Positions 1 through 64,000 of a DNA stretch of 64,000 nucleotides are shown here, one piece after another (within the stretch, counting starts at the first letter, position 1; every line of letters starts with the position of its first letter). The stretch comes from Escherichia phage UPEC01. Under the pieces are notes generated by a model. That model had not been told where the DNA came from. It made no database searches and saw only the letters and a program-made list of their open reading frames with translations. The stretch is from the sequence record MW233709; one strand, given 5' to 3'. A program made the position numbers and the translations under genes.

Positions 1-1213
1 GCGTGACCTGGAATGTGGTGCATCCGTATCGATTGCGAATAAAGTTTGGAAAGGTTTAATTCCTGAGCAGCCACAGATGCTCGCTTCTTCTTATGATGAA
101 GCAGGTATTGCCAAGAACATTAAGTTCCCGGCCTTTGCACAATTGAAAGCCGATGGCGCCAGGTGTTTTGCAGAAGTTCGTGGCGATGAGTTGGATGATG
201 TTCGATTGCTATCCCGAGCTGGTAACGAATACCTTAAGCTTGACCTCCTTAAAAAGGAATTGATTGAAGCTACCCGTGAAGCGCGTGAGAGACATCCTGA
301 GGGCGTTTTAATTGATGGCGAGTTAGTATACCATGAACAGAAAGTAGCTCCCCAGAATGACGGTTTGGGCTTCCTTTTTGACGATATGCCTGAGCTTAGC
401 AAAGCAAAAGAATTTGCAGAATTTGCAGAATCAAGAACCTTTTCAAATGGGCTGGCAAACAAATCATTGAAAGGAACTATTTCTGCAACAGAAGCTTCTT
501 GCATGAAATTTCAGGTTTGGGATTATGTTCCACTGATTGAAGTCTATTCTGATGTTAAGATTCTCAATCCATTGAAATATGATGTGCGTTTTTCTGTTCT
601 GGAAAAAATGATTGCAGATAACGTGGTGCTGCATGGTTTCGACCGCATGATTCTGATTGAAAACCATGTTGTTAACAATCTCGATGAAGCGAAGGTTATC
701 TATAAGAAATATGTGGATGAAGGCCTTGAAGGTATTATCCTTAAGAACATGGCATCGATTTGGGAAAACAAGCGCTCAAAGAACTTGTACAAGTTCAAAG
801 AAGTAATTGACATTGCAATGGAAATCATTGGATATTACGAGCACGATAAAGACCCGAATAAGATTGGCGGTGTTGTGCTTCGTTCTTCTTGTGGTAAGAT
901 TACAAATAACTGTGGTTCTGGCTTTAAAGACACAACTCAAGTTAAAGATAAGAAAACCAAAAAATGGGTTACTATTCCGATTGAGGAGCGTCATGAAATG
1001 GACCGTGAAGCCTTGATGGTTAAAGCTCGTAAAGGTGAATTGGTTGGAATGATTGCCGACTGTGAATGTAATGGTTGGTTGACTTCCGAGACTCGTAAAG
1101 ATAATACGGTTGCATTGTTCCTGCCGATTATCAAAGGGTTCCGTTTCGATAAAGACCATGCAGACACATTCGAAGATGTATTTGGCGACTGGGCAAAGAC
1201 CGGGTTAAAATAA
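1..1213 (+). CDS. 30: ATP-dependent DNA ligase, 5'-partial (reading frame begins at nt 2; N-terminus lies upstream of window)
   Basis: Translation from nt 2 reads RDLECGASVSIANKVW...QMLASSYDE...FAQLKADGARCFAEVRGDELDDV (KxDG adenylation motif) and ends ...ECECNGWL...TFEDVFGDW; near-identical to T4 gp30 as recalled. Stop TAA 1211-1213. Confidence 0.95.
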   Translation, partial: RDLECGASVSIANKVWKGLIPEQPQMLASSYDEAGIAKNIKFPAFAQLKADGARCFAEVRGDELDDVRLLSRAGNEYLKLDLLKKELIEATREARERHPEGVLIDGELVYHEQKVAPQNDGLGFLFDDMPELSKAKEFAEFAESRTFSNGLANKSLKGTISATEASCMKFQVWDYVPLIEVYSDVKILNPLKYDVRFSVLEKMIADNVVLHGFDRMILIENHVVNNLDEAKVIYKKYVDEGLEGIILKNMASIWENKRSKNLYKFKEVIDIAMEIIGYYEHDKDPNKIGGVVLRSSCGKITNNCGSGFKDTTQVKDKKTKKWVTIPIEERHEMDREALMVKARKGELVGMIADCECNGWLTSETRKDNTVALFLPIIKGFRFDKDHADTFEDVFGDWAKTGLK

Positions 1214-1214
1214 C

Positions 1215-1236
1215 AAAAGGGCTTCGGCCCTTTTTT
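1215..1236 (+). terminator. rho-independent terminator after DNA ligase (GGGC-UUCG-GCCC + U6)
   Basis: AAAAGGGCTTCGGCCCTTTTTT. Confidence 0.8.
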
Positions 1237-1238
1237 AG

Positions 1239-1246
1239 TATAAATA
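1239..1246 (+). promoter_or_regulatory. late promoter TATAAATA (alt)
   Basis: Exact T4 late-promoter octamer 25 nt upstream of the alt ATG. Confidence 0.7.
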
Positions 1247-1271
1247 CATCATATTTTATAAGGAACCTATT

Positions 1272-3332
1272 ATGTCTGAACAATTAAATGAACTCTTTGA
1301 CAAATATATCGAAGCCTTCGGTTATCCTGTCATTAATATGAACCCAAAATACAAGGTCCCACAGGTTTGGCAATTCGGTGTTCCTGGGACAAATTCTCTT
1401 ATGGCTCGTTTGATGCAATTCACGGGCAAAGAAACGGTTAAACAATATAAACGCGGTGATGCGATTGCCGAGGTATTTCTGTTATCCGGGACTTCACATG
1501 GCCATGCTATTCCTCTGAAGGGTGGTCTAGGTGAAAAACCTCTTGACGCGATTAACCTGATTTTTGTTACAGTCTGGGAAAGCATTAAACTAGGTAAACC
1601 TGATGTAGTCTTGTTCCGTTTCCCATCCAAAAAGATGAAAGGACAAGACCAAGCTGTTATTCGTATTATGAATCGACTGATTCAAATGAAAACCAGCGGA
1701 CGTTATCATGTTCTTCCGAATGCTTCTGGCCTCGGTAAAAAGAACGCTTATGTAATTATGTACAAAAAGGGTGTTGACCTGCTTTCGGTTGATGGTATGC
1801 CACCAGTCCCTGAGAAATATCAAAAAGTTGAAACTAAAGTTGGCGATGTATTCACCAATAAAGATACAGGCGCGCAAGTCTCCAAACAAGAAATCGCAGC
1901 CGAAGTTCTGATTAACGCAGCAAACAAAAAGACCGACGCAGCTGTTGCCCAGAAAACTAAAATCAGTCGCCGAGCTATTGCACAAGCCCAGTACGCACCA
2001 AGTGATTCCGTGCCAGAAGGTTGGGACGAAATTGATGCAGAAGCTGCTAAGTTTAGTCGACCGGCTACGGCAGAACTTATCGATGATTATGAAGAACTGG
2101 AAATTTTTGTTCGACCTTCCGAAACGAATACTATGGCTCGTATGCGCGCCGCGGATACGGCTATGCGAGCAAATGGTGTTTGGAAAGAAGAAATTCGTGT
2201 TGAAGACTCTGACCCAATTTTTAACCGTATGCATCGTGAACTTAAACGTGCCCCAGTTGGTAGCATGAAGCAGATGCAGATTTTTGCCGAATCATGCGCA
2301 GAGATTCTTAACCTTCGCAAAGCCGCATTTATCGAAAGAAAAATGAATGATGCTCCTCCTAACCTGGATGCAGCCACTTATGCAGCCTCGCTCTGGGAAA
2401 AAGAATACACAAGCGCCATTCGTGTTGCAGTTAAAGACTTTGCCGAAGAAGCATCAGAAAATACTCTTAATTTCACAGCAGGGTATACTGACAACCGTTT
2501 CCATTATGGCCAGCGAGAAGCAATTGCAGATTATTGTGGAGCAAACTATGCCGATATTAATAATTATTTGATGGGCAAATATTATGAAGAAGAAGCTGAA
2601 TTCCTAAATCTAGACAGAGTTGTCGAAACAATTAAGGAATTGGATTCGGCCTTTGAAATTGGACATAAGTTGCCGCCTAATACAACTCTTTGGCGTGGTC
2701 AATATTTAAATGTTCCTACATTTGATAAAATTAAGCAATCGAAATTATTTTATTTCAGGAACTATGTATCAACGTCGTTTAAACCGATTATCTTTGGTGG
2801 TTGGGTGGCGAACGTTGCTATGGCTGCAGTTCATCAGGACTATCGTGATGGGACATCTTTCCAGGCTGATGACGAAATTGTTTTACCAGATATGCCGGAT
2901 GCACGCCGCGACCACGTAATGATGCATGTTGGTTGGAAAATTTCTGGGGCGGACTTAATTAACGTAATTGTTCCTGGGGAATTGTCAAGCAACCCGTCCG
3001 AGCAGGAAGTTATTCTTCCTCGTGGGACTGTAGTTAAGATTACCAAAATTACTGATGCTTCGTATCAAGGAAACGCGAACGTCAAAATGCTGGAAGCTGA
3101 TATCCAGACTACGGACCAACTGGATGAAAATGCAGTTATCTATGATGGCGATGTGTTGATGGAAACTGGTGAGCTTGTCGTTTATCAGGGCGAGGAAACA
3201 GAAGAGCCAGTAGAATCTGTTGACTTTGCATCGTTTGCATCCTCTGGTGTAACGAAGAAAGTCAATCAAGGTCTTGGTATTCTTGCTAGTTGTATTAATT
3301 TGGAAGCTATTCCTCCTAAATTCCTTTCGTAG
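1272..3332 (+). CDS. alt: Alt, packaged ADP-ribosyltransferase
   Basis: 686 aa; segments ETKVGDVFTNKDTGAQV...KISRRAIAQAQ, FYFRNYVSTS, LMETGELV and C-terminal DFASFASS...GILASCI match T4 Alt (about 682 aa, recalled); late promoter TATAAATA 25 nt upstream. Confidence 0.9.
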   Translation: MSEQLNELFDKYIEAFGYPVINMNPKYKVPQVWQFGVPGTNSLMARLMQFTGKETVKQYKRGDAIAEVFLLSGTSHGHAIPLKGGLGEKPLDAINLIFVTVWESIKLGKPDVVLFRFPSKKMKGQDQAVIRIMNRLIQMKTSGRYHVLPNASGLGKKNAYVIMYKKGVDLLSVDGMPPVPEKYQKVETKVGDVFTNKDTGAQVSKQEIAAEVLINAANKKTDAAVAQKTKISRRAIAQAQYAPSDSVPEGWDEIDAEAAKFSRPATAELIDDYEELEIFVRPSETNTMARMRAADTAMRANGVWKEEIRVEDSDPIFNRMHRELKRAPVGSMKQMQIFAESCAEILNLRKAAFIERKMNDAPPNLDAATYAASLWEKEYTSAIRVAVKDFAEEASENTLNFTAGYTDNRFHYGQREAIADYCGANYADINNYLMGKYYEEEAEFLNLDRVVETIKELDSAFEIGHKLPPNTTLWRGQYLNVPTFDKIKQSKLFYFRNYVSTSFKPIIFGGWVANVAMAAVHQDYRDGTSFQADDEIVLPDMPDARRDHVMMHVGWKISGADLINVIVPGELSSNPSEQEVILPRGTVVKITKITDASYQGNANVKMLEADIQTTDQLDENAVIYDGDVLMETGELVVYQGEETEEPVESVDFASFASSGVTKKVNQGLGILASCINLEAIPPKFLS

Positions 3333-3334
3333 GG

Positions 3335-3364
3335 GTTTACAAGCACAAGGAAGTGCGATACAAT
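3335..3364 (+). promoter_or_regulatory. candidate early promoter (GTTTAC, 18 nt, TACAAT)
   Basis: T4-early-like -35/-10 pair between alt and ORF 3396. Confidence 0.35.
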
Positions 3365-3395
3365 GTTCATATCAATTGCACATGAGGAAAACAAA

Positions 3396-3686
3396 ATGAA
3401 ATCATCTTTTCGCTTTAATGGTCAGGAACTGGTAGTTGAGAATGTTATCCCGGCTTCAGAAGAGTTTGACAGCGCGGTGGGTAATGAACTGCGGCGTGTG
3501 TTTGGCGAAGATAAGAAGTTTGACCTTCGCCCTGTTGAAAACTTTGTAAATTCTGAACAAACAGAAAATATTTTTAATGGTGTAGTAACTGGGCAACTTG
3601 AATCTGAAGCACCAATTGCAATTACAGTCTTTGCTAAGAAAGAAGTTGTAATGACTGCAGCAGGTTTCATTTCATTCCGCAAATAA
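3396..3686 (+). CDS. hypothetical small protein (alt-adjacent, possibly alt.-1-like)
   Basis: 96-aa ORF from internal ATG of the track ORF 3363..3686; candidate early promoter upstream and terminator hairpin directly downstream. Confidence 0.55.
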   Translation: MKSSFRFNGQELVVENVIPASEEFDSAVGNELRRVFGEDKKFDLRPVENFVNSEQTENIFNGVVTGQLESEAPIAITVFAKKEVVMTAAGFISFRK

Positions 3687-3715
3687 AAAAGGGACCTTCG
3701 GGTCCCTTTCTTTTT
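3685..3715. terminator. bidirectional terminator (GGGACC-UUCG-GGUCCC) between ORF 3396 and gene 54
   Basis: A-run, perfect 6-bp stem with UUCG loop, T-run; identical hairpin recurs at 16341 and inverted at 40801. Confidence 0.8.
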
Positions 3716-4673
3716 ATAATATACGTTGACTTCCACCAGAGACTGTTCTCCCAGAACCAGTGAACGTATTGTACAGACTTGTTAATCCAGATTGAGCACC
3801 AGACAAGCGGCTCAATCTGGCAACTTCTGAGTTCAAGTTGTTATCTGAACTAATACCAGATACACCTTTAATAACCTTATCTTCCAACCATTCCAATGCC
3901 GCAGCTCTTCCCACCGCACCAGTTGACATAACGCGATAAGCAAAAGTCACATCAAATGTAGCTATCTGATTATCCCCTTCATAACTCAATTCAGGTGCAG
4001 ATACACTTACAGGAACACAACCAGTTAACATAACAACCGTATGCGGTAACCCATTACGCGAATGAAGGTTAACCTGAATATCAGCTTCAACGTCTTCAGG
4101 CAAGGCCCTTAGCTGGGTAACTGGGTCCTGTACAGAGTTGACCCAATCGTTAAATGCTCTAAAGTTCCCTGCCTCTGAATCCATTCTAAAGCTCAATACC
4201 AACGGAGAATATTCTCTCCCGGTTATCTTGATATTTGGTGCATTATGGTTAAGGTCCATTTCGTAGTTCAATGTGTTATCCGGAAGCTTAACAGAGTGAA
4301 CTAATAGACCAGCCGTTGGATAAGCCATATTAAAGAAATCAAGCAGGTAAGTACCAACCTCAAATTCCCCTAGTAACGATTGCACAACACGGTTACTCAT
4401 TGCCCCGATAAGATATTTGCTTATCCCTGATTTGCGAATAAGCTTTTGTGTCCCGGCAGTAACAAGAGTTGTTATCCCCTGAGTTAAGTCACCTTGTGTT
4501 AATCCGAACCAATCTGAGTTAACAGGAAGGTTACTGAATAATGCGCCACCGAACTGGTCCAGAAGATTCTGAGATTTGGAGGAAGGCGTGGTCGCGAAGA
4601 CCACACTAAAAAGGTTATTCCTCTGCAAGTCGATATTAATCGCTTGTGTTTGAAATTCTTGTAAAGTAAACAT
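3714..4673 (-). CDS. 54: baseplate tail-tube initiator gp54
   Basis: 319 aa; position and size match T4 gp54 (320 aa recalled), downstream of 48 in the 29-48-54 block. Confidence 0.8.
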   Translation of the reverse strand: MFTLQEFQTQAINIDLQRNNLFSVVFATTPSSKSQNLLDQFGGALFSNLPVNSDWFGLTQGDLTQGITTLVTAGTQKLIRKSGISKYLIGAMSNRVVQSLLGEFEVGTYLLDFFNMAYPTAGLLVHSVKLPDNTLNYEMDLNHNAPNIKITGREYSPLVLSFRMDSEAGNFRAFNDWVNSVQDPVTQLRALPEDVEADIQVNLHSRNGLPHTVVMLTGCVPVSVSAPELSYEGDNQIATFDVTFAYRVMSTGAVGRAAALEWLEDKVIKGVSGISSDNNLNSEVARLSRLSGAQSGLTSLYNTFTGSGRTVSGGSQRIL

Positions 4674-5767
4674 TAGAAACCTTCCGCATATAGTGAGCCA
4701 CGGTTAAGCGTAATGATTTCACGGAAAGTGATTTCAAGTACAAAAGTCGATGGCAGGTTAGGAGCAATAGCTAATCCACCGAAATGACCATCCGGAGATT
4801 TATCGAATCTTATGCTCTGAATCTGACATGGCCCAAATAGCTCCCCACGGCCATCGTACGAGCTTGTATCACCGAAGTTGCGGATATACCAGATAGTAGG
4901 GTTAGAGACCACCAGAACGTTCGTTAGGAAGCTTGTTATCTCTTCACCGAGCAACTTGCCGTCAAAGTTATCGATTGCTTCCTTTTTGAAGGTGGATTTA
5001 TACCATGTATCGATTTTATCTTTCAGCTCGGAAGCAAACGAACTTTTACCGGTTTCCCCATAGGAGTAATAGTTAAAAATCTCGTATATCTTCACTATCT
5101 GGATTAAGTCCTGGGCCGAACGTGGAGTCATTTCCCAGGTGTAAACTTTTGTCCTGTTATCAGGACCAGCATACATGCTTCGCGCGGTTGTGTAAATCTG
5201 TTCGCCGTGGTCGGCCATTACACCATTTGTAACTGATTCGAGGGCGCCGAAAACTGCAGTCGATGCGATGTTACTAAGAATACCTGTAGCTGAGCCGCCA
5301 CCTTTCGTAATAAGAGATTCACCAACATCGTTGAATCGGTGCGATACGGATTCTACATCAGACTTCGAACGAGGCAACAGGATATTTGCAACAGCGTTTG
5401 AATCAAAACTTTTACCTGTTGAGCCAGCGCCGGTTAATTTCGATTTAGCAAAAGATGTTAAACTTTTAACCGGGTTAAATGAAGCACCATTGGAAACTTT
5501 CTTTAATGAAGTCAATTGGCTTGACCTGTCTGAGCGTAATTCCGGAGATGTTCTTGAACTGAAATTGTATGCCGTGAATAACAGACCATTTTTATAAAGG
5601 TCATTAACTCGCATATCATCTGAAGAATCATTACCGGAAGCTCGTTCTGCTGGATATTGCGCCACAATAGTAGCTTGAGTCTGGGCAGCTTTTGACTGCC
5701 CAGCGGAGGTCTTAGAACCTCCGTTAAATAAACCCGCAATATCAATATCGAGTTCTTTTACTTTCAT
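4673..5767 (-). CDS. 48: baseplate tail-tube cap gp48
   Basis: 364 aa, same length as T4 gp48; ATGA-type overlap with downstream gene 54. Confidence 0.8.
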   Translation of the reverse strand: MKVKELDIDIAGLFNGGSKTSAGQSKAAQTQATIVAQYPAERASGNDSSDDMRVNDLYKNGLLFTAYNFSSRTSPELRSDRSSQLTSLKKVSNGASFNPVKSLTSFAKSKLTGAGSTGKSFDSNAVANILLPRSKSDVESVSHRFNDVGESLITKGGGSATGILSNIASTAVFGALESVTNGVMADHGEQIYTTARSMYAGPDNRTKVYTWEMTPRSAQDLIQIVKIYEIFNYYSYGETGKSSFASELKDKIDTWYKSTFKKEAIDNFDGKLLGEEITSFLTNVLVVSNPTIWYIRNFGDTSSYDGRGELFGPCQIQSIRFDKSPDGHFGGLAIAPNLPSTFVLEITFREIITLNRGSLYAEGF

Positions 5768-5775
5768 GTTATTCC

Positions 5776-7521
5776 TTAGTTAATTCTCGTGGCCTGTCTC
5801 ATGCCAGGGGCAGGGGTTGAACTTTGAGGAGGCATATTGTATTGCGTCCTGGAAGTCTTCTGAATATTATTGACCGTGTTAATTTGTGCCTGAGCTGGTA
5901 CATCCTTGTATTTATTTTCTTTGGCCTTCATGCCTTCGTCAACCTTCGCAGCTTGTTGTGCATCCGGAGAAGTCTTAACATCCGGCGGTTTAACTTTCGG
6001 TTCGTCTTTGAACTTCTCGAGAGACTTATCAAGTTTTTCCAACAGGGCGCGCATATTCAGGTCTTTCGGAGCCCCACCTTTTGCCATAGCTGGGTCAGCT
6101 AATTGTTTTTCAATTTTAGCTCTCATTTCCATCGCATTCTTTTTATCGGTTGCGTCTGGCTTCATTAGGTTGTCAGCAGTTTGGGTCAAACGAATAATAT
6201 CAGCCTGTGCTTTGTCACGCTTCTTGAAATAGTCCAGACGTTCTTCTTCTGGAAGGTCTCTGAAGCTTGTGTCAATACCACCCGCGCGAAGCTGGTCAGC
6301 TTGTTCCTTGGTAAGGTTACCATATTTTTCGGCTTGATTAATTAGTTCAGGTTTATCCTTATACTTCTTATTCATCTTCTCTGCAGCTTCCATTGCTTCG
6401 GCCGAACGTTTGTCATGATATTTTGCTATCTTGGTTTGGTCTTCATCATCCAGAGTTGCCCCTGTATTTTGCTGATAAGACATCAAAGCTGAGGCTTCCA
6501 CATTATCTGCTAAATCGCCCATCCCAGGGATTTTGCTTAAGATAGCTGAAATCAGTTTCGAAATACCAAGCATAAGAAGTTGAGCCATGTTCTTCGTTAA
6601 GTTGACCATTCCGCGAATAATCGCTTCGGCTAATCCTAACCAGTTCCTTTCACTAAACATCGCTTCGGCGTTCTTAGCCCAAGTCATTAGTCCTTCAAGC
6701 AACGGTCCCCATTCTTTGAACTTATCATTAAATTCGGCCCAGCCTTTTTCGAATTGCTTCATGAAATATTGGAAGTAAACTCGTATTGCATCGATACCGA
6801 ATACCAACAACAATAATCCACCAATAAGCTTGGCTGCTTCGGCTGCTGCCGTAATTGTATATTTGAATAGCATCCCGGAGATTCGGTCAGCTACAGAAAT
6901 CGATGCCTTAAATCCTTTTTCGGTTATCTTCGAAAGGGTATCAAGCTTATCACCAAGTGACCAGGTATTAGTCTCTTTACCTTCTGCATCGTTTTTTGGC
7001 TGTTCTGGTTCCGGAATGAAGTCTGCATCGGGCTTTTTTTCTTCTGGCGGTATGAGCGCTGGAACGCTCGCTGTGGGCTTATTCTCTTCAGGCTCTGGTA
7101 GTGCATCCTCCACAGGTTTAAGGCTTTCAGAACCAGCCACAGGAGACGTGACGCCTATTTTACCGCTTATCATTGCACTGAGTTTGTCGAGCTTATCCGA
7201 GAGAATATCCGTGAGGTTTTTAATCCCTTGTTGAGTCTTCTCGGTGGCTTCGGCCGTTAGTTCGACCCCAGCACTGATATCCTGGAGGACCCCATTGTTG
7301 GTCTGGATATTCTCAATAATCTGATTACCCTTATCCTCAATAGCTTCCGATACAAGTTCGGTTGCAGCTTGAGTATTTGTAAGAGTTGTATTCAGATTCG
7401 ATAATTCATCATTCTGTTCAGCAGAGAGGGCTTCCGCCCTCCTTTGTGGTGCTAATTCTTCGATAAGCTTTTTATTAGGTCCACCGCGTCTGAAGCTCGT
7501 TTGTTCGGAGTTTTTATTCAT
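5776..7521 (-). CDS. 29: baseplate hub / tail-length determinator gp29
   Basis: 581 aa (T4 gp29 590 aa recalled); low-complexity Ala/Glu/Lys-rich stretches typical of tape-measure-like proteins; conserved gene order. Confidence 0.8.
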   Translation of the reverse strand: MNKNSEQTSFRRGGPNKKLIEELAPQRRAEALSAEQNDELSNLNTTLTNTQAATELVSEAIEDKGNQIIENIQTNNGVLQDISAGVELTAEATEKTQQGIKNLTDILSDKLDKLSAMISGKIGVTSPVAGSESLKPVEDALPEPEENKPTASVPALIPPEEKKPDADFIPEPEQPKNDAEGKETNTWSLGDKLDTLSKITEKGFKASISVADRISGMLFKYTITAAAEAAKLIGGLLLLVFGIDAIRVYFQYFMKQFEKGWAEFNDKFKEWGPLLEGLMTWAKNAEAMFSERNWLGLAEAIIRGMVNLTKNMAQLLMLGISKLISAILSKIPGMGDLADNVEASALMSYQQNTGATLDDEDQTKIAKYHDKRSAEAMEAAEKMNKKYKDKPELINQAEKYGNLTKEQADQLRAGGIDTSFRDLPEEERLDYFKKRDKAQADIIRLTQTADNLMKPDATDKKNAMEMRAKIEKQLADPAMAKGGAPKDLNMRALLEKLDKSLEKFKDEPKVKPPDVKTSPDAQQAAKVDEGMKAKENKYKDVPAQAQINTVNNIQKTSRTQYNMPPQSSTPAPGMRQATRIN

Positions 7522-8032
7522 TTAGGAGTTCCATTATTTTCAGTAACCCCTTAACAGGACCATTCGGGCCCGGGATTGCTAATGTGCTTGTTATATCGTC
7601 TGCCCACTTAGCAACAAAAGCAGGCATATCCAGAAAGTCTGGAACATCTTCCCCGAGATAAAGGGTCTCCAGGAGATTGTCAACTGGTCCGAATTCTTCA
7701 TACGGTTTATTGGAGCGGAATTTAAATGTCTTTCCTTGATAAGAGAATTCAAGGCGCTGACAGATATAAACATCATCCAGCTTATATGTAAACCCATCAA
7801 TCTCACGTTTGTCTTTTAGCTTACCATTAAATTCCAGAAGATGTAAAGATACAAAGTCGGATTCGGCTGCTGTAAGATTAGGGAATATCGATTGCATAAT
7901 CTTTCTTAATGCAACATAAGGATTAGGTTCGTTTTTAATCAGATTGTGATGCTTGAGTCCAAGCTTGGGAACGTGAATCTCTTTATCACCCAGCTGTATT
8001 TTCTTCGTCGGCAGAATCAGTTTTAAGTTCAT
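7514..8032 (-). CDS. 28: baseplate hub distal subunit gp28 (start uncertain; track ORF extends to 8074)
   Basis: Internal ATG at 8032 preceded by AAGG; begins [11 protein letters not shown]; C-terminus ...[18 protein letters not shown]; size about 172-186 aa vs T4 gp28 177 aa. Confidence 0.7.
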
Positions 8033-9155
8033 TTTTAACCTTCGGTGGTTCTTCAACTTCGATAGGCTTACCATTGGTAAACATATAGAGGTTTGTAATT
8101 GATGTATTGTTACTCACTTCATGAATAACTTCGTCTACGTAAAAATCATATTTGAATTGGTTCTTAGGGTCAAAGAAATTTATCTTATCACCCGGGGTCA
8201 GTTCAAAGTTCCCGTATGTTTTGCAATGTGCGTAACCGTCATATTGTGACATGGTTATTAATCGCTGAGCTTCCTCGAAACCATTTCGGTATGTGTAATC
8301 TGCATAGCCCCCGGAACGAGATACCAGAATACTGTTTTGTCCTTCCCCAAAAGTTATTCTGGTTGCGTTCTTATCAAGGAATGAATGCGCATACACGGTT
8401 GCGTTTTCATATGGTTTTCTTGTATGTTGGTTCGCCTTTGTTAACCATTCAAAATCGAAGGCTAAAGGAGTAGTCAGGTTTTGTACAAATTGCCCAACCA
8501 ATCGAGGTTCCCCCACCACAAAATTAATTGGCTCTTGTGATGTTAGCCATTCATAATCCTGGATACTTATTCCATCAATATCTTCCCATACAAAAACAAA
8601 TTTATCAGTTTCTACCGACAGGCCAACTTCCCTTATGAATTCCATATATTGGTTCATCGAATCACACCATGGAACGTTAGGAGCATAAACGTTTATGCCG
8701 TTTATTGGTGGGGAAAGTAATGGTCTATCTTGATAAATTACCCCGGTCATTTCGACTAATGTTTCCTGTACGCTCGGGTAAAACATACGACTAAATTTCA
8801 AGTCTTCAATTTCGTGAATAGGAGCCAGCTGAATTGTAATTATGTTATCACCCTTTGAATCCACGGAAACAGCAAAGTGTTTACTTCCATATATTCTGGA
8901 TTGGGTTCGGTCGGAGTTAGCATTCTTAACAGAAATCTGAATAACCTGTTCACCATTCATTTTTGTATGCAGGTTTTTCGTATCATAGAATTGCAAGAGC
9001 CCCTCGTTTCTTCCATAAAGGGAATCACGCATGGTTAACGTTGTAAAGGTGGCAGCTAGTTCCACAAAACGGTGTTCAAGCCATGCATCATAATCTTCGT
9101 AAAGGCGGATGCTGATATTAGGAAAGCCTTCACGCTGCATAGATTTAACTGTCAT
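7986..9155 (-). CDS. 27: baseplate hub subunit gp27
   Basis: 389 aa; ...[57 protein letters not shown] matches T4 gp27 (391 aa) as recalled. Confidence 0.9.
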
Positions 9156-9904
9156 TTTTTCAAGTCCTTCTCAACTAGTGATAAAGCAATACCTCGTTCA
9201 ATAGGAATCATATGCATGATGCTATCTAGCGAATATTGATTCTTTACCAGCAAGTGGTTAATTTGATAAAATATAAAGACTTCATCCGGGTTAAGGATAA
9301 GCTTAAAGACGTCAAGCAGGTCAGTATATTCGGTTTTGTGCTTTTCACAACAGCCATATGTAAATGGAAGATAAACCGAATGCATTTTCTTAAGGAGTGC
9401 TTCGAGGCTCTCTATATCAATTGCATCGATAACCTGCATCTTTGTTTCTTCAGGGAGGTCTTCCCAATTGTATTTTTGTTCCGAGTCTTCGACGGTCTGG
9501 ATGGTATTCAATACAAGCTCTGACTTATCTTTATATTCCACTTCAGGGAACTTAAACTGTATTTTTATCCCGGCGGTTTCCATCGTTGGATTTACTAATG
9601 GACCCTGATTCATGTTAAACAAAGTCTGCTTTGTCTTTTTACATTTTTGACATTCAAACGCTACCGGGACTTTTGTCTTACCGATAGAGGAAGTGAATAC
9701 CTTCAGGAATATGTAAGGCCTCCATGCTTTTGGATATTCTCCAAAATAATCTTCCAACAGTTCGTCTAATAATTGTTTTTGTTCTTCGACGGGTTTGTTG
9801 TTCATGTCGTTTCGCACAAGCAGTAAATCACGGTAATCAGCGACTGTAAACGGTTTGAAACGATGAACTCCGTCTGGCATTTCACATCTTACGATATTGG
9901 CCAT
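9152..9904 (-). CDS. 51: baseplate hub assembly catalyst gp51
   Basis: 250 aa (T4 gp51 249 aa); Cys-rich (CQKCKK, CCEKH); late promoter 25 nt upstream on minus strand. Confidence 0.8.
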
Positions 9905-9928
9905 AGAATCCCCTTTTATCTTTATTGA

Positions 9929-9940
9929 TATTTATAAATA
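9929..9940. promoter_or_regulatory. back-to-back overlapping late promoters for gene 51 (minus) and gene 26 (plus)
   Basis: TATTTATAAATA: TATAAATA on plus at 9933-9940 and on minus at 9929-9936, each 18-25 nt from its start codon. Confidence 0.7.
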
Positions 9941-9957
9941 CAGTAAAGGAGCAAATT

Positions 9958-10581
9958 ATGACTTATGAATTTATTGTCCAAATTAAAAATAAAACTATAA
10001 ATTGTAGGGCTTTTACCTTGCGCGAATACAAAGATTTGCTTCAGGCAAAATTAGAAAAGCGTATGGAACCTGCAATAATTGAACTGCTTAATAAATGCAC
10101 TGATGCTAAAGGGCTAAACAAACAGGAAGCCGAGCTGCTTCTTATTAATCTCTGGGCAAATAGTCTCGGAGCTGTTAACGTCGAGCATACATGGGTATGT
10201 GAGTGCGGAAAGGAACAAGATATTCCTGTGACTATAAGTCGCGCAAACATCGTGGATGAGTCTGAAGTTATTCGTGATTTCGGGGCGTTTAAAATTAAAT
10301 TCCGTTATCCTGGGCTATTTGAAGACGGTGATAAAGGAAAAATGATTGCTTGCTGTATCGAATATATTATCACGGAAGGCGGTGAGCGCATCGTTGTTGA
10401 TGACTTAAATGAAGCCGAAATCGAGGACCTGTACAATGCAATTACCCTCGATGATATAAATGCACTAACAGAAGAACTTCTCAAGCCACAGGTCCAAATG
10501 GCTATTCCTATCTCTTGCGAGTGTGGAGCACATTCTGTCCATGTAATTAAGGGGCTTAAAGAATTCTTTAAGTTTATGTAA
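9958..10581 (+). CDS. 26: baseplate hub subunit gp26
   Basis: 207 aa from ATG 9958 with AAAGGAG RBS (T4 gp26 208 aa); late promoter TATAAATA 9933-9940. Confidence 0.8.
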   Translation: MTYEFIVQIKNKTINCRAFTLREYKDLLQAKLEKRMEPAIIELLNKCTDAKGLNKQEAELLLINLWANSLGAVNVEHTWVCECGKEQDIPVTISRANIVDESEVIRDFGAFKIKFRYPGLFEDGDKGKMIACCIEYIITEGGERIVVDDLNEAEIEDLYNAITLDDINALTEELLKPQVQMAIPISCECGAHSVHVIKGLKEFFKFM

Positions 10582-10971
10582 ATGAATATAAACAAAATGT
10601 ATAGCGATGTGTCTCCCGACTTATCTACAAGTTGGGATAAAGACGTTGCTAAAGTAACCGGTGCAAGGTCTGTTAAGAACAGTCTTCTGGGAATAATCAC
10701 CACAAGAAAAGGGTCAAGGCCTTTTATGCCTGAATTTGGATGTGATATAAGTAATCAGCTTTTTGAGAATATCACTCCATTAATCACAGATACCATTAAA
10801 CGCAACATCGTCTCCGCTGTGCGGAACTTTGAACCAAGGATAAGCAATCTACAGGTTGCAGTTGTCCCTATGTATGATGATAACTCCATTATCGTAACGG
10901 TTCAGTTCAGCATTGTTGATGACCCTGATACCCTCGAACAAATCAGGATTCAGCTAAGTCAAAACGGTTAA
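10582..10971 (+). CDS. 25: baseplate wedge subunit gp25 (gpW/lysozyme-like fold)
   Basis: 129 aa (T4 132 aa); TAAATG coupling with gene 26; conserved position between 26 and uvsY. Confidence 0.88.
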   Translation: MNINKMYSDVSPDLSTSWDKDVAKVTGARSVKNSLLGIITTRKGSRPFMPEFGCDISNQLFENITPLITDTIKRNIVSAVRNFEPRISNLQVAVVPMYDDNSIIVTVQFSIVDDPDTLEQIRIQLSQNG

Positions 10972-11007
10972 TGCTTTAATTTTATGGCTGTATAATGGTT
11001 CTAGACC
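10972..11007 (+). promoter_or_regulatory. MotA-dependent middle promoter upstream of uvsY (ori(uvsY)-equivalent position) with GGTTCTAGACC box
   Basis: MotA box TGCTTTA 10972-10978, 12-nt spacer, TATAAT 10991-10996, then GGTTCTAGACC 10997-11007. Confidence 0.7.
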
Positions 11008-11024
11008 CTTACATTGGATACATT

Positions 11025-11459
11025 ATGAAAACAGAGATTGAATATAAGTTGGAAGTCTTTCAGGACGAGTTAGATGCAGATTTAAAAATTGATGGTACAC
11101 AACTTCAATATGAAACACAAAACAACGTTTTGTTGCATAGCAAATGGTTGAGATTGTATACCAACTGCAAGAAAGAAATAATGCGTCTTGAGATTCAGAA
11201 GAAAACTGCACTGAAAAAACGACTAGACCATTATACGGGAAGGGGTGACCCAGGGGAAGAAGTATGCATGGATGTGTACGAGAAGTCAGAATTGAAAACA
11301 GTCATGGCCGCAGATTCAAGCGTGTTGAAGATTGATACTTCAATTCAATATTGGGCACTGCTCCAGGACTTCTGTAGCGCTGCATTAGATGGTGTTAAGT
11401 CACGAAGTTTCGCACTTAAACATATGTTAGAAATAAGACAATTTGAGGCGGGCAAGTAA
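11025..11459 (+). CDS. uvsY: UvsY recombination mediator
   Basis: From ATG 11025: MKTEIEYKLEVFQDEL...LQYETQNNVLLHSKWL...YWALLQDFCSAALDGVKSRSFALKHM...FEAGK, matching T4 UvsY as recalled; MotA-box middle promoter immediately upstream. Confidence 0.9.
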   Translation: MKTEIEYKLEVFQDELDADLKIDGTQLQYETQNNVLLHSKWLRLYTNCKKEIMRLEIQKKTALKKRLDHYTGRGDPGEEVCMDVYEKSELKTVMAADSSVLKIDTSIQYWALLQDFCSAALDGVKSRSFALKHMLEIRQFEAGK

Positions 11460-11692
11460 TGCGATATTCTATCGACGATGCGTTTAACCAAGACGAAGAG
11501 TTCGAAGAAGAAATTAAGTATATGATGAAGGAATGGAAATTGAATCGTGCAGATATTCGTATCTGCGCTGACCACCCTTGTGGTGAAGATGTTATCTATG
11601 TTAAAGGTAAATTTGCGGGATACATCGATGATGCGTTCTATTCTCACAATATGGGAATAGATACTGGTATGAGATACTTTAAGGAAAATTAA
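11459..11692 (+). CDS. hypothetical protein (uvsY.-1-like)
   Basis: 77-aa ORF coupled to uvsY stop (TAATG); conserved position. Confidence 0.6.
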   Translation: MRYSIDDAFNQDEEFEEEIKYMMKEWKLNRADIRICADHPCGEDVIYVKGKFAGYIDDAFYSHNMGIDTGMRYFKEN

Positions 11693-11803
11693 ATGAAAAA
11701 TATTAGTAAGATTCTCGACGAGATGGTTATCTCTGCAAACCGAATAACCGAAATTGTTAATGAGATGAAAGCTCGTGCTGCTATTATGAAGAGCACTAAA
11801 TAG
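11693..11803 (+). CDS. hypothetical small protein (36 aa)
   Basis: ATG 11693 immediately after previous stop; reads MKNISKILDEMVISANRITEIVNEMKARAAIMKSTK; below ORF-track size cutoff. Confidence 0.35.
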   Translation: MKNISKILDEMVISANRITEIVNEMKARAAIMKSTK

Positions 11804-11831
11804 ATATGTAAGTTTAACTGAGGAGACAATC

Positions 11832-11999
11832 ATGTCAGATAAGATTTGTGTTGTCTGTAAAACTCCAATCGATTCTGCATTGGTTGTGGATACAGACCAA
11901 GGTCCGGTGCATCCGGGCGCCTGTTATAATTATGTTCAGAGTTTGCCAGTTACGGAAAATACAGAAGAGCAACTGAACGAGACCCAACTTTTAATTTAG
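11832..11999 (+). CDS. hypothetical small CxxC protein (uvsY.-2-like)
   Basis: ATG 11832 with GAGGAG RBS; reads MSDKICVVCKTPID...; 55 aa. Confidence 0.45.
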   Translation: MSDKICVVCKTPIDSALVVDTDQGPVHPGACYNYVQSLPVTENTEEQLNETQLLI

Positions 12000-12056
12000 C
12001 TAGTGTTGTTAACCATTTTTGGTTTTGCCCCTTCCTTTTGGTTGGGGCCTTTTTAT

Positions 12057-12284
12057 TTAGAAATCTTCGTCTTCGTCTTCGTCCATATCCTCAAGCTCGG
12101 CACGTTTACCGGCAAGAGCGTCACGAACACTGATATCATCGGAATCTTTCAGTTCAGCTTCTTTGCTGCGTTTCTTATAATAGCCTTCCAACTCCTTCAG
12201 ACCGTCCATGGTCTGACAGGAACCAATCTTAGCCATAAAGCCTTCAATTGATGCTTCGTACATAATTTCTTCGAAGGATTTCAT
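12057..12284 (-). CDS. uvsW.1: UvsW.1 small acidic protein
   Basis: 75 aa, MKSFEEIMYEASIEGFMAKIGSCQTMDGLKELEGYYKK...EDEDF; matches T4 UvsW.1 as recalled. Confidence 0.75.
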   Translation of the reverse strand: MKSFEEIMYEASIEGFMAKIGSCQTMDGLKELEGYYKKRSKEAELKDSDDISVRDALAGKRAELEDMDEDEDEDF

Positions 12285-12979
12285 TATATTTCCACCTGTT
12301 TAATTAAATTTCTGATTTTATATAAAGAAAGCCCCGTTGCTACAGAAGCTTGCTTCATCGAACCATATTCAATCCCGTTTAAAACCACTTTCTTAGCGGC
12401 AGGATTTTTGGATGGGTCTTTATAACGTTCTTTTGCTTTATCTGAAATTTTCTTTGATGCTTCTGGTGTATGTGATTTACCATACATCCAATTACCTTCA
12501 CCTTTATTTCTTTCGGATATAGCTTGACATTGTGCTTGAGAGTATTTATACGGATTCGCTTTCTTTGTCGCAGATATTTTATCGGCCCAAGTTATTTTGC
12601 GACCCTTTAATAATTGGCTCATATATTCTTTATGTTCTTCAGTATGGTGCTTACCATAAAAAGGATTGCCTTCACCAGTCTGAAGAACTGACATTTGTCT
12701 ACGCTCCCATCCATACGATTTATTGAATTGTCGTTGATGTGTTCGAGAGCTCATACCCATAGCAATGACGGCCTTTATAAGACCGTAATGATTGGGATGA
12801 ATTTTGGCCAATAATTTATGTGCAATAAAATGTTCTTCCGGAGTAAGGTTGACTCTGTTTTCTTGTGTATCAGGTCCACCCATACATTCTGGAATGATAT
12901 GGTGAGATTCCGTGTATCCAATCGGTTTGGAAGCCTTTCGGCTCCCAATTAAATCATCATATATTTTTTGATAATTCAA
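12284..12979 (-). CDS. free-standing HNH homing endonuclease with two NUMOD3 motifs and a C-terminal HTH-like tail (Mob-like)
   Basis: HNH core ESHHIIPECMGG...NRVNLTPEEHFIAH; NUMOD3-like repeats GEGNPFYGKHHTEEHKEYMS and GEGNWMYGKSHTPEASKKIS; TTG start overlapping uvsW stop (TTGA); last six codons IKQVEI duplicate the uvsW C-terminus. Confidence 0.85.
   Translation of the reverse strand: MNYQKIYDDLIGSRKASKPIGYTESHHIIPECMGGPDTQENRVNLTPEEHFIAHKLLAKIHPNHYGLIKAVIAMGMSSRTHQRQFNKSYGWERRQMSVLQTGEGNPFYGKHHTEEHKEYMSQLLKGRKITWADKISATKKANPYKYSQAQCQAISERNKGEGNWMYGKSHTPEASKKISDKAKERYKDPSKNPAAKKVVLNGIEYGSMKQASVATGLSLYKIRNLIKQVEI
12288..12306. repeat. 19-bp direct repeat, copy 1 (HNH gene 3' end / uvsW.1 ribosome-binding region)
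   Basis: Identical to 12980-12998. Confidence 0.9.
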
Positions 12980-14475
12980 ATTTCCACCTGTTTAATTACA
13001 TAGTTAAAACGTTCATCAGCATATCGTTGTATACGTTCAAGGCCATGTTTTAGGGCAAAGTTCAAATGAACATATTTCTTTTTAGCATTTGCCGATTTAG
13101 GTTTAACACCCATATCATCAACGATATCAAAAACGTTTGCTTGTGATTTGGATTCATGTTTTCTAAGCACACGACCAATTGTCTGGAGTACAATTACCTT
13201 TGACTTGACCGGGTGAGCGAAAATAATATGATGGAGGTTTTTAACGGAAATCCCCGTTGAGAATACACCATATGAAGCTACAACAATAATTCCCTTTCCA
13301 TTCTCTGCCATGACCTTCAGAGCATTACGAGTTTCGGTATCGACTTCCCCAGAAACATAATACACTTTTTCATGACCAGCTTCCTTAAGCATTTCAAACA
13401 TCGATTTACCATGCTCGATATTCTTAAACATCAAAAAGACGTTTTCATCTTTTTTAGAAAGCTTGAGTGCAAGGTTTGTTACCCATTTATTTCGGCGTGC
13501 AGCTTTTGTAATTACCTTGATTTCATCCTGATAAGTTTTACCTTTCATTTTAACGGTGAATTCATCAGGGTAACGAAGGAAAATACTATTTATTTTAAGG
13601 TCAGTAACCTGACCATCTTCCATTAATTTAGATGTTGATACTGGTTTAAAGATATCACCAAACAGACCCATATATTGCATAAGGTTGGCTTTGCCATCAC
13701 GGAGTGAACCTGACAGACCAAATTTAAACATGCAATTCGTAAGGCCTTCGATAACCGTCGAAATCGATTTACCTGTAGCCATATGACATTCGTCATTCAT
13801 AAACTGACCGAACTGTTCAAACCATTCTTTAGGTTGTTTTACAGCCGTCTGATAAGTCGATACATAAATCATCGCATCAGAATCGCGTTTAGTCCCGGAA
13901 CGAATACCCAGACAAGCTGCACGAGGGAAAAGCCGATAATCAACAAAGTCATTAATCATCTGGTCAACAAGGGCCGTTGTAGGAACAAGGATAAGTACCT
14001 TGCCTTCATAGTTCTCGAGATAATATCGCGCCAGAAGCGCCTGGATGAGGCTTTTACCTGCAGACGTAGGTAAGTTCAGAATCTTTCTTCTGTTGACCAG
14101 ACCATCATATACGGCGTCAGATTGATACCAATGGGGCGTTATCTTGGTATTGCCTGAATAGATTTCTTTTGACTCGACCCATTTGTCGAATTCTTCGCGA
14201 GAGATTTCTTCTTTCTCGGTGATTTGCGGGTCAATCCAGAATGAATAACCAAACTGGTCAGCGAACTTTTTAATTTGATTAACCAAACCGTATGGTAATT
14301 TACGATTGTAATCCAGGAGGCGGATTCGTCCGTCCCAAACTCCCTGCTTGAACTTTGGATTGAAGCGATAGTTTTCAGCTTCGAAGCTGAAGTAATCACG
14401 GAGTTCGTAGAAGATTCCATCTTCACATTCAACATGCACGTGACTAAAATTTAGAAAGTTGATTTTAATATCCAT
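12976..14475 (-). CDS. uvsW: UvsW DNA helicase (SF2)
   Basis: From ATG 14475: MDIKINFLNFSHVHVECEDGIFYELRDYFSFEAENYRFNP...; Walker A LPTSAGKS, DECH box MNDECHMA; about 500 aa as in T4 UvsW; late promoter 29 nt upstream. Confidence 0.9.
   Translation of the reverse strand: MDIKINFLNFSHVHVECEDGIFYELRDYFSFEAENYRFNPKFKQGVWDGRIRLLDYNRKLPYGLVNQIKKFADQFGYSFWIDPQITEKEEISREEFDKWVESKEIYSGNTKITPHWYQSDAVYDGLVNRRKILNLPTSAGKSLIQALLARYYLENYEGKVLILVPTTALVDQMINDFVDYRLFPRAACLGIRSGTKRDSDAMIYVSTYQTAVKQPKEWFEQFGQFMNDECHMATGKSISTVIEGLTNCMFKFGLSGSLRDGKANLMQYMGLFGDIFKPVSTSKLMEDGQVTDLKINSIFLRYPDEFTVKMKGKTYQDEIKVITKAARRNKWVTNLALKLSKKDENVFLMFKNIEHGKSMFEMLKEAGHEKVYYVSGEVDTETRNALKVMAENGKGIIVVASYGVFSTGISVKNLHHIIFAHPVKSKVIVLQTIGRVLRKHESKSQANVFDIVDDMGVKPKSANAKKKYVHLNFALKHGLERIQRYADERFNYVIKQVEI
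12980..12998. repeat. 19-bp direct repeat, copy 2 (uvsW 3' end)
   Basis: Identical to 12288-12306. Confidence 0.9.
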
Positions 14476-14503
14476 GATGATTCCAAGGTAATAAATATAT
14501 CTA

Positions 14504-14511
14504 TATTTATA
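14504..14511 (-). promoter_or_regulatory. late promoter TATAAATA (uvsW)
   Basis: Octamer on minus strand 29 nt upstream of uvsW ATG. Confidence 0.6.
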
Positions 14512-14529
14512 CACTAACCGAGGTTCATC

Positions 14530-15195
14530 ATGATTGACAAGAACTACATTGAGGAAATTCGTGTCCTCGAGAAAAAAGAAGCCAAAGAAAAATTAGCCGA
14601 ATACGCAGCATCACTTGGTGTTGATGTTAAGAAAACAAAAACCTTTGATAATATGTTGGCCGACCTGGAAGCAGGACTTAAAGCATTTGCTGACATGCCT
14701 ATGCCTGATGATAATGAAGGCCTGAGCATCACTGACCTTATCGACGCCGATGATGAATTGTCAGGTGCTAAATTTGATGGCGACGAGTCAGCTAAAGAAG
14801 AAGCTAAACTCTTATTTGATGCTCCAACCGAAGCAAAGGTTGAAGTTGTTGAAATCGAAGAACCAGTTGTTGTGGTTGAAGAAGATGTTCCTTTTGTCGA
14901 AGAAAAGTTCGAAGCGGCTGTTGCTAAGGTTATCGAATCTGAAAAACCTGTATTTGCTCTGCCAAAAAACTTTAGCCCGAATTTAATGCTTATTGGTAAG
15001 AACCCTGGATTCTGTACTGTTCCATGGTGGATTTATCAGTGGATTGCCGAGACTCCAGATTGGAAAGAACGTCCAACTGCTTTCCCACATCCCACCGCGC
15101 ACCAAACTCTATTCAGTTTGATTTATTACATCAATCGTAATGGGTCTGTTCTAGTACGAGAAACTCGTAACTCATCTTTTGTCACTTTAAAATAA
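14530..15195 (+). CDS. putative Inh-like protein (inhibitor of prohead protease), assignment by position only
   Basis: 221-aa acidic protein between uvsW and hoc, where T4 encodes inh (about 226 aa, recalled); no sequence-level confirmation. Confidence 0.45.
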   Translation: MIDKNYIEEIRVLEKKEAKEKLAEYAASLGVDVKKTKTFDNMLADLEAGLKAFADMPMPDDNEGLSITDLIDADDELSGAKFDGDESAKEEAKLLFDAPTEAKVEVVEIEEPVVVVEEDVPFVEEKFEAAVAKVIESEKPVFALPKNFSPNLMLIGKNPGFCTVPWWIYQWIAETPDWKERPTAFPHPTAHQTLFSLIYYINRNGSVLVRETRNSSFVTLK

Positions 15196-15204
15196 GGGTT
15201 TATT

Positions 15205-16338
15205 ATGGCTTATACCGTAACTATTGCTCCTTTGGCGGCTACGGCCGTTATTGGAGCAACAACCAATTTCACTGCGACCGGTTCCGGTGCTGCAGCTGAA
15301 GGTACCGAATCATTTGTCTGGACCGTTGATGGCGTTCCTCAATCTTCTGTGACTGCTGCAATGGATTATGTTGCTGTTGGTCCAGCAGGCAGTAAGACTA
15401 TTAAAGTTGTTGCAACAACTACACCAGCGGACGGCGAACCAGAAACAGCTGAAGCCGAAACAACTTTAACTATCCAGAATAAAACAATGCCTGCTATTAC
15501 ATTGACTTTAGACCCGGCCTCTGTTACTAAAGAAGTGGGGCAATCTCAAGTTGTTACTGCTAACGTGACAGGCGCTCCTTCTGGTGCAACAATCGCTTAT
15601 GTTTGGAAACGAAATGCCGACGTAATCGCAGGTCAAACTGGTAAAACTATTACCGTCACCGAATCAGCAGAAGCAAATTATACATTGAACTGTGAAGTTA
15701 CTGTTTCTGCACCCGATTATAATAATGGCACCGCATCTAAAGGAGCTGCGGTAACTTTTGTTAAGAAAACTATGTCGGGTGTTTCTGTTACTTTAGCACC
15801 AACCTCTATTAATGTTCCTGAAGGAACTCCGGCTTCATTTAAAGCAGATGTAGTTGGCGCACCGAGTGGAGCTACTTTTGCCTATTCTTGGAAGAAAGAC
15901 GGTTCTCCTGTAGTTGGCACCACGGATACTTTAGCAATCGATACAAGCGCCGAAGGTTCCCAGTTAATTGAAGTTTCTGTTGTTGTATCTGCTACAGATT
16001 ATAATCCTGTTACAGTTACCAAAACCGGTAATGTAACAGTCACGGCTAAAGTCGCACCAGTTCCAGAGGGTGAACTACCTTACGTTCATCCGCTGCCAGT
16101 TCGTAATTCAGCTTATATCTGGTGTGGTTGGTGGGTTATGGATGAAATTCAGAAAATGACTCTTGCTGGACAAGACTGGAAAACCGATGACCCAGATAGC
16201 CCGTATTATTTGCACCGATATACACTTCAAAAAATGATTACCGACTATCCAGAGGTTGATGTACAGGAATCTCGTAATGGTCGAATTATTCATCGCACCG
16301 CTTTAGAAACTGGTATTATATACGATTACGTTTATTAA
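15205..16338 (+). CDS. hoc: Hoc, outer capsid decoration protein with Ig-like domains
   Basis: 377 aa; repeated Ig-like segments and C-terminal ...PEGELPYVHPLPVRNSAYIWCGWWVMDEIQKMT...DWKTDDPDSPYYLHRYTLQKM... match T4 Hoc as recalled. Confidence 0.9.
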   Translation: MAYTVTIAPLAATAVIGATTNFTATGSGAAAEGTESFVWTVDGVPQSSVTAAMDYVAVGPAGSKTIKVVATTTPADGEPETAEAETTLTIQNKTMPAITLTLDPASVTKEVGQSQVVTANVTGAPSGATIAYVWKRNADVIAGQTGKTITVTESAEANYTLNCEVTVSAPDYNNGTASKGAAVTFVKKTMSGVSVTLAPTSINVPEGTPASFKADVVGAPSGATFAYSWKKDGSPVVGTTDTLAIDTSAEGSQLIEVSVVVSATDYNPVTVTKTGNVTVTAKVAPVPEGELPYVHPLPVRNSAYIWCGWWVMDEIQKMTLAGQDWKTDDPDSPYYLHRYTLQKMITDYPEVDVQESRNGRIIHRTALETGIIYDYVY

Positions 16339-16340
16339 TT

Positions 16341-16370
16341 AAAAAGGGACCTTCGGGTCCCTTTATTTTT
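16341..16370 (+). terminator. rho-independent terminator after hoc
   Basis: AAAAAGGGACCTTCGGGTCCCTTTATTTTT. Confidence 0.85.
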
Positions 16371-16459
16371 ATGGTACTGAGCAAACGTTGTCTGGACCCT
16401 TTCTCCAGTGAGTCTTTGTGGTCATACCATAACAATTGTTCATCTGACATAAAACTCCT

Positions 16460-16489
16460 GTTTACAAGTTAAAAATTCCATGTTAAGAT
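16460..16489 (+). promoter_or_regulatory. candidate early promoter (GTTTAC, 18 nt, TAAGAT)
   Basis: Upstream of ORF 16507. Confidence 0.35.
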
Positions 16490-16506
16490 AGCTTCACTAA
16501 CTCAAC

Positions 16507-16710
16507 ATGAGAATCATTATGGATAAGGTTAAAGTACATTTTCTGCATGAATCTGGCATGACATTTATTGAAATCGCCAAGGTATTAGGCGGGACTGCTA
16601 AAGAGATGGCAAAAGCCTGGGTTGATGTAGAACAAGCCAAAGCTAAATTTAAAGCGAAAGAAAAGATTGTTTATCGTAAACGTTTGAATAACAAAAAGGT
16701 GAAGAAATGA
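16507..16710 (+). CDS. hypothetical small basic protein (possible HTH)
   Basis: 67-aa ORF (alternative ATG 16519); segment MTFIEIAKVLGGTAKEMAKAW is HTH-like; candidate early promoter upstream. Confidence 0.5.
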   Translation: MRIIMDKVKVHFLHESGMTFIEIAKVLGGTAKEMAKAWVDVEQAKAKFKAKEKIVYRKRLNNKKVKK

Positions 16711-16970
16711 CATTCGCAGAAGAACTACGCCAAATGGCAAAAGAGTCACAAGATAAAGTTGCAAATGACTTTATTGCTATATTCCGCAAAGTGGCTATTG
16801 CCGCCGCTGAAAATGGCAAAGATTTTGTTAATATGGCAGTTTCTGAAAAAGAATATGAAGAAGGCAATCGTGGAAAAATATCTGATTTTCTGCGGGCAGA
16901 AAAATTTACATCATTTACCTGGAATTTTGATTGGCAAGAAAACAAGCCAACATTGTATGTAAAATTCTGA
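16707..16970 (+). CDS. hypothetical protein
   Basis: 87-aa ORF overlapping previous stop (ATGA); sits in the T4 24.2/24.3 position. Confidence 0.5.
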   Translation: MTFAEELRQMAKESQDKVANDFIAIFRKVAIAAAENGKDFVNMAVSEKEYEEGNRGKISDFLRAEKFTSFTWNFDWQENKPTLYVKF

Positions 16971-16974
16971 CCTT

Positions 16975-17013
16975 TTTGCTTCAAATAAAATTGTGGTATA
17001 ATGGTTCTAGACC
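16975..17013 (+). promoter_or_regulatory. MotA-box middle promoter upstream of rnlB with GGTTCTAGACC box
   Basis: TTTGCTTCA, 13-nt spacer, TATAAT 16997-17002, GGTTCTAGACC 17003-17013. Confidence 0.6.
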
Positions 17014-17100
17014 TTCCGATACGATTAATTTCTTTTCAGAGAAAGAAAGTATAGAGAGTCTAATTTATAATGATATTTATAACATCAAAAGTGAGAGATT

Positions 17101-18108
17101 ATGTTTAAGAAATACAACAGCCTTGAAAATCACTATAACAACAAGTTCATTGAAAAGATTCGCCTGCAAGGCTTCACCAACGGTGAATGGGTAGCTCGTG
17201 AAAAGATTCATGGTACCAACTTTTCATTAATCATTGAACAAGACAATGTGACATGTGCGAAACGCACTGGACCTATCCTACCTGCAGAAGATTTTTATGG
17301 TTATGAAATTGTATTAAAGAACTATGCAGATTCTATTAAATCTGTACAGAAACTTTTGCAGGATATTAATTACCAGGCATATCAGATTTATGGCGAGTTT
17401 GCTGGTACAGGTATTCAGAAGAATGTGAATTACGGCGATAAAGATTTCTATGTGTTTGATATCCGCGTTACTAAAGAAGATGGTTTTGAATCCGTCCTGA
17501 CTGACACACTTATGGAAGCCTTTTGTATTATTCATAAGTTTAAAGTTGCTCCGCGCCTGGCTACTGGTAGCTTTGAAGACCTTATTAAGCTACCTAATGA
17601 CCTGGATTCTGTGGTCCCTGATTACAATTTTACAGTGGATAATGCAGGATTGACTACAGCAAATACCACTGATTTTGATGCAAAGGTGGAAGGTAAAGTA
17701 TTCACTGCTGAAGGATTTGTATTAAAACCTGATGTTCCTGCCTGGTTACCTAACGGCGAGCGTGTGGCGATTAAATGCAAGAACTCTAAATTCAGCGAAA
17801 AGAAAAAGTCTGATAAGCCTATTAAGGCCGCTGTTGTGTTGTCCCAGGAAGACCTGGATATTTTATGGCAGTTCACTGATTACGTGACTGTTAACCGTAT
17901 TAATAATGTTATCAGTAAAATTGGGGAAGTATCGCCGAAGGATTTTGGGAAGGTAATGGGTTTGACTGTCCAGGATATCCTGGAAGAAGCTGGTCGTGAA
18001 GGCCTTGAATTGACCCAGTCAGAAAATCCTGTTGAAGTTAAAAAGCAACTTATCACAAATGTAAGAGAAACATTAAGACATGTTTGGATTGCATTAATTA
18101 GTGAATAA
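17101..18108 (+). CDS. rnlB: RNA ligase 2
   Basis: 335 aa; [19 protein letters not shown]...[16 protein letters not shown] (nucleotidyl-transferase lysine motif KIHGTN) ...[22 protein letters not shown] matches T4 Rnl2 as recalled. Confidence 0.9.
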
Positions 18109-18139
18109 AAAAAAGGGCCGCAAGGCCCTTATTCTTTTT
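18105..18139. terminator. bidirectional terminator between rnlB and the gene 24 paralog (GGGCC-GCAA-GGCCC)
   Basis: A8 run, GNRA-loop hairpin, T-run. Confidence 0.8.
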
Positions 18140-19412
18140 CCAGTGGCGGAAGTTTAACGCCAAGATAAGAACTCAATTGGCTTTGGTTAGCCATCTTATC
18201 CATATCAGCCCCATCAATAAGGCGGGCTTCTTTATCGTCTTTAGCAACGGTATAGGGGTTCGCTGTCAATGCATAACGAGCTAACAGTGCAACCGTAGGC
18301 TGTAAGCTTTCAGGGTCAACAATAACCTTGAATTCTCCGACCGATGTATCCCCCTCATCATCAACTTCGCTAAGTCCTTCCGTATAAGGCGCATAATACA
18401 AAGATGCGACCGTCTGACCTTCACCCATATCAGCATTTACACCGACAATAACATAATCACATGGACTATTCATATCTGCGTAAAGAGGCAAACCGTTCTT
18501 CAGAACACCATAGGCTAATTCATCCTGGTCTTCCTTTTTCTCAACCCAGCCAGAAGCGGCTAAAATAGCTGCACAACGGGAAGAAGCAACCGCATATGTA
18601 CCAGCAAACGAAGTCTGACGTTGAACTGCAGAATTCATTTCACACATATAATAATACAGGGTTCGTGCGCGGTCCTGTGCGTTATCATATTTCGGGTCAG
18701 TGAGATTCAACACACCTTTTTCAGAAACACCTTGTACCTTGAAGCGAGAACTAACAGTAATAAGGGATTGCAATACATCCTTATTAATTTCCTCTGCCAT
18801 TTGAATGCCGAGAATATTATCGATGAAGTCTGTTGCATCGAAACCGTTTGCTTCCAGGTCCTGAGCAAGCTCGACAGTTAAAGAAGTTTTCAACTTTCTG
18901 GATTTAACTTCAGTCTGCCATTTATCGATACGGAAACCAGCTTCAGCAATTTCAGGATGCCCCTTTTCAAATTTATCAGTGAAAGCAGCATCTGACATCA
19001 TTCTTATATGTCCAGCAGCAATGGCTTCAGAAATAACTTCACCTAAATCAGTTTCGAGTGTCCCGGCAAAGGGGGAAGCTTCCAGAACTTTGAATACAAC
19101 GCTTTCAAACTGAAACATATCGCCGACTGCATAAGCTTCATCTTTGTTCGTAAATTCTGGAATATTCTTACGCTCGAACATACCAATCTGACCTGCAAAT
19201 GTTGCTCCACCGAGATATGTCATTTTATCATCTGGGTTCAGAACACGAACACCATACAACGCTGCAACAGGCTGTGTAGTTTTCTGTTCGGCAACGAGTG
19301 CTTTAAAAATTCGTTTATTCGTGGCCTGGGTATAAGAAAGCAAATTAGGACGGGCGACCTGGTTGGCCGCCGTTAATGTTGATTCGTGAATTAGTGCGTT
19401 AATCTTTTGCAT
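18129..19412 (-). CDS. head vertex protein gp24 paralog (divergent second copy)
   Basis: 427 aa; aligns end-to-end with the adjacent gp24 (shared blocks TNQPVAALYG, KSRKLKT.LTVELAQD.EANGF, NKDVLQSLITVS, YAPYTEGL, ANPYTVAKDDKEARLIDG) at an estimated 55-60% identity. Confidence 0.85.
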   Translation of the reverse strand: MQKINALIHESTLTAANQVARPNLLSYTQATNKRIFKALVAEQKTTQPVAALYGVRVLNPDDKMTYLGGATFAGQIGMFERKNIPEFTNKDEAYAVGDMFQFESVVFKVLEASPFAGTLETDLGEVISEAIAAGHIRMMSDAAFTDKFEKGHPEIAEAGFRIDKWQTEVKSRKLKTSLTVELAQDLEANGFDATDFIDNILGIQMAEEINKDVLQSLITVSSRFKVQGVSEKGVLNLTDPKYDNAQDRARTLYYYMCEMNSAVQRQTSFAGTYAVASSRCAAILAASGWVEKKEDQDELAYGVLKNGLPLYADMNSPCDYVIVGVNADMGEGQTVASLYYAPYTEGLSEVDDEGDTSVGEFKVIVDPESLQPTVALLARYALTANPYTVAKDDKEARLIDGADMDKMANQSQLSSYLGVKLPPLEKE

Positions 19413-20693
19413 TTACGCCTCATAAATGATTGGCGGAAGTTTAACACCGAGCAGATAAGACATATTGCTCTGACCGGCCATTAAATCCATATTGGTTGCA
19501 TCGATAATACGAGCTTCTTTATCGTCTTTAGCAACGGTGTAAGGGTTAGCTGAAAGTGCATAACGAACCATCAAAGAGATAGCTGGTTGCAAACTGTCAG
19601 GGTCCACAATGACTTTAAACGCGCCTACATGCTCTTCATCATCTAAGTCCAGGCCTTCGGTATAAGGAGCATAGAAGATTGAGCCTACGACTTCGTTTCC
19701 GCCGTAATTTTCTTTAACGCCAACGGTTACATAATCCAATGGACTGTTAACATCACAGAATACAGGAAGACCATTAATCAAATAACCGTACGCTGTTTCA
19801 GGAAGCCACTGTTCGTCTTCAGGTTTATGCTTCAGCCAGCCAGAACCGGCCAACATAGCAGCAACACGGCTGGAGGCAACAACAAAGGTACCGGAATAAG
19901 ATGTAGTTTTCTGAATTTCGGAGTTCATTTCGCAAACCAGTTCGTACAGTTTACGTGCGCCTTCTGGAGCTGCATCATATGTTAAATCGATGGTGCCATT
20001 GTCAGAAACACCAGTTACTTTATAACGCTTGGAAACGGTAATAAGAGACTGAAGAACATCTTTGTTAATTTCATCTGCCATAATAGTAGCAAGCAGGTCT
20101 TCCAGGAAAGCAGGAGCATTAAAGCCATTTGCTTCCATATCCTGAGCAAGCTCAACAGTTAATGCAGTTTTCAATTTACGGGATTTAACAGGAGCATTCC
20201 ATTTATTAACCTGGAATACAGCGTTACTAATTTCAACATCACCGGCTTCAAATTTCTCGGTGTGCGCTGCATCAGGAACCAAACGAATGGTTAATGCAAT
20301 AAGACCTTCTTGCAGAACATCTGATAATACAGTTTCGGTAGTCGATGCAAATGGATTATCAACCAGAGCTTTGTAAACGATATTTTGGTATTTTACATAT
20401 TCGCCTTTAGCAACAGGCTGAGTGGCTGTAGTTAATTCTGGAATAGTTGTACGGTCTTTAGAACCGACTTCGCCTCCATAAGTAGCGCCCGTCTGGAAAC
20501 TGAATTCATTATCAGGAGTAAGATATTTAACACCATACAGTGCAGCAACAGGCTGGTTAGTACGTTGTTCAGCGATGATATCGCGGTAAATCAATTTAGT
20601 CGTAGCGCGGGTCAAAGCAACAAGATTCGGGCGGCCCAATGAGTTGCTGGTAGTAATAGTTGACTCGCGCAGTAATTTGTTAATCTTTGCCAT
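19413..20693 (-). CDS. 24: head vertex protein gp24
   Basis: 426 aa; MAKINKLLRESTITTSNSLGRPNLVALTRATTKLIY...EQRTNQPVAALYGVKYL closely matches T4 gp24 as recalled; late promoter 27 nt upstream. Confidence 0.9.
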   Translation of the reverse strand: MAKINKLLRESTITTSNSLGRPNLVALTRATTKLIYRDIIAEQRTNQPVAALYGVKYLTPDNEFSFQTGATYGGEVGSKDRTTIPELTTATQPVAKGEYVKYQNIVYKALVDNPFASTTETVLSDVLQEGLIALTIRLVPDAAHTEKFEAGDVEISNAVFQVNKWNAPVKSRKLKTALTVELAQDMEANGFNAPAFLEDLLATIMADEINKDVLQSLITVSKRYKVTGVSDNGTIDLTYDAAPEGARKLYELVCEMNSEIQKTTSYSGTFVVASSRVAAMLAGSGWLKHKPEDEQWLPETAYGYLINGLPVFCDVNSPLDYVTVGVKENYGGNEVVGSIFYAPYTEGLDLDDEEHVGAFKVIVDPDSLQPAISLMVRYALSANPYTVAKDDKEARIIDATNMDLMAGQSNMSYLLGVKLPPIIYEA

Positions 20694-20719
20694 TTGCGCT
20701 TTCCTTTTGTGATATACTT

Positions 20720-20727
20720 TATTTATA
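20720..20727 (-). promoter_or_regulatory. late promoter TATAAATA (gene 24)
   Basis: Octamer on minus strand 27 nt upstream of gp24 ATG. Confidence 0.7.
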
Positions 20728-20733
20728 AAAGTT

Positions 20734-20780
20734 GTTTACAACCAGATTAAGATAAGACATAATGATTCCATACTGAGTTA
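20734..20780 (+). promoter_or_regulatory. early promoter cassette G (GTTTAC, 18 nt, CATAAT, then conserved leader GATTCCATACTGAGTTA)
   Basis: Drives ORF 20805; the leader sequence recurs at 58316 and 59361. Confidence 0.55.
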
Positions 20781-20804
20781 ACAAACAAAACCTGGAGTTT
20801 AAAA

Positions 20805-21086
20805 ATGAACAAAGCAACTTTCCTTCTGAACACCTTTAAAAAATTGGAAATTGAAGTTATTGCATTGGTCAACAAATACCCAAATGGCGTTAATGGTAAT
20901 GCTCTGAACAAACTAGTTAAAAAATATGAAAACTTAGCATATGACACTGATTTCTGGTGGAATGGTAATTATTCTACTCACACTAAAGATAAAAATGGTA
21001 ACTGGTTGAAACTTCAAGAAAACAATGTTAACTTCAGAGACCTCATCAAGCGCCGGGTAGAAGTTCATTTAAATGGTATGGTATGA
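20805..21086 (+). CDS. hypothetical small protein, early gene embedded between genes 24 and 23 on the opposite strand
   Basis: 93-aa ORF with its own early promoter (GTTTAC, 18 nt, CATAAT), GGAG RBS, and a bidirectional terminator downstream. Confidence 0.55.
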   Translation: MNKATFLLNTFKKLEIEVIALVNKYPNGVNGNALNKLVKKYENLAYDTDFWWNGNYSTHTKDKNGNWLKLQENNVNFRDLIKRRVEVHLNGMV

Positions 21087-21090
21087 AAAC

Positions 21091-21120
21091 AAGAAAGGGA
21101 CCTCAAGGGTCCCTTTTTAT
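21091..21120. terminator. bidirectional terminator between ORF 20805 (plus) and gene 23 (minus)
   Basis: AAGAAAGGGACCTCAAGGGTCCCTTTTT: 6-bp stem flanked by A-run and T-run. Confidence 0.8.
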
Positions 21121-21136
21121 TTAACTTAATCTAAGA

Positions 21137-22696
21137 TTAAATTCCTTTAACATATACGCGGCGGAAGTAACCGTTCAAGCCGAGGCTGTTAACGATGTCC
21201 GGCATGCCGTTTTGAATACGCTTGGTCGGAGCCTGAGCTGTCGGGTCAGCGAACGGGTTAATACCGATACCGTAACGGGTTTTGAAGCCCATAACCGGCT
21301 GGAAGTTTTTCGGGTCAGAGCCACGCAGCGGAGTCAGTGCAACATATGGTGCATAGTAGATACCAGCATCCATTTCGTTAGCGCCTTTGTAACCGATGGT
21401 GAAGTAGTCTGCACGAGCATACTGGTCGATATAGACACGGTATTTGCCACCCAGAACACCAGCGAACACAGCTTTAGTGGTGTCAACGTTGAAACCTTTA
21501 CCCAGACCCTGAGCAGCATAAGATACGGAGGTATCAACTGCAGCCAGTACGTTAACTACGTTACGGGAAGCGATGATGAAGTTACCTGCACCACGGCCAG
21601 TCTGACGAGCGATTTCAGCAGCTTCTTTGTCAATCTGGAACAGTAAAGCTTTGAAGCTTTCACCAGCCCAACGAGCACCACGGATATCAATCGGGTCCTG
21701 GAAGTCAAACACACCAGCTTTAGCGCCAACGGTGTTGGTCATACCAGATTTACCAACCTGAGCGGAGTAGTTAATCCAATCGATAACTTCGCGGTTGATT
21801 TCCAGCATAATTTCGGTAGCCAGAATACCACTCAATTCAGCATCAGCATCCATACCGTGGACAGCGCGGAGGTCCTGCGCCAGTTCGATAGAGTAGCTTG
21901 CTTTAAGCTGACGGGATTTAGCTTCGATAACTTGTTTGTCGATGCGGAAGCCCATTTCGTTCCACGGGTTATCAGTAGAACCGTTAAAGCCTTCCTGCAA
22001 TTCGGCGATAGAGGTAGCCATACCTTCAGCGATTTCTGCCAGCTTACCAGCTTCGAGCAGTTTGGTAACTTCAGCGTCAAGTTTAGCAGCATCAGTAGCG
22101 GCGGCATCGACGGTTACAGCTTCAACAGCCTGGTAGTGCGCAGAACCGGTTGCTTCGAAGAAGTGTGAATAAATTTTACCAACGGTAAGAACTTTGCTTG
22201 CAGCCAGAGCTTCGAAAGCTTCAGCAGCGCCCTGACCAGAGAACATAGCGTTCGGAGCATACATCGGGTGGAAAGCTTCTTTAGCACCAGCAGCTACAGG
22301 GTCTTTACCGTAAACTGCACGCAGGGCAAATACCTGGCCAGTCGGGTTGTTCAGAGGCTGTACGCCACAAATATCAAACGCAATCAGATGCGGGATAGCA
22401 CGACGAACCATACCCATAACTGCCGGCCCAATCTGAGTTACTGCGCCAGAGGTCTGGCCAGCAGCGATATTGGTAGCATCATAACCATGGTCACCACCGA
22501 TTTCAGCTTCGGTCAGGAAAGAACCAAATGCTTCGGAGATTTTTTCGTCACGGTATTCAGGAGCGGTCAGAATATCTTGTTCCTGGTTTTCAAAGATTTT
22601 AGCGATGATAGCTTGTTTAGAAGCACCAACGATTTCCGGAAGAGCTTCGTTTTCCAGCAGAGCGGACCATTTTTGAACTAATGCATTCTTTTTCAT
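21137..22696 (-). CDS. 23: major capsid protein gp23
   Basis: 519 aa; very close to T4 gp23 throughout (e.g. SKQAIIAKIFENQE, IAAGQTSGAVTQIGPAVMGMVRRAIP, C-terminal FRRVYVKGI). Confidence 0.97.
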   Translation of the reverse strand: MKKNALVQKWSALLENEALPEIVGASKQAIIAKIFENQEQDILTAPEYRDEKISEAFGSFLTEAEIGGDHGYDATNIAAGQTSGAVTQIGPAVMGMVRRAIPHLIAFDICGVQPLNNPTGQVFALRAVYGKDPVAAGAKEAFHPMYAPNAMFSGQGAAEAFEALAASKVLTVGKIYSHFFEATGSAHYQAVEAVTVDAAATDAAKLDAEVTKLLEAGKLAEIAEGMATSIAELQEGFNGSTDNPWNEMGFRIDKQVIEAKSRQLKASYSIELAQDLRAVHGMDADAELSGILATEIMLEINREVIDWINYSAQVGKSGMTNTVGAKAGVFDFQDPIDIRGARWAGESFKALLFQIDKEAAEIARQTGRGAGNFIIASRNVVNVLAAVDTSVSYAAQGLGKGFNVDTTKAVFAGVLGGKYRVYIDQYARADYFTIGYKGANEMDAGIYYAPYVALTPLRGSDPKNFQPVMGFKTRYGIGINPFADPTAQAPTKRIQNGMPDIVNSLGLNGYFRRVYVKGI

Positions 22697-22717
22697 GTGT
22701 TGTATAACCTTATTAAA

Positions 22718-23536
22718 TTAAGAAATTCGTGATGCTGCGAGAGCAGACAAGTCCGCGAAGGACAGGGTAGGCTTGGCGCCTTTTTCTTCAACTGCTTCTG
22801 AAATGTAATTCAGTGCCGCAGCATCGTCTACATTTTTATTTATAGCGGCTTCGGTGATTGGTTTGTCGGTGGGTTCTACCTGACCTTTAACCATTTCAAC
22901 GATAGCGCCAATTTTGGTACCGAATGCATCAGAGTATTCCATGCCTTCTACCAGAGAACCAACTTTTTCTTTTTGGGATTCAGTCAGGTCTTTAGTTGCT
23001 TCAGTCAACGCAACTTCACGTTGGACATAATTGATATAAGCATCACGCTTAGAAACTTCTTCGAACAGGTTAGCGGTTTCTTCTTTCTGTTCAGCCAGTT
23101 CTTCCTGCATTTCTGCAACAACATCGACAGATTCTTCTGGAACAACAACGTTGTGCTCAACGAACAGTTCTTTCATGCCGGTGAACATGGATTCGAACAG
23201 GTCAGCTTTAATGCCACGGTCGACAGCCAGTTTATTTTCAGCGAGCCATTCTTTAGCAACGTGGTCCAGGAATTTAGCTGCAGATTCTTTCAGTTTTTTC
23301 TCTGCTTTTTCGTCGGCTTCTTCTTTATTCTTTTCGACTTCTTCTTCAGCTTTTTCAGCGATGGCGTGAATGTGAGATTCTGCCAGTTTGATGGCGTGTT
23401 GCTTGACGGTAGCTTCGAATACAGTGCCGAAGGTAGCTTTCGCTTCCGGGGACAAATTAACTGATTCGAAAATACTATCGAGAGCAACGGAAGCATCGAT
23501 ATTCTGAGCTTCAGAAATGAGTTGTTCTTTAAGCAT
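22718..23536 (-). CDS. 22: prohead core scaffold protein gp22
   Basis: 272 aa, acidic coiled-coil; size and position match T4 gp22 (269 aa); late promoter 30 nt upstream. Confidence 0.88.
   Translation of the reverse strand: MLKEQLISEAQNIDASVALDSIFESVNLSPEAKATFGTVFEATVKQHAIKLAESHIHAIAEKAEEEVEKNKEEADEKAEKKLKESAAKFLDHVAKEWLAENKLAVDRGIKADLFESMFTGMKELFVEHNVVVPEESVDVVAEMQEELAEQKEETANLFEEVSKRDAYINYVQREVALTEATKDLTESQKEKVGSLVEGMEYSDAFGTKIGAIVEMVKGQVEPTDKPITEAAINKNVDDAAALNYISEAVEEKGAKPTLSFADLSALAASRIS
22837..22844 (-). promoter_or_regulatory. candidate late promoter TATAAATA inside gene 22 (gene 23)
   Basis: Octamer on minus strand about 140 nt upstream of gp23 ATG; none found closer. Confidence 0.4.
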
Positions 23537-23565
23537 TTTGTAGTCCTGTTGTTAAGATATACATT

Positions 23566-23573
23566 TATTTATA
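23566..23573 (-). promoter_or_regulatory. late promoter TATAAATA (gene 22)
   Basis: Octamer on minus strand 30 nt upstream of gp22 ATG. Confidence 0.65.
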
Positions 23574-24207
23574 ACGTCTTTAAAGCCTCTGCGAGAGCCA
23601 TAAAGGCGTCGTCGGCACTTGTATCGGCTTCCGCCGTTTGTGATTCTGTAATCTGCTTTGGTTTGACCCAAGCGTCCGGAGCACTTGGCCCCCATACTGC
23701 ATCTACTCCAACCGTCAATTTAAAACCTTCATTGACGATGTTATAACCTTTTGCTGATTTAGTCAGGGAACCGAGCCCACGACTAGATACACCAGGAATC
23801 CAACCCGCTCTTATATTCGCAGCAAGTTTATCACCTGGGCCATGGTCGCCTTCGATAATACGCGCGCGGCCATATACATCATTCCCTTTCCACCACATTT
23901 CCTCGATAATAATTGCCGCCTGCATAGGGTCAACGTTTGCACGAGGTGGATGGTTTAATTCTCCAAGAGACTGCTTGGTTTCAACCTGTTCGGCGATATA
24001 GTCCGCAACGGCTTTTTCCAAAATATGTTTAGGATAAAGTCGTTTATTACGGTTAACAACTTCAGCTTGTAGGAAAATACCTTCAATATAAAGTCCTGGC
24101 TTTAAACCGCTGCTGGAACCATCATGAGATTCCAACATCGGTACACCATCTTTAATTTCGCCCGGTTGACCCCAGTGTTCGATTAGTAACTCTGGTTTCT
24201 GTTCCAT
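23569..24207 (-). CDS. 21: prohead core protease gp21
   Basis: 212 aa; LIEHWGQPGEI.DGVPMLES.DGSSSGLKPGLYIEGIF.QAEVVNRNKRLYPK...GDHGPGDKLAANIRAGWIPGVSSRGLGSL matches T4 gp21. Confidence 0.95.
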   Translation of the reverse strand: MEQKPELLIEHWGQPGEIKDGVPMLESHDGSSSGLKPGLYIEGIFLQAEVVNRNKRLYPKHILEKAVADYIAEQVETKQSLGELNHPPRANVDPMQAAIIIEEMWWKGNDVYGRARIIEGDHGPGDKLAANIRAGWIPGVSSRGLGSLTKSAKGYNIVNEGFKLTVGVDAVWGPSAPDAWVKPKQITESQTAEADTSADDAFMALAEALKTL

Positions 24208-24635
24208 TAATCAAGTCCGAATGCTTTACGCTTAGCTCGAGCTTTTTTGCGCTTGCGCTCTGCTCTGATTTGCGTAGATGGGTTTGCTCTTTTCGTTTTA
24301 GTAGCCAGACGGGCAATTTGACGACGTTTAGCTTTAGAAAGACCAGTTGTTTGGAAAGCATTACGCTTACGAGTAGCTAGGTCTTTTGTGCGGGTTAACT
24401 CACCGCGAGACGATACATGTTTAACGATAAATTCGTTAAGCTGAACACCTTCATTCAGAGCGCCGATAACCGTTGCTTTTTCATATTCACCGGCTGCAAA
24501 CATGTTTTCTACAATAATATTTATATCGTCTTTTTCTAAGGCTTCAGATAATGAATCAAATTGTCCCTGAGCTTCTTCGGAAACACTTTCGATGTTTTCA
24601 AGAGTTAATTCGTAATCATCAGGGATAATAAACAT
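24207..24635 (-). CDS. 68: prohead core protein gp68
   Basis: 142 aa (T4 gp68 141 aa), between genes 67 and 21 as in T4. Confidence 0.75.
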
Positions 24636-24892
24636 TATTCATCGTCCTCATCTTCATCGTCGTCGCCTTCATCTGCGTCGTCAGATTCTTTTTTGTCTTT
24701 CTTTTCTGCTTTGGCGTCGTCCTTGCCTTCATCATCTTCTTTAGGCTCTTCACCTTCAATCATGATGGAACGTGCAATTTCAATCTTACGTTCTTCAATC
24801 AAACTACCGCATACTGGGCCAATGTTTTCAGCAAAATATTTGCGAACGGCTACGAGGTCGTTTGATTTAATGGCTTCAAATAAATCATCCAT
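24635..24892 (-). CDS. 67: prohead core protein gp67
   Basis: 85 aa with an extremely acidic C-terminus; T4 gp67 about 80 aa; conserved position after gene 20. Confidence 0.75.
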
Positions 24893-26466
24893 TAGAAATC
24901 CTCTTCTTCTTCTTCAGGGTTTTGGAAACGAGCCTCTTTGGACTCCAATTCAATTTGCTTAGCTTCTTGATTAATTTCTTCATCAGACATCTGGAGGAAG
25001 TCCTTCATAGCCGTTTGATGCGAAATATATTTACCGATAAACGGTTCAGCCATCGTTAGCATATTGATTCTGCGTTCCATGATTTCTGCATCTTTCATTT
25101 CAGTGAAATAGCTATCACGGTTGAACGTAACTTTAATATTATTTAGTTCCTTGTCCCATTCCTCTTCTGAAATAACTTTTTTCAGGATAAGGTTGGTTTT
25201 AAGCGGGTCGAGGAAAACTTCTTCAAATTTATTCTGTAACTGTCTAATCCATTTAGAGAAATTCAATTCATCGCGAGTAATTGTCGCCCCCGCATCAAAC
25301 ATAACGCCGCTGTTCTGGTCATTAGGGATACGAGATAATGGAATTCTGAGAGCCTGATATAGGTTGTTCTTAAACCAGCGAACATCGTCCATATCCGACA
25401 TGCCTTGTGCACCTGGGAGAGTATCAACTTCGGTGACTGCTTTACCGTCACGACGTTGCAACCAATAGTCTTCTGTCATTGACATATTGTGCTGTTGGTT
25501 TTTGATTTTACCCGTAGTTGCATCATATACGACACGGTTTTTCATCGTGTTCATAATATGTTGCATATGTGCTGCTGCTTTACGAGACGGCATATTCCCA
25601 GTATCGATATAAAAGACTCGGCGGTCTGGAGCACGAGTTATACGATAAATGACTAAAGCATCTTCTAATAGTTTTAATTGGTTTGCAGGTTTGATTGCTC
25701 GTTGCAGGTATCCGATGATATTCTTACCGCAACAATCAAGTAATCCGGAATGCGCATATACAATTGCCGCACGAGGAATTTTTATTTTAGTACCCGCTTC
25801 ATATATACGACCATCGGCACAATAACTTTCATGACCTGTATCGTATACAAAATATTCTCTGTAACCGTCAACAATTTTCGTACCATTTTCCATGCGTGTA
25901 ACGATTTCACGGATGAACTGGATTTGTCTTGGGTCAAGGCGACGAAGTTCTTGAACACCTTCTTTAAGTTTTGAAGGGTTGATAATTTTGTGGAAGAAAA
26001 TTCGAGAATCCACATACCAACGTTTAAAGTGGTCAGAACCTTTACGCTCGAAATTAAGGAGGTTATTAACTTCCGAGAATTCTTCGAGAATTCGGTCTTT
26101 AATTTTCTGACTAAATTCAGTAGCATCAAGGTTAAGAGCTACAACATCTTTGCCGTCTTCAAATACGATGGCATCAGATACAATCTCTTGAACCGCGTTA
26201 TCAACTTCATAATTATTTAGTAGGTTACGGTATGTGTCAATTAATTCCCTGGTGTTTTTTACTTCCGGTTCGTTGCTCCCGAACATCTGTTGCATCAATG
26301 CATTATACGGGACGTTTTGTTCTTGTGACTCAATTTCGCGAGCCCCATCATCAAACTTCGGCCCGGTCATTGACTCTAAATTATTTTTTTCTTGTTGCTT
26401 ATATTCTTGTTCATCTTCTTTAGCCCAAGGCTTAAGAAAATTTAGTATTGTATTAAAACCTGCCAT
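24892..26466 (-). CDS. 20: portal vertex protein gp20
   Basis: 524 aa, same length as T4 gp20; [37 protein letters not shown]-terminal EEEEDF match T4 as recalled. Confidence 0.95.
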
Positions 26467-26514
26467 TAGAGTCTCCGAAGTTTGGGAAATGAGGCCGAAG
26501 CCTCATAATAACTT

Positions 26515-26522
26515 TATTTATA
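26515..26522 (-). promoter_or_regulatory. late promoter TATAAATA (gene 20)
   Basis: Octamer on minus strand 49 nt upstream of gp20 ATG, followed by a GAGGC-UUCG-GCCUC leader hairpin. Confidence 0.65.
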
Positions 26523-26523
26523 C

Positions 26524-27015
26524 TTATTCCCACCAGTCAATAGCAAACGTTGTTTCAAACGTCTCAATCTCATTATTACTGTCCCAATCCATCTGGACTT
26601 CCCCAACGTTAGTTGGCCACATGCCGGTAATAACAACTTCTTTAGTAACGGTCTTGCCATCACGATGGAACTGGCGGACAGTAGCGGTTTTCTTATAATC
26701 AGCAGGAGCTGCACCGGTAATTTCGTTGGTCATACCGTGACACATATTTTGCCAATCAACAATTGCTTGACGAACTTTATGAGCATCGTCGTTATAAATC
26801 GTAATAGTCCAGTCATCAAATGTACGGTCTCCCGCAACGTTGATTTTACGGTTCATGTAACCAACTGGTACTTTTTCTACAATGCCTGCTGGCATCGGGG
26901 CTGCTTTACAATGGAAAGCAAAGTTTTTACCCAGGAATGGGATTTCGACTTCGAACAGGTTAGGGCGAGCAAAGTCACCGGATTCGAAAGCGCGTGTGAT
27001 ATCGGTCAACTCCAT
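26524..27015 (-). CDS. 19: tail tube protein gp19
   Basis: Start at internal ATG 27015 (GAGGA RBS; late promoter 53 nt upstream); ...TRAFESGDFARPNLFEVEI...GIVEKVPVGYMNRKINVAGDRTFDDWT matches T4 gp19 (163 aa). Confidence 0.92.
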   Translation of the reverse strand: MELTDITRAFESGDFARPNLFEVEIPFLGKNFAFHCKAAPMPAGIVEKVPVGYMNRKINVAGDRTFDDWTITIYNDDAHKVRQAIVDWQNMCHGMTNEITGAAPADYKKTATVRQFHRDGKTVTKEVVITGMWPTNVGEVQMDWDSNNEIETFETTFAIDWWE

Positions 27016-27067
27016 TAAGGAATCCTCTTTATAGACACAGGTCGCGCGTACGCGTCCCTGATGCATG

Positions 27068-27075
27068 TATTTATA
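27068..27075 (-). promoter_or_regulatory. late promoter TATAAATA (gene 19)
   Basis: Octamer on minus strand 53 nt upstream of the 27015 start. Confidence 0.65.
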
Positions 27076-27146
27076 CTAGGTAATATGATTCATCATCTCA
27101 AGATAATGGCTTCCTAGAATCAACCACAGGAGCCCGTAGAACCGAT

Positions 27147-27184
27147 TATGCTTTTATTTATAACACTGTATAATGGTTCTACGG
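27147..27184. promoter_or_regulatory. composite element: plus-strand MotA-box middle-promoter copy (GGTTCTACGG variant) overlapping a minus-strand TATAAATA
   Basis: Plus: TGCTTTT, 13-nt spacer, TATAAT 27169-27174, GGTTCTACGG; minus: TATAAATA at 27155-27162. The plus-strand promoter points antisense into gene 18. Confidence 0.5.
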
Positions 27185-27220
27185 TTTTACTGCTAATTAA
27201 TTCTTTCTAAGCGATGATAA

Positions 27221-29200
27221 TTATTGTGGCCCAATCAGCTCATCAAAATCAGCACCAGTGCTTGTGGCTACGAAATTAAGCGTGATGTAGTTGATGCTGC
27301 GCGCAGGTTTAAAATAAATGCTAGCAACAAACTCATTTCGGTCTATGACCGACGGGGTGTTGTTAGTAGTATCACAAACCACACGACCTTCATAAATGCC
27401 ACCGAGTGCACGAATACCATCCAAGTATTGAGAAGTTTCCATACGGAATGATGCACGAGTGAAGTTATCGTTAAGCTCAAACAGTTTATATTTGGATGCG
27501 TCACCGATATTTTTCTTCAGCATATTCGTAAGACGGCGAACGTTAATATGGTCCATCGGAGATGGAACTTTAGTTGCAGTCTTATCACCATACAGAACAA
27601 AACCATCACCACCTGCGAAACCAACAACCGGGTTGATAGCTTCTTGATACATGCGGTCACGCTGGGTCTGACGAGGTTCAACAGCCAATTTCAGAACATT
27701 CAGAATCTGACCACGGTTATAACCAGCCGGAGACATCCAAGGCTGAGAAACATCATCAGTACGAGCACACAGTCCAGCCATATCAGCTGCCAGAGGAACC
27801 CAACGGTTAACGTCGTTATATTTATCATACTGATATTTATAGTTGCCATCAATCGCTGCATAAGTCGTGCTGATATTCATGTTATCAGTATCAAATGCGC
27901 CAGCACCTGTACGCCAGTCAATCAGGTTATCCACTGCACGGGTCAGAGGAACGTTAACCAACAGACCTTTCGGCGGGGAAATGAATGCCAAGCAATCCTG
28001 ACGTTCGTCAGCAATAGAAACCACGTGCTTCTGAACAGTGGAAGCGGTCGCATCACCTTCACCAGCACAAGCACCAGCGATAAGCAGGTTGATATGCAGA
28101 GCTTCACGGTCAGCGAACAGGTCCCAACCTTGCATCAAATCACCAGCGGTAATCTTATCGTTTGCAGAAATACCACCAGACAGATTGATGATACCACTGA
28201 AGCCTACAGGCCAGTTGCGAGATGTTGCATAGATGTAGTTGGAAGTACCTTTTGCAAAGTAGTCATCCAGGTAAATGTTATTACCATAAACATCTTTTTC
28301 GCCCTGCTTAGTAGACAAAACAACGTTTTCGACGATTGCACCATCGCGGCGAACGATAATTGCATATTGGTTTTCGGTCTGAGGACCATAGTTAAACACT
28401 GCACGAGCTATAGAAGCGCGGGAACCACCACCGGGGAAAATATCCAGATTTGCAGTTGCGCCTTTTTCAAATTCAGCTTTGGATACGATTTCAACTTCAA
28501 GAGTCGAACCAATTTCACCAGGATAAAGAGCAACAACACCCGGCATTGCATATTTTGCCAATGATGCCTGGAATTCCAGAGAAGTAATTGCTTCTTCACT
28601 GTTTTCTGCTTCAGTCAACAGAATGCCAGAATCGGTAACAATTTTCCCGACAGTGATGGTACCAGATACACCGGAAGAAGTGGTCGTAACTTCTGCAGTC
28701 CATGCACTGCCCAAATTAGGATACTGATTAATAGTTTTAGCAAATGCAATAATCTTATTGGTAGGAATAAAGATTGCCAGAATTTTACCATCAACATCGA
28801 CCTTGGTCACACGGCCAGCCGGTTCAACAACAGTCTGGTTGTGTTTAACTTGAATAACATCACCGACAGCATAGTTTGTACCAGCAGTTACGATGGTAGT
28901 TTCAATATTGCCAGCAATAGGGGATGCGTTTTTAGCTTCGTCACGGTTAACAACACGTACAGTACGGAGGTCGTTACCATATTGCAGGAAGTTCATCCCA
29001 CTCATAAAGTAATCTGCTGTTTCATTATTCGGACCACCAAACAAATCAACAAGTTCAACTTCGTTTGTAATCTGAGTTACCTGGAAAGCTGGGCCCCACT
29101 GGAATTTACCAACCAGCGCCGCACGACCCGTCGCGTTACGAACAACAGTGCTTTGGACCGTTGTTTCTTTGAGCTCAATGCCCGGAGATAATAAAGCCAT
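27221..29200 (-). CDS. 18: tail sheath protein gp18
   Basis: 659 aa, same length as T4 gp18; MALLSPGIELKETTVQSTVV..., C-terminal INYITLNFVATSTGADFDEL. Confidence 0.96.
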   Translation of the reverse strand: MALLSPGIELKETTVQSTVVRNATGRAALVGKFQWGPAFQVTQITNEVELVDLFGGPNNETADYFMSGMNFLQYGNDLRTVRVVNRDEAKNASPIAGNIETTIVTAGTNYAVGDVIQVKHNQTVVEPAGRVTKVDVDGKILAIFIPTNKIIAFAKTINQYPNLGSAWTAEVTTTSSGVSGTITVGKIVTDSGILLTEAENSEEAITSLEFQASLAKYAMPGVVALYPGEIGSTLEVEIVSKAEFEKGATANLDIFPGGGSRASIARAVFNYGPQTENQYAIIVRRDGAIVENVVLSTKQGEKDVYGNNIYLDDYFAKGTSNYIYATSRNWPVGFSGIINLSGGISANDKITAGDLMQGWDLFADREALHINLLIAGACAGEGDATASTVQKHVVSIADERQDCLAFISPPKGLLVNVPLTRAVDNLIDWRTGAGAFDTDNMNISTTYAAIDGNYKYQYDKYNDVNRWVPLAADMAGLCARTDDVSQPWMSPAGYNRGQILNVLKLAVEPRQTQRDRMYQEAINPVVGFAGGDGFVLYGDKTATKVPSPMDHINVRRLTNMLKKNIGDASKYKLFELNDNFTRASFRMETSQYLDGIRALGGIYEGRVVCDTTNNTPSVIDRNEFVASIYFKPARSINYITLNFVATSTGADFDELIGPQ

Positions 29201-29229
29201 TTTGAGTCCTCTAATAGTTTGCTTTACTT

Positions 29230-31536
<2,307 letters not shown>

Positions 31537-31540
<4 letters not shown>

Positions 31541-32412
31541 AATGGTACCCTATTTTTTCGCGGTGCTGGTGGTGTTGGGTCAACCGGTACAGGAATATCC
31601 TGCGAGTAGGTTTGAACAGATTCACCTTGCCAGTCTTCTTGGTCGACGTCTCGTGGAACGGCTTCCGAGTCAACAGATTCGAAATTACCTTCCGGTGCAA
31701 GCTCTCTGGAATTCGCAAAGAAGTCAAGATAGATAGTACGGATTTCCCCGGCTACTTCCTTGACCGGTGGATATAACCAACCGTTGACTTCGAACATAAT
31801 GGACCATTCGAGTCTACGACGAGTCATTGCATCACCTTCAATTTGCTCATCCATAGCAATGGACTGGAGCACGATTCTTATATCACGTTCGAACGTAATT
31901 TCATTCGTATAAAGTTCAGTGATGGTTGTATTAAAATGTGGCTGGAAGTAAGGCATGATTTGTTCGATAATCTGGAACATATCATCTTGATGCCTTGTAT
32001 ATATTCCAAGCTCGAAAATCATTTTGACCGGTACAGGAGAATATTGTGATATCTGCTTGCGAGGGTCGTTATTAGCAAATCGCGCCTGTGTGTGATTCTG
32101 GAGAGCCGTTTTATATTGCCCGTTATACATCAAGTCAACCATATGCAGGTTCATACGGGGCAATACGGTCTCGATTTTAGCCTTCTGAGCAGCACGTTCT
32201 TGTGGTGTCATGTCAGGAGTCGGTGTATTCTGAATAGCGGTCCATTTTCCAAGCTGCATCATGAATTTTTCTTTTGAAGCATAAGAAATAGGGACCTTAA
32301 TATATTTAAGTCCAGTGTCTTCTCTGGTTCTGGCCACTTGTACATGGGAAAATAAATCGCCCATTAAAACGATATAGCGACGCAGAGACGAATTATAAAA
32401 ATGCCCAAACAA
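31537..32412 (-). CDS. 15: tail sheath stabilizer / tail completion protein gp15
   Basis: 291 aa; [20 protein letters not shown]...; T4 gp15 272 aa. Confidence 0.9.
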
Positions 32413-32455
32413 AGTAACCTCCAGGCGCCCAATTCGGGCGCATTAATAAATGTAT

Positions 32456-33241
32456 TTATTCATCAAAGAAACTATCGTCAAAGCTATCCTGTTTTGCCTT
32501 CGGAGGAGCCTCAAGTCCACGACCATTCTGCACAAAATATGGTTTAACATATTCAGCTGCTTCTGCGTTAATCTCATCAGATTCTGCATAAGGGATATCA
32601 CTGATATCTGTAAGACCATCGATATTGTGGATTGGTTGCAAATCGAGCTCACTGAATTCTGGAATATTAATACCTTCATTTCGTTGCAATTCGGGTTTAA
32701 GCTCTTCTCCGGAGTAAATGTATTTGCTCGCGGTGATTTTACGAATGGCGTTTTGACCTACCTGATAGAATGGGTCATAAGGCTGTACCCAGGTTATTTC
32801 GAACAGACTGTTATCGAGAGGGAAATAAATCAAATCTCCGGCAATAGGTTCGGTTCCATTGCATTGGTGTTTAAACAGGTTAGGGTTAATCGATATTGTA
32901 ATTTCATCGTTCACAGTCATACCGAATTTACTAAAGATAGAACCATCACCCTGATATGCATCGAACGTATCCAGATACCCAGCAAATTTCCATGCTTTAT
33001 CAAATTTACTCTGGAGGTCTTCACCAAATAGTAAATCCGGTTTAACGAATTGTCTTGGGATGTAATAGAGAGACATCCCGCGCATCTGAATACTTTCAGC
33101 AACAATAGCATCGGCTAAAGTCTGGGTATTTTCATGATGCATAAAGTTTATATAGGGGTTCAATATCTCTGTAGCATTGGTATTGTCATACCCGGTCCCG
33201 TCTTCGAGCCGGGCGAATAAGTTCGCGTCATATGTAGCCAT
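32456..33241 (-). CDS. 14: neck protein gp14
   Basis: 261 aa; [13 protein letters not shown]...[25 protein letters not shown] matches T4 gp14. Confidence 0.9.
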
Positions 33242-34179
33242 TAGCCCACCAATATAGGAGTCGGTGCATCCAGCAGGTCAAGTTCTTCGCGAAGACGTTC
33301 TTTTTCCATGCGAGCTTCTTCGATTAAACGAACACCATCAACTGTGGTACCACCTGGCATCATCATCCCCTGGTGTTTAGCCAATACGTTGCCGTTAACT
33401 TCCTTAACGAGCGCTGTGGCATAGTCTTTCACCCAACGGTTGTTGTATGCACCATCTTGAAGTCCAAGGTCCTCACCGGCTCTCATACCGCTTATTCTGC
33501 GCGCAGGATTATCCCACTGTGCACCAGCATTCCACGGATTATCACAATCGGGCGAGGCAAAACCATAACCAGCTGTATTGCCAACCATTGAATCCACACC
33601 GTTATATGATTTGGTATAAACTTCAATTACAATCACATCCCCTTGACGGAAGTTGCCCATAATTTTAAGTTGTTCGGTATCATCGTTATACCAGTAATCT
33701 GGAAGCGGAACCATCAGGTCTTGCATCATTGAACGATATTGCATAAGCTGTGTAAAATAACCAAGGTCTGCACCAAAAGCATTTGGACCAAAGCTATTAC
33801 ACGAGCTACCCATCCCACCGTTAATCCCGGCAAGGCCCAGAACGAAATCTGTAAACCATGGATATGTGGCTTGTCCGTCCATTGAAGTTAATGAACCGAC
33901 GTTAGTACGAATAATCTGCGTTACTGCAAAAATATTACGTCCTTTTAAATCGAAAACACCATCGCGGAATTTCTGTTGTGAAACTTCATCATGACCGATA
34001 TAAAAAGCCTGATAACCTTTGTTATATCCATTATAATGATATTCACCGTATAATTCTAATGCACGCTGGATGCAATCATAGACTTGGTCGGTCGTAACTT
34101 CGATATTCGTGATTGGAGCACCAAGACGACGAAGGATTGCATCTTTTAATTGTTTCGGGTTGTATGATTCAGTTGCCAT
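33241..34179 (-). CDS. 13: neck protein gp13
   Basis: 312 aa (T4 309 aa); conserved position; late promoter 19 nt upstream. Confidence 0.88.
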
Positions 34180-34197
34180 ATGTTTTCCTCTTTACTG

Positions 34198-34205
34198 TAT
34201 TTATA
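34198..34205 (-). promoter_or_regulatory. late promoter TATAAATA (gene 13)
   Basis: Octamer on minus strand 19 nt upstream of gp13 ATG. Confidence 0.6.
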
Positions 34206-34230
34206 CGAAAAAAGGGCCGAAGCCCTTTTG
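34205..34230 (-). terminator. rho-independent terminator after wac
   Basis: Minus strand reads GGGCUUCGGCCC followed by a U-run, directly after the wac stop. Confidence 0.75.
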
Positions 34231-35856
34231 TTATGGTCCAACAGTCACGAATGTAGACAAAAGAACCCATGCATTATCAACAAGCACGTAAGGGAGACCA
34301 TCAGTCGCAGGAGCGACAGGAGGTCTTTTGGCGAGCTCCGTTTCCAAGGCTGATACTTTACCTTCTAAAGTAGTTATCTTCGCCTCGGCCGCATCCAGGC
34401 GACCAGGGAGCGGAGTTACTGTACCTTCAAGGGTTGTCACGCGAGTGGTTAATGGTGCAATTTTCGCAGTATCGAGTTTAATTGCATCAATCTCGGTTTT
34501 GGTATCGATAATTTCAGTCCAGGTTCCTTGCTTGCGACCATATAACTTATTGTCCAATGGTGCATCGTTCAGCTTGGACGCCATCAGCATATCCAAGTTA
34601 ATTACAACCGGAAGAACACCACGTTCAGCCACGGTAGCACCGTTAGGGTTAGTTCCGTTCATCTGACTAGTTAAAGTCAAAATAGAACCTTTCATACCAG
34701 TGTTATTTGTACCGATTTCGGCTTGTACATCCTGAAGACCTGATGCGATTTCATTAGCCAGTGTAGTGGTCGCATTCAACTTATACGTGATAGTGTTTGG
34801 CTCCGGAGATTGCTCTGTACCAATTCTCTGAGAAAGCCATGCAGTGGTTCCGCGTAAACCAGAGCTTGAATCCTGACCAACAACAACCTGTAAGCCATTA
34901 ACATCCGAGCGCAAAGCACTGATTCGACCATTAATTGTTAATGGTTCCAGAGCGGTGCCGATATCAGCTTCAACCTTAGCAAGTCTTGGTTTGATATTCG
35001 CAATATCTGTTTCATTGACCGAAACACGTCCACCAAGATTTTCAACGCGAGTTGTAATTGCAAGTCCGGTACCAAAACCAATAGCTTCTTGAATGTTGGC
35101 AATATCTTCGTCAATTTCGACTGCTTTACCATCAAGAGTATTCAGTCGAACAAATACAGCCGGTTTACCTGTTGCTAAAGTAGACTCACCTAATTCTTCA
35201 CGAATTTTAATTACTTTTACGTTAAGAGAACCAACATCAGAATCATGATAGTTATCTTCAAGAGTCTTAATACGAACTCCATGAGCAACAATAGCCGAAC
35301 TGTTATCGATGATGCGGCGTTTCATGCCTTTTGACGGATTGCCGATAACCTGGAGACCATTTATATCTTGGTCAACATACTGGCCTAATTCATTTTTAAT
35401 CCATACGAGGTCATTACGAACTGTGCGATAATATGAATCGGTTAGCGGGTCATAAACACCAACATCTTCTTTTAACTTTTTTAGGTCTTCAGATGTTTCG
35501 CTTGATAATAATTCGGTATTAAATTGACGTTCATCAAGGTCAAGAATATTCGTACGGTTTTTTTCAATTTGTTTAACAACTTCCGTGTTAGTTGTTATAT
35601 TCAAAGCTTCCTGAATATTATTGACGTTATCAATAATTTCGTTTATTTTTTCTTTAGATGTATTTGAGTTGTCGTCGAGTGTATCTACGTTTGTTTGAAC
35701 GCCAACCGCGGCGGCGTTCAAATTACCATCATGACCATATTTGGTACTGGCCGCAGTCATACAATCACCGTTTTGTATCCAACGAATTCTCTGTTGGCCT
35801 TCGTCTGGAATACCGATGCTATACGGCAGTTCTTTGAGACTGAGTTTATTAATCAT
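34231..35856 (-). CDS. wac: fibritin (whisker antigen control)
   Basis: 541 aa coiled-coil protein ending in a foldon-like ...PYVLVDNAWVLLSTF; N-terminus and central SYYRTVRNDLVWIKNELGQY..DINGL.V.GNPS.GMK.RII match T4 Wac. Confidence 0.9.
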   Translation of the reverse strand: MINKLSLKELPYSIGIPDEGQQRIRWIQNGDCMTAASTKYGHDGNLNAAAVGVQTNVDTLDDNSNTSKEKINEIIDNVNNIQEALNITTNTEVVKQIEKNRTNILDLDERQFNTELLSSETSEDLKKLKEDVGVYDPLTDSYYRTVRNDLVWIKNELGQYVDQDINGLQVIGNPSKGMKRRIIDNSSAIVAHGVRIKTLEDNYHDSDVGSLNVKVIKIREELGESTLATGKPAVFVRLNTLDGKAVEIDEDIANIQEAIGFGTGLAITTRVENLGGRVSVNETDIANIKPRLAKVEADIGTALEPLTINGRISALRSDVNGLQVVVGQDSSSGLRGTTAWLSQRIGTEQSPEPNTITYKLNATTTLANEIASGLQDVQAEIGTNNTGMKGSILTLTSQMNGTNPNGATVAERGVLPVVINLDMLMASKLNDAPLDNKLYGRKQGTWTEIIDTKTEIDAIKLDTAKIAPLTTRVTTLEGTVTPLPGRLDAAEAKITTLEGKVSALETELAKRPPVAPATDGLPYVLVDNAWVLLSTFVTVGP

Positions 35857-35864
35857 TTTGGTCC

Positions 35865-37415
35865 TTAATAGTGAACTTTAATAATATAGTTTAAAGACAT
35901 ATTCCAAGGTCTTGTTTCATATCCGATAAGGCCTTCACGGTTTAACGTTCCGAGAGAATCACGACCACCACCTAATTCAAATCCGTCATTTGTGAAATAC
36001 GAGGCATTGTCCCAGTCTGCATATTTTCTGGTACCAAGATAACCCTGATAAACTGACGCACCAAATGGAGCTTCATTGCGTTGATATTCACCCCAGCCAC
36101 CAGCGTGTTTATGGTATGACATTTGTTGTGCCTGAACACCGCCAACATGCATTCCATCACAACCAACACCCAAACGGTCTTTACCATAACCATCTTGACC
36201 ACGGTTATTCAGAATATGACCGCCTGTACCTGCGCCACGAACGAATAAGCCGCGCATATCAGGAACGCCAGGGTTATTCCAATCACCACCAAAACGAGTT
36301 CCAACAACATTTCGATAGTCAGGGAACTGGTCGCCATTAACAGTACCACCATGACACATAATCCAACCAGGAGGAGCGCTATCACCTGCAAACATCATCA
36401 CGGTTCCGACAGGAACACGTTCGGAAGCATAACGTTGTGTAGAAAGTAATTGACCGCCCATATGAGCCGTAGTGGAGTCAAAATTGCCAGTGGAAATATA
36501 ATCTAAAGAAAGACTTCCATTAATTCGTTGACCACCTCGAGTGTTAATTACATCTGCATTCCAGGCCAGGGCTCCAGCTCCATCACCACCAGGAGCAATC
36601 CCAGCCTGAGTAGTTAATCTAACGACACCACGAATATCGGTTGTAGCACCACGACCATTAAGAGTTGCACCAGTTACCGCAACACCATCAGCACTGTTAT
36701 TGATTTCTGACTGATTACCCAGACGAATAATCCCTGCGCGGTCTTGTGTTGCTGTACGAGCATTTAAACCAGCCGGAGAAATTGCCACGCCGTCACCCAG
36801 AGTTCCTGCTTGTACTTCAGCATTTGTAGCAATTCGCACTAAACCAGAAACAGTTTGTGTAGCAGTTGAATAAGTCGGAAGAGCGGCGGTTGCTTTACCA
36901 ATTGCCAGAGCAACTTTCAACGGAGACATGGCGGTTGTGTCGTCTGTGCCAGCTAAAGCTGCATCTTCGGTGCTAATACGAAGAACACCCAGATTATTTT
37001 CGGTACCGACACGAACGGTAAAAACATCATCAATTGTTGCTTTTAATGAAGATGGAACAATAGCTGCATCGGTTACTGTCCCTGCAATTGCTTCTGCATT
37101 AGTGGCATAACGGGTAATACCTACATAAGTTTCGGTAGCTTGTGTAGGGATGTCTAAACGAGCTTTTAAGGTCGCCGGAGTCACAGCAGAGTCTGGACTA
37201 ATACCATCAATAACTTCTTGTGTGGTGGCTAGTCTGATGAGCCCTGCGGTCGTTTCGGAAGAGGCTGGGATATATCCATCTAACGCAATTTTATTAAGAG
37301 CTGCTAAAGCCTCTTGTACGTTGGTAACAGTCGACGGGAACGCTGTTCCCGTCGGGTCGAATGTTTTATATTCGGATTTATCGCTAATGTGTTTTAGCGT
37401 GTTAGTCGTTGTCAT
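35865..37415 (-). CDS. 12: short tail fiber gp12
   Basis: 516 aa; ...TPATL, AWNADVI..RGGQ.INGSL, MSYHKHAGG.GEY, C-terminal ETRPWN.SLNYIIKV match T4 gp12. Confidence 0.92.
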   Translation of the reverse strand: MTTTNTLKHISDKSEYKTFDPTGTAFPSTVTNVQEALAALNKIALDGYIPASSETTAGLIRLATTQEVIDGISPDSAVTPATLKARLDIPTQATETYVGITRYATNAEAIAGTVTDAAIVPSSLKATIDDVFTVRVGTENNLGVLRISTEDAALAGTDDTTAMSPLKVALAIGKATAALPTYSTATQTVSGLVRIATNAEVQAGTLGDGVAISPAGLNARTATQDRAGIIRLGNQSEINNSADGVAVTGATLNGRGATTDIRGVVRLTTQAGIAPGGDGAGALAWNADVINTRGGQRINGSLSLDYISTGNFDSTTAHMGGQLLSTQRYASERVPVGTVMMFAGDSAPPGWIMCHGGTVNGDQFPDYRNVVGTRFGGDWNNPGVPDMRGLFVRGAGTGGHILNNRGQDGYGKDRLGVGCDGMHVGGVQAQQMSYHKHAGGWGEYQRNEAPFGASVYQGYLGTRKYADWDNASYFTNDGFELGGGRDSLGTLNREGLIGYETRPWNMSLNYIIKVHY

Positions 37416-38080
37416 TACGATACTCGCTTATAATGGTAAAGTGAAATTGCGCCATTTGCTGTGCCACCGGATAATGTCTGGGTTGAAGTTCCAAGATATT
37501 CCCAGGAACCATAACCACCGCGCGGTTGCTGTGTAATAGTCTGGCTAAGCGTACAACCATATTGAGCGAAAGGTGCAAAATTATGGTTTTGATAGTCGTT
37601 ATATGTAATATTTAATATAGACTGGTCCACACTATCAATTGCAGAGCTTGACACGATTAAACTATCCGCAACAGCCGTCAACAAAGCATCGTTAACTTTG
37701 GAAGCAACCAATACAGCTGAATCCCCGACAATAACCTCAACCGGAATACCAAAAATGAAAAATAAAACAGTATCACCGACCCCGGCACCAGAAATAGACC
37801 CGGTGAATTTAATTTTATCCGACTGGCTGATTGCTGCCGGAGAAAGGTTATTTGTATTAGTAATTACACTACCAACTGGAAGCTCGTATCGAAATGCGAT
37901 ATCATCTATTGCGCTCTGAACTGTTGGGTAAAAAATACCTTCGGTTGTCTGTGTTGCGGATGGGCCGCCGATTGCTCGTTGACCCATAACAGCCGTAATA
38001 TTTTTTGATGTATTTTGAAATTCTAAGCAACTAGCAAGGCGGGAAATTACTCCAGCCTTTTTATTCGTTAATGTTTTCAT
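37415..38080 (-). CDS. 11: baseplate wedge / short-tail-fiber attachment protein gp11
   Basis: 221 aa (T4 219 aa); conserved position. Confidence 0.85.
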   Translation of the reverse strand: MKTLTNKKAGVISRLASCLEFQNTSKNITAVMGQRAIGGPSATQTTEGIFYPTVQSAIDDIAFRYELPVGSVITNTNNLSPAAISQSDKIKFTGSISGAGVGDTVLFFIFGIPVEVIVGDSAVLVASKVNDALLTAVADSLIVSSSAIDSVDQSILNITYNDYQNHNFAPFAQYGCTLSQTITQQPRGGYGSWEYLGTSTQTLSGGTANGAISLYHYKRVS

Positions 38081-39891
38081 TAAGCAATCCTTACCCAGCG
38101 ATGAGCAATCAAATATGGAGGCATTGTATAAACCGGTTGAGCTTGAGGGTCTTGCGCCTGATTAATGGTGGCTTTATCTTCTCTGTATTTGGTATAAGCT
38201 GGACCTTGTGCATCCGGGTCTACCTGACAACCGCCAACAACAATCGGACCATTATCATCAACAACCAAAACTTTCTCGTCGGTTTCAAGTTTAGGTACGT
38301 TTATATCTTTAATATGAACTTCAACACTACCACCTGTGCCACCCGCCGTCGCTTGTGGGTTACCACCAGAATCCAGGTCATTATTGTTTGTATGGAAGTT
38401 TGAGGCAGGGTCATCAGACCAGGCAACGATTACACGTTCTTTCAAACGTTTCCATGAACCGAATCCCATATAAGTAACCGGGTTATTCGGGTTAACCGTA
38501 TTTTCGTAAATTGTACCAACCGGATAGAATAATTCAAAGATAGCACCAACAGAAGATGGAACAACTTCCTGAAGACCGACTGGTTCAACGTTTGGTGCAA
38601 ACGGATTATCAAAATCTGTGATACGCACACGACCGGTTAGGCTCAATGTATTTCCCTGAGAAACATAAAGAGTATCAGTCTCATCACGGATTTCATCCAT
38701 GGTCATAGTTGTGCCGATATCGTTATTGTACCAAATGACTGACAGAATATCACCGTCTTCAAATTCACGGTAAATGCTAATGCCTTCGATACGGTTATCA
38801 TCATCAAATTGCAGCAAATAATCCTGGTTTGATTCAGACCAGCTACCACCATTTGCACTACATTCTGCAGCAGTAGAACCTTGTGCACCTTCACAATAAA
38901 ATACTGGAGTTCCCGCAGTACCAGCTTGATGTTGCAAAATACTGTTAATGAATACCTGACATGCGTTTGGGTTAATTGGGCTACCTGGAGAAATACCAAG
39001 TTCTTCAATTGTAAAGGTGTGTTTGGTTGTCAAATCTGTAACAATCAAAGAACCATTAATTGTTGTTTCTTTGGTCCTGTCTTGACTACGAACAAGTATA
39101 TCACGACGATTATACGAACTACGCCATTGAGCAATACCATCATTAAATGTTCGGATGATAACAGTATCACCTTCAGCGCATGGCATTTTCAAACGGATAC
39201 TTTTGCCGTCAAGCGCAACAATTTCACCAGGGTTTGCACCAGGGGAACCAAATTCAGCATTCACCGGGTCGAAAATATCATCTTTACCATAAAACAGGTC
39301 GTTACCACGATGTTTGACTTCTAAGTTCGATACGCTATACGGAATAGCACCAAACACATTGATAAAGTCAGTTTGTCCTTCGGTAGCAATAAACTGTTGG
39401 GATGCAACTGTAGCAACGTCGTTATTTGAAATTTTATCGACTTGTTTATTATCGATATATTCCCAACGACCTGGTGAACAATATACAAGTTCAAGGTCAG
39501 CTAAGTTGCGTTTAATTTCTACTGGATTTGGTGAGCCTTTAATCGTATCCCCGACTGCAGGAACAATTGTCACCGGGTTGATTTGCCAAGTAGCAAACAC
39601 GTCACGCAAGCGAATTACATAATTGTATTCTTGAGTTGTTCCTTTCGGGAGGACGACTCGAACTGCACCGGCTGATGTATCGATGGTATAGCTTCGACCC
39701 ATAACAGCAGACAACTCGGTGCCTTCTTGTGTAGTCCAAGTTTTCCATGCACCAGCCGCATGAGGATTTTCACCGTCCCCCAGCTGATAATAAAGGTCGT
39801 CAAAGTTATTGTTTATTTTTTGACCGCCGAGACGAAGGTAATCACCAGTACCATCATCAACCATATTGCCAATTTTTAAATTCTGTTTCAT
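38080..39891 (-). CDS. 10: baseplate wedge / tail pin protein gp10
   Basis: 603 aa (T4 602 aa); conserved position. Confidence 0.85.
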   Translation of the reverse strand: MKQNLKIGNMVDDGTGDYLRLGGQKINNNFDDLYYQLGDGENPHAAGAWKTWTTQEGTELSAVMGRSYTIDTSAGAVRVVLPKGTTQEYNYVIRLRDVFATWQINPVTIVPAVGDTIKGSPNPVEIKRNLADLELVYCSPGRWEYIDNKQVDKISNNDVATVASQQFIATEGQTDFINVFGAIPYSVSNLEVKHRGNDLFYGKDDIFDPVNAEFGSPGANPGEIVALDGKSIRLKMPCAEGDTVIIRTFNDGIAQWRSSYNRRDILVRSQDRTKETTINGSLIVTDLTTKHTFTIEELGISPGSPINPNACQVFINSILQHQAGTAGTPVFYCEGAQGSTAAECSANGGSWSESNQDYLLQFDDDNRIEGISIYREFEDGDILSVIWYNNDIGTTMTMDEIRDETDTLYVSQGNTLSLTGRVRITDFDNPFAPNVEPVGLQEVVPSSVGAIFELFYPVGTIYENTVNPNNPVTYMGFGSWKRLKERVIVAWSDDPASNFHTNNNDLDSGGNPQATAGGTGGSVEVHIKDINVPKLETDEKVLVVDDNGPIVVGGCQVDPDAQGPAYTKYREDKATINQAQDPQAQPVYTMPPYLIAHRWVRIA

Positions 39892-40760
39892 TATACCGGT
39901 ACTCCGATTGTTTGGGCGGAAATTACTTTAATAGCGAGCTTCATGGCAGTGGGTGAGCTTATAGCCGCCTGAATGATATCCTGGTTATCAATTCTAAAAT
40001 CGATGGCATATATCTCATCTTCTTCATTAGTTTGTCCACGTCTGATTACAGCGTATTCTGTGCTATATACCTTGCGGTCCTTAAGGTCGATGTAAAGTAA
40101 TATTTCTGATGCTTTGTATTTAGTTTCGTCTGTTGAAATAGCCGTCAGCATCAATTTGATAGTTTTATAATCTGCACGGAAAGCAAGTGGAATATCACGA
40201 ACAACCGAGCTCATATTGTATGTTTTGTCGAGCAATACAGATTGGTTGCCAAACATACTTTCAATTTTGTAGTCCCATGTCCCTACGCCGTTAGCATCGT
40301 CAATACACCACAATGTAATTTTTGTATAAGGCTGAGTAAATTTCATTTTGTTCGTTGCAGCAGTCAGGAATGAATCCGTGCCTTGTAGTTCAACTTCCAG
40401 AGGCAACGAGGTGGATAATGAACCATTGGAGTTAATAAAGATAACACCTTCGCCTGCTTTACCTTTTGCAATTCTTGCAGTGATAACACCTTCGGCAGTA
40501 TTGACATCCCGCATAGAACCGAGAGCAACAGTTGAGTTCCATTCAATGATATTTGTGGCTTTTTGATAGTAGCCGGTCGCATGAAGTACCTGGGAGTTTT
40601 CTCCATTATTCACAGAGTACAGACGCTGGTCGCCGAATGTATTATACAAACTGTCTAAATCCACGTTCAGTTTACGACCGCCTTCATATAGAATATCACC
40701 GGTGCTGGCGTTACCAATCTCGCCGATGTCTACTAATAATTTTGGGGTTTGATTAATCAT
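39891..40760 (-). CDS. 9: baseplate wedge, long-tail-fiber socket gp9
   Basis: 289 aa (T4 288 aa); late promoter 28 nt upstream. Confidence 0.85.
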   Translation of the reverse strand: MINQTPKLLVDIGEIGNASTGDILYEGGRKLNVDLDSLYNTFGDQRLYSVNNGENSQVLHATGYYQKATNIIEWNSTVALGSMRDVNTAEGVITARIAKGKAGEGVIFINSNGSLSTSLPLEVELQGTDSFLTAATNKMKFTQPYTKITLWCIDDANGVGTWDYKIESMFGNQSVLLDKTYNMSSVVRDIPLAFRADYKTIKLMLTAISTDETKYKASEILLYIDLKDRKVYSTEYAVIRRGQTNEEDEIYAIDFRIDNQDIIQAAISSPTAMKLAIKVISAQTIGVPV

Positions 40761-40787
40761 AGGTAAGCCTCGTTATTGATATAGCTA

Positions 40788-40795
40788 TATTTATA
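40788..40795 (-). promoter_or_regulatory. late promoter TATAAATA (gene 9)
   Basis: Octamer on minus strand 28 nt upstream of gp9 ATG. Confidence 0.7.
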
Positions 40796-40798
40796 GAA

Positions 40799-40825
40799 TA
40801 AAAAAGGGACCCGAAGGTCCCTTGC
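40799..40825 (-). terminator. rho-independent terminator after gene 8 (GGGACC-UUCG-GGUCCC)
   Basis: Plus AAAAAGGGACCCGAAGGTCCC; minus strand gives the same UUCG hairpin plus U-run, just upstream of the gene 9 late promoter. Confidence 0.75.
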
Positions 40826-41829
40826 TAGAATTCAAAAATAATGTTAACTTCTTCTGTCTGGTCCATTGCACGAATAATCGGTGGGCGGTTTTCCATATAA
40901 ATCATTTCCCCGGAATGACGGTCCAAATCAATTGCATCGTAGTATTCTTTGATTGCTTTGATATTTGGGTCATTAGGATGTACTTTAACTTCAAGTGGGT
41001 TGGATATAATCGACAGCTGGCGGAAGCCTTTGTTCCCCGGGAGACTGAACTCTGGGAAATAAATGGAATCCATAAATGCTTTAAATCTGATTGTATATCC
41101 TTTGATTCTGTATATTAAACCGAAATCATCTTGTTGCCAGCTGATATTGTCTTTGTAGCCCCAACGTGATGGGTCTTCTTCGATTTCTTCAGGCCATGGA
41201 ACAACAATATATTCGTTAGTACAACGGTTGATGGATACATCAGGTGGAATCTCATACAAATATTCCCAGAGATAACCATCGCCCATATCGACTCGTCCTT
41301 CTGTATCACCAGTCCCAGCTGGAGCTCTCGTCGAGTTATATTCTGCAGTCCATTTACCACCGAGTTTTAAACACTCTTCTTTATTGATAATAGAATAAAT
41401 GGAGCAAGTCCCAACATCAGGAACGTCTACACAACGATAAACCATCCAACCTTTACCAACATCAGTTCGGTTATACGGAGCACTGTTAGCTACAACAATT
41501 TCCCCTACCTGGAAGTTAAGCGGATTGGGATATCTGATATCGCCCCAGTCTTTACGTGGGACAACACAATCAAGCATTGACTTATAAACTTTGACTGCAC
41601 CCATCATATTTGTCCAAGTATCTTCAACACCTTGCGCTGTGTCAACCGGATAAGGAGGGGCGAACCCCGGGTCATTCTCATTCGAAGCCCAGGGTTCAGC
41701 GCGACCGAATGTTACATACATCGTATTCTGGTCGGGCTCGTTACCAATCATTTTATAAAAGTTATACATTTTTTCAGTTCGAAATTTCGAGGTAATTATC
41801 GAACGATAAACTACAGATGAATTATTCAT
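40825..41829 (-). CDS. 8: baseplate wedge subunit gp8
   Basis: 334 aa, same as T4 gp8; terminator hairpin immediately downstream. Confidence 0.85.
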   Translation of the reverse strand: MNNSSVVYRSIITSKFRTEKMYNFYKMIGNEPDQNTMYVTFGRAEPWASNENDPGFAPPYPVDTAQGVEDTWTNMMGAVKVYKSMLDCVVPRKDWGDIRYPNPLNFQVGEIVVANSAPYNRTDVGKGWMVYRCVDVPDVGTCSIYSIINKEECLKLGGKWTAEYNSTRAPAGTGDTEGRVDMGDGYLWEYLYEIPPDVSINRCTNEYIVVPWPEEIEEDPSRWGYKDNISWQQDDFGLIYRIKGYTIRFKAFMDSIYFPEFSLPGNKGFRQLSIISNPLEVKVHPNDPNIKAIKEYYDAIDLDRHSGEMIYMENRPPIIRAMDQTEEVNIIFEF

Positions 41830-44800
41830 TTACCTTTACCTGTGTTGGGTCTTTCGTGTCGCGTGGATTACCAATATCATCCTTAAGACGTTGATTAACC
41901 AAATTGCGCCAGTTAGCAAAAGTCACGGCGGACTGGTCAAACAATGGACTGTATTTTTTACGACGTTCAGACGGGAGAGTCCCATGAAAATCTGAAAAAT
42001 CGTTTTCGGCATCATAATCTGCCGGTAATGGGAACGGTAAACCTGCGTTAGGAGCAATATTATATACTGCTTCACCTGTAACAGGGTTATGCTCAATGTT
42101 TCCATCAGCTCCAATAACTGCAATACGGTCACACCATTCTGACGGAATACCCGACGACCAACGATAGTTGTTCAGTTTATTGATAATGGTTTCTGTATGT
42201 TTTAATGACAGACCAGCATTAACAAACATTGTCAATAATGTAATTCCAACAAATCCAAATCCAACCGGATGAACAAATCGCAATACGTCATTACGATAAC
42301 GAGATGTAGGGAGACTTGATTTAATGGTCATTACATAGTAAGAACGATTTCGGTTGATATAATCGATGTTATTGCTAAGTAATTCTTTCCCGCGAACACC
42401 CTGAACAATCATGCCTTCAAAGGAAGTCCTTTCGGATTTAATTTCTTGCCCAACAATAAAGCGACCAAGCAAGTTATGAATCGTGATACGCCATCTCAAT
42501 TTACCCTGTTTGTAGTCACGCTCCATATAGGTAACGTTACTGCGGCCAGTTGGTGTGTAAATTGTTTGTCCAACAATATCTTCGCTGATATTATCAGATT
42601 CGACGATTATGTCATACTCGGTTCCGTTCTTGGATTCAATATCGATTTCAACGTCTTCATTATATAACAATTTGAATAAAAACTTATAGGATGCTTCAGT
42701 CCCCTTGGTTGCCCAAAAATCAGACTGTCTTGCTTCAAAGAAACGAACTACTTCGTCACGCTTGGTCTTTGACAAATATATATTTCTTTTGTACATTTCA
42801 CTCCAAAGGTATTCCCATGCATCTTCCTCGCGTGGGTACTGGTTGCGAATCAAGTTCAAAAGGTTGTTATAATATGTGCCAGAGCCATCACTGATAAACT
42901 GCAAATAATATTCACAGAATTTTTCGAAGTTGCTATCCTGGAGCAAATAACTATCCGGAACCATCTTTGTTAAAAGAGGACGCAAGTCCGGGTCTTTCTC
43001 TTGTTCATCATTATCCGGGGTCCATGGAATATCATGTTCCTGGTTCTGTAATTCTGCAGTGAACATAACTTCTTTCGGTTTCCAGATTAATCTAACTTCA
43101 TCACGCATACGATAGTCAAATTCAAAATAACCAATAAGCTCACCAGTATTTTTATGTAACATAATACCCGAGGCATATTTTTTAAAGCCATTGAATTCGA
43201 TGTTAGGAGAAGTAACTTTTACTTGACCTTTATTCCAGTATTCGTGTACAATACGTTCAGGGGATGAACCACCAAAGGTATCGATAATCTTTTGATACAG
43301 CATGTCATTATATACAACCAGAGCTCTGTCTGATGTGGTAATCCAACAACGAGTATCATCACGGCGAGACCAGTTAAAGAACGGTTCAGCGTAATATGAC
43401 ATACGTCCAGGTTTAAACTCTTCCCAACCTGAATCTTTATTCGACCTAAAACTCATCATCAAATAATGCTTGTCATGTATCCATTGTTCATCATACACAT
43501 ATTTGACTGCTTCGTTAACTTCTTCAGGATACTTAGCGGGGAGTTCGGTATCTGGCTCAATGGAATAACGGAAGTTACTTGAACTGATAAAAAGTTCAAT
43601 TCCATCAGTTGACATGCTTGTGTAACCATGTTCAATACGGCGACGTTCATCCTCTGTATTACCAAAAACTCGTGTCCATGTATCGGTATCGGTATTTAAT
43701 TTATAAACGCCCTTTGATAATGAATCGACAACGTTTTCAGGCTTAGTCGGGTCTTGGCGTTCTTCCTTTACTTCACCCGTGATTAATGCAAACACTTCAC
43801 CGTCAATTGAATCCATCTTGTAACAAACAGCTTTTGGGTTGCCGCTTATTGTGCTATATCCAGCTTCAAATAATTTTTCACCGAATGTTGGAGAGTTAGG
43901 GTCATTATCAATTGGAGCATCAGAGGATTTAGCTTTGTATACACGGTCGCGGCCAGCAACGTAAATCATGGAATCGGTCGTAGTAATTGCTTCGGCAATT
44001 GTTGAGATATATGCCGGGAGTCTTGCGTATGTGCCAAATATTTCAATATCAAATCCGAGATTGATATCCGAACCAATTTTTGCAAATGTTATATCCTGGG
44101 AACTGAATCGAACATCATCAGCAGACCATCTTATGTCACTTGATTTGCGACCGTAAAAAATTCGGTCATACCCGAGTACGTAAGTTGTCGTATCTGATTG
44201 ATAATAAATTGTGCGCGATACCGGGTTACCGATACGGTCATTAAACAATTTTACATAATACCAGTTCTGCCCTTTATCATTGGAGACTTTGACAGTTGTC
44301 TGGAATCGTTCAAACAAATACAGTACACCACCGAGTTCAGCAATCATCGTACGATTAACATCGTTACACACTGGCTGAATACTGCCCTGAATTTCGTGAT
44401 ATTGGTCTTCTTTTAATACATAGTTTGAAATTGAAGACAAATGAGAATAAGCAGGAGTAAAGCTAAAATCTTCGGACATCAACGATGCCATAATTGCATC
44501 ATTATTAAAGTTGATATAGGCCTGGTTATTGTTTGTGAATTTTTCTTCGATGAATTTATTTGTTAATGTAAACTCACGCATGTGTTCAAATGTGTATGCG
44601 TTAGTTGCAAAGGTTTCAAATTCTTCGGTATAAACCCAATCAGATTGTTCAAAACCCATTGCTGCAACAGCAACACGCATTTTGTAAAATGATACTGGAC
44701 GAATAAAATCTTGTTCGAACCATTCATTGTCTGGAGTATAACCTAAATTCCTCCATAACAGATTTTCTTCTGGAATAGCAACACCATTTTCTTTTGTCGG

Positions 44801-44917
44801 AGCAATCTCAACAAAATAATAAAAGTTGGCGCCAACATTATCCCATTTTATGCTAACCTGGTTAGCAGATAGTTTATCAATCCGTAAGCTGGTTACATAA
44901 GGGGCTTTAACACTCAT
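41822..44917 (-). CDS. 7: baseplate wedge initiator gp7
   Basis: Start at ATG 44917 gives 1031 aa (T4 1032 aa); MSVKAPYVTSLRIDKLSANQV..., C-terminal GNPRDTKDPTQVKVNE; the longer track ORF would overlap gene 6. Confidence 0.9.
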   Translation of the reverse strand: MSVKAPYVTSLRIDKLSANQVSIKWDNVGANFYYFVEIAPTKENGVAIPEENLLWRNLGYTPDNEWFEQDFIRPVSFYKMRVAVAAMGFEQSDWVYTEEFETFATNAYTFEHMREFTLTNKFIEEKFTNNNQAYINFNNDAIMASLMSEDFSFTPAYSHLSSISNYVLKEDQYHEIQGSIQPVCNDVNRTMIAELGGVLYLFERFQTTVKVSNDKGQNWYYVKLFNDRIGNPVSRTIYYQSDTTTYVLGYDRIFYGRKSSDIRWSADDVRFSSQDITFAKIGSDINLGFDIEIFGTYARLPAYISTIAEAITTTDSMIYVAGRDRVYKAKSSDAPIDNDPNSPTFGEKLFEAGYSTISGNPKAVCYKMDSIDGEVFALITGEVKEERQDPTKPENVVDSLSKGVYKLNTDTDTWTRVFGNTEDERRRIEHGYTSMSTDGIELFISSSNFRYSIEPDTELPAKYPEEVNEAVKYVYDEQWIHDKHYLMMSFRSNKDSGWEEFKPGRMSYYAEPFFNWSRRDDTRCWITTSDRALVVYNDMLYQKIIDTFGGSSPERIVHEYWNKGQVKVTSPNIEFNGFKKYASGIMLHKNTGELIGYFEFDYRMRDEVRLIWKPKEVMFTAELQNQEHDIPWTPDNDEQEKDPDLRPLLTKMVPDSYLLQDSNFEKFCEYYLQFISDGSGTYYNNLLNLIRNQYPREEDAWEYLWSEMYKRNIYLSKTKRDEVVRFFEARQSDFWATKGTEASYKFLFKLLYNEDVEIDIESKNGTEYDIIVESDNISEDIVGQTIYTPTGRSNVTYMERDYKQGKLRWRITIHNLLGRFIVGQEIKSERTSFEGMIVQGVRGKELLSNNIDYINRNRSYYVMTIKSSLPTSRYRNDVLRFVHPVGFGFVGITLLTMFVNAGLSLKHTETIINKLNNYRWSSGIPSEWCDRIAVIGADGNIEHNPVTGEAVYNIAPNAGLPFPLPADYDAENDFSDFHGTLPSERRKKYSPLFDQSAVTFANWRNLVNQRLKDDIGNPRDTKDPTQVKVNE

Positions 44918-44948
44918 CATGGTTTCCTTAAAAAGCCTCCGAAGAGGC

Positions 44949-46895
44949 TTATAGTGTAATTGGTTCAAGGTCAATCTTTGTATATTGCGGACGAAGGTCA
45001 TTCTCAAATACAATCAGTGAACCATCTTGCGTGTATATATTATCTTGGTTAGGACTTGCATAAAGTTCGATTGATTGAACTTCAAAGCGCTCGGAGGTTA
45101 ATCCAATCGCGGCGATATCCCAAAAAATATAATCAGAGTAATAGTCAATTTCGCCAATTGCGTAATAAACTGTTTGGTCAGCCGGAGCTTCCATTTTATT
45201 AAAGTCATCTTGTAGGTAAGGCTGGATGTTTACGTTTTCAATAACATCGCCTGGACGGAATGGACCAATTACCATTTTACCATCACCACGAGAATCTTTA
45301 TCAGTTGCAACAATGCGAACGTTATAGGCTTCACCCGTGGTCGGAACAAATTCAAATTCACTTGATTCGACTGAACGGTTGCCATACTGGTTATAGTATT
45401 TAATGCCGGATTCTGGAGTCTTAAAGAAGTTCAGGACTTCACGCACCATCGAAATGGTTGCAGATGAACCAAGAATACTATGGTCAGTATTATCCACATA
45501 CGTAAGCATTTTTGACTTAGCAAAACTTCTGTTAAAGATTTCAACTTCATCGATATAATAACGGTCAATCTGATTAATGATTTGTGCTTGCAACCATTGT
45601 TCAGATTCTTGTAATTTGTTCAGCGCATAAGATACTTTGATATTATGTTTAAGGAACAAATAATCCGGAGAAATTACCGATGGTGTAATTGTTGATACGT
45701 TGAACTCACTAAGGTAGTTCTGGATGTCCTCACGCTGCACTGCAGTGAGATACAAGCCCGATTTAGGCTTAACTGATATAAACGCATACCCAGGCTTATT
45801 TGCGTCTGTAAACGTCTGTACGGCTTGCACGATTGAACCAAATCTTTCAGATACGAAGGTATCATAATCTGTTCCGGTGACAGCACGCATCTGCGCTTCA
45901 CGTTTAACAACAGCCAGTTCACGGATACGTTCGATATCTTCTGGGTCACCCCCGCCATCGGCACCGACATAATCAGGGTCGTCATTGTAGTTTTCAGTAA
46001 TTTTATCCACTGTGATATATGACAAAGTATCGGCATAACTGAAATCAACAGCACCGTTTGCATCTGCCCCTGAGGTACGAAGATATTCAATAACAATTGT
46101 CGAATCTTGCACCGGTTTGAGACCACCAATATAGTTGGCTTCCATAACGCCGCCGGCTACAGATTTGGTGGATTCACCTTCACCGAAGAAAAATTCAGTA
46201 TAGCCATCGATTGTTTCACGCATATAAAATATGGTGGAAGTCGAACCAGCATGGACCATTGATTTGTTCGTCCAGTCAACCCACTCAACACCGTTCACAT
46301 ATAACTTAACTTCTTTGCGGTCGATATCCGGGTCGCGAATAAGAATAGGTTGTTTCGGGTCATATAAAAGTTCTGTACGAATAATACGGCCCTGGGCTAG
46401 AGATACAATCGGAAGGTATTGGTTGTTAATATCTTTAACTGCAATAACGTTTTCCGTGGTAACAAAAACATAAGGGTCAGCTGATGTATCACGAGCATAT
46501 GCCAGGAATTTAGTTCCTCGTGGGATTTCAATATTCGATGGTTGCAGAGCATGAGAACATGTCAACATAACCGAAGTCTTTGCGGCCGAACGTGAAGATG
46601 GAAGATATCCATTATCCTGTGCTGCCTGAACAACCGAAGACCTTAAGTTTGCAGTTCCGATAAATGATTCATAAACTGCTGTATTAGCAAACTGCTGCAT
46701 ATAAAGTGTATTATACGCAAGCATGTCAATCAGGATATTCATTCGCGAACCTACGAAATCATAATCCTTAAATTCATCCTGGCTTGATAACCAGTCGATG
46801 ATATTCTTTTTAATTTCTTCAAACGTAGCTCCCACAAATACTTTTGGGATAGCGTTAACGGTTCTTGTTAATTGGTAATTCGTAGGAGTAGCCAT
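44949..46895 (-). CDS. 6: baseplate wedge subunit gp6
   Basis: 648 aa (T4 660 aa); conserved position. Confidence 0.88.
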   Translation of the reverse strand: MATPTNYQLTRTVNAIPKVFVGATFEEIKKNIIDWLSSQDEFKDYDFVGSRMNILIDMLAYNTLYMQQFANTAVYESFIGTANLRSSVVQAAQDNGYLPSSRSAAKTSVMLTCSHALQPSNIEIPRGTKFLAYARDTSADPYVFVTTENVIAVKDINNQYLPIVSLAQGRIIRTELLYDPKQPILIRDPDIDRKEVKLYVNGVEWVDWTNKSMVHAGSTSTIFYMRETIDGYTEFFFGEGESTKSVAGGVMEANYIGGLKPVQDSTIVIEYLRTSGADANGAVDFSYADTLSYITVDKITENYNDDPDYVGADGGGDPEDIERIRELAVVKREAQMRAVTGTDYDTFVSERFGSIVQAVQTFTDANKPGYAFISVKPKSGLYLTAVQREDIQNYLSEFNVSTITPSVISPDYLFLKHNIKVSYALNKLQESEQWLQAQIINQIDRYYIDEVEIFNRSFAKSKMLTYVDNTDHSILGSSATISMVREVLNFFKTPESGIKYYNQYGNRSVESSEFEFVPTTGEAYNVRIVATDKDSRGDGKMVIGPFRPGDVIENVNIQPYLQDDFNKMEAPADQTVYYAIGEIDYYSDYIFWDIAAIGLTSERFEVQSIELYASPNQDNIYTQDGSLIVFENDLRPQYTKIDLEPITL

Positions 46896-46903
46896 TTTAT
46901 TTC

Positions 46904-47197
46904 CTATTTTATAAAGACTTTTGATGAGGCTTGAGCCACAGTATCACCACATGAAATCGGGTCTGCCATTTGAACAGCTTTCTTACCGGTAACAAATACT
47001 TTTGATGTGCGCGGTTGTGTTACTCCACCGTGAGTTTCATATGGTTTTTTAATTTCGGTATGCTCGGTAATAGGGTCTCCGGCAACTAACACCGGAATTC
47101 CCCCGGTGAATACTTTACCTTGAGTTGCATTAATTACAGTCGGTGGCCATGCTTCGTGGCCTGCTGTAACACATTGATTGAAACTTAATCCAGCCAT
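46904..47197 (-). CDS. 5.4: baseplate spike tip, PAAR-repeat protein gp5.4
   Basis: 97 aa, same as T4 gp5.4; Gly/Pro/His-rich PAAR-like sequence ...[17 protein letters not shown].... Confidence 0.85.
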
Positions 47198-47718
47198 TAA
47201 TCCCTCGCGTATACGTATGAACGCAATTTATCTGCCCATCTTGACCAGTTACCAACGATAGTTTTTGTGTAAACTTTTGTCATTGTCTTTCTTACTGGAG
47301 CAGGAGGTGGGTCGGTCTCATTACCTGCACGGCTATTACTGCCGCCAGAGCTCCCTGTGTCTCCACCAGAGCTCTCTTCTTGAAAGTCATAGGTTAGGGT
47401 TACCGTGTATGAAAAGACCTTCTGGAGGCTCGCTGGGGCCCTCCAGAGATACAATTGAGTACTCTTATCGGTAGGAAGGTCTTCCCATGAACCGGCAGTT
47501 TTGAATTCATCATTAAGCCGATATTTAAGTGCATCATCTGCGAATCCGAACACGGATTCATAAACACCATAAAGATGATTACCCTCAACATTAACGCCAG
47601 GGGTGGCCTCATATTCAGTTATATTTATTTCGACTAATGTTTCGTTTGTTTCTAATTGAGCTGTAAACGTAACATCGATTGAGGCTCCTTCCATGGAGTC
47701 TCCTAGGTCAGTGCTCAT
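47197..47718 (-). CDS. hypothetical protein in the gene 5.1 position (start uncertain; alternative 47778)
   Basis: Only ORF between gene 5 and 5.4; start 47718 avoids overlap with gene 5; no recognisable motif. Confidence 0.5.
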
Positions 47719-47728
47719 TGGAAGTATA

Positions 47729-49471
47729 TTAGCCAATGTCAATCCTCGAACCATCAATAGTATATTGACCAGATGCAATAGAACTCATTGTTGACATTGT
47801 TTCGGACCAATTGCCAGCCACGGTCATATCAACGTTTCCATTAACGGACCATTTGACATTACCATTTACCGTATAATCATGGTTACCTTCGACAAGAGTT
47901 TTTGCGTCACCTTTAACAGTTATTTCAGCATTACCTTCGACCAGAATACTTACATTACCTTTGACGATAATTGTACCGTCACCTTCGATAGTTTTGGTTT
48001 CATTCCCACGAATATGAATGCTTTCGTTTCCATCGGTCTGACGACGAACGTTAGCCATATTATAATAGGTTTCATCACCACCAACGTTGACTTTATTATT
48101 ACCACCAACGTAAGTACTCGAATCGCCCTGGGTCATATAATAACCATCAGCTACTGTCTTCGAAGTCTTACGACCATCTGGTGCAACTTCCTCATAGGAA
48201 CCGGTTGGATGAATCAGTCGATAACGTTCTTGTCCAGGGGTATTATCGAATTCCTGAATATGACCGCCTTCAGTTTGCATTGTCTGCACGTAAGGATATT
48301 CGCCCTTGTAACTTGATTCTGGCTCTTTAAATAGAATCCTTGTATCTTCTGGGGTCCACGGGTCGGCTGGGTCAGAATTTGCAGGGGCTGCAAAGGTTTG
48401 AATCATCCTATATGAACGCCCTTTAAATGACCTTTCTTTAGGGGCCATAATACCATATGATTCCATATTACCGGTAAGGATAATCATTGATACCCTTGAT
48501 GCACGTCCTTTAGTTTGGTTAAACCATACTGAATTACGAGCTTCCTCAAATGCCTTTTTATAATCACCTACTAACATTGCGCTAAGCATACCACGGAATT
48601 TAGCCAATCCACCCAATCCCATTTGGAAAGCCATGTTTTCAAGAGCCATTTGTCTCGAACGGTTTTCTTTATTGTAAACTGGACCCACAACACTATGCCG
48701 GCCTATATCGTTTTGGACTTTTTTAAGGTCTTCTTGGAATAATTTAGAGGCCTCGTCCATTGATATTGCACCAGGGTTGCCTTTAACTTCACGGCCTATT
48801 TGATTAGATAATATTTTGTTTATTTGATTCATATCTCTAATAGGTTGTGGCGTAATTAAGTGTCCTATACCTATAGTAGGATAACCTTCGGTGTCCCAAT
48901 ATACTTTCAAACGAAGACCTTCATCACGGTGAAGCATATTTTCAATTGTGAAATTAGGATTATCATCTGGCTTAACTTGACTCAAATCAAGGCCATCGGG
49001 GTTAATACCAAGGTCAAGGTTTGCATCCTGAATTACGTTCGAAGTTGCATCGTAACCGACCTCACCGCCTCGGTTGAGCGCAGCAGCATCATTACCTACA
49101 TAAAGTGGATATTGTCCTGTGGGGTCAGAGAAGCCTTCGTTGGGATTTGCTTTTTGTCTTGAGGCTGAACCATACGTACCAATAACAAGTCCGTTGAGTT
49201 TCCACTTGTCTAAAAAGTGACCATATACCTGAGTCCCTGGCACCATACCAGTCATTGCAGTTTGAATACCAGAAACTGATGCAGATGATGTTGGCATCAG
49301 TACAGACATCCATGGCAGGTCTTCAGTTCTGATACCTTTTACAGGTCCTTGCGATTTCTCATATGGATGCATACCCCATACACGGACACGGACTCGACCT
49401 TGTTGAAGTGGGTCCATTCGGTCTTCGACAACACCGACGAACCAACTTACATTATCTGACATATTAATCAT
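47729..49471 (-). CDS. 5: baseplate hub + tail lysozyme gp5 (cell-puncturing device)
   Basis: 580 aa; MINMSDNVSWFVGVVEDRMDP..GRVRVRV.G.HP; lysozyme segment HRDEGLRLKVYWDTEGYPTIGIGHLI; C-terminal VxGN beta-helix repeats. Confidence 0.93.
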   Translation of the reverse strand: MINMSDNVSWFVGVVEDRMDPLQQGRVRVRVWGMHPYEKSQGPVKGIRTEDLPWMSVLMPTSSASVSGIQTAMTGMVPGTQVYGHFLDKWKLNGLVIGTYGSASRQKANPNEGFSDPTGQYPLYVGNDAAALNRGGEVGYDATSNVIQDANLDLGINPDGLDLSQVKPDDNPNFTIENMLHRDEGLRLKVYWDTEGYPTIGIGHLITPQPIRDMNQINKILSNQIGREVKGNPGAISMDEASKLFQEDLKKVQNDIGRHSVVGPVYNKENRSRQMALENMAFQMGLGGLAKFRGMLSAMLVGDYKKAFEEARNSVWFNQTKGRASRVSMIILTGNMESYGIMAPKERSFKGRSYRMIQTFAAPANSDPADPWTPEDTRILFKEPESSYKGEYPYVQTMQTEGGHIQEFDNTPGQERYRLIHPTGSYEEVAPDGRKTSKTVADGYYMTQGDSSTYVGGNNKVNVGGDETYYNMANVRRQTDGNESIHIRGNETKTIEGDGTIIVKGNVSILVEGNAEITVKGDAKTLVEGNHDYTVNGNVKWSVNGNVDMTVAGNWSETMSTMSSIASGQYTIDGSRIDIG

Positions 49472-50070
49472 AATGACTTCTCCATCTCACGGATTAATGC
49501 CGAAATAAATGATTCGATATCATTAGGGTCGATTATCTTTATTTCTCGTTTATATTCATTTTTGCGAATAGCGTCTTCATAGATATCTACTGCAGCTAAT
49601 GGACCTTCATATTGTGGGTACAATTTATTCTTATCACCTTTATCATACCAGGTGTACGGATTATCAGGATAAGAAACAAGATTCCAGAATTTTTCACCAT
49701 CTTCATTTACATGATAAAGAACCTGATTACCACCTATATTCGAATAGCGTTGAATTGATGCCTGATACGATGATTCTTGTGAACATATCCAACCATAATA
49801 AGGGTCATAGATATTATTAAGCATAAGGAGAACCCAATAGAGTTGCGTGTTTCCATAGAGCTGGTATGCAAGTTCTTCAGGTCTCGGAGCTCCGGCGATG
49901 TAATGCGTTTTCGGTGTATAATTAACCGCAACCTTATCAAAATAGGCACGATAGTTTCTGAAGATGTCAGTCATCGGGATGCTTAAGACGTCTTCTTTCG
50001 TTAATGATGCCGAGTTTTTTCTGATTGTTTTAGCATCATAATCAATTGGGTTAAAAAATGAAAAAAGCAT
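49468..50070 (-). CDS. 53: baseplate wedge subunit gp53
   Basis: Start at ATG 50070: MLFSFFNPIDYDAKT...IPMTDIFRNY...YWVLLM...YDPYYGW matches T4 gp53 (196 aa). Confidence 0.88.
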   Translation of the reverse strand: MLFSFFNPIDYDAKTIRKNSASLTKEDVLSIPMTDIFRNYRAYFDKVAVNYTPKTHYIAGAPRPEELAYQLYGNTQLYWVLLMLNNIYDPYYGWICSQESSYQASIQRYSNIGGNQVLYHVNEDGEKFWNLVSYPDNPYTWYDKGDKNKLYPQYEGPLAAVDIYEDAIRKNEYKREIKIIDPNDIESFISALIREMEKSL

Positions 50071-50082
50071 AAAGCCTCCATT

Positions 50083-50090
50083 TATAAATA
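50083..50090 (+). promoter_or_regulatory. late promoter TATAAATA (gene 4)
   Basis: Octamer 28 nt upstream of gp4 ATG. Confidence 0.7.
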
Positions 50091-50118
50091 AGTATATCAA
50101 TATTTATTAGGAGGCTAT

Positions 50119-50568
50119 ATGGCATACTCCGGGAAATTTAAGCCCACCAATATAGAAAAATATAAGGGCGACTGGAAGAAAATACAATACCGGTCAAGTT
50201 GGGAGGCTTGGCTGATGAGATGGCTCGACAACCATCCGAACGTTGTTCAATGGGGTTCTGAGACTGTGATTATTCCATACTTCTGCAACGCGGAAGGGAA
50301 AAAGCGCAGATATTATATGGATTTCTGGGTTAAGTTCGATACGGGGCAACAGTTCTTTTTCGAAGTTAAACCATTAAAAGAAACAAGACCCCCAACCAAA
50401 CCGGCCAATAATACCACTGCGAGTAAAAAGAGATTTATTAATGAGATGTACACCTGGAGCGTTAACTCTGACAAATGGAAAGCTGCGCAAGCTACCGCGG
50501 ATAAGATGGGTATAACGTTCAGGATAATCACTGAAAACTCACTGAAAAAATTAGGATGGAAAGGATGA
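50119..50568 (+). CDS. 4: head completion protein gp4
   Basis: 149 aa; [28 protein letters not shown]...[18 protein letters not shown] matches T4 gp4 (150 aa); late promoter 28 nt upstream. Confidence 0.88.
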
Positions 50569-51389
50569 GTATTTTTACATTTATCAATGAATCTGCAGAT
50601 AAACCAGGTCCGAAACCCAGTAAATCAGAACAACAATGGGTTGAAATAGGGGTTGAATTTTATACAGCAAAAGAAAAGGGAATGACCTCGAAGAAGTTTG
50701 CTGAAGAGAAAGGAATCAACTATTCGACCTTTACCAAAAGCATGTCGAGATATCATTCGAGAATTCAGACTGCTTATAAAGTATCCAAGCTCAAAAAGAA
50801 ACCCGCCGGTAAACTTACGAAGGCTGAACGTCAGCTGATAATGGTGAATAGCTTTAGAAAGAGCATAAGAGATAAGATTGCTAACGAAGGCGCTGCAAGC
50901 AACACCAAATCTGCCAGATGGTTCGCTGAGACAATTAAGAAATCAGTTCGTGGTCACGTAACGGCTAAACCTCAACCGGGTAAGATTTATGCTTATATCT
51001 ATGATGCAAAGCATAAGGATACTCTTCCGTATTGGGACAAATATCCGTTAATCATTTATCTTGGGCTAGGTAAGCACAATTTGATGTATGGTTTGAACTT
51101 GCACTATATTCCACCGAAGGCACGTCAAGAGTTCCTTGAGGAACTTCTTAAGCAATATGCTAATACTCCTACGATTACGAACAAGACTCATCTGAAGATT
51201 GATTGGTCAAAGGTGAAGGGATTTAAAGGGGCTGACCAGATGATTAAAGCATATATACCTGGCAATATAAAAGGTACTATTACTGAAATCAAGCCCAGCG
51301 ACTGGGCAAACGTTGTTATGCTTCCGTTGCAACAATTTATGTCGAAAGGCAAAAGATTCTCTTCCCAGAAAGTATGGAGAAATTCATAA
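50556..51389 (+). CDS. 2: DNA end protector protein gp2
   Basis: 277 aa (T4 gp2 274 aa); conserved order 4-2-3-1. Confidence 0.85.
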
Positions 51390-51424
51390 TCTATTATCGG
51401 TCAGTGTTATTGGTAAGGACAAAA

Positions 51425-51463
51425 GGTCTAGAACCATTATAACACTGATTGTTTTAAAGCAAA
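51425..51463 (-). promoter_or_regulatory. MotA-box middle-promoter copy with GGTTCTAGACC box, on minus strand between genes 2 and 3 (antisense to gene 2)
   Basis: Minus strand reads TTTGCTTTA, 13-nt spacer, TATAAT, GGTTCTAGACC. Confidence 0.5.
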
Positions 51464-51474
51464 CAAGGTGCACT

Positions 51475-52074
51475 ATGTCAGGTTTATATAATCAAACTAA
51501 CACGACTAACTTTATATTAGAGGTGAGCGATTCAAACCTCACACAGACCTTTAAACTCAACGTTCAAGACGTTACCCTCCCAGGAGTTCACATTCCTGTG
51601 ACGGATGTTCCTGGCGGAACACAAGGTATAAATCGCTCCAGTCTTCCTGGTAGTACAATAGAATTCGACCCGCTGATTGTTAACTTTCTGTGTGACAAAG
51701 ACCTAAGAGCGTGGCTTGACATCTATAAATGGATGCTCTCGCTCAACAACTACATCACACACGAATCAAAAGCATGGCATCCGAAGGGTCGTCCCGAAGC
51801 GGTCACGCTTCATATCTTAGATAATAACAAGGACAAAATTGTCATGTCAATCCATTACTATGGTGCATGGCCGTCCGACCTGTCAGAGATTCAGTATTCA
51901 TATAAAGAAGATTCTGACCCGGCTATCAATGCAACAGCAACTTTTAACTTTAAGTCTTTTGCTGTAGAAATTGATGGTATAATAATAGAAGGTAGACCAC
52001 AGATTGATAGTAATGCAGCAATGCAACAGGAAATCAGGTCTAAGTCAATGCATCCATCTATGAGAAACGTATGA
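51475..52074 (+). CDS. 3: tail completion / sheath stabilizer protein gp3
   Basis: Start at internal ATG 51475 (199 aa; T4 gp3 176 aa); position between 2 and 1. Confidence 0.75.
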   Translation: MSGLYNQTNTTNFILEVSDSNLTQTFKLNVQDVTLPGVHIPVTDVPGGTQGINRSSLPGSTIEFDPLIVNFLCDKDLRAWLDIYKWMLSLNNYITHESKAWHPKGRPEAVTLHILDNNKDKIVMSIHYYGAWPSDLSEIQYSYKEDSDPAINATATFNFKSFAVEIDGIIIEGRPQIDSNAAMQQEIRSKSMHPSMRNV

Positions 52075-52747
52075 AATTAATTGCGATTGTGGGTAAAAAA
52101 CGCAGTGGTAAAGATACGACTGCTGATTATGTTATTAGTCAAAATGGAACAAAGTGGCAGCTTGCAGGTCCGATTAAAGAAGCGCTTTATAACGCGTGGA
52201 TTCGTCAAGACCTGCCACACAATTTGACCCTGGAAAATTTTGATGGACAAGGTTACGACCGTGAAAAAACCTTAATAATGAACAACACCGAAGCTTATAT
52301 TCTTCTGGTTGATGCTCTTGAATGGTTGAAACAACAATACAATCTTGACCTTCCGAATCCGGATATGGTTCGTAAAATTATTGAATTTCACACACTAAAT
52401 AATGTTGAGCCCTGGACAGTTAGACGTTTCATGCAGACCCTTGGAACTGACATTGTTTGTACAGAGTTCGACAGCATGTTTTGGATTAAAACTTTTGCCT
52501 GCGACTATCTTGACAACCTCTATTCTGGATATAAATATTACGTTGTCCCAGATGTTCGCCAAAAGAACGAACTTGATTCGCTTCGGGCGATGGGTGCTAC
52601 AATAATCTTTGTAGAACGCGATGAAGCAAATCATTCTACTGATACACACATTACGGAAGCTGGACTTCCACCACTAGCTAGTGACATTGTTATTAAAAAC
52701 GATGGCACACTCGAAGAACTTTTTGATAAAATTAATAAGGTAATATA

Positions 52748-52748
<1 letters not shown>
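52071..52748 (+). CDS. 1: deoxynucleoside monophosphate kinase gp1
   Basis: 225 aa; P-loop GKKRSGKDT near N-terminus; ATGA coupling with gene 3. Confidence 0.88.
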
Positions 52749-53438
<690 letters not shown>

Positions 53439-53439
<1 letters not shown>

Positions 53440-53478
53440 TGTACAAATGAGTGTAGGTGCAGTATTATGTTCCTACAC
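53439..53478 (+). promoter_or_regulatory. early promoter / stem-loop cassette H (GTGTAC, 18 nt, TATTAT; -10 enclosed by inverted repeat GTGTAGG/CCTACAC)
   Basis: Immediately after 57B stop; same architecture as cassettes at 54422, 54755, 55065 and 58809 but a different stem sequence. Confidence 0.55.
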
Positions 53479-53499
53479 CAATGAACGAACGGAGTTAAA

Positions 53500-53832
53500 A
53501 TGAACATCAAAACTTACAACGAGTTTTTAGCCGAATCCGCCATCAATGAGACCAAATCAATTGATGATAGTGAAGGCTCTCTGAAATTTGGTTTATCCAA
53601 AAATGCAGATGGTGTTTTCTTTCAGATTGGTAATGAACGTTTTCAAACGTCCAAATATTCCAAAGCTGCAGTTGAAGCTGTCCTGAAATCTGGTGGCAAG
53701 TGGAAAGGCAAAGAAGGTACTAAAGAAATTGGTATCGCTGTTGACGGCGGTATGGCTTATTTTAAAATTGGCGATGAACAATTTATTATGTCTGCTCGCG
53801 GACGTAAAGAACTGGCAAAACTTTATAAATAA
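53500..53832 (+). CDS. internal-protein-like gene 1 (capsid-targeting leader MNIKTYNEFLAE)
   Basis: 110 aa; N-terminus matches the T4 IPI/II/III targeting leader MKTYQEFIAE with an LxE cleavage-type motif; first gene after promoter H. Confidence 0.6.
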   Translation: MNIKTYNEFLAESAINETKSIDDSEGSLKFGLSKNADGVFFQIGNERFQTSKYSKAAVEAVLKSGGKWKGKEGTKEIGIAVDGGMAYFKIGDEQFIMSARGRKELAKLYK

Positions 53833-53840
53833 GGTTTCTT

Positions 53841-54113
53841 ATGAAAACTTTCAATGAATTTTTCAACGAGTCACAACTGAATGAAGAAGTAAAAATTAGT
53901 AAAGCAGTCAAATCTATGATTGACAATATCAATCACCTGTATAGCATTGACTTGACTGACCATATAACAATTGGTAACAAACGCAACTTTTTCGCGTTTG
54001 ACATTTCAGAACTTGACCAGAACCAAATTAATAACATTGAGCGTTTTGCCAATGACAAGGGTCTCCGTCATGAGACAGCTGGTTATAAAAAATATGCAAT
54101 TTATCTAAAATAG
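53841..54113 (+). CDS. internal-protein-like gene 2 (leader MKTFNEFFNE)
   Basis: 90 aa; leader-like N-terminus; 8-nt spacing from previous gene; body unrelated to neighbours. Confidence 0.6.
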   Translation: MKTFNEFFNESQLNEEVKISKAVKSMIDNINHLYSIDLTDHITIGNKRNFFAFDISELDQNQINNIERFANDKGLRHETAGYKKYAIYLK

Positions 54114-54121
54114 GATTTCAA

Positions 54122-54421
54122 ATGCAAACTTTTCATGAATTTTTGGTAGAAAACAATTACCTGGCAGAAGCAAAAACCTGGCCTCTGGGTCTTCAGAAGA
54201 AAAACACCTACAAATGGGTTGACTTCAAAGGTAAAGGCGACGCTGAAGACTTTGACCAGCTGCGTAAAAATGGTTATACCTTCCTTGACTCTAACTATAA
54301 CAAAATTACCTCTTTTAGTCAGAAGTCAAGCATTGCCTTCATTGAAACTGGTAAGAACTCTCCTAAAGATATCACTGACGACTTCACCGCTTATGGTGTA
54401 ATTCGTGGTTCAAAAATGTAA
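54122..54421 (+). CDS. internal-protein-like gene 3 (leader MQTFHEFLVE)
   Basis: 99 aa; leader-like N-terminus; 8-nt spacing from previous gene. Confidence 0.6.
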   Translation: MQTFHEFLVENNYLAEAKTWPLGLQKKNTYKWVDFKGKGDAEDFDQLRKNGYTFLDSNYNKITSFSQKSSIAFIETGKNSPKDITDDFTAYGVIRGSKM

Positions 54422-54458
54422 TGTACACGATGGGATAGTTGCAGTATAATTATCCCAT
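54422..54458 (+). promoter_or_regulatory. early promoter / stem-loop cassette A (TGTACA, 17 nt, TATAAT; inverted repeat ATGGGATA/TATCCCAT)
   Basis: -10 hexamer lies between the two 8-bp arms; followed by CAACTACTGGAG (RBS) and ATG 54477. Confidence 0.55.
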
Positions 54459-54476
54459 CAACTACTGGAGCTACTA

Positions 54477-54755
54477 ATGAAAACTTATCAAGAATTTATT
54501 AACGAATCAATTAGTCACCCGGATATGCTGGAAGACCTGAAAGGACATCTGATGGTTAAGGCCAAACCGGTTGATGGTGGCGCATTTGAGTTGTTTCTTG
54601 TTAAAGGCGAAAACGGTCCTGATAACAAGAAAGTTTCAGCAATGATGTTGACTAAAGGTTACAAAGTCAGTTCTTCCTGGAATGCTCCATTCACTTACGC
54701 GGTAAGCCCTCGTGAACTGAAAAAAGTTAAAGCTGGACAATATACAAAAATTTAG
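54477..54755 (+). CDS. internal-protein-like gene 4 (leader MKTYQEFINE)
   Basis: 92 aa; leader-like N-terminus; own early promoter/stem-loop cassette upstream. Confidence 0.6.
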   Translation: MKTYQEFINESISHPDMLEDLKGHLMVKAKPVDGGAFELFLVKGENGPDNKKVSAMMLTKGYKVSSSWNAPFTYAVSPRELKKVKAGQYTKI

Positions 54756-54793
54756 TGTACGTGATGGGATAACTGTAGTATGATTATCTCATC
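54755..54793 (+). promoter_or_regulatory. early promoter / stem-loop cassette B (GTGTAC, TATGAT; ATGGGATA/TATCTCAT)
   Basis: Near-identical to cassette A with one arm mismatch; precedes ATG 54810. Confidence 0.5.
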
Positions 54794-54809
54794 AACTACT
54801 GGAGACCAC

Positions 54810-55064
54810 ATGAAAACTTATCAAGAATTTATTACTGAATCTGCAAATGCAAAAGTTGAGTTTGCTTATGTTGGTTCGCCGCGTGGCAGTTTTTCCAATG
54901 AGGAATTCCGTCGTTCACTGGACAATTTCATGCAGTTAAGTGCTGAAGTATCGCATGATGGTCGTTATGACATCGTTACTATTAGCGGTTCTGAAGACCT
55001 TATCAAAAAGTGGCACAAGCAGAAAGATGTTGAGATGCGTTACTATCGTATCCCTAAAAAATAA
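54810..55064 (+). CDS. internal-protein-like gene 5 (leader MKTYQEFITE; possibly IPI-like)
   Basis: 85 aa from ATG 54810 (GGAG RBS); leader-like N-terminus; own promoter cassette; size similar to T4 IPI (95 aa). Confidence 0.6.
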   Translation: MKTYQEFITESANAKVEFAYVGSPRGSFSNEEFRRSLDNFMQLSAEVSHDGRYDIVTISGSEDLIKKWHKQKDVEMRYYRIPKK

Positions 55065-55101
55065 GTGTACTTTTAAATGGGATAGTGTATGATTATCCCA
55101 T
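55065..55101 (+). promoter_or_regulatory. early promoter / stem-loop cassette C (GTGTAC, 17 nt, TATGAT; ATGGGATA/TATCCCAT)
   Basis: Same cassette as A; precedes ATG 55122. Confidence 0.55.
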
Positions 55102-55121
55102 CAACTACTGAGGAGAATAAA

Positions 55122-55307
55122 ATGAAACGTTGCGAATTAATTAGAAATGTTACTGCCCTTGTTGCTGTTACCACTTTTGGTTTTAGCATGTTTGCTGGCT
55201 TTATGTTGAATATGCTTTCAACTTCTGAGAATATAATCTCTTTAGTAGTTGCATTTTTAATTGGTTCAATCTCTTTCGTTATGGATAAAATCTCTAAAGG
55301 TGAGTAA
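55122..55307 (+). CDS. small hydrophobic membrane protein
   Basis: 61 aa from ATG 55122 (GAGGAG RBS); two hydrophobic helices (VTALVAVTTFGFSMFAGFML, IISLVVAFLIGSISFV). Confidence 0.5.
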   Translation: MKRCELIRNVTALVAVTTFGFSMFAGFMLNMLSTSENIISLVVAFLIGSISFVMDKISKGE

Positions 55308-55308
55308 A

Positions 55309-55698
55309 ATGTATAAAGTGTATGCGGATTATCAGGCAAATCCATCTGAAAAACCAGATTGTCAAATTGGGTGGGCGCATGACACCCTGCTTGAAGCGGT
55401 AGACGAAGCTCAAAAATTAGGGTATAGTTATGTAGATATTGTTCAACCAAATGGAACAGTTATTACACTTGAAGAATTCAAGAATATCAAAACAAACTTT
55501 TTGCTTTTTGCAGGTGATAGCTATTATCCTCGTGGCGGTTATGCTGACTTAATCGCAAAGGCTGCGACTGAAGATGAACTGCGTGATATCATTAAAGAAA
55601 ACGAGAAGAAGCCTTGTTATGGTTCCAACCGTTTTGACTGGTGGCAGATTGTTAATGCCAATACGCATACTATTGTTGATGAAGGAACATGCGAATGA
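55309..55698 (+). CDS. hypothetical protein
   Basis: 129 aa from ATG 55309 immediately after previous stop; GGTGAG RBS. Confidence 0.55.
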   Translation: MYKVYADYQANPSEKPDCQIGWAHDTLLEAVDEAQKLGYSYVDIVQPNGTVITLEEFKNIKTNFLLFAGDSYYPRGGYADLIAKAATEDELRDIIKENEKKPCYGSNRFDWWQIVNANTHTIVDEGTCE

Positions 55699-56171
55699 AT
55701 ATCAAATTTGGTCAGACCATCCCTAAAGGTTATGTGATTGAAATTGAAACCTGGGAAAATGATGGTGACAACTATAAAACCCAAACGGTATTTGGCGTAG
55801 AAGAACAAGAAATCCAGCAGTACAAATATATCCTGGAACTTTTCCATGGTTCGCATTGCAACAACCGCAACAAATGTGGTAATTCAGAATGGGATGTGGT
55901 TAAACACTTGGTTATCGCCCACATTGCATCTGGCGTAAAATCTGGCCAGTTGACTTATGAATTTTTGGATAAAGTTCTTGGTATCCAAGACTTAGAAGCC
56001 TTGCTGAATGATGATGAAGAAGCATACTATTTGAATGAAGCCCTTACTGAGCTCCTTGGTATGGCTTGCGAATATGATGGCGATTTCATGCGTGTAATTT
56101 CTTATGTTAAGCTATATATAATCGAAGAAGAAATCCGAATCCCATCTGTTAAAGGGCTTGATATGCTTTAA
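55695..56171 (+). CDS. hypothetical protein
   Basis: 158 aa; ATGA coupling with previous gene; GAAGGAA RBS. Confidence 0.55.
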   Translation: MNIKFGQTIPKGYVIEIETWENDGDNYKTQTVFGVEEQEIQQYKYILELFHGSHCNNRNKCGNSEWDVVKHLVIAHIASGVKSGQLTYEFLDKVLGIQDLEALLNDDEEAYYLNEALTELLGMACEYDGDFMRVISYVKLYIIEEEIRIPSVKGLDML

Positions 56172-56291
56172 CAAAAACGCGTTATTATTAATAAGTACCC
56201 TCTATTACCAAAGGTTCTTCCCTCAAAGAATCTTTCATAATAGCATGTGCTATTAATCAAACTTACTTTACTTAATTTTACTTGAGGTGTT

Positions 56292-56561
56292 ATGTTAGTA
56301 TTAAAATTAGCTTTTTACGACCCTAAAACAAAGACAACCACTACCAAACGTTGCTCTATTTCGTATGAGTGTCAATTTGGTGAAATTCAGCATCCAACAG
56401 GCGAAACCTTTATGTCAATTGGTTGTTCAACATTCAATAAAGTCAAATTAATCCCGTTGGTTAATACGGCGGCTTATCTGGTTGCTCCAGAAGAAATGAC
56501 TTATCATACAATTCAGCATATGGTTAAAGATGATAATGCTCCTGCTGGATTTGTAATTTAA
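56292..56561 (+). CDS. hypothetical protein
   Basis: 89-aa ORF with GAGGTG RBS; ends 5 nt before the first tRNA. Confidence 0.5.
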   Translation: MLVLKLAFYDPKTKTTTTKRCSISYECQFGEIQHPTGETFMSIGCSTFNKVKLIPLVNTAAYLVAPEEMTYHTIQHMVKDDNAPAGFVI

Positions 56562-56566
56562 TTTTA

Positions 56567-56640
56567 GGCCCTGTAGCTCAATTGGTTAGAGCATCCGGCT
56601 CATAACTGGCAGGTTTCCGGTTCAAGTCCGGATGGGGCCA
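56567..56640 (+). tRNA. tRNA with CAU anticodon (Met or lysidine-type Ile)
   Basis: Cloverleaf by hand: acceptor GGCCCTG/TGGGGCC, D-arm GCTC-AATTGGTTA-GAGC, anticodon loop CTCATAA (one U-C mismatch in stem), T-arm TCCGG-TTCAAGT-CCGGA; T4 itself carries a CAU tRNA-Ile. Confidence 0.8.
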
Positions 56641-56642
56641 CC

Positions 56643-56719
56643 CGGGGTGTAGCTCAATTGTATAGAGCAACGGTCTTCTAAACCGTAGGTTGTGGGTTAG
56701 AATCCCACCACCCCGACCA
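56643..56719 (+). tRNA. tRNA-Arg (anticodon UCU), CCA encoded
   Basis: Acceptor CGGGGTG/CACCCCG, D-arm GCTC...GAGC, anticodon stem ACGGT/ACCGT with loop CTTCTAA, T-arm GTGGG-TTAGAAT-CCCAC, then A-CCA; T4 encodes tRNA-Arg(UCU). Confidence 0.85.
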
Positions 56720-56734
56720 ATTACTGAGGATATT

Positions 56735-56974
56735 ATGGTTATTAGTGAATCATATGCAGTTATGGATATAACCAGCAACGAGCTGGTTTATAGCTTTGAT
56801 GAGTTTGACGAAAATGATAAACAAGTCCCATGGTTTGCATTAACTGCTCCACCTGAACATAATAAATATCTAAGTTTCCCGACTCGCAGACTAGCAACAA
56901 ATTTTATGGAATTCAATGACCTTGATTCCAATTATAAGGTTGTTAAAGTCAAATTAGCTATTACAATTGAATGA
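56735..56974 (+). CDS. hypothetical protein
   Basis: 79 aa from ATG 56735 (GAGGA RBS); the longer track ORF (56690) would overlap tRNA-Arg. Confidence 0.45.
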   Translation: MVISESYAVMDITSNELVYSFDEFDENDKQVPWFALTAPPEHNKYLSFPTRRLATNFMEFNDLDSNYKVVKVKLAITIE

Positions 56975-57164
56975 GAAGCCGGGTCGCTACCGGTAAGTCG
57001 TCGGGGCCTGTTCCCTGGGGTATTGTTCCTCCCACAGTTTTCTGTGTTCTGGTTCTTTACTATCACATCAGGCACGGCGCACCTTTTACGGAGTTTTTCC
57101 AGAGCGGGCGGTGCGCCCGGTAGTATGAGAAATCCGAGCGGATGGTGCATCCGGTACTATGGAA
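56975..57164 (+). ncRNA. candidate small stable structured RNA (cf. T4 species 1/2 RNAs next to the tRNA genes); speculative
   Basis: About 190-nt non-coding, unusually GC-rich segment directly after the tRNAs, with several stable stems (e.g. GGCGCACC...GGTGCGCC, CGGATG-gtg-CATCCG). Confidence 0.25.
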
Positions 57165-57172
57165 TATAAATA
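57165..57172 (+). promoter_or_regulatory. late promoter TATAAATA (leader-bearing ORF 57204)
   Basis: Octamer 31 nt upstream of ATG 57204. Confidence 0.6.
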
Positions 57173-57203
57173 TTAACAACAACCCTAATAATGGAAAAAC
57201 AAA

Positions 57204-57587
57204 ATGCTTACATATGCAGAATTTTTAAATCGCAATACCATCACCGAATCCGTACTGACTGAAGCTGGCAAATTTTCTTTAGTGGCTCCAGAAAAAGCCG
57301 GCGTTTCAATTGGTGACCGTGTTATGTTCAAGAAACCAGTTAATGGCGTTTCTTGGGGTATCGTAACTGGGTTTGGTATCAAAGCTAAAGATGTTAAAAA
57401 CGCCGCCGCGCCAGGTGCTAAACTAGCCGGTTCCAAAGTTTCAACTTATATGGTTCGTCCTAAACAGTCTCCAGGTAATGGTGCCGCTGACTGGGTTGGT
57501 GCTCCAATCGAAATCGCTCGTGATAAATTCTTGAACATCACTGACCGTGCCAACGAACGCGCTGCAATGGCATTCGCTCGCGGATAA
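57204..57587 (+). CDS. internal-protein-like late gene (leader-like MLTYAEFLNRNTITE)
   Basis: 127 aa; N-terminus resembles the capsid-targeting leader with an ITE motif; late promoter TATAAATA 31 nt upstream; terminator downstream. Confidence 0.55.
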   Translation: MLTYAEFLNRNTITESVLTEAGKFSLVAPEKAGVSIGDRVMFKKPVNGVSWGIVTGFGIKAKDVKNAAAPGAKLAGSKVSTYMVRPKQSPGNGAADWVGAPIEIARDKFLNITDRANERAAMAFARG

Positions 57588-57623
57588 GAACACTTGCCTT
57601 GCAGGTGGAACCCCGACAAGGTA

Positions 57624-57652
57624 TAGCCCCTTCCGAAAGGTTGGGGCTTTTT
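57624..57652 (+). terminator. rho-independent terminator after ORF 57204
   Basis: GCCCCttCCgaaaGGttGGGGC followed by T6. Confidence 0.7.
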
Positions 57653-57676
57653 TATAAATCAACTAAAGAGAAACGT

Positions 57677-58231
57677 ATGAAACTGTTAAAATATTTGAGT
57701 TGGATTCTGTTAGTTCCGCTGGATTTTATCTCCATGATTCTGGCCGTTATCCTGGCTCCATTTGTAGTTCCGTTCCATAATAAAAAGACTGGTAAACTTC
57801 CGTTCGGGTTTGATTGGATGATGACTTATGATAATCCGATTGATGGTGACCGTGGTCATATCAAACGTTGGTCAAAAATCCGAAAATGGCCATTAGGTGT
57901 TTACTTCCAACGAGTAGCCTGGCTCTGGCGAAACAAAGCATACAATTTTGCTTACCACAAGCTCGGTCGTGATTGCAATTCAGAATTCCATTATAAAGGT
58001 AATCCTGATGTTGAATCTGGTTCCCCAGATAAAGCTCATCATGGATGGCTCTTTATGTGGACGGACAATGCCTGGGGTGTTTTTGCTTCTGTTCCTTATC
58101 TTAAGGTCGGTGGAATCACCTTTTATCTGCGTGTTTATTGTGGCTGGAAGCTCAAGAGCCTTCTGTCCCGACCCATCCCTAAGGCTATGCTCGCCTTTCA
58201 TATAAATCCGTTCCGCTTTTATAAGAACTAA
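57677..58231 (+). CDS. hypothetical membrane-anchored protein
   Basis: 184 aa from ATG 57677; N-terminal hydrophobic helix LLKYLSWILLVPLDFISMILAVILAPFVVPF; terminator downstream. Confidence 0.5.
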   Translation: MKLLKYLSWILLVPLDFISMILAVILAPFVVPFHNKKTGKLPFGFDWMMTYDNPIDGDRGHIKRWSKIRKWPLGVYFQRVAWLWRNKAYNFAYHKLGRDCNSEFHYKGNPDVESGSPDKAHHGWLFMWTDNAWGVFASVPYLKVGGITFYLRVYCGWKLKSLLSRPIPKAMLAFHINPFRFYKN

Positions 58232-58255
58232 CAGCCCGCATTGCGGGCTTTTTTA
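58232..58255 (+). terminator. rho-independent terminator after ORF 57677
   Basis: GCCCGC-att-GCGGGC followed by T6. Confidence 0.8.
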
Positions 58256-58291
58256 TACCCCGAATAAATTTGAAATTTTCTTCAAAAAGTA

Positions 58292-58340
58292 GTGTACATC
58301 CAAATTGTCTGGGTGCATAATGATTCCATACTGAGTTACA
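58292..58340 (+). promoter_or_regulatory. early promoter cassette E (GTGTAC, 18 nt, CATAAT, then leader GATTCCATACTGAGTTACA)
   Basis: Upstream of ATG 58373; leader shared with cassettes at 20758 and 59361. Confidence 0.5.
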
Positions 58341-58372
58341 CACTGAATCAAACAAAACTTTGGAGAAATAAA

Positions 58373-58798
58373 ATGAACTTTCTGACCCTGACCTCTGCAT
58401 TCTCTGTTACCCGCATCACTAACAAAATGGTTGCTGACGAAGTATGTGAAATCTGCATTCGTGAAGATGCACTTATCCATCTGACTTCAACCCAGATTGT
58501 TGCCATTGCCAAGTCCCTTAATTCTGAACTGAAGGTAAACACCAAACAGTCAAAAGAATCTATCATTGAATTAATCCAAGCTGAAATGATTGAATTCCCA
58601 ATTGAAGAAGTTAAAGAAGAAAAAATCCAGTCCAAATCTGGTAACGCTCGTGACATTTGCTTCCAGGCATTTGCAGAAATTGATATGAATGATAATGCAG
58701 CTCGTCGCGCTCTGATTGATGTTCTGGTTACCACCCATGATATCAAAAAGACTGTTGTTCAGTCATATGCATCCAACTTCCGCAAAGCTCAAAAATAA
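58373..58798 (+). CDS. hypothetical protein, paralog A (shared C-terminal domain with 58882..59325)
   Basis: 141 aa; C-terminal ...NDNAARRALIDVLVTTHDIKKTVVQSYASNFRK; own early promoter (GTGTAC, 18 nt, CATAAT). Confidence 0.55.
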   Translation: MNFLTLTSAFSVTRITNKMVADEVCEICIREDALIHLTSTQIVAIAKSLNSELKVNTKQSKESIIELIQAEMIEFPIEEVKEEKIQSKSGNARDICFQAFAEIDMNDNAARRALIDVLVTTHDIKKTVVQSYASNFRKAQK

Positions 58799-58808
58799 TT
58801 GAGAAAAG

Positions 58809-58858
58809 TGTTTTACTTCCAGATGGGATAGTGTATAATTATCCCATACTGAGTTACC
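58809..58858 (+). promoter_or_regulatory. early promoter / stem-loop cassette D (GTTTTAC, TATAAT; ATGGGATA/TATCCCAT) fused to the ACTGAGTTACC leader
   Basis: Hybrid of the stem-loop cassette (A-C) and the CATACTGAGTTAC leader family; precedes ATG 58882. Confidence 0.5.
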
Positions 58859-58881
58859 AAATAAACAAACGGGAAAATAAA

Positions 58882-59325
58882 ATGAAAACTTCAAAACTGG
58901 TTAAGTATGTTAAACTGGCATTAAACAACTCTTCTGAAGCTGAAGCACAATCCGCAGCACGTATGTTCTTCAAACGTCTGACAGCTGAAGGTATTTCATT
59001 TAACCCGGCAGTATTTGGTATCACTCGTGGCGAAGCTGCTAAACTGGCAACTCTGGCAGGTAAAATTTTTAAAGGTCTGAATGATGGACAGGTTAAACCA
59101 GAAGTTAAACCTACTCCTAAAGCTGAACCAAAAGCTGAACGTAAGGCACCTAAACGCTCCGGTATGAGCAACAAAGATTTATGCTATGATATGTTCAAAA
59201 CTGTTAATATGTCTAATGGTGCTGCTCGCAGAGCTGTTATTGATATGATTGTGCGTGAGTTTGGATTCAACAAAGCATCAGTTCAGTCTTATGCTTCCAA
59301 CTTCCGCAAAGAATTTGAAATTTAA
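58882..59325 (+). CDS. hypothetical protein, paralog B (shared C-terminal domain with 58373..58798)
   Basis: 147 aa; C-terminal ...SNGAARRAVIDMIVREFGFNKASVQSYASNFRK; own promoter/stem-loop cassette. Confidence 0.55.
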   Translation: MKTSKLVKYVKLALNNSSEAEAQSAARMFFKRLTAEGISFNPAVFGITRGEAAKLATLAGKIFKGLNDGQVKPEVKPTPKAEPKAERKAPKRSGMSNKDLCYDMFKTVNMSNGAARRAVIDMIVREFGFNKASVQSYASNFRKEFEI

Positions 59326-59407
59326 TTAAAAAGGGGGTATACAAGCCCCCTGCTTTAAGGCATAATGATTCCATACTGAGTTACACAATAAAACACTGGA
59401 GAATAAA

Positions 59408-59713
59408 ATGAAATTCATCATCAACCTGGCGCTTGTTGACTTTGATAAAACTGGTAATTTCGCATCTGCTGAAAATATGATTCGTAACACCAAGTTCAAA
59501 GTGCAAGTCCAACAGGCGGTAGCAAAAGAGTTCTTTACTGATAAATTAACTAACGTTGTTAATCACCTGAATGTGCAAGTTAAATTCACTCGTGAAGCGG
59601 AAACTACTGTTGCATTTGATTTTGACTGCCAATACCATGATGAATATGTTCGCCGCATCCTGGATATTGTGTCTGATGAACTTTATTATGGTGTGCAGGA
59701 AAACAAAATCTAA
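59408..59713 (+). CDS. hypothetical protein
   Basis: 101-aa ORF with GGAG RBS; preceded by the conserved leader CATAATGATTCCATACTGAGTTACA. Confidence 0.5.
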   Translation: MKFIINLALVDFDKTGNFASAENMIRNTKFKVQVQQAVAKEFFTDKLTNVVNHLNVQVKFTREAETTVAFDFDCQYHDEYVRRILDIVSDELYYGVQENKI

Positions 59714-59717
59714 ATTA

Positions 59718-59749
59718 GTGCTTTAATGGGAACATGATAGTATGTTCCC
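59718..59749 (+). promoter_or_regulatory. MotA-box middle promoter with -10 enclosed by inverted repeat GGGAACAT/ATGTTCCC
   Basis: TGCTTTA 59720-59726, 11-nt spacer, TAGTAT; 8-bp perfect inverted repeat with 6-nt loop; precedes ATG 59786. Confidence 0.45.
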
Positions 59750-59785
59750 TGGATAATAAAACTTTAACCATCTGAAGGAAATACC

Positions 59786-60379
59786 ATGAATACTTTAAAG
59801 AAACTTGTTGAATTCATCCGCTCCAAACTGGGTACTGCAATGGCACAAAACCTGTCTATTGAAGACCAGTATACTAAAGCTGCTTCTACCCTGATTGATA
59901 AGATTACTGAGCTCCAGACTGCCCATGTTAAGTCTGTTAATGAAGAAAAACGCATTCGCGAGTTAGCGAATGAAAAAGACCAGCTCGCTTCTTCTAAAGA
60001 ACGCGAAATTCGTAAACTGATTGCTGATGGTGCTGATGTCCAGGTCCATGCTAAACTGGGCCTCCTGTATCGTCGCACTGCTAAACAACTTCGTAAGAAG
60101 GCAGATGATTATGTTGAAATGCGTAATGAAATTAAATTGAAAGTTAAAGAGCTGGATGATTCTCGTCAGGAACTAGCTGTTAAACTGGAATATATCCGCG
60201 AAACCCGTAAGGTATCTGCCCTGGGTATTGCGACTGCAGATGATGTTGTTGAAATCGCTGCATTGACTAAGATTGATATTGAAGACACCCTGATGCGTGT
60301 TGAAACCTTCAAAGGTCCACAGGTTGGTGTGGATACCACGTCAGCTGACATTGAAGAATACATCAATTCACTTAAGTAA
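59786..60379 (+). CDS. hypothetical coiled-coil protein
   Basis: 197-aa ORF, charged heptad-like repeats; middle-promoter/stem-loop upstream and terminator downstream. Confidence 0.55.
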
Positions 60380-60382
60380 GAT

Positions 60383-60407
60383 AAAAGGGGGCTTTGCCCC
60401 CTTAATT
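60383..60407 (+). terminator. terminator-like hairpin after ORF 59786
   Basis: GGGGGC-ttt-GCCCCC followed by a short T-rich run. Confidence 0.55.
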
Positions 60408-60423
60408 GGGAGAGGAGAATATT

Positions 60424-60978
60424 ATGAGCTTATATACTGACCTTATATCAAATGTAGACTGGTTTGGTGGTAGTGGCCTTGCTACTGAAACTAATACAGT
60501 TCTTTATAGAATCCGTGGTGACTTGGGTTATTCCAATGATTTCTTAAGAAGAACAACAAGTCGCGGCGATACTACCAAATTGCCTTTTATTTTTGCTTTA
60601 GCTGAAGACCTTTCTTTCGCAGATGCCTTGGAAATTATTGACGTAAATCTGGGTATTCAACGAGTGGAATTCGCTGGACTACGTTATTCAGTATATGCTT
60701 TAAACGAGAGCAATGATTGCATACTTCTTAATATGGCAGATGATGATTACCATTTAGTATGTTATGTGGCGCTAGAAAATGGTGATGTATTTGGAATGGT
60801 TGACCGACGGCCAGCTTATACTGATATTAAAAATTATGATAAAGCTGAGCTTGCTATTTTGACTAATGAGTACACATTAGAATGTCATAAACAAAAACGT
60901 AAGCTTAATCGTTTTATTGCTGAATGTCGTGAATATGCTAAAGGGGTTCAAAATGCGAACGTTATATCTGCCAAGTAA
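60424..60978 (+). CDS. hypothetical protein
   Basis: 184 aa from ATG 60424 (GGAGAGGAG RBS). Confidence 0.5.
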   Translation: MSLYTDLISNVDWFGGSGLATETNTVLYRIRGDLGYSNDFLRRTTSRGDTTKLPFIFALAEDLSFADALEIIDVNLGIQRVEFAGLRYSVYALNESNDCILLNMADDDYHLVCYVALENGDVFGMVDRRPAYTDIKNYDKAELAILTNEYTLECHKQKRKLNRFIAECREYAKGVQNANVISAK

Positions 60979-61312
60979 ACCAGAAAAATTTGTATACGCA
61001 GACAAGATTGATAAAGACCTTATGCCTCCATTTGGAGCTTTGTCCATGTGCATCGTTGGGGTTATAATGATGGTGCTTTGTGGGGATATGAATATCATTA
61101 GTGTTGGAGTCGCCTGGTCACTAATAATTGCAGCACCTTTTATTACAGTCCTGAGCATGATATTGATAAATGTGTGGCATCAAAATCATATGAATAAAGG
61201 ATATCGTGGGCGAGTTAAAGAGTGGGAACAAAAATGCGTTTCCCTGCAAGAAGAGCACAAAATTAAATGTGCCGAAGAATTTATTAAGGAGGTTCGTAAT
61301 GGAACGGCCTAG
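60953..61312 (+). CDS. small membrane protein
   Basis: 119 aa from ATG 60953; two hydrophobic helices (ALSMCIVGVIMMVLCG, VAWSLIIAAPFITVLSMILINVW). Confidence 0.5.
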   Translation: MRTLYLPSKPEKFVYADKIDKDLMPPFGALSMCIVGVIMMVLCGDMNIISVGVAWSLIIAAPFITVLSMILINVWHQNHMNKGYRGRVKEWEQKCVSLQEEHKIKCAEEFIKEVRNGTA

Positions 61313-61652
61313 TCTTGCATCACATGTTTATCAATTGGCTGAATATGATATTGGTGCCAATTTATTATTAGGGATTGTCACCGCCATGCTTGGTGGTTTG
61401 GTTGGTCTGGTAATGACCACGGTTATGGCTGCAATCGAGGGAGTCATGCCCATTGAGATGGGTTTCTTTATGATAATCGCTCCGGCTGTTGTGTCTTATT
61501 TTATCCCTGTTGTGTATGATATCTGTCACACAAATGCAGTGAATGCTCCTAGTCGGAAGAGATATGCTTCAGCAATGGCTGAGTATAATAAGTTCCTGAA
61601 CAAAACAAAACGTAATGAACTTGAAACCTTTATTAAGGAATGTAAATCATGA
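61299..61652 (+). CDS. small membrane protein
   Basis: 117 aa from ATG 61299 (AAGGAGG RBS); hydrophobic helices (LLLGIVTAMLGGLVGLVMTTVMAAI, FFMIIAPAVVSYFIPVVY). Confidence 0.5.
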   Translation: MERPSLASHVYQLAEYDIGANLLLGIVTAMLGGLVGLVMTTVMAAIEGVMPIEMGFFMIIAPAVVSYFIPVVYDICHTNAVNAPSRKRYASAMAEYNKFLNKTKRNELETFIKECKS

Positions 61653-61939
61653 ATAAAATTGAAATTGCTATCCCCAAGTATTATGATGAGAAATCTGCAG
61701 AAAAAGCTATCTATTCTCTTCTAAATAAGACCTCTGAAATTGAAAAACACTGTGAAGAAATCGCAGATGAATATGGTATCGAATTCAGCACTGGTGATTA
61801 CGGCACCGGCCGTACATATCACCCAGTCGGTTATGAATGTTCCGAATGGTTCGCTCACCATATTGAAAACAACGGCGGACAAGTTGAAAACGGCATTGTT
61901 ACTGTTGGTGCCTGGGTTTCCTCTTCTGAGGTGTGCTAA
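61649..61939 (+). CDS. WVSSSxEC-family small protein 1
   Basis: 96 aa ending ...GAWVSSSEVC; first of four tandem paralogs. Confidence 0.55.
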   Translation: MNKIEIAIPKYYDEKSAEKAIYSLLNKTSEIEKHCEEIADEYGIEFSTGDYGTGRTYHPVGYECSEWFAHHIENNGGQVENGIVTVGAWVSSSEVC

Positions 61940-61940
61940 T

Positions 61941-62222
61941 ATGATGAATGATTACCGTAAAAATAAAGAACTGGCTAACGCAGTAAATGACATCCATAAA
62001 GCTATTCGTCGTGCTGAGGAAATTGCAAACAAATATGAGACTCATTTTAATATATACCCTGCTCGCGGTATGGGCGGTGACTATTATTCTCCTGGCGCCC
62101 TGAAAGCTGACCTTGCTCATTGGGAAGAACATGGTCATCCTGAATGGGCTATTGTTAATACTCATGACTATACAACTGACCTGGAAAAAGGCGGTTGGGT
62201 GTCCTCCTCTTCTGAATGTTAA
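61941..62222 (+). CDS. WVSSSxEC-family small protein 2
   Basis: 93 aa from ATG 61941, ending ...GGWVSSSSEC. Confidence 0.55.
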   Translation: MMNDYRKNKELANAVNDIHKAIRRAEEIANKYETHFNIYPARGMGGDYYSPGALKADLAHWEEHGHPEWAIVNTHDYTTDLEKGGWVSSSSEC

Positions 62223-62231
62223 GGAACTATT

Positions 62232-62429
62232 ATGTCTCGTGAACTAGATTGTGCAATCCGTACTGCCGCGGCAGCTATTGAAAACGTTATCCAGATTTGC
62301 AAAGAAGAACGCGAAGAAGCTGATATCTACATTGATGGTGTTCGTGACTTAGAACGACATATCACGCTTTATAACGGTTGTATTACTATTAGTGGTACCT
62401 CTTGGGTATCATCCTCTTACGAATGCTAA
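62232..62429 (+). CDS. WVSSSxEC-family small protein 3
   Basis: 65 aa ending ...TSWVSSSYEC. Confidence 0.55.
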   Translation: MSRELDCAIRTAAAAIENVIQICKEEREEADIYIDGVRDLERHITLYNGCITISGTSWVSSSYEC

Positions 62430-62438
62430 GGTGATAAA

Positions 62439-62663
62439 ATGTCCAATATTAATGAATTAGAAAAAGCTTCCCTTGAACTGGCTGCACTGTATAAGAAAGT
62501 AAAAGATATGGCTTCTGCTCAAGATTTTGGTGTCGAGCTCGATGATTATGACGGCGAAGTCCGTCTTGAAGACTGGTTGAACAGCTCTTGTTATGGTGAA
62601 GAAGCTGGCCGTACCTTCGTTGCTCGTGCCGATGGTAAAATCTGGTATCCGAGCAGCTGCTAA
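62439..62663 (+). CDS. WVSSSxEC-family small protein 4 (divergent)
   Basis: 74 aa ending ...KIWYPSSC. Confidence 0.5.
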   Translation: MSNINELEKASLELAALYKKVKDMASAQDFGVELDDYDGEVRLEDWLNSSCYGEEAGRTFVARADGKIWYPSSC

Positions 62664-62693
62664 AATTATCACAAGGATGTGATAGGAGGACTT

Positions 62694-63023
62694 ATGCACA
62701 GAGATTCAGTATTTAAATATCTTTTAAAAACAGATAAAGAATTTTATATGGATGGACAAGCATTCTTGTTCGTTCGCGGTAAGCGTGAAATGTTTTATAA
62801 ATGCGACCTCTCCATGCATCATCACATGTACCATACCCATGGCGAGTCCATACTAGGGTTCTCTGGTGATGAGACTAAACATATAGCTATGTATTATGAC
62901 CATTTCAAGCTCAATGATTGTGGTGATAATGCTTTGGTCTGGAATCCATCTTGGTGTCGGTGGGATACAATAGACAACAATAAATTATTTTTAGAATATT
63001 GCAGAAGTAGTATACAACTCTAG
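62694..63023 (+). CDS. hypothetical His/Cys-rich protein
   Basis: 109 aa from ATG 62694 (TAGGAGG RBS); MHHHMYHTH and several Cys suggest metal binding. Confidence 0.5.
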   Translation: MHRDSVFKYLLKTDKEFYMDGQAFLFVRGKREMFYKCDLSMHHHMYHTHGESILGFSGDETKHIAMYYDHFKLNDCGDNALVWNPSWCRWDTIDNNKLFLEYCRSSIQL

Positions 63024-63087
63024 AAAATCGTGTTACTATTCTCTTATCAACTGATGACAATCACGTTATCAGAACAGGAGAATAAAA

Positions 63088-63288
63088 ATGTCTATCGCAA
63101 ACGAATTAATCAAAGTTCTGAACGAAGCCAAAGCCAACCAACTGGAGGTTAATCTCCAGGAAGTTTCAGATGGCATTAAAGTAACCATCAGCGGCGATGG
63201 CGTTCCAGGCACTACAGAGGTTTACGATTCTTTGGAAGAAGTGGTTTCTTGCATTAAAAGAGCCGTTTACTTATATGGTATAATTTGA
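63088..63288 (+). CDS. hypothetical protein
   Basis: 66-aa ORF with AGGAG RBS. Confidence 0.45.
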   Translation: MSIANELIKVLNEAKANQLEVNLQEVSDGIKVTISGDGVPGTTEVYDSLEEVVSCIKRAVYLYGII

Positions 63289-63298
63289 GGAAAATATT

Positions 63299-63466
63299 AT
63301 GTATAATGTTCTTATTGTTTTTGTCACTCATCCGCAAGGTGGAGTAAGACAGAATACTTCTCAAGTGGTTCAATTTTCTTCACTAGAGGCCGCCAATCTT
63401 GCTGCCTCACGAATTGAAGCGAAAAAATCGGCACTTGGAAAATATGAAGTAACTCGTCTTTACTAA
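63299..63466 (+). CDS. hypothetical small protein (55 aa)
   Basis: ATG 63299 with GAGGAAAATATT spacing identical to the next gene; below track cutoff. Confidence 0.35.
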   Translation: MYNVLIVFVTHPQGGVRQNTSQVVQFSSLEAANLAASRIEAKKSALGKYEVTRLY

Positions 63467-63479
63467 TGAGGAAAATATT

Positions 63480-64000
63480 ATGATGTTAGTTATTGGCTCT
63501 CGCGCATTGCATAACGCCGGTCTGATTGAAAGTAAGAAAATTGAAAACTCTGATTGGGACTTTATAGCAGACCAAGGTTCCTGGAACAACTTTAAAACCC
63601 AGATGATGGGGCAGCATGTTCCTGTGGATAACCCAGATGTGCAAGCTTTTAAGTGTATGCACAACGGTAAAGAAACCTATTTTGAAGCATACATCGTCAG
63701 AGCCCTGACAAGTGTTCGTGAGCTGACTGATGAGCTACAAGAGGAAGATTTTACTTCCAGTTATCGTCTGCTCAAATATGCGAAGGCGAATATTCAGAAA
63801 GACCGTCTATCTGGTTTTTACTGGGCGACTCCTGATATTTGTCTGGCAATTAAACTGTCTCATCGTTACCTGAAGAACAATCCATTCTTCCTGAAGACCA
63901 TGAGTCATATTAATTACCTTCGTAATAAGGGTGTTGTTCTTAATGATGAACTGCAGAAAATCATGCTGCAACGCCAGGCAGAAACATTGTCATATAGCCA
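63480..64000 (+). CDS. hypothetical protein, 3'-partial (runs off window end)
   Basis: Open frame from ATG 63480 (GAGGAAA RBS) to the window end, at least 173 aa. Confidence 0.5.
   Translation, partial: MMLVIGSRALHNAGLIESKKIENSDWDFIADQGSWNNFKTQMMGQHVPVDNPDVQAFKCMHNGKETYFEAYIVRALTSVRELTDELQEEDFTSSYRLLKYAKANIQKDRLSGFYWATPDICLAIKLSHRYLKNNPFFLKTMSHINYLRNKGVVLNDELQKIMLQRQAETLSYS

What the first reader, a model, noticed from the sequence alone, without database searches (positions are those of the whole stretch)
57165..57587. Sixth leader-bearing protein driven by a late promoter, downstream of the tRNA genes
ORF 57204..57587 (127 aa) starts MLTYAEFLNRNTITE, again resembling the capsid-targeting leader with an ITE cleavage-type motif. 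Unlike the upstream array it sits 31 nt after an exact late promoter TATAAATA (57165-57172) and before a strong terminator, which fits a head-packaged protein made at the time of prohead assembly. It may be the IPII/IPIII-type counterpart or a further novel internal protein.
Basis: partly seen in the sequence, partly recalled or inferred. Interest (0 to 1): 0.5.

Follow-up and report, generated by a model that had tools for sequence, protein, structure and literature searches.

The report
Candidate new phage internal head protein
This is a real, strongly conserved late gene of a T4-like coliphage whose product carries the N-terminal tag that T4 uses to load small basic proteins into the head for injection, so it is most likely a new, unannotated member of the known class of internal head proteins.

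Summary
ORF 57204-57587 (127 aa, MLTYAEFLNRNTITE...) lies 31 nt after an exact TATAAATA (57165-57172) and before a hairpin plus T-run (57625-57653). It is a real gene: nine phage copies differ at 43 nucleotide sites, 42 of them at codon position 3, with one amino-acid change.

The leader motif M-x-[TS]-[YF]-x-E-F-[ILMFT] occurs five times in the six-frame translation, four in the internal-protein array and once here. The aromatic residue at position 4 and Phe at position 7, the known targeting determinants, are kept. I-T-E15 and L-T-E20 fit the L/I-x-E rule of the prohead protease, which the window encodes.

The three distant homologues found (38-46% identity, metagenomic T4-like contigs) all carry the same kind of leader, an A/G/T-ATAAATA box 28-34 nt upstream, and a terminator.

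The mature protein would be 11-12 kDa with pI about 10. It is not homologous to T4 IPI, IPII or IPIII, and no Pfam, PHROG or NCBIfam model matches it.

New points: the cassette replaces stable RNA C at the end of the tRNA operon, and a 9-bp helix predicted to hide the ribosome site in read-through RNA resembles the control of T4 gene e. Packaging is inferred, not shown.

The parts
57204..57587 (+). Gene for a 127-aa protein (VR20_145 homologue). It has a CTS-like propeptide (residues 1-15 or 1-20) followed by a basic core of about 107-112 residues.
   Evidence: Searches give the ORF. Among 9 phage copies there are 43 variable sites, 42 at codon position 3, and 1 amino-acid change, V17I. Homologues P0003, P0004 and P0005 were found. 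pI is 10.1-10.3 after cleavage.
57204..57263 (+). Codons 1-20. They encode the leader MLTYAEFL (Tyr4 and Phe7 kept) and two candidate prohead-protease sites, I-T-E15|S and L-T-E20|A.
   Evidence: Motif scan. T4 IPI leader for comparison. CTS determinants and the L/I-X-E rule come from PMC9026906. The first 48 nt are invariant in the 9 copies.
57165..57172 (+). T4-type late promoter box TATAAATA. The inferred start site is near 57178, giving a 5' UTR of about 26 nt.
   Evidence: Exact match, with the octamer 4.5-fold enriched in the window. Invariant in 9 phages. Placing the box at -13 to -6 follows PMC1524935. Homologues have GATAAATA or AATAAATA 28-34 nt before their ATG.
57093..57101 (+). 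5' arm (GUUUUUCCA) of a predicted long-range helix that pairs with the Shine-Dalgarno region. It lies upstream of the late promoter, so it is present only in read-through RNA.
   Evidence: The helix is in both the MFE and the centroid of 57084-57215. A 9-bp perfect complement has shuffle P of 0.001-0.005, and it is the only one of that length among 104 ORFs. It also appears in the consensus fold of 9 phages.
57192..57200 (+). 3' arm (UGGAAAAAC), containing the GGA of the ribosome binding site 8 nt before the ATG.
   Evidence: RNA starting at 57178 is essentially unstructured, at -4.2 kcal/mol with an open centroid.
57102..57169 (+). 34-nt tandem repeat (57102-57135 and 57136-57169). Each unit carries a 6-bp hairpin with a GUG triloop (57105-57119 and 57139-57153). 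The second unit runs into the late promoter.
   Evidence: Read from the sequence and the fold. In hairpin 1 one pair is G-C in 4 phages and A-U in 5. An 18-nt core, TTCCAGAGCGGGCGGTGC, is shared with the distant relative L015.
57625..57653 (+). Intrinsic terminator (6-bp G+C stem, internal loop, GAAA-capped tip, then T6). It is the same element that ends the tRNA / stable-RNA operon after rnaC in T4, SP18, CJ20 and G2469.
   Evidence: fold; the identical sequence after rnaC in relatives; conserved in 9 phages.
56971..57083 (+). Homologue of T4 stable RNA D (species 2 RNA). It forms the left border of the cassette.
   Evidence: match to features annotated rnaD / species 2 RNA in T4; T4 layout; both ends of T4 rnaD align at 56971-57004 and 57057-57083.

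Best explanation
ORF 57204-57587 encodes a previously unannotated type of T4-style internal head protein, expressed from its own late-gene cassette.

Proposed sequence of events:
1. Late in infection, gp55-type RNA polymerase starts at about 57178, downstream of TATAAATA, and stops at the terminator at 57625-57653. This step is inferred from motifs that are conserved in relatives.
2. Longer RNAs that read through from the tRNA / stable-RNA D operon contain a 5' arm (57093-57101) that pairs with the ribosome binding site (57192-57200). They are therefore poorly translated, as in T4 genes e, soc, 49 and I-TevI. This step is inferred from folding and a chance test.
3. The N-terminal propeptide MLTYAEFL... 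acts as a capsid targeting sequence and takes the protein into the scaffolding core of the prohead. This step is inferred from the match to the experimentally defined determinants.
4. The phage's Peptidase_S77 prohead protease cuts after Glu15 (I-T-E) and/or Glu20 (L-T-E). This step is inferred.
5. The resulting protein of about 11-12 kDa and pI about 10 is predicted at moderate confidence to be a small SH3-like beta-barrel with a C-terminal helix. It stays with the packaged DNA and enters the host with it.
6. Its job after injection is unknown. By analogy with T4 IPI*, an early-acting counter-defence or DNA-protecting role is the best guess.
For: - **Real gene under very strong purifying selection.** 42 of 43 variable sites are at codon position 3, with one amino-acid change among 9 copies.
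- **Leader specificity.** There are five motif hits in the six-frame 64-kb translation, four at first Mets of the internal-protein array and one here. Array members hit PHROGs named internal head or virion protein.
- **Targeting and cleavage rules.** Targeting determinants are residues 4 and 7, processing determinants are residues 8 and 10, and cleavage follows L/I-X-E (PMC9026906). Here Tyr4, Phe7 and Leu8 are kept. Position 10 is Arg, so the first usable site is I-T-E15, as in the T4 IPI leader ...STITE|A.
- **Leader travels with the core domain.** P0003 begins MYTFKEFLVESELDLITEA, P0004 begins MKSFKEFMLSEK and P0005 begins MLTYNEFLEEKSGNNLTEA, at 38-46% identity.
- **Conserved cassette and context.** Relatives sit in T4-like contigs, two of them right after tRNA genes. 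They have an (A/G)ATAAATA box 28-34 nt upstream and a hairpin plus T-run downstream. A at -13 is common in T4-like late promoters (PMC1524935).
- **Promoter, UTR and terminator are invariant or nearly so in 9 phages**.
- **Machinery is present in the window.** Peptidase_S77 at 23569-24207(-), plus T4 scaffold gp22, gp23, gp24, portal, gp67 and gp68.
- **Basic and small like T4 IPII and IPIII**, whose pI values are 9.3 and 9.5.
- **RBS-occluding helix.**, with the precedent in PMC3014915. Relatives L015 and L014 also fold with the initiation region paired to a segment upstream of the promoter.
Against: - There is no direct evidence of packaging, cleavage or late transcription. No virion proteome was found for any of the 15 phages that carry the gene.
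- Position 2 is Leu rather than Lys, and positions 9-10 (N-R) differ from the canonical CTS.
- The gene lies outside the classical polymorphic IP locus.
- It is almost invariant at the protein level, unlike the fast-evolving IPs.
- The Shine-Dalgarno is weak (GGA only).
- The occluding helix shows no covariation among the 9 close copies because both arms are invariant. The whole-region folding z-score is only -1.55.
- Codon usage did not separate late from early genes.
Confidence: 0.65

Rival explanations
1. It is a late cytoplasmic protein that is not packaged, for example a DNA- or RNA-binding factor acting in late infection. On this reading the CTS-like N-terminus is a relic, carried along because the leader-coding DNA is a recombination junction in T4-like phages.
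For: - The core is predicted as an SH3-like barrel of the chromo/KOW/PWWP/Tudor kind, a fold often used to bind nucleic acids.
- The gene lies outside the IP locus.
- Its near-invariant protein sequence is atypical for arms-race IPs.
- Positions 9-10 deviate from the canonical CTS.
Against: - The leader is retained in all four diverged lineages at 38-46% core identity, each with an L/I-x-E site. A relic would be expected to decay.
- A 10-residue CTS is sufficient to load foreign proteins into T4 heads (PMC9026906 and PMC3012670). A late-made protein with Tyr4 and Phe7 intact would therefore probably be packaged anyway.
Confidence: 0.22
2. It is expressed mainly before late times, as part of the tRNA / stable-RNA operon transcript. 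The TATAAATA would then be a chance or minor promoter, so the protein is an early effector rather than a head component.
For: - No convincing terminator separates the tRNAs and rnaD from the ORF.
- The ORF uses the operon's terminator.
- T4 ipII and ipIII themselves have sigma-70-like promoters directly upstream (sequence).
Against: - TATAAATA and its spacing are invariant in 9 phages, and an ATAAATA box at 28-34 nt recurs in all three distant homologues.
- The read-through RNA is predicted to hide the ribosome site, whereas RNA starting at the late promoter is open.
- Early synthesis would not exclude packaging in any case.
Confidence: 0.08
3. It is not a gene. On this reading the ORF is a chance open frame in the spacer after the stable RNA.
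For: All GenBank records call it a hypothetical protein, and no family model matches.
Against: - Codon-position pattern of variation: 42 of 43 variable sites at position 3, with the protein 100% identical in 14 of 15 records while the DNA differs by up to 6%.
- Homologues at 38-46% identity exist in other T4-like contigs.
Confidence: 0.01

Closest known systems
T4 internal protein I (IPI, mature form IPI*, inhibitor of the GmrS/GmrD type IV restriction enzyme)
   Same: - Both are small proteins with a long propeptide of the form M-x-T-[FY]-x-E-F..., cut at an I-T-E site rather than at residue 10. T4 IPI reads MKTFKEFTSTTTPVSTITE|A, and this protein reads MLTYAEFLNRNTITE|S.
- Both phages have a Peptidase_S77 prohead protease.
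   Different: - There is no sequence similarity in the mature part (BLASTP E = 0.53).
- The locus differs: this gene follows the tRNAs and rnaD, not the slot between 57B and trna.4.
- No target is known.
T4 IPII and IPIII (abundant basic internal head proteins)
   Same: - The leader type is the same (MKTYQEFIAE in T4 versus MLTYAEFLNR here), with the targeting residues Tyr4 and Phe7 kept.
- Both are basic: pI 9.3 and 9.5 for IPII and IPIII, about 10 here.
- Both lie downstream of the tRNA region in map order.
   Different: - Similarity stops after residues 8-16, so this is not a homologue.
- Glu10 is replaced by Arg, which moves the cleavage site to Glu15 or Glu20.
- T4 ipII and ipIII have early-type promoters directly upstream, whereas this gene has an exact late box.
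Translational gating of T4 genes e, soc, 49 and I-TevI by an RNA helix that late promoters bypass
   Same: The ribosome binding site is paired with a segment that lies upstream of a late promoter. Transcripts started at the late promoter lack the inhibitory 5' arm (PMC3014915).
   Different: - Here the arms are about 90 nt apart and enclose two further hairpins.
- The helix is only predicted.
- There is no covariation among close relatives.
T4 stable RNA C (rnaC, species 1 RNA) slot of the tRNA operon
   Same: The borders are the same. On the left is the 3' end of rnaD (...ACGGCGCACC). On the right are AACACTTGCCTTGCAGG and the operon terminator.
   Different: In this phage and 14 relatives the slot holds a 505-nt protein-coding late cassette instead of the ~139-nt tRNA-like RNA (139 nt in T4). 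No rnaC-like sequence is found anywhere in the window.

Membership tests
T4-type internal head proteins (CTS-bearing, prohead-protease-processed, injected) | N-terminal capsid targeting sequence, with an aromatic residue at position 4 and Phe at position 7 | tested here: met
   MLTYAEFL has Tyr4 and Phe7. The motif has five hits in the six-frame window, four in the IP array and one here. The determinants are taken from PMC9026906.
T4-type internal head proteins (CTS-bearing, prohead-protease-processed, injected) | L/I-X-E cleavage site at the end of the propeptide | tested here: met
   I13-T14-E15 and L18-T19-E20 are present. Homologues have LVE/ITE, LSE and LEE/LTE. The specificity of the triplet alone is low.
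T4-type internal head proteins (CTS-bearing, prohead-protease-processed, injected) | The genome encodes the gp21-type prohead protease and the gp22 scaffolding core | tested here: met
   Peptidase_S77 with E = 7e-102 at 23569-24207(-), and T4_CASP with E = 3e-91 at 22718-23536(-).
T4-type internal head proteins (CTS-bearing, prohead-protease-processed, injected) | Small basic mature protein | tested here: met
   11.1-11.7 kDa and pI 10.1-10.3 after cleavage.
T4-type internal head proteins (CTS-bearing, prohead-protease-processed, injected) | Physically present in the virion head in processed form and ejected with the DNA | not testable with these tools
   No proteomic data were found for the 15 carrier phages.
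T4-type internal head proteins (CTS-bearing, prohead-protease-processed, injected) | Location in the polymorphic IP locus between 57B and trna.4 | tested here: not met
   The gene lies about 2 kb downstream, after tRNA-Arg and rnaD. T4 ipII and ipIII are also outside that locus, so this feature is typical rather than strictly defining.
T4 IPII / IPIII / IPI sequence families | Sequence homology of the mature part | tested here: not met
   BLASTP E values are 0.19, 0.094 and 0.53, with alignments confined to the leader or spurious. No PHROG, Pfam, NCBIfam or PADLOC model matches.
T4 late genes (gp55/gp33/gp45-dependent) | TATAAATA box placed so that transcription starts just upstream of the ribosome site | tested here: met
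   Exact box at 57165-57172, invariant in 9 phages. Positioning follows PMC1524935.
T4 late genes (gp55/gp33/gp45-dependent) | A transcript 5' end at the predicted site late in infection | not testable with these tools
   No transcriptome data are available here.
Late-promoter-bypassed inhibitory RNA helix (T4 e / soc / 49 / I-TevI type) | SD and/or AUG paired with a segment upstream of the late promoter in long transcripts, and free in late transcripts | tested here: inconclusive
   A 9-bp helix is present in the MFE and the centroid, and the late RNA is open. Chance P is 0.001-0.005. There is no covariation among close copies. Analogous pairings are predicted in L015 and L014 but not examined for L016.

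The most novel reading that the evidence does not exclude
The cassette encodes a new, very rare family of injected head proteins. At a 50% identity cut-off there are three full-length lineages, plus a fragment of the window's own type, among 1.84 billion representatives. The protein would have an SH3-like barrel core and would be held almost invariant because it hits one specific, conserved host target, in the way IPI* hits GmrSD. It was acquired at the cost of stable RNA C. This would show that rnaC is dispensable and that the end of the tRNA operon is a second hot spot where T4-like phages swap late, head-delivered effectors, each gated by an e-type RNA helix.
Probability: 0.25. Interest if true: 0.55.

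Novelty: new member of a known kind. Interest (0 to 1): 0.38.

Why it matters
Internal head proteins are the first phage proteins to reach the host cytoplasm. The one with a known function, T4 IPI*, is a dedicated inhibitor of a restriction system.

A new family that is leader-tagged, late-made and unusually well conserved is a concrete candidate for another injected counter-defence or DNA-protecting factor. It is easy to test by virion mass spectrometry and by gene deletion on strain panels.

The finding also gives a natural deletion of stable RNA C, whose role in T4 has remained unknown. It adds a likely further example of the T4 trick of restricting translation to late-promoter transcripts.

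For annotation, it means that VR20_145 and its 14 copies should not stay 'hypothetical'. It also suggests that a minus-strand CDS called over rnaD in some records is probably spurious.

Tried and rejected
- **Family libraries.** Pfam, PHROGs, NCBIfam and PADLOC scans of the protein and its homologues found nothing.
- **PDB sequence profile search.** Only noise, with E of 0.38 or higher.
- **Structure prediction.** Single-sequence AlphaFold was unusable (pLDDT 36). The 5-sequence model was moderate (pLDDT 64).
- **Codon usage.** A log-likelihood test of late versus early codon usage did not separate the control sets, so it was dropped.
- **Rfam.** Searching 56400-57800 found only the two tRNAs. 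Rfam produced no rnaC or rnaD match here, so rnaD was identified by BLAST to the annotated T4 feature.
- **More family members.** Scans of IMG/VR and JGI metagenome contigs found only copies identical to the window's protein.
- **Literature.** Searches for virion proteomics of VR20, P8, UPEC07, DK-13, MN01, ECML-359 and EAWsc9 found none.
- **Covariation test of the RBS-occluding helix.** The attempt failed because MAFFT aligned the single repeat of L015 to the second repeat of the window.
- **Group I intron or homing element.** I briefly thought of the G+C-rich stretch at 56972-57165 as a possible mobile element. It is instead rnaD plus a 34-nt repeat.

Full report
**1. What the window is**

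The region is 99.9% identical to Escherichia virus TH41 and 91-96% identical to VR20-like Gapriverviruses, which are T4-type phages. Gene order follows T4: gene 1, 57A, 57B, an array of leader-bearing small proteins, trna.4, trna.3, tRNAs, stable RNA, then e.6-type genes. The window also holds the head-morphogenesis block. This comprises the Peptidase_S77 prohead protease (23569-24207, minus strand), the gp22 scaffold, gp23, gp24, the portal, gp67 and gp68.

**2. The observation**

- The ORF runs 57204-57587, is 127 aa long and starts MLTYAEFLNRNTITES.
- TATAAATA is exact at 57165-57172, 31 nt before the ATG. The octamer occurs 22 times in the window against 4.9 expected.
- tRNA-Met(CAT) and tRNA-Arg(TCT) lie at 56567-56719.
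- A hairpin at 57625-57648 followed by six T forms the terminator. The region 57588-57662 folds at -27.3 kcal/mol with z = -2.9.

One detail is wrong. The upstream array is not devoid of late boxes, because TATAAATA also occurs at 53824-53831.

**3. It is a real gene**

tblastn finds the protein in only 15 of 50,697 phage records, all at 99% amino-acid identity or higher. Among nine copies the DNA differs at 43 sites. Forty-two of these are at codon position 3, and there is a single amino-acid change, V17I. That pattern cannot arise in non-coding DNA or in another frame. All records call it a hypothetical protein, for example VR20_145. No Pfam, PHROG, NCBIfam or PADLOC model matches.

**4. The leader**

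The pattern M-x-[TS]-[YF]-x-E-F-[ILMFT] occurs exactly five times in the six-frame translation of the 64-kb window. Each hit is at the first Met of an ORF, four in the array at 53.8-55.1 kb and one at 57204. A fifth array ORF, at 53500, carries the same core two residues in, as MNIKTYNEFLAES. Three array members match PHROGs named internal head or internal virion protein.

Published work on T4 IPIII gives the functional rules (PMC9026906):

- The first ten residues suffice for head targeting.
- Targeting depends mainly on residues 4 and 7.
- Processing depends on residues 8 and 10.
- The gp21 protease cuts after L/I-X-E.

Here Tyr4, Phe7 and Leu8 are kept but residue 10 is Arg. The first usable sites are therefore I-T-E15 and L-T-E20. 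T4 IPI has the same layout, MKTFKEFTSTTTPVSTITE|A (sequence; the cleavage point is from my own knowledge of the IPI* literature). An L/I-x-E triplet alone is weak evidence. The leader motif is the specific part.

**5. Distant relatives**

An exhaustive HMMER search of 1.84 billion representatives found only three hits. One is a fragment of the same protein and two are true relatives. A profile search added one more. All three relatives have a CTS-like leader followed by an L/I-x-E site:

| Protein | Length | Core identity | N-terminus |
|---|---|---|---|
| P0003 | 202 aa | 46% | MYTFKEFLVESELDLITEA... |
| P0004 | 125 aa | 38% | MKSFKEFMLSEK... |
| P0005 | 134 aa | 40% | MLTYNEFLEEKSGNNLTEA... 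|

The conserved core reads SIGDxVxxxKPxxGxxxGxxxGFxxxxKxxKNAGAPxxxxAGSKV....

All three lie on metagenomic contigs with T4-family genes. Two of them sit directly after tRNA genes. Each has GATAAATA or AATAAATA 28-34 nt before its ATG and a hairpin plus T-run after its stop codon. An A at -13 is common in late promoters of T4 relatives (PMC1524935). The leader, the late box, the terminator and, in part, the position have therefore travelled with this domain across deep divergence. This is the strongest argument that the leader is functional.

**6. What it is not**

Similarity to T4 IPII and IPIII ends within the leader, and there is none to IPI. It is therefore not the IPII/IPIII counterpart. 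It is a separate family.

**7. The protein**

**8. Anatomy of the cassette (new here)**

The stretch 56971-57083 is the homologue of T4 stable RNA D. In T4, SP18, CJ20 and the Mosigvirus G2469, rnaD is followed by stable RNA C. After rnaC come the sequence AACACTTGCCTTGCAGG... and the operon terminator.

In the window, that same right-hand sequence begins one base after the ORF's stop codon. No rnaC-like sequence exists anywhere in the window. A 505-nt cassette (57084-57588) thus replaces rnaC exactly and borrows its terminator.

The cassette begins with a 34-nt tandem repeat (57102-57135 and 57136-57169). Each unit has a 6-bp hairpin and a GUG triloop. One pair of hairpin 1 is G-C in four phages and A-U in five.

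The block from about 57093 to 57251 covers the repeat, the promoter, the UTR and the first 16 codons. It is almost invariant in nine phages, while the rest of the gene varies at about 12% of sites.

**9. A likely translational gate**

The segment GUUUUUCCA (57093-57101) is a perfect complement of UGGAAAAAC (57192-57200), which contains the GGA of the ribosome site. The helix closes both the MFE and the centroid structure of 57084-57215. RNA starting at the inferred late start (57178) is essentially unstructured.

A 9-bp perfect match between the pre-promoter segment and the initiation region arises in 0.1-0.5% of shuffles. It is also the only one of that length among 104 ORFs of 80 aa or more in the window. 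The late promoter lies inside the loop.

This is the architecture described for T4 genes e, soc, 49 and I-TevI, where read-through RNA is not translated and late-promoter RNA is (PMC3014915). It makes sense here because no convincing terminator separates the tRNA / rnaD transcript from the ORF. Relatives L015 and L014 are also predicted to pair their initiation regions with a segment upstream of the promoter box. The helix remains a prediction, because both arms are invariant among the close copies and no covariation test was possible.

**10. Verdict**

| Status | Points |
|---|---|
| Shown | The ORF is a gene under strong constraint. The leader motif is specific. The late box and terminator are conserved. 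The processing machinery is encoded. The family is new to the libraries and very rare. The cassette replaces rnaC. |
| Inferred | Late transcription from 57178. Translational gating. Targeting to the prohead core. Cleavage at Glu15 and/or Glu20. Injection with the DNA. |
| Unknown | The function after injection. |

I put about 0.65 on a packaged, processed internal head protein. I put about 0.22 on a late protein that is not packaged and about 0.08 on mainly pre-late expression. The reading that it is not a gene is essentially excluded.

It is a new member of a known kind and of moderate interest. Leader-tagged polymorphic head proteins are well known in T4-like phages. The near-invariance, the displacement of rnaC and the e-type gate are still worth a short experimental follow-up.

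Noticed in passing
window 56971-57083: This is a homologue of T4 stable RNA D (species 2 RNA), unannotated in most related records. The central part differs between phage subgroups, with a T2-like version here and an SP18/T4-like version in VR20 and DK-13, while both ends are conserved.
   Followed up: partly
window 57084-57588, compared with L010 2694-2840 and L002 4125-4263: Stable RNA C (species 1 RNA) is absent from the whole window. Its slot between rnaD and the operon terminator is taken by the ORF127 cassette. The relative L014 has both an rnaC homologue (81-222) and the protein gene.
   Followed up: partly
window 57102-57169: A 34-nt tandem repeat whose units each carry a 6-bp hairpin with a GUG triloop. 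One pair shows a compensatory G-C / A-U change among nine phages. An 18-nt core, TTCCAGAGCGGGCGGTGC, recurs in the distant contig L015 (2903-2920). Its function is unknown; a processing or protein-binding site is possible.
   Followed up: partly
window 57677-58231: A DUF7338 / phrog_2143 membrane protein gene, called 'holin' or 'amidase-6 domain' in some records. It is preceded by TATAAATC here and by exact TATAAATA in VR20 and TH40. The whole gene is absent in TH54, P896 and SP18.
   Followed up: partly
window 56932-57150, minus strand: This 72-aa ORF lies where a minus-strand CDS is annotated in pEC-M719-6WT.2, with a shorter minus-strand CDS nearby in UPEC07. It overlaps the rnaD homologue and the hairpin repeat, so it is probably a spurious call.
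   Followed up: no
L012 2881-3507 (Mosigvirus vB_EcoM_G2469, G2469_00143): A 208-aa protein starting MYTFNEFLAETEVITEAG sits just after the same operon terminator, with an exact TATAAATA. It is another leader-bearing late protein at the end of the tRNA operon and is unrelated in its mature part.
   Followed up: partly
window 53824-53831: An exact TATAAATA lies inside the end of the first array ORF, 9 nt before the ATG of the second (53841). The internal-protein array therefore also has a late-promoter box.
   Followed up: no
window 56735-56974: A 79-aa ORF (phrog_33509) is inserted between tRNA-Arg and rnaD, which are adjacent in T4. Its stop codon overlaps the first bases of the rnaD homologue. 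TH40 differs in the sequence immediately upstream of rnaD.
   Followed up: no
window 56567-56642: The tRNA with anticodon CAT is called Met by ARAGORN but tRNA-Ile2 in the EAWsc9 record. T4-like CAU tRNAs are thought to be lysidine-modified Ile tRNAs (PMC1524935).
   Followed up: no
window 57204-57251: The first 16 codons show no synonymous variation in nine phages, whereas the remaining 112 codons show 42 silent changes. This suggests a nucleotide-level constraint, such as translation start or a recombination junction, in addition to the protein-level one.
   Followed up: partly

Follow-up and report, generated by a model that had tools for sequence, protein, structure and literature searches.

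Two adjacent genes of Escherichia phage UPEC01 (sequence record MW233709), further referred to as p1 and p2, code for small proteins with similar C-terminal ends and dissimilar N-terminal halves, raising the question of what one and the same domain may serve for in otherwise different products. In the preliminary description of the stretch of 64,000 nucleotides that was analysed here (hereafter the window), such arrangement was read as suggesting a common module for binding or targeting to which different effector parts are joined. Here, we addressed how far this reading holds for the domain itself, for the genes that carry it and for the regulatory elements around them.

The gene pair and its common C-terminal domain

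Over positions 58200-59450 (1251 nt) the window is 100% identical to Escherichia virus TH41, and over its final 24 kb the identity makes up 98.9%, with indels; judged by sequence, the window belongs to a T4-like coliphage of the genus Gaprivervirus, a near relative of TH41. The p1/p2 locus falls into an early region of accessory genes, with two tRNA genes on its upstream side and e.3/e.4-like genes on its downstream side, the gene upstream of p1 being an ORF that matches DUF7338. The tRNA genes are located side by side (56567-56719) approximately 1.7 kb upstream of the pair. The tRNA genes, the two genes of interest and their predicted parts are as follows:

56567-56642: tRNA-Met/Ile2(CAT), with CAT anticodon, assigned to Met by ARAGORN and to Ile2 in the annotation of a relative
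56643-56719: tRNA-Arg(TCT)
58373..58798, plus strand: p1 gene, 141 aa, two-domain protein, PHROG 9997 (HMM E=1.5e-71, residues 1-141)
58373..58609, plus strand: N-terminal module of p1 (aa 1-79), predicted to contain three short strands and helices, acidic, strongly conserved in orthologs
58643..58792, plus strand: p1 copy of the shared, predicted three-helix domain (aa 91-140)
58882..59325, plus strand: p2 gene, 147 aa, two-domain protein, PHROG 18416 (HMM E=9.3e-93, residues 1-147)
58882..59085, plus strand: predicted helical N-terminal module of p2 (aa 1-68), weakly DUF2786-like
59086..59154, plus strand: Lys/Pro-rich, presumably disordered linker of p2 (aa 69-91, pLDDT below 50)
59167..59316, plus strand: p2 copy of the shared, predicted three-helix domain (aa 96-145)

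Both ORFs are indeed present on the plus strand within the boundaries that had been described, and both proteins contain the motif AARRA(L/V)ID.(L/I)V......K..VQSYASNFRK. Pairwise alignment of the C-terminal ends, proposed earlier as a check, revealed highly significant similarity: BLASTP comparison of p1 with p2 gives 31/73 identities (E=2e-17), the domain core of 46 residues is 50% identical (E about 1e-13, tblastn), and when the profiles of both sets of orthologs are compared with each other, the alignment is confined to the C-terminal 50 columns (probability 99.4%, E=1.6e-21), so that the common part comprises ~50 residues rather than ~45 aa as initially estimated. Each of the two C-terminal domains also matches the PHROG family of the other protein and phrog_17275 (E from 1e-15 to 7e-7), and tblastn search with the domain over the 64-kb window detected no copies beyond p1 and p2. 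The N-terminal halves, claimed to be unrelated, give no alignment even at E<=100 and differ in predicted folds, the N-terminal part of p1 being composed of strands and helices and that of p2 being all-helical.

Helix 3 of the domain, VQSYASN(F/Y)RK, is nearly invariant on all its faces in p1-type, p2-type and stand-alone members taken from phages of Escherichia, Erwinia, Morganella and Acinetobacter. Synonymous sites within this block differ between phages, including switches between TCN and AGY serine codons, implying that selection acts here on the protein and not on DNA; because of this variability, constraint on the nucleotides themselves and gene conversion are both rejected for the conserved block, with the exception of one short patch. 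The 31 nt coding for VQSYASNFRK in p1 (58757-58787) and in p2 (59281-59311) coincide at 29 positions, the remaining DNA of the domain being diverged, and this patch, too short to judge, could reflect either common codon preference or a short gene-conversion tract. p1-type C-terminal domains agree by 67% with p1-type orthologs of other phages vs 51% with p2 of the same genome, and the duplication that gave rise to p1 and p2 is therefore old. Strong purifying selection on the domain is evident in all three architectures (p1-type, p2-type and domain-only) across genera. Taken at the level of sequence comparison, the shared C-terminal domain represents an ancient, phage-restricted family carried by unrelated N-terminal modules. 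Its net charge varies from +1 to +5 in all members, i.e., it is mildly basic; the entire p2 is strongly basic, the pI of p2-type proteins being about 10, and p1-type proteins are neutral to acidic.

Attribution of the N-terminal modules to described families gave weak matches only. For the p2 module, the best scores with DUF2786 (PF10979) were 12-13 bits (E 0.04-0.17), under the gathering threshold of 23.9 bits, and such a sub-threshold match recurs in 2 of 12 p2-type proteins as well as in Yersinia phage P744 ORF038 and Serratia phage Serbin gp42. Matches of the p1 module to Rho_N/SAP helix-extension-helix families all fall under curated thresholds, and hhalign comparison of the p1 family with residues 1-66 of E. 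coli Rho was negative. Little is known about the functions of either reference family, and a search of the literature on the PHROG identifiers and on DUF2786 offered nothing functional. One depositor labelled the Lys/Pro-rich segment of p2 as "H15 domain"; since its sequence lacks conservation among orthologs, we treat it as a linker.

Both genes are overlapped by open reading frames of the opposite strand, at 58348-58746 (minus strand, 132 aa) over p1 and at 58854-59174 (minus strand, 106 aa) over p2, equivalents of which are annotated as CDS in some GenBank records (CJ20). Since the conservation pattern supports genes of the plus strand only, these look like shadow ORFs.

Promoter cassettes and stem-loops around the genes

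Separate promoters had been postulated for the two genes, and a sigma-70-type promoter-like site was found before each of them (58293-58321 and 58812-58839) as a part of its own predicted early promoter cassette. The regulatory elements predicted in the vicinity are listed below:

58233..58249, plus strand: terminator-like GC-rich stem-loop with T-run, 7 pairs including 6 GC followed by TTTTTTAT; ends the DUF7338 gene and precedes the p1 promoter
58293..58350, plus strand: putative early-type promoter cassette of p1, TGTACA-17-CATAAT (58293-58321), then conserved leader GATTCCATACTGAGTTACAC
58812..58868, plus strand: putative early-type promoter cassette of p2, TTTACT-16-TATAAT (58812-58839), then leader TATCCCATACTGAGTTACC
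59332..59366, plus strand: stem-loop GGGGG-tatacaa-CCCCC (59332-59351) superimposed on the -35 of the next cassette, TATACA-17-CATAAT; PeSL-like junction after p2
20720-20810, 58280-58372, 58800-58881 and 59330-59407: copies of the ~85-nt cassette in the window, found also at TH41 loci

Neither a terminator-like site nor a stem-loop was seen between p1 and p2, so that p2 may also be transcribed by read-through from p1. The element that is repeated comprises the -10 hexamer and the leader (G/T)AT(T/C)CCATACTGAGTTAC, occurring at 58315, 58833 and 59360; related genomes contain about 13 copies of the cassette each, 4 of which are within the window. From the promoter to the start codon, the cassette extends over ~85 nt and may be described as AAAAAGTAGTGTACA-N17-(C/T)ATAATGATTCCATACTGAGTTAC(A/C)...GGAGAATAAAATG. 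The same cassette serves all three paralogs (p1, p2 and the domain-only gene described below) together with unrelated genes, and its transcribed leader CCATACTGAGTTA is conserved also in Morganella phage MP1, representing another genus.

Promoter-early stem-loop (PeSL) cassettes are described for hyperplastic regions of T4-type phages (PMC2839356, PMC4122927), and the cassettes found here agree with the consensus of T4-type early promoters/PeSLs, TTTACW-N17-TAYWAT (PMC4122927). Like in PeSL regions, the early promoter cassette is repeated before each gene, stem-loops flank the p1/p2 pair, and related isolates differ by insertions of whole ORFs exactly between cassettes; unlike in PeSL regions, the p1-p2 interval is devoid of a stem-loop. 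The locus thus appears, from its sequence features, to be placed in the context of PeSL-type mobile regulatory cassettes, which account for gene shuffling and expression but not for the function of the p1 and p2 proteins.

A perfect 8-bp inverted repeat, ATGGGATA-N9-TATCCCAT (58823-58830 / 58840-58847), surrounds the -10 of the p2 promoter. The second occurrence of ATGGGATA-N9-TATCCCAT belongs to a cassette 3.7 kb upstream (55077-55101), making two matches vs 0.36 expected by chance, and this repeat could be either an operator or a mere variant of the cassette. No operator specific to the family was revealed in the sequences that precede 11 homologs, the similarity there being that of the generic promoter/leader cassette. 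One more repetition concerns positions 59312-59343 and 58267-58298: the last codons of p2 (EFEI and stop) reproduce the A/T-rich element that lies before the p1 promoter (AATTTGAAATTT...), which means that p2 runs with its 3′ end into the upstream part of the cassette that follows.

Occurrence and rearrangements of the modules

Neither Pfam nor NCBIfam has a model for p1, p2 or the shared domain, and the three corresponding PHROGs, namely, 9997 (p1), 18416 (p2) and 17275 (domain alone), are all annotated as "unknown function", their relatives being exclusively "hypothetical". Search with the domain by tblastn matched 45 phage records, with three places in every Gaprivervirus. Exhaustive HMMER search over 1.84 billion representative proteins yielded 13 clusters at E<1e-10, all composed of proteins of 69-198 aa and falling into p1-type, p2-type (including two divergent forms) and domain-only ones; one of the domain-only clusters resembles p1-type proteins with the middle part deleted. 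IMG/VR added 11 loci, mostly already known, and BFVD returned uncharacterised family members only. Three long repetitive proteins emerging from the exhaustive search were discarded as sums of many sub-threshold repeat matches, with at most 2.6 bits per stretch, and so were PBP_like, HrpF and CT847 effector, the matches to which were sub-threshold and inconsistent with the fold.

The third paralog, found in TH41 and other Gapriverviruses, consists of the domain alone (71-75 aa, PHROG 17275) and in TH41 is located immediately after the gene for a topoisomerase II subunit, again with this promoter cassette in front of it. Existence of the stand-alone 71-aa version implies that the domain is an autonomous unit. 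A single p1-type gene, alone on the opposite strand, is present in Acinetobacter phages 133 and ZZ1, and Rosemountvirus phages (about 52 kb) encode a p1-type protein with a divergent C-terminal domain ending with ...RVVQSYMSYYR.

p1-type and p2-type genes are neighbours in four settings, i.e., in Gaprivervirus, in Morganella phage MP1, in Erwinia phage RF1 and in metagenomic myovirus contigs of ~45.6 kb. In MP1 the order is reversed (gp117 and gp119) and an unrelated 89-aa ORF stands between them, in RF1 this place is occupied by an HNH endonuclease gene, and Gapriverviruses CJ20, TH44 and MN01 have there an extra unrelated ORF of 98 aa. In the 45.6-kb contigs, p1, a 44-aa ORF and p2 are the sole genes on their strand, enclosed between two blocks of the opposite strand. 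The p1-p2 spacer (58799-58881 in the window) is a hot spot of insertions, the pair still remaining neighbours in every case. Phage VR7 (NC_014792.1) has undergone a deletion of ~1.8 kb joining codon 62 of p2 to the sequence near position 60990 of the window (inside ORF 60917..61312), with the loss of the shared C-terminal domain of p2 and of the next three genes. As p2 is truncated after residue 62 in this viable phage, it is dispensable and accessory, and the deletion, a natural knock-out, shows the same for the other genes lost.

The N-terminal module of p2-type is encountered with another C-terminal end as well. In P744 ORF038 and Serbin gp42 (PHROG 18416, E=6e-20, residues 1-66) it is fused to the domain L..C.....ARR.LRK....W.F, which is common to two or three neighbouring genes with differing N-termini, being found also on P744 ORF036, P744 ORF040 and Serbin gp39; P744 ORF036, with a weakly Rho_N-like N-terminus, matches ORF038 in BLASTP at E=2e-7. 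Comparison of the second domain with the first one by hhalign (probability 3-6%) demonstrated no relation between them, and its comparison with PDB provided no informative match. In all five lineages having the p2-type N-terminal module, at least one other gene of the genome carries the same C-terminal domain, of either type, and the neighbouring genes of P744 and Serbin, sharing a different C-terminal domain of their own, indicate that C-terminal domains are matched within each genome. The modular build implied by the preliminary description is, hence, substantiated from three sides: by the domain existing alone (~71 aa), by the pair being kept in unrelated phage groups and by the p2-type N-terminal module acquiring another shared domain elsewhere.

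Predicted fold and possible role of the shared domain

In the AlphaFold2 model of p1 (mean pLDDT 84), three short strands and three helices make up the N-terminal module, which a disordered linker (82-89) connects to C-terminal helices 92-100, 108-122 and 126-140. In that of p2 (mean pLDDT 75), a helical hairpin (3-36) and one more helix (49-58) are followed by the disordered linker (69-91) and then by three C-terminal helices as in p1. The C-terminal domain is modelled in both proteins as a confident three-helix bundle with pLDDT of about 90. Its closest structural counterparts are BEN domains and numerous homeodomains, with similar scores reached by RecX repeats and further helical fragments, and the model may be superposed on homeodomains as a three-helix HTH fold. 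Homeodomains are also the best non-repeat sequence matches in PDB (ATBF1, E=0.03; Lhx4, E=0.3). These weak alignments place VVQSYASNYRK over VVQVWFQNRRAK, so that residues W48, F49, N51 and R53 of homeodomains correspond to Y, A, N and R, respectively; the nearly invariant N and R of the family fall, thus, on N51 and R53.

The likeness is limited to the fold. Search of 16 members against Pfam, homeodomain PF00046 included, gave no match at E<=10, and hhalign of the family against 12 homeodomain sequences gave P=0.02 and probability of 2.4%; by these values and by the PDB scores (E=0.03-0.3), true homology to homeodomains is rejected as far as sequence is concerned. As the sequence link is not significant, we call the fold homeodomain-like, or HTH, without assigning the domain to the homeodomains. 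Compared to Engrailed (1du0), Oct-1 POU-homeodomain (1pog) and MATalpha2 (1k61), the phage family has, in the weak alignments, Ala as an equivalent of F49, seems to lack a conserved basic N-terminal arm (the segment preceding the C-terminal domain is basic in some members only), is confined to phages and has a net charge of +1 to +5 vs +9 to +12 in homeodomains. As to BEN domains (Bsg25A, 4x0g; BEND6, 7yul; BANP, 7yuk), which belong to eukaryotes and to viruses of eukaryotes, the match extends over roughly one half of the chain of 108 residues, with 4-13% of sequence identity; a profile match to BEN (PF10523) and the complete BEN helical core were looked for and not found. A curious resemblance exists between the helix 2-helix 3 segment of p2-type relatives, LLCQRYGFGKASVQSYASN, and the TAL-effector repeat LLPVLCQAHGLTPDQVVAIASN. 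The TAL-effector match itself (3ugm, summed E=5e-9) was rejected as a repeat artefact, each repeat match being insignificant (at most 2.6 bits).

p1 and p2 are best explained as real, separately promoted accessory early genes, the presumed products of which are small two-domain proteins combining one of two unrelated N-terminal modules, a flexible linker and the shared C-terminal domain of ~50 residues folded into three helices. We tentatively suggest, with a probability of about 0.45 for the statement as a whole, that this domain might be an address common to both proteins for a single conserved ligand, of which nucleic acid (DNA) is the likeliest candidate, with helix 3 as the recognition helix. 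In early infection, two distinct N-terminal activities would thereby be directed to a single site, and the paralog made up of the domain alone would act just as a binder or a competitor; p2, being very basic (pI about 10), might add non-specific affinity to nucleic acids, and the acidic N-terminal module of p1 would more likely contact a protein. The choice of nucleic acid follows from the neighbours in fold space, from the invariance of helix 3 on all faces across hosts and from the basic character of p2. Against it are the charge of the domain, far below that of homeodomains, the acidity of p1 as a whole, the failure to find a conserved candidate operator specific to these genes, since upstream similarity is that of the generic cassette, and the lack of any experimental or annotated function in Pfam, NCBIfam, BFVD or among relatives. 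The preliminary reading is supported in part: the common domain on unrelated halves stands, and the predicted homeodomain-like fold with its nearly invariant helix 3 fits a common ligand, making a binding or targeting module with swapped putative effectors conceivable.

The main rival, which we regard as doubtful but deserving serious attention, assumes a protein-protein module, which either docks the paralogs on one conserved host protein (e.g., of transcription, replication or nucleoid machinery) or assembles them into one complex by homo- or hetero-oligomerisation. Many small helical early proteins of T4-type phages bind host proteins, and the only mild basicity of the domain together with acidic p1 agrees with this mode of action. 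Matching of C-terminal domains within a genome despite the differing domain type is just what co-assembly or a shared partner would predict, and a helix invariant across phages of different gamma-proteobacterial hosts is compatible with a conserved host protein. However, the structural neighbours are mostly DNA-bound domains of HTH type, and purely paralog-paralog contact would allow co-drift of the partners between lineages, whereas helix 3 is nearly invariant and the domain is retained in single-copy lineages (Acinetobacter phages and Rosemountvirus). A reading that appears improbable sees the domain as an autoregulatory HTH and the N-terminal modules as anti-defence or host-takeover effectors, as in anti-CRISPR loci, where HTH (Aca, AcrIIA1 N-terminal domain) fused or adjacent to variable effectors represses a strong early promoter. 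The p1/p2 locus would resemble this arrangement by a small HTH-like module common to neighbouring, strongly promoted accessory genes with different other halves; it differs from AcrIIA1/Aca by the C-terminal position of the module and by the absence of a detected operator, of sequence relation and of known anti-defence activity. The small size of the proteins, the strong early promoter cassettes preceding their genes, the location in an accessory, hyperplastic region, the solitary position of the module on the opposite strand in 45-kb phages and Acinetobacter phages, and the inverted repeat around the -10 of the p2 promoter are in line with autoregulation. That repeat, however, accompanies only two promoters of the window, one of them driving an unrelated gene, and is absent from the p1 promoter; no operator common to promoters of the family across phages was detected beyond the generic cassette, and no defence or anti-defence family was matched (PADLOC being outside the search).

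Even less credible is the assumption that the shared end is just left over from a tandem duplication, or from gene conversion of recent date, followed by replacement of the 5′ half, and has no common function today. It is suggested by adjacency of the genes, by PeSL-like cassettes, which promote recombination in such regions, and by the patch of 29/31 identical nucleotides; the duplication is, however, old by the 67% vs 51% comparison, DNA outside the patch is diverged, and purifying selection on the domain in all three architectures across genera makes a functionless remnant unlikely.

p1 and p2 make up an uncharacterised small-domain family of a familiar kind, i.e., modular early accessory phage proteins with an HTH-like domain encoded in a hyperplastic region of PeSL type. 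This is fairly ordinary modular gene evolution, of modest interest unless the matched exchange of addresses proves to be general, and in case the domain is just another small HTH, the catalogue is supplemented with one more Pfam-less domain family. At the same time, a concrete, testable handle is obtained on three ORFan families (PHROGs 9997, 18416 and 17275), which belong to those early genes of T4-like and other virulent enterobacterial phages that still await explanation, and if the domain does bind one conserved ligand, its identity would point to a host or phage target addressed by several unrelated lineages with two different activities. The matched-domain pairs of P744 and Serbin suggest, besides, a general rule for evolution of such accessory modules.

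A bolder extension, for the time being rather unlikely, is that we deal with a recurrent phage system with a small number of N-terminal activity modules (p1-type, p2-type/DUF2786-like and HeH-type), all of them guided to a single target by a C-terminal address that can be exchanged, the exchange affecting every paralog of a genome together. The address would be the VQSYASN(F/Y)RK domain in Gaprivervirus, MP1, RF1 and the 45-kb phages and the unrelated ARRxLRK...W.F domain in P744 and Serbin. If true, it would represent a new modular system of host takeover or regulation, and the homeodomain-like address would be a new DNA-binding family of prokaryotic viruses. The genes with the second domain, itself without annotation, are located in these two phages just upstream of a helicase gene.

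Follow-up and report, generated by a model that had tools for sequence, protein, structure and literature searches.

A serine- and cysteine-tailed family of small phage proteins encoded upstream of a DUF7277+DUF7275 enzyme-like gene

Four tandem genes in the e.3-e.2 interval

The window analyzed here is a 64,000-nucleotide stretch of Escherichia phage UPEC01 (MW233709), which carries four small tandem genes on its + strand. O1 (61649..61939, +) encodes 96 residues and ends in ...GAWVSSSEVC, with the tail WVSSSEVC occupying residues 89-96 (nt 61913-61936). O2 (61941..62222, +) encodes 93 residues ending in ...GGWVSSSSEC (tail WVSSSSEC, residues 86-93), and its terminal Cys is the sole Cys in the protein. 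O3 (62232..62429, +; 65 residues) ends in ...TSWVSSSYEC (tail WVSSSYEC, residues 58-65), and O4 (62439..62663, +; 74 residues) ends in ...KIWYPSSC (tail WYPSSC, residues 69-74). The motif is present twice in O4, as the terminal WYPSSC and as an internal DWLNSSC at residues 45-51, which forms part of DWLNSSC-YGE (residues 45-54, nt 62571-62600). The first-pass annotation had described four tandem ORFs with these lengths and C-termini, and all four were found as described. Each ATG is preceded at a distance of 6-8 nt by a Shine-Dalgarno-like AAGGAA, GAGGTG or AAGGTG, and only 1-9 nt separate one co-oriented gene from the next. At its upstream end, the array touches e.3, whose stop codon overlaps the ATG of O1 (ATGA). 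For O2 we used the start at ATG 61941, as in annotated relatives; a mechanical ORF list extends the frame to TTG 61740. Synteny places the array in the e.3-e.2 interval, a part of the T4 e-tRNA accessory region that varies in content and is absent from T4 itself.

We defined the tail as W-x-[S/P/A]-S-[S/N]-(x0-3)-C-COOH, a pattern carried by O1, O2, O3 and O4, and assigned proteins to the family when the last residue was Cys, a Trp lay 6-9 residues before the end and Ser was found at W+3. The 64-kb window has 587 six-frame ORFs that are 30 aa or longer; 21 end in Cys and only four, O1-O4, have the tail, compared to a chance expectation of approximately 0.001 ORFs calculated from amino-acid frequencies. 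These counts argue that the tail is not a product of chance. The Shine-Dalgarno-like sites, together with dN/dS values of 0.04-0.30 against relatives (and one value of 0.54), also argue that O1-O4 are coding genes.

A candidate MotA-type middle-promoter-like site, TGCTTCA-N12-TATAAT, lies at 61565..61589 (+), 84 nt upstream of the O1 start. This pattern occurs ten times in the window, compared to 1.7 expected occurrences. When the window and 14 other loci were checked (15 sources), the site was kept only in EAWsc9; it is therefore weak evidence, and we dropped it as an indication of expression timing. A scan for sigma-70 promoters gave no more hits than shuffled sequence. Terminator-like hits were about 2 sd above the shuffled expectation, and none is positioned to bound the array.

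A family of small acidic proteins with a common C-terminus

BLASTP aligned O2 with O1 across 91 columns (E=2e-4). A profile HMM seeded with O1-O4, the search that had been proposed from the sequence, recovered O3 at E=7e-16 and collected 49 members from 15 annotated phage loci; all but one end in Cys (48 of 49), the odd one out being a frameshifted RB69 gene of which only the N-terminal half is represented. In an alignment of 45 sequences, the Trp, one Ser and the terminal Cys are invariant and a second Ser is conserved in more than 90%, and columns outside the tail average 25% identity. The alignment and AF2 models bear out the earlier description: the genes are paralogues that share an invariant terminal Cys, and their helical N-terminal parts vary.

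Orthologues of O1 were found in 395 phage records at 40-100% identity, and relatives of O4 in 245. For each type of paralogue, orthologues occur in Gaprivervirus, Dhakavirus, Mosigvirus and Karamvirus, in phages of Klebsiella, Edwardsiella, Yersinia and Aeromonas and even in Phapecoctavirus, indicating that the duplications are old and the copies have been maintained. Values of dN/dS against relatives were 0.06-0.17 for O1, 0.17-0.54 for O2, 0-0.06 for O3 and 0.04-0.13 for O4. Judged from these comparisons, O1-O4 are under purifying selection and maintained as paralogues, and they are probably expressed. The family consists of small acidic proteins, is restricted to phages and has five ancient subtypes, four of which are O1-O4. 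The genes had been called fast-diverging, a description contradicted by dN/dS values of 0.04-0.3 and by the presence of orthologues in several T4-like genera.

Members of the family have a median pI of 4.4 and a typical length of 65-170 aa. Longer members (140-207 aa) carry N-terminal extensions, in which we found no informative domain. Tail statistics were taken from 212 unique members, with the positions of W, S and C partly imposed by the regular expression that selected them. The commonest tail has Ser at positions -3, -4 and -5 relative to the C-terminal Cys, six-residue W-x-P-S-S-C tails account for 45 of the 212, and between the serines and the Cys there are 0 to 3 residues. Of 193 short members, 70 have no Cys other than the terminal one, whose role therefore cannot be confined to a disulfide or zinc site within the molecule.

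Pfam, NCBIfam and PADLOC returned nothing better than E=0.1 for O1-O4. The PHROG collection matched O1 (E=1.3e-21), O2 (E=8.9e-20) and O4 (E=1.2e-9) to phrog_899 and O3 to phrog_4882 (E=2.4e-36), both of which are labelled "unknown function". The family thus has no curated entry with a function, in line with the earlier remark that the motif was not recognised as a described family. Word-indexed protein searches (A1; O1 alone) returned close relatives only, and the 45-sequence alignment used as a query reached 73 proteins, all unnamed or "hypothetical". An HMMER scan of 1.84 billion cluster representatives gave 14 matches, two of them long repeat proteins. One long repeat protein (P0093) was rejected as a relative, because its SprB-type repeats match the O4 stretch SCYGExDG as a short-motif coincidence.

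Structure prediction suggests a common layout for the small proteins, with an amphipathic helix at the N-terminus, a small beta-sheet and, at the C-terminus, a tail of the form W-h-S-S-S-x-x-C-COOH or W-x-[P/S]-S-S-C-COOH. The O4 model (pLDDT 84.7) has a helix at residues 2-27, a beta-hairpin at 30-45 and strands near 60-62 and 68-69. Confidence is high for the block with Trp69 and lower for the last four residues (pLDDT 63). The O1 model shows a long helix at residues 14-42 followed by short strands, but it came from a mixed-subtype alignment and has low confidence (pLDDT 63.7), and we therefore did not base the fold search on it. Foldseek against the PDB gave non-significant matches only, including Tad2 and AcrIIA4 at E=1.8-3.8 with TM of about 0.34; a search of BFVD found members of the tail family only. 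No significant sequence or fold likeness to characterised phage anti-defence proteins (Tad2, Acr, Ocr-like and others) was seen in O1-O4. A UBC (E2)/RWD-like alpha+beta fold is among the nearest candidates for the small proteins, a tentative comparison that would call for significant superposition of the structures and, in the case of E2 enzymes, for an HPN motif and an active-site Cys loop. The weak Foldseek matches also included frataxin/CyaY (E of about 4). Inspection of the O1-O4 N-termini by eye revealed no obvious capsid-targeting sequence of the kind carried, and cleaved at L/I-x-E, by T4 internal (capsid-injected) proteins.

A single invariant Cys, on a tail with low model confidence at its very end, together with a long amphipathic helix in each protein, could suggest oligomers that assemble through their N-terminal helices, with the terminal cysteines binding a metal or Fe-S centre or acting as redox thiols. 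The Aeromonas phage modules lie amid the redox genes nrdD, nrdC.2 and nrdH, and the frataxin/CyaY match would also fit such a role. Every structural match is non-significant, however, and metal or redox chemistry leaves the invariant Trp, the Ser-Ser pair and the linkage to the enzyme described below unexplained. Analogues in Gram-positive phages keep a serine triplet and lack the Cys. We consider this explanation very improbable.

The downstream DUF7277+DUF7275 gene and its linkage to the tail genes

Three ORFs unrelated to the tail family lie between the array and the enzyme gene in the window. The first encodes 109 residues (62694..63023, +; phrog_9796); it is His-rich, contains an internal VWNPSWC and is a non-member by the family HMM. 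The others, of 66 (63088-63288, +) and 55 residues (63299-63466, +; phrog_20278), have no tail. The phrog_9796 ORF is missing from VR7 and present in EAWsc9, and in VR7, too, the phrog_20278 gene lies ahead of the enzyme. The interval between array and enzyme thus varies, with a fifth paralogue in VR7 and extra ORFs in the window.

The enzyme-like gene starts at 63480, 817 nt past the O4 stop codon, and its first 173 codons (63480..64000, +; translation MMLVIGSRAL...SDWDFI) are present before the window ends. The complete protein has approximately 310 residues and belongs to phrog_2141, and its full-length VR7 orthologue (ADR32511) matches PF23942 (E=4e-26) and PF23940 (E=1.4e-73). By eye, the N-termini of all 79 homologues examined contain h-h-[IV]-G-S-x-A followed by D-x-D. 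The homologues thus carry the signature of the Pol-beta nucleotidyltransferase superfamily, hG[GS]-x(9-13)-Dh[DE]h in the N-terminal part, with a GS-to-DxD spacing of about 10-18 residues by our count, so that some homologues exceed the classical 9-13. Across homologues from Gram-negative and Gram-positive phages, 21 residues are invariant, including G6, S7, D25, D27, K125, H128, K139, H194, D195, H198, E240, E241, E248 and R249, a set typical of an active site. Cys272 is near-invariant. E69 is invariant in the 12 full-length forms and falls in a region deleted from short homologues, so the latter lack the segment where a third catalytic carboxylate would lie. Pfam, run on 48 homologues at E up to 5, gave nothing beyond DUF7277/DUF7275, and neither did NCBIfam or PADLOC; phmmer and profile searches of PDB sequences gave no match, and hhalign found no match to two aminoglycoside nucleotidyltransferases, AadA and KNTase (approximate sequences). 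From its sequence, the partner looks like a metal-dependent enzyme with a nucleotidyltransferase-like "GS ... DxD" N-terminus; the nucleotidyltransferase assignment rests on the short signature and on third-party annotations.

Of about 50,700 phage genomes sequenced, 731 have the partner gene. Among these are jumbo phages, phages of Pseudomonas and of Gram-positive hosts, and T4-like phages that infect Escherichia, Klebsiella, Enterobacter, Aeromonas and Acinetobacter. The partner gene often has genes for RNA ligase, tRNA or poly(A) polymerase nearby. In a scan of bacterial genomes, it was found on four MAG contigs only, three of which also carry tail ORFs. We suspect these to be phage contigs in bacterial bins and rejected a cellular origin.

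An enzyme-anchored search of IMG/VR yielded 80 loci, 79 of them with an intact enzyme ORF. In 74-75 of these 79, one to five or more tail ORFs lie within 3.5 kb upstream of the enzyme on the same strand; none of the 79 has tail ORFs downstream of the enzyme or on the opposite strand. Across all loci, every tail ORF shares the enzyme strand (260/260). When near-identical enzymes were collapsed, upstream tail ORFs were present in 49 of 50 clusters at a similarity ratio of at least 0.85 and in 21 of 22 looser clusters at a similarity ratio of at least 0.6. Reciprocal searches used the O4 subtype and a DNA pattern, because no stretch of the whole-family alignment is conserved enough. All 24 loci identified with an O4-type profile are on enzyme-carrying contigs. 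The DNA pattern of the tail, applied blind to the enzyme, retrieved 30 contigs, 27 with genuine family ORFs, and in each of the 24 assessable contigs the enzyme is downstream of the tail ORFs. The linked loci span jumbo phages, Phapecoctavirus and Acinetobacter and Aeromonas T4-like phages in which the module sits beside nrdD and not e.3, and the array in the window has its enzyme downstream and co-oriented in the same way. In phages of Gram-negative hosts, the enzyme is almost always preceded by tail-bearing proteins. Because the tail genes almost always sit just upstream of the enzyme, the two probably work together. Tandem arrays of this kind had been called typical of host-takeover or anti-defence factors. 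The present array does not stand alone as a group of host-takeover genes; it is the upstream half of a conserved module with the DUF7277+DUF7275 gene.

Outside this pattern, one enzyme clade (L059, L060, L069 and L095) has no tail ORFs, and enzyme homologues in actinobacterial and Vibrio phages are flanked by a different small family; therefore, the enzyme can exist without tail partners. In Bacillus phage G and Brevibacillus phage Sundance, the enzyme homologues are preceded by helical acidic small ORFs ending in ...EETSSSW and ...EEEYSSSYYEEEEYSSSYYEED, so an aromatic residue and a serine triplet recur beside the enzyme. These Gram-positive phage analogues keep the serine triplet and lack the Cys.

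The window proteins match phrog_899, phrog_4882 or phrog_23943 with E values from 1e-9 to 1e-36, and the partner matches phrog_2141/DUF7277+DUF7275 at 1e-73. These catalogues are automatic or DUF-based and give no function. They spread a single tail-defined family across several PHROGs and make no mention of the terminal-Cys motif or of how the two gene sets are linked. A full-text literature search found no paper on the tail proteins, DUF7277/DUF7275 or the PHROGs.

We considered whether the small proteins could be independent host-takeover or anti-defence effectors that bind host or defence proteins, their proximity to the enzyme reflecting a shared accessory region and not a shared function. 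Small, acidic proteins (median pI 4.4) present in one to five or more copies per phage would suit this role, as would their location in a variable e.3-e.2 interval that T4 itself lacks and the changing gene content between array and enzyme (the fifth paralogue of VR7, the extra ORFs of the window). But the linkage holds in unrelated phage groups and genome positions, always with the tail genes upstream and co-oriented, and strong purifying selection on old orthologous subtypes does not resemble arms-race divergence. Independent effectors would also leave the invariant terminal Cys without a reason, and the known anti-defence proteins Tad2 and AcrIIA4 gave no fold match (Foldseek E>1, TM of about 0.34). 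We therefore regard this reading as unlikely.

Possible engagement of the enzyme by the tail

On the evidence of sequence conservation and gene order, there is about an even chance that O1-O4 and the DUF7277+DUF7275 enzyme form a conserved two-part module in which the tail is the element that engages the enzyme. The invariant tail of each small protein would contact the downstream enzyme; its Trp would fasten the final strand to the body of the protein, leaving the serine run and the terminal Cys to protrude. The tail may be covalently modified, most simply by O-nucleotidylylation or phosphorylation of Ser or by chemistry at the terminal Cys. Alternatively, it may plug and regulate the enzyme active site. 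The divergent N-terminal parts could give each paralogue its own target or role. The family, its motif, the purifying selection and the gene linkage are observed; we infer the physical or enzymatic coupling, the residue acted on and any host-takeover or anti-defence role. Several observations count against the proposal: searches of PDB sequences and Pfam gave the enzyme no nucleotidyltransferase match, one enzyme clade has no tail ORFs and some other homologues have a different small family beside them, three unrelated ORFs stand between array and enzyme in the window, and a serine-Cys distance of 0-3 residues is awkward for a single fixed ring-forming chemistry.

Pol-beta-type enzymes are known to nucleotidylylate proteins: GlnD acts on PII and MNT acts on HEPN toxins, with a Tyr in a folded loop as the acceptor. 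As in those systems, a "GS ... DxD" protein is encoded beside small proteins with a hydroxyl-rich, acceptor-like site. The phage module differs in its Ser/Cys C-terminal tail, its several paralogous partners and its restriction to phages, and we found no sequence or profile similarity to GlnD or MNT.

[quoted passage not shown] In both cases multiple short, co-oriented genes with a conserved Ser/Cys C-terminus lie directly upstream of a candidate modifying enzyme. The tail proteins might accordingly be precursors in which serines are activated and eliminated and the terminal Cys is added or decarboxylated (lanthionine- or AviCys-like), or from which the tail is released as a modified peptide. 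This scheme would be consistent with the presence of several precursor-like genes that share a conserved C-terminal Ser/Cys "core" and lie directly upstream of an uncharacterised enzyme; S/T-x-x-C termini form AviCys, and the commonest tail, with Ser at -3, -4 and -5, resembles such ends. The W-x-P-S-S-C tails (45/212) lack the S-x-x-C spacing, however. Compared to RiPP precursors, the tail proteins are larger, folded and acidic, with a conserved C-terminus and a variable N-terminus, so that the "leader" would be the variable part; at 65-170 aa with a confidently predicted folded domain, they are not leader peptides. Pfam scans of the neighbours detected DUF7277/DUF7275, an HNH endonuclease-like PHROG match and unknowns, with no LanB/M/KC/L, LanD, YcaO or radical SAM enzyme, and no class-defining enzyme, protease or exporter domain was seen. 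A RiPP-like role is improbable.

A different use of the tail would follow if the partner were a host-toxic nucleotidyltransferase-like enzyme acting by the logic of MenT/AbiEii, and the small proteins were its inhibitors or timers, with the tail held in the active site and its Cys ligating the catalytic metal like the "cysteine switch" of metalloprotease pro-domains. Small genes first and enzyme second, co-oriented, is the layout of type II/IV toxin-antitoxin systems, and MenAT and AbiE likewise have one or more small upstream genes followed by a nucleotidyltransferase-like protein of approximately 300 aa, often near tRNA or RNA-repair genes. The frequent proximity of the enzyme to RNA ligase, tRNA and poly(A)-polymerase genes would fit an RNA or tRNA target, and its invariant His, Asp and Glu residues and near-invariant Cys272, together with a terminal Cys that is the sole Cys in many tail proteins, would fit metal ligation. 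The MenT/AbiEii toxin is a DUF1814/PF08843 protein, and the antitoxin is AbiEi/COG5340 or MenA; Pfam and PADLOC gave no match to any of these for the enzyme (48 homologues) or the small proteins, nor to any other toxin-antitoxin or defence family. Moreover, the module belongs to lytic phages, to which addiction logic does not apply, and has one to five or more partners with a terminal-Cys tail, where up to five or more divergent and individually conserved paralogues would be unusual for an antitoxin. One clade also has the enzyme without any tail gene. We give a toxin-regulator pair only a small chance of being correct.

Returning to a tail that engages the enzyme, a broader and more tentative extension is that phages widely use a protein-tail modification or tagging system. 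The enzyme, present in more than 700 sequenced phages of several families, might covalently modify the invariant aromatic-Ser-Ser-Ser(-x-x-Cys) ends of small acidic effectors by one of the chemistries named above, and the divergent bodies of these effectors would direct the tails to different host targets; we consider this less likely than not, though it is worth keeping in view. The module as a whole may have a host-takeover or anti-defence role.

Our searches gave no assigned function, solved structure or publication for either component. The invariant terminal Cys and serine run, tied to a candidate enzyme, offer a clear and inexpensive experimental entry point. A modified tail, if true, would add a new kind of post-translational chemistry to those encoded by phages, and a regulatory plug would be a new way to control a phage effector. 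Either way, a sizeable set of the genes that lack annotation in T4-like phages of therapeutic relevance would gain a function.

Conservation and age of the small genes

The first-pass annotation described four tandem small ORFs, and their coordinates, lengths and C-termini were confirmed in the sequence: O1 (61649-61939; 96 aa, ending ...GAWVSSSEVC), O2 (61941-62222; 93 aa, ...GGWVSSSSEC), O3 (62232-62429; 65 aa, ...TSWVSSSYEC) and O4 (62439-62663; 74 aa, ...KIWYPSSC). Each is preceded by a Shine-Dalgarno-like sequence, the intergenic gaps are 1-9 nt, and the ATG of O1 overlaps the stop codon of e.3. The shared C-terminus, consisting of a Trp, a serine run and a terminal Cys (the "tail"), is confined to O1-O4 when all 587 six-frame ORFs of 30 aa or longer in the window are considered, 21 of which end in Cys; about 0.001 tail-bearing ORFs are expected by chance, versus four observed. 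O4 contains a second, internal copy of the motif (DWLNSSC-YGE). Pairwise identity is low (17-27%); O1 and O2 align over their full length (E=2e-4), and the remaining pairs align chiefly at the tail. PHROG profiles assign O1, O2 and O4 to phrog_899 and O3 to phrog_4882.

An HMM seeded with O1-O4 converged on 49 members from 15 annotated phage loci, and the terminal Cys is present in 48 of these. The one member without it is half of an RB69 gene interrupted by a frameshift: the RB69 GenBank record (3001-3307 of locus L002) splits the O1 orthologue into ORF139c and ORF138c. Either a sequencing error or a pseudogene would explain the split; the orthologue is intact in another Mosigvirus contig. 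Across 45 aligned sequences, the only invariant residues are the initiator Met, the Trp, one Ser and the terminal Cys; a second Ser is conserved in more than 90%. Pfam, NCBIfam and PADLOC have no model for the small proteins, and the first-pass annotation likewise recognised no established family in the motif. The family is small: an exhaustive HMMER search across 1.84 billion cluster representatives gave only 14 matches. Named relatives found elsewhere are phage proteins without exception. One metagenomic protein (P0093, 1430 aa) was rejected: the O4 "SCYGExDG" matches 11 SprB-type repeats of this large surface protein, which we judged a short-motif coincidence.

The same annotation had called the family fast-diverging, a description contradicted by two results. 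The window genes are under purifying selection, with Nei-Gojobori dN/dS of 0.04-0.30 (one value of 0.54) and dS of up to 1.2 against orthologues in VR7, EAWsc9 and five IMG/VR relatives. Moreover, phmmer groups the members into orthologous subtypes shared between genera. O1-type genes are found in RB69, in Klebsiella, Edwardsiella, Citrobacter, Enterobacter, Yersinia and Aeromonas phages and in Phapecoctavirus, and O4-type genes in most of these; by tblastn, the two types occur in 395 and 245 phage records, respectively. In VR7 (5448-5675 of locus L001) and many relatives, a fifth subtype, VR7ORF139c (75 aa, ...FWYNSSMSC), sits between the orthologues of O3 and O4; the window lacks it, with just 9 nt separating O3 from O4. 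The recurrence of subtypes indicates that the duplications are older than these genera and that the copies have been maintained. O1-O4 are genuine genes with a long history, not rapidly evolving ones.

The source phage is T4-like and belongs to the genus Gaprivervirus (VR7/SP18 group). Bases 61000-63500 share 96-97% identity with Escherichia phages TH22 and TH57 and 92-95% with ECML-359, EAWsc9, SP18 and VR7. The VR7 annotation places this region between the tRNA cluster and lysozyme gene e, directly 3' of e.4 and e.3. In T4, e.3 directly adjoins e.2 with none of these genes in the interval, and the family HMM had no matches in the T4-region locus (L006). The array is preceded, at a distance of about 5 kb, by adjacent tRNA-Met(CAT) and tRNA-Arg(TCT) genes (56567-56719, + strand). 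The window contains 10 matches to the MotA-box middle-promoter-like pattern TGCTTYA-N11-13-TANNNT, versus 1.7 expected, with eight sites on the + strand (for example, those at 59719-59743 and 61565-61589); the latter, 84 nt upstream of O1, is kept only in EAWsc9. Downstream of O4 is a 109-aa ORF (62694-63023, + strand; phrog_9796) with a His-rich HHHMYHTH segment and an internal, tail-like VWNPSWC. It has no match to the family HMM, and is present in EAWsc9 and absent from VR7.

Linkage of the tail genes to a downstream enzyme-like gene

In all annotated loci examined, a gene of 300-320 codons lies downstream of the small genes. Its product carries Pfam DUF7277 at the N-terminus and DUF7275 at the C-terminus, and also matches phrog_2141. 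In the window, the first 173 residues (MMLVIGSRAL...SDWDFI) are encoded at 63480-64000 on the + strand, where the gene is cut by the window end. We tested the linkage with an enzyme anchor, a small-protein anchor and a DNA pattern independent of both. Searching IMG/VR with a profile built from 12 enzymes gave 80 loci, the most divergent at 38% identity and some on jumbo-phage contigs longer than 350 kb. Of the 79 loci with an intact enzyme ORF, 74-75 had between one and five or more tail ORFs upstream, within 3.5 kb and on the enzyme's strand, and the median gap between the final small gene and the enzyme was 346 nt; none of these 79 loci had tail ORFs downstream of the enzyme or on the opposite strand. 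Over all loci (6021 ORFs, 426 ending in Cys), the enzyme's strand carries 260/260 tail ORFs. When near-identical enzymes were collapsed, upstream tail ORFs were retained in 49/50 clusters and in 21/22 looser clusters. Tail genes are absent from one enzyme clade (loci L059, L060, L069 and L095).

The O4-subtype profile retrieved 24 loci, every one with the enzyme downstream. The DNA pattern TGGGTNTCNTCNTC-N7-TGYTAA matched 30 IMG/VR contigs, comprising 27 genuine family genes and three chance matches without an ORF; the enzyme was downstream in 24/24 assessable contigs, two of them new. The linkage between the tail family and the enzyme is therefore strong, directional and reciprocal. The module moves as a unit: it adjoins nrdD rather than e.3 in Aeromonas phages, and a Ser/Thr phosphatase gene in Phapecoctavirus. 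In a scan of 185,579 bacterial and archaeal species genomes, only four MAG contigs carried the enzyme; three have tail ORFs upstream, and we suspect these to be phage contigs that were binned with bacteria.

Properties of the partner protein and of the tail

The enzyme is present in 731 phage records, and genes for RNA ligase, tRNA or poly(A) polymerase are often close by. Each of the 79 homologues opens with h-h-[IV]-G-S-x-A, and a D-x-D comes about 10-18 residues after G-S (counted by eye). This N-terminus has the shape of a Pol-beta nucleotidyltransferase signature, a likeness that leaves the enzyme class unproven; three GenBank records label homologues "nucleotidyltransferase". Profile and sequence searches gave no tie to any solved structure or characterised family, and short homologues lack the segment for a third catalytic carboxylate. 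Across Gram-negative and Gram-positive phage homologues, 21 residues are invariant, including G6, S7, D25, D27, K125, H128, K139, H194, D195, H198, E240, E241, E248 and R249.

Cys272 is invariant in an alignment of 48 enzymes, nearly all tail-gene-linked. Actinobacterial and Vibrio phage homologues have Ile at this position, within a K-T-I-T motif, and a different small family, with C-termini of the form ...EVxPxxKTITxY, flanks the distant DUF7275 homologues of Streptomyces, Gordonia and Vibrio phages (L120 4630-5322, L122 4600-5360, L124 4608-4973 and L125 3306-3602). In Bacillus phage G and Brevibacillus phage Sundance, the homologues retain Cys272. Upstream of these are helical, acidic small ORFs (gp204, L121 3202-3555; gp088, L123 3156-3437) that end ...EETSSSW and ...EEEYSSSYYEEEEYSSSYYEED, with no terminal Cys. 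Thus, what recurs beside the enzyme is an acidic C-terminus bearing an aromatic residue and a serine triplet; only the Gram-negative clade has the terminal Cys.

The tail family is itself acidic (median pI 4.4; net charge of the window proteins -5 to -10). Among 212 unique members, 156 have an eight-residue tail (W-h-S-S-S-x-x-C) and 45 a six-residue tail (W-x-[P/S]-S-S-C); a nine-residue class is rare. The terminal Cys is the sole Cys in 70/193 short members, including O2. AlphaFold2 gave a confident model of O4 (pLDDT 84.7; 43-sequence O4-subtype alignment) with a helix (2-27), a beta-hairpin (30-45) and two short strands, in which the Trp69 block is confident and the final four residues are not. 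The O1 model, from a mixed alignment, was poor (pLDDT 63.7). Longer members of 139-172 aa, upstream of the enzyme at seven IMG/VR loci (L049, L054, L057, L070, L071, L080 and L086), have the same tail (DWDSSSMYC, AWCSSSMSC, NSDWNSSRC); their extra N-terminal domains have no Pfam match, and some belong to phrog_23943.

Interpretation of the module

The two gene sets are very probably functionally coupled. We infer recognition of the tail by the enzyme, and rate the chances that the tail is its contact or modification site as about even; covalent modification is less likely still. For a nucleotidyltransferase-like enzyme, the simplest chemistry would be transfer onto the serine hydroxyls. Alternatively, the terminal Cys could be a nucleophile or a metal ligand plugging the active site. 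The divergent protein bodies may give each paralogue a separate target.

Rival readings treat the small proteins as RiPP-like precursors, toxin regulators, independent anti-defence effectors or a metal or redox assembly. The module fell outside both RiPP clusters and MenT/AbiE systems by the membership criteria tested, and it bears no resemblance to known anti-defence proteins. Full-text searches turned up nothing on the proteins, motif, DUFs or linkage, and the small proteins and enzyme are recorded only as unannotated PHROG and Pfam DUF catalogue entries. On these grounds we place the module, its function judged from genomic context alone, outside the known kinds of system. Linkage to the enzyme alters the interpretation of the array, and a possible anti-defence or host-takeover role for the module as a whole is compatible with all of the data presented here.
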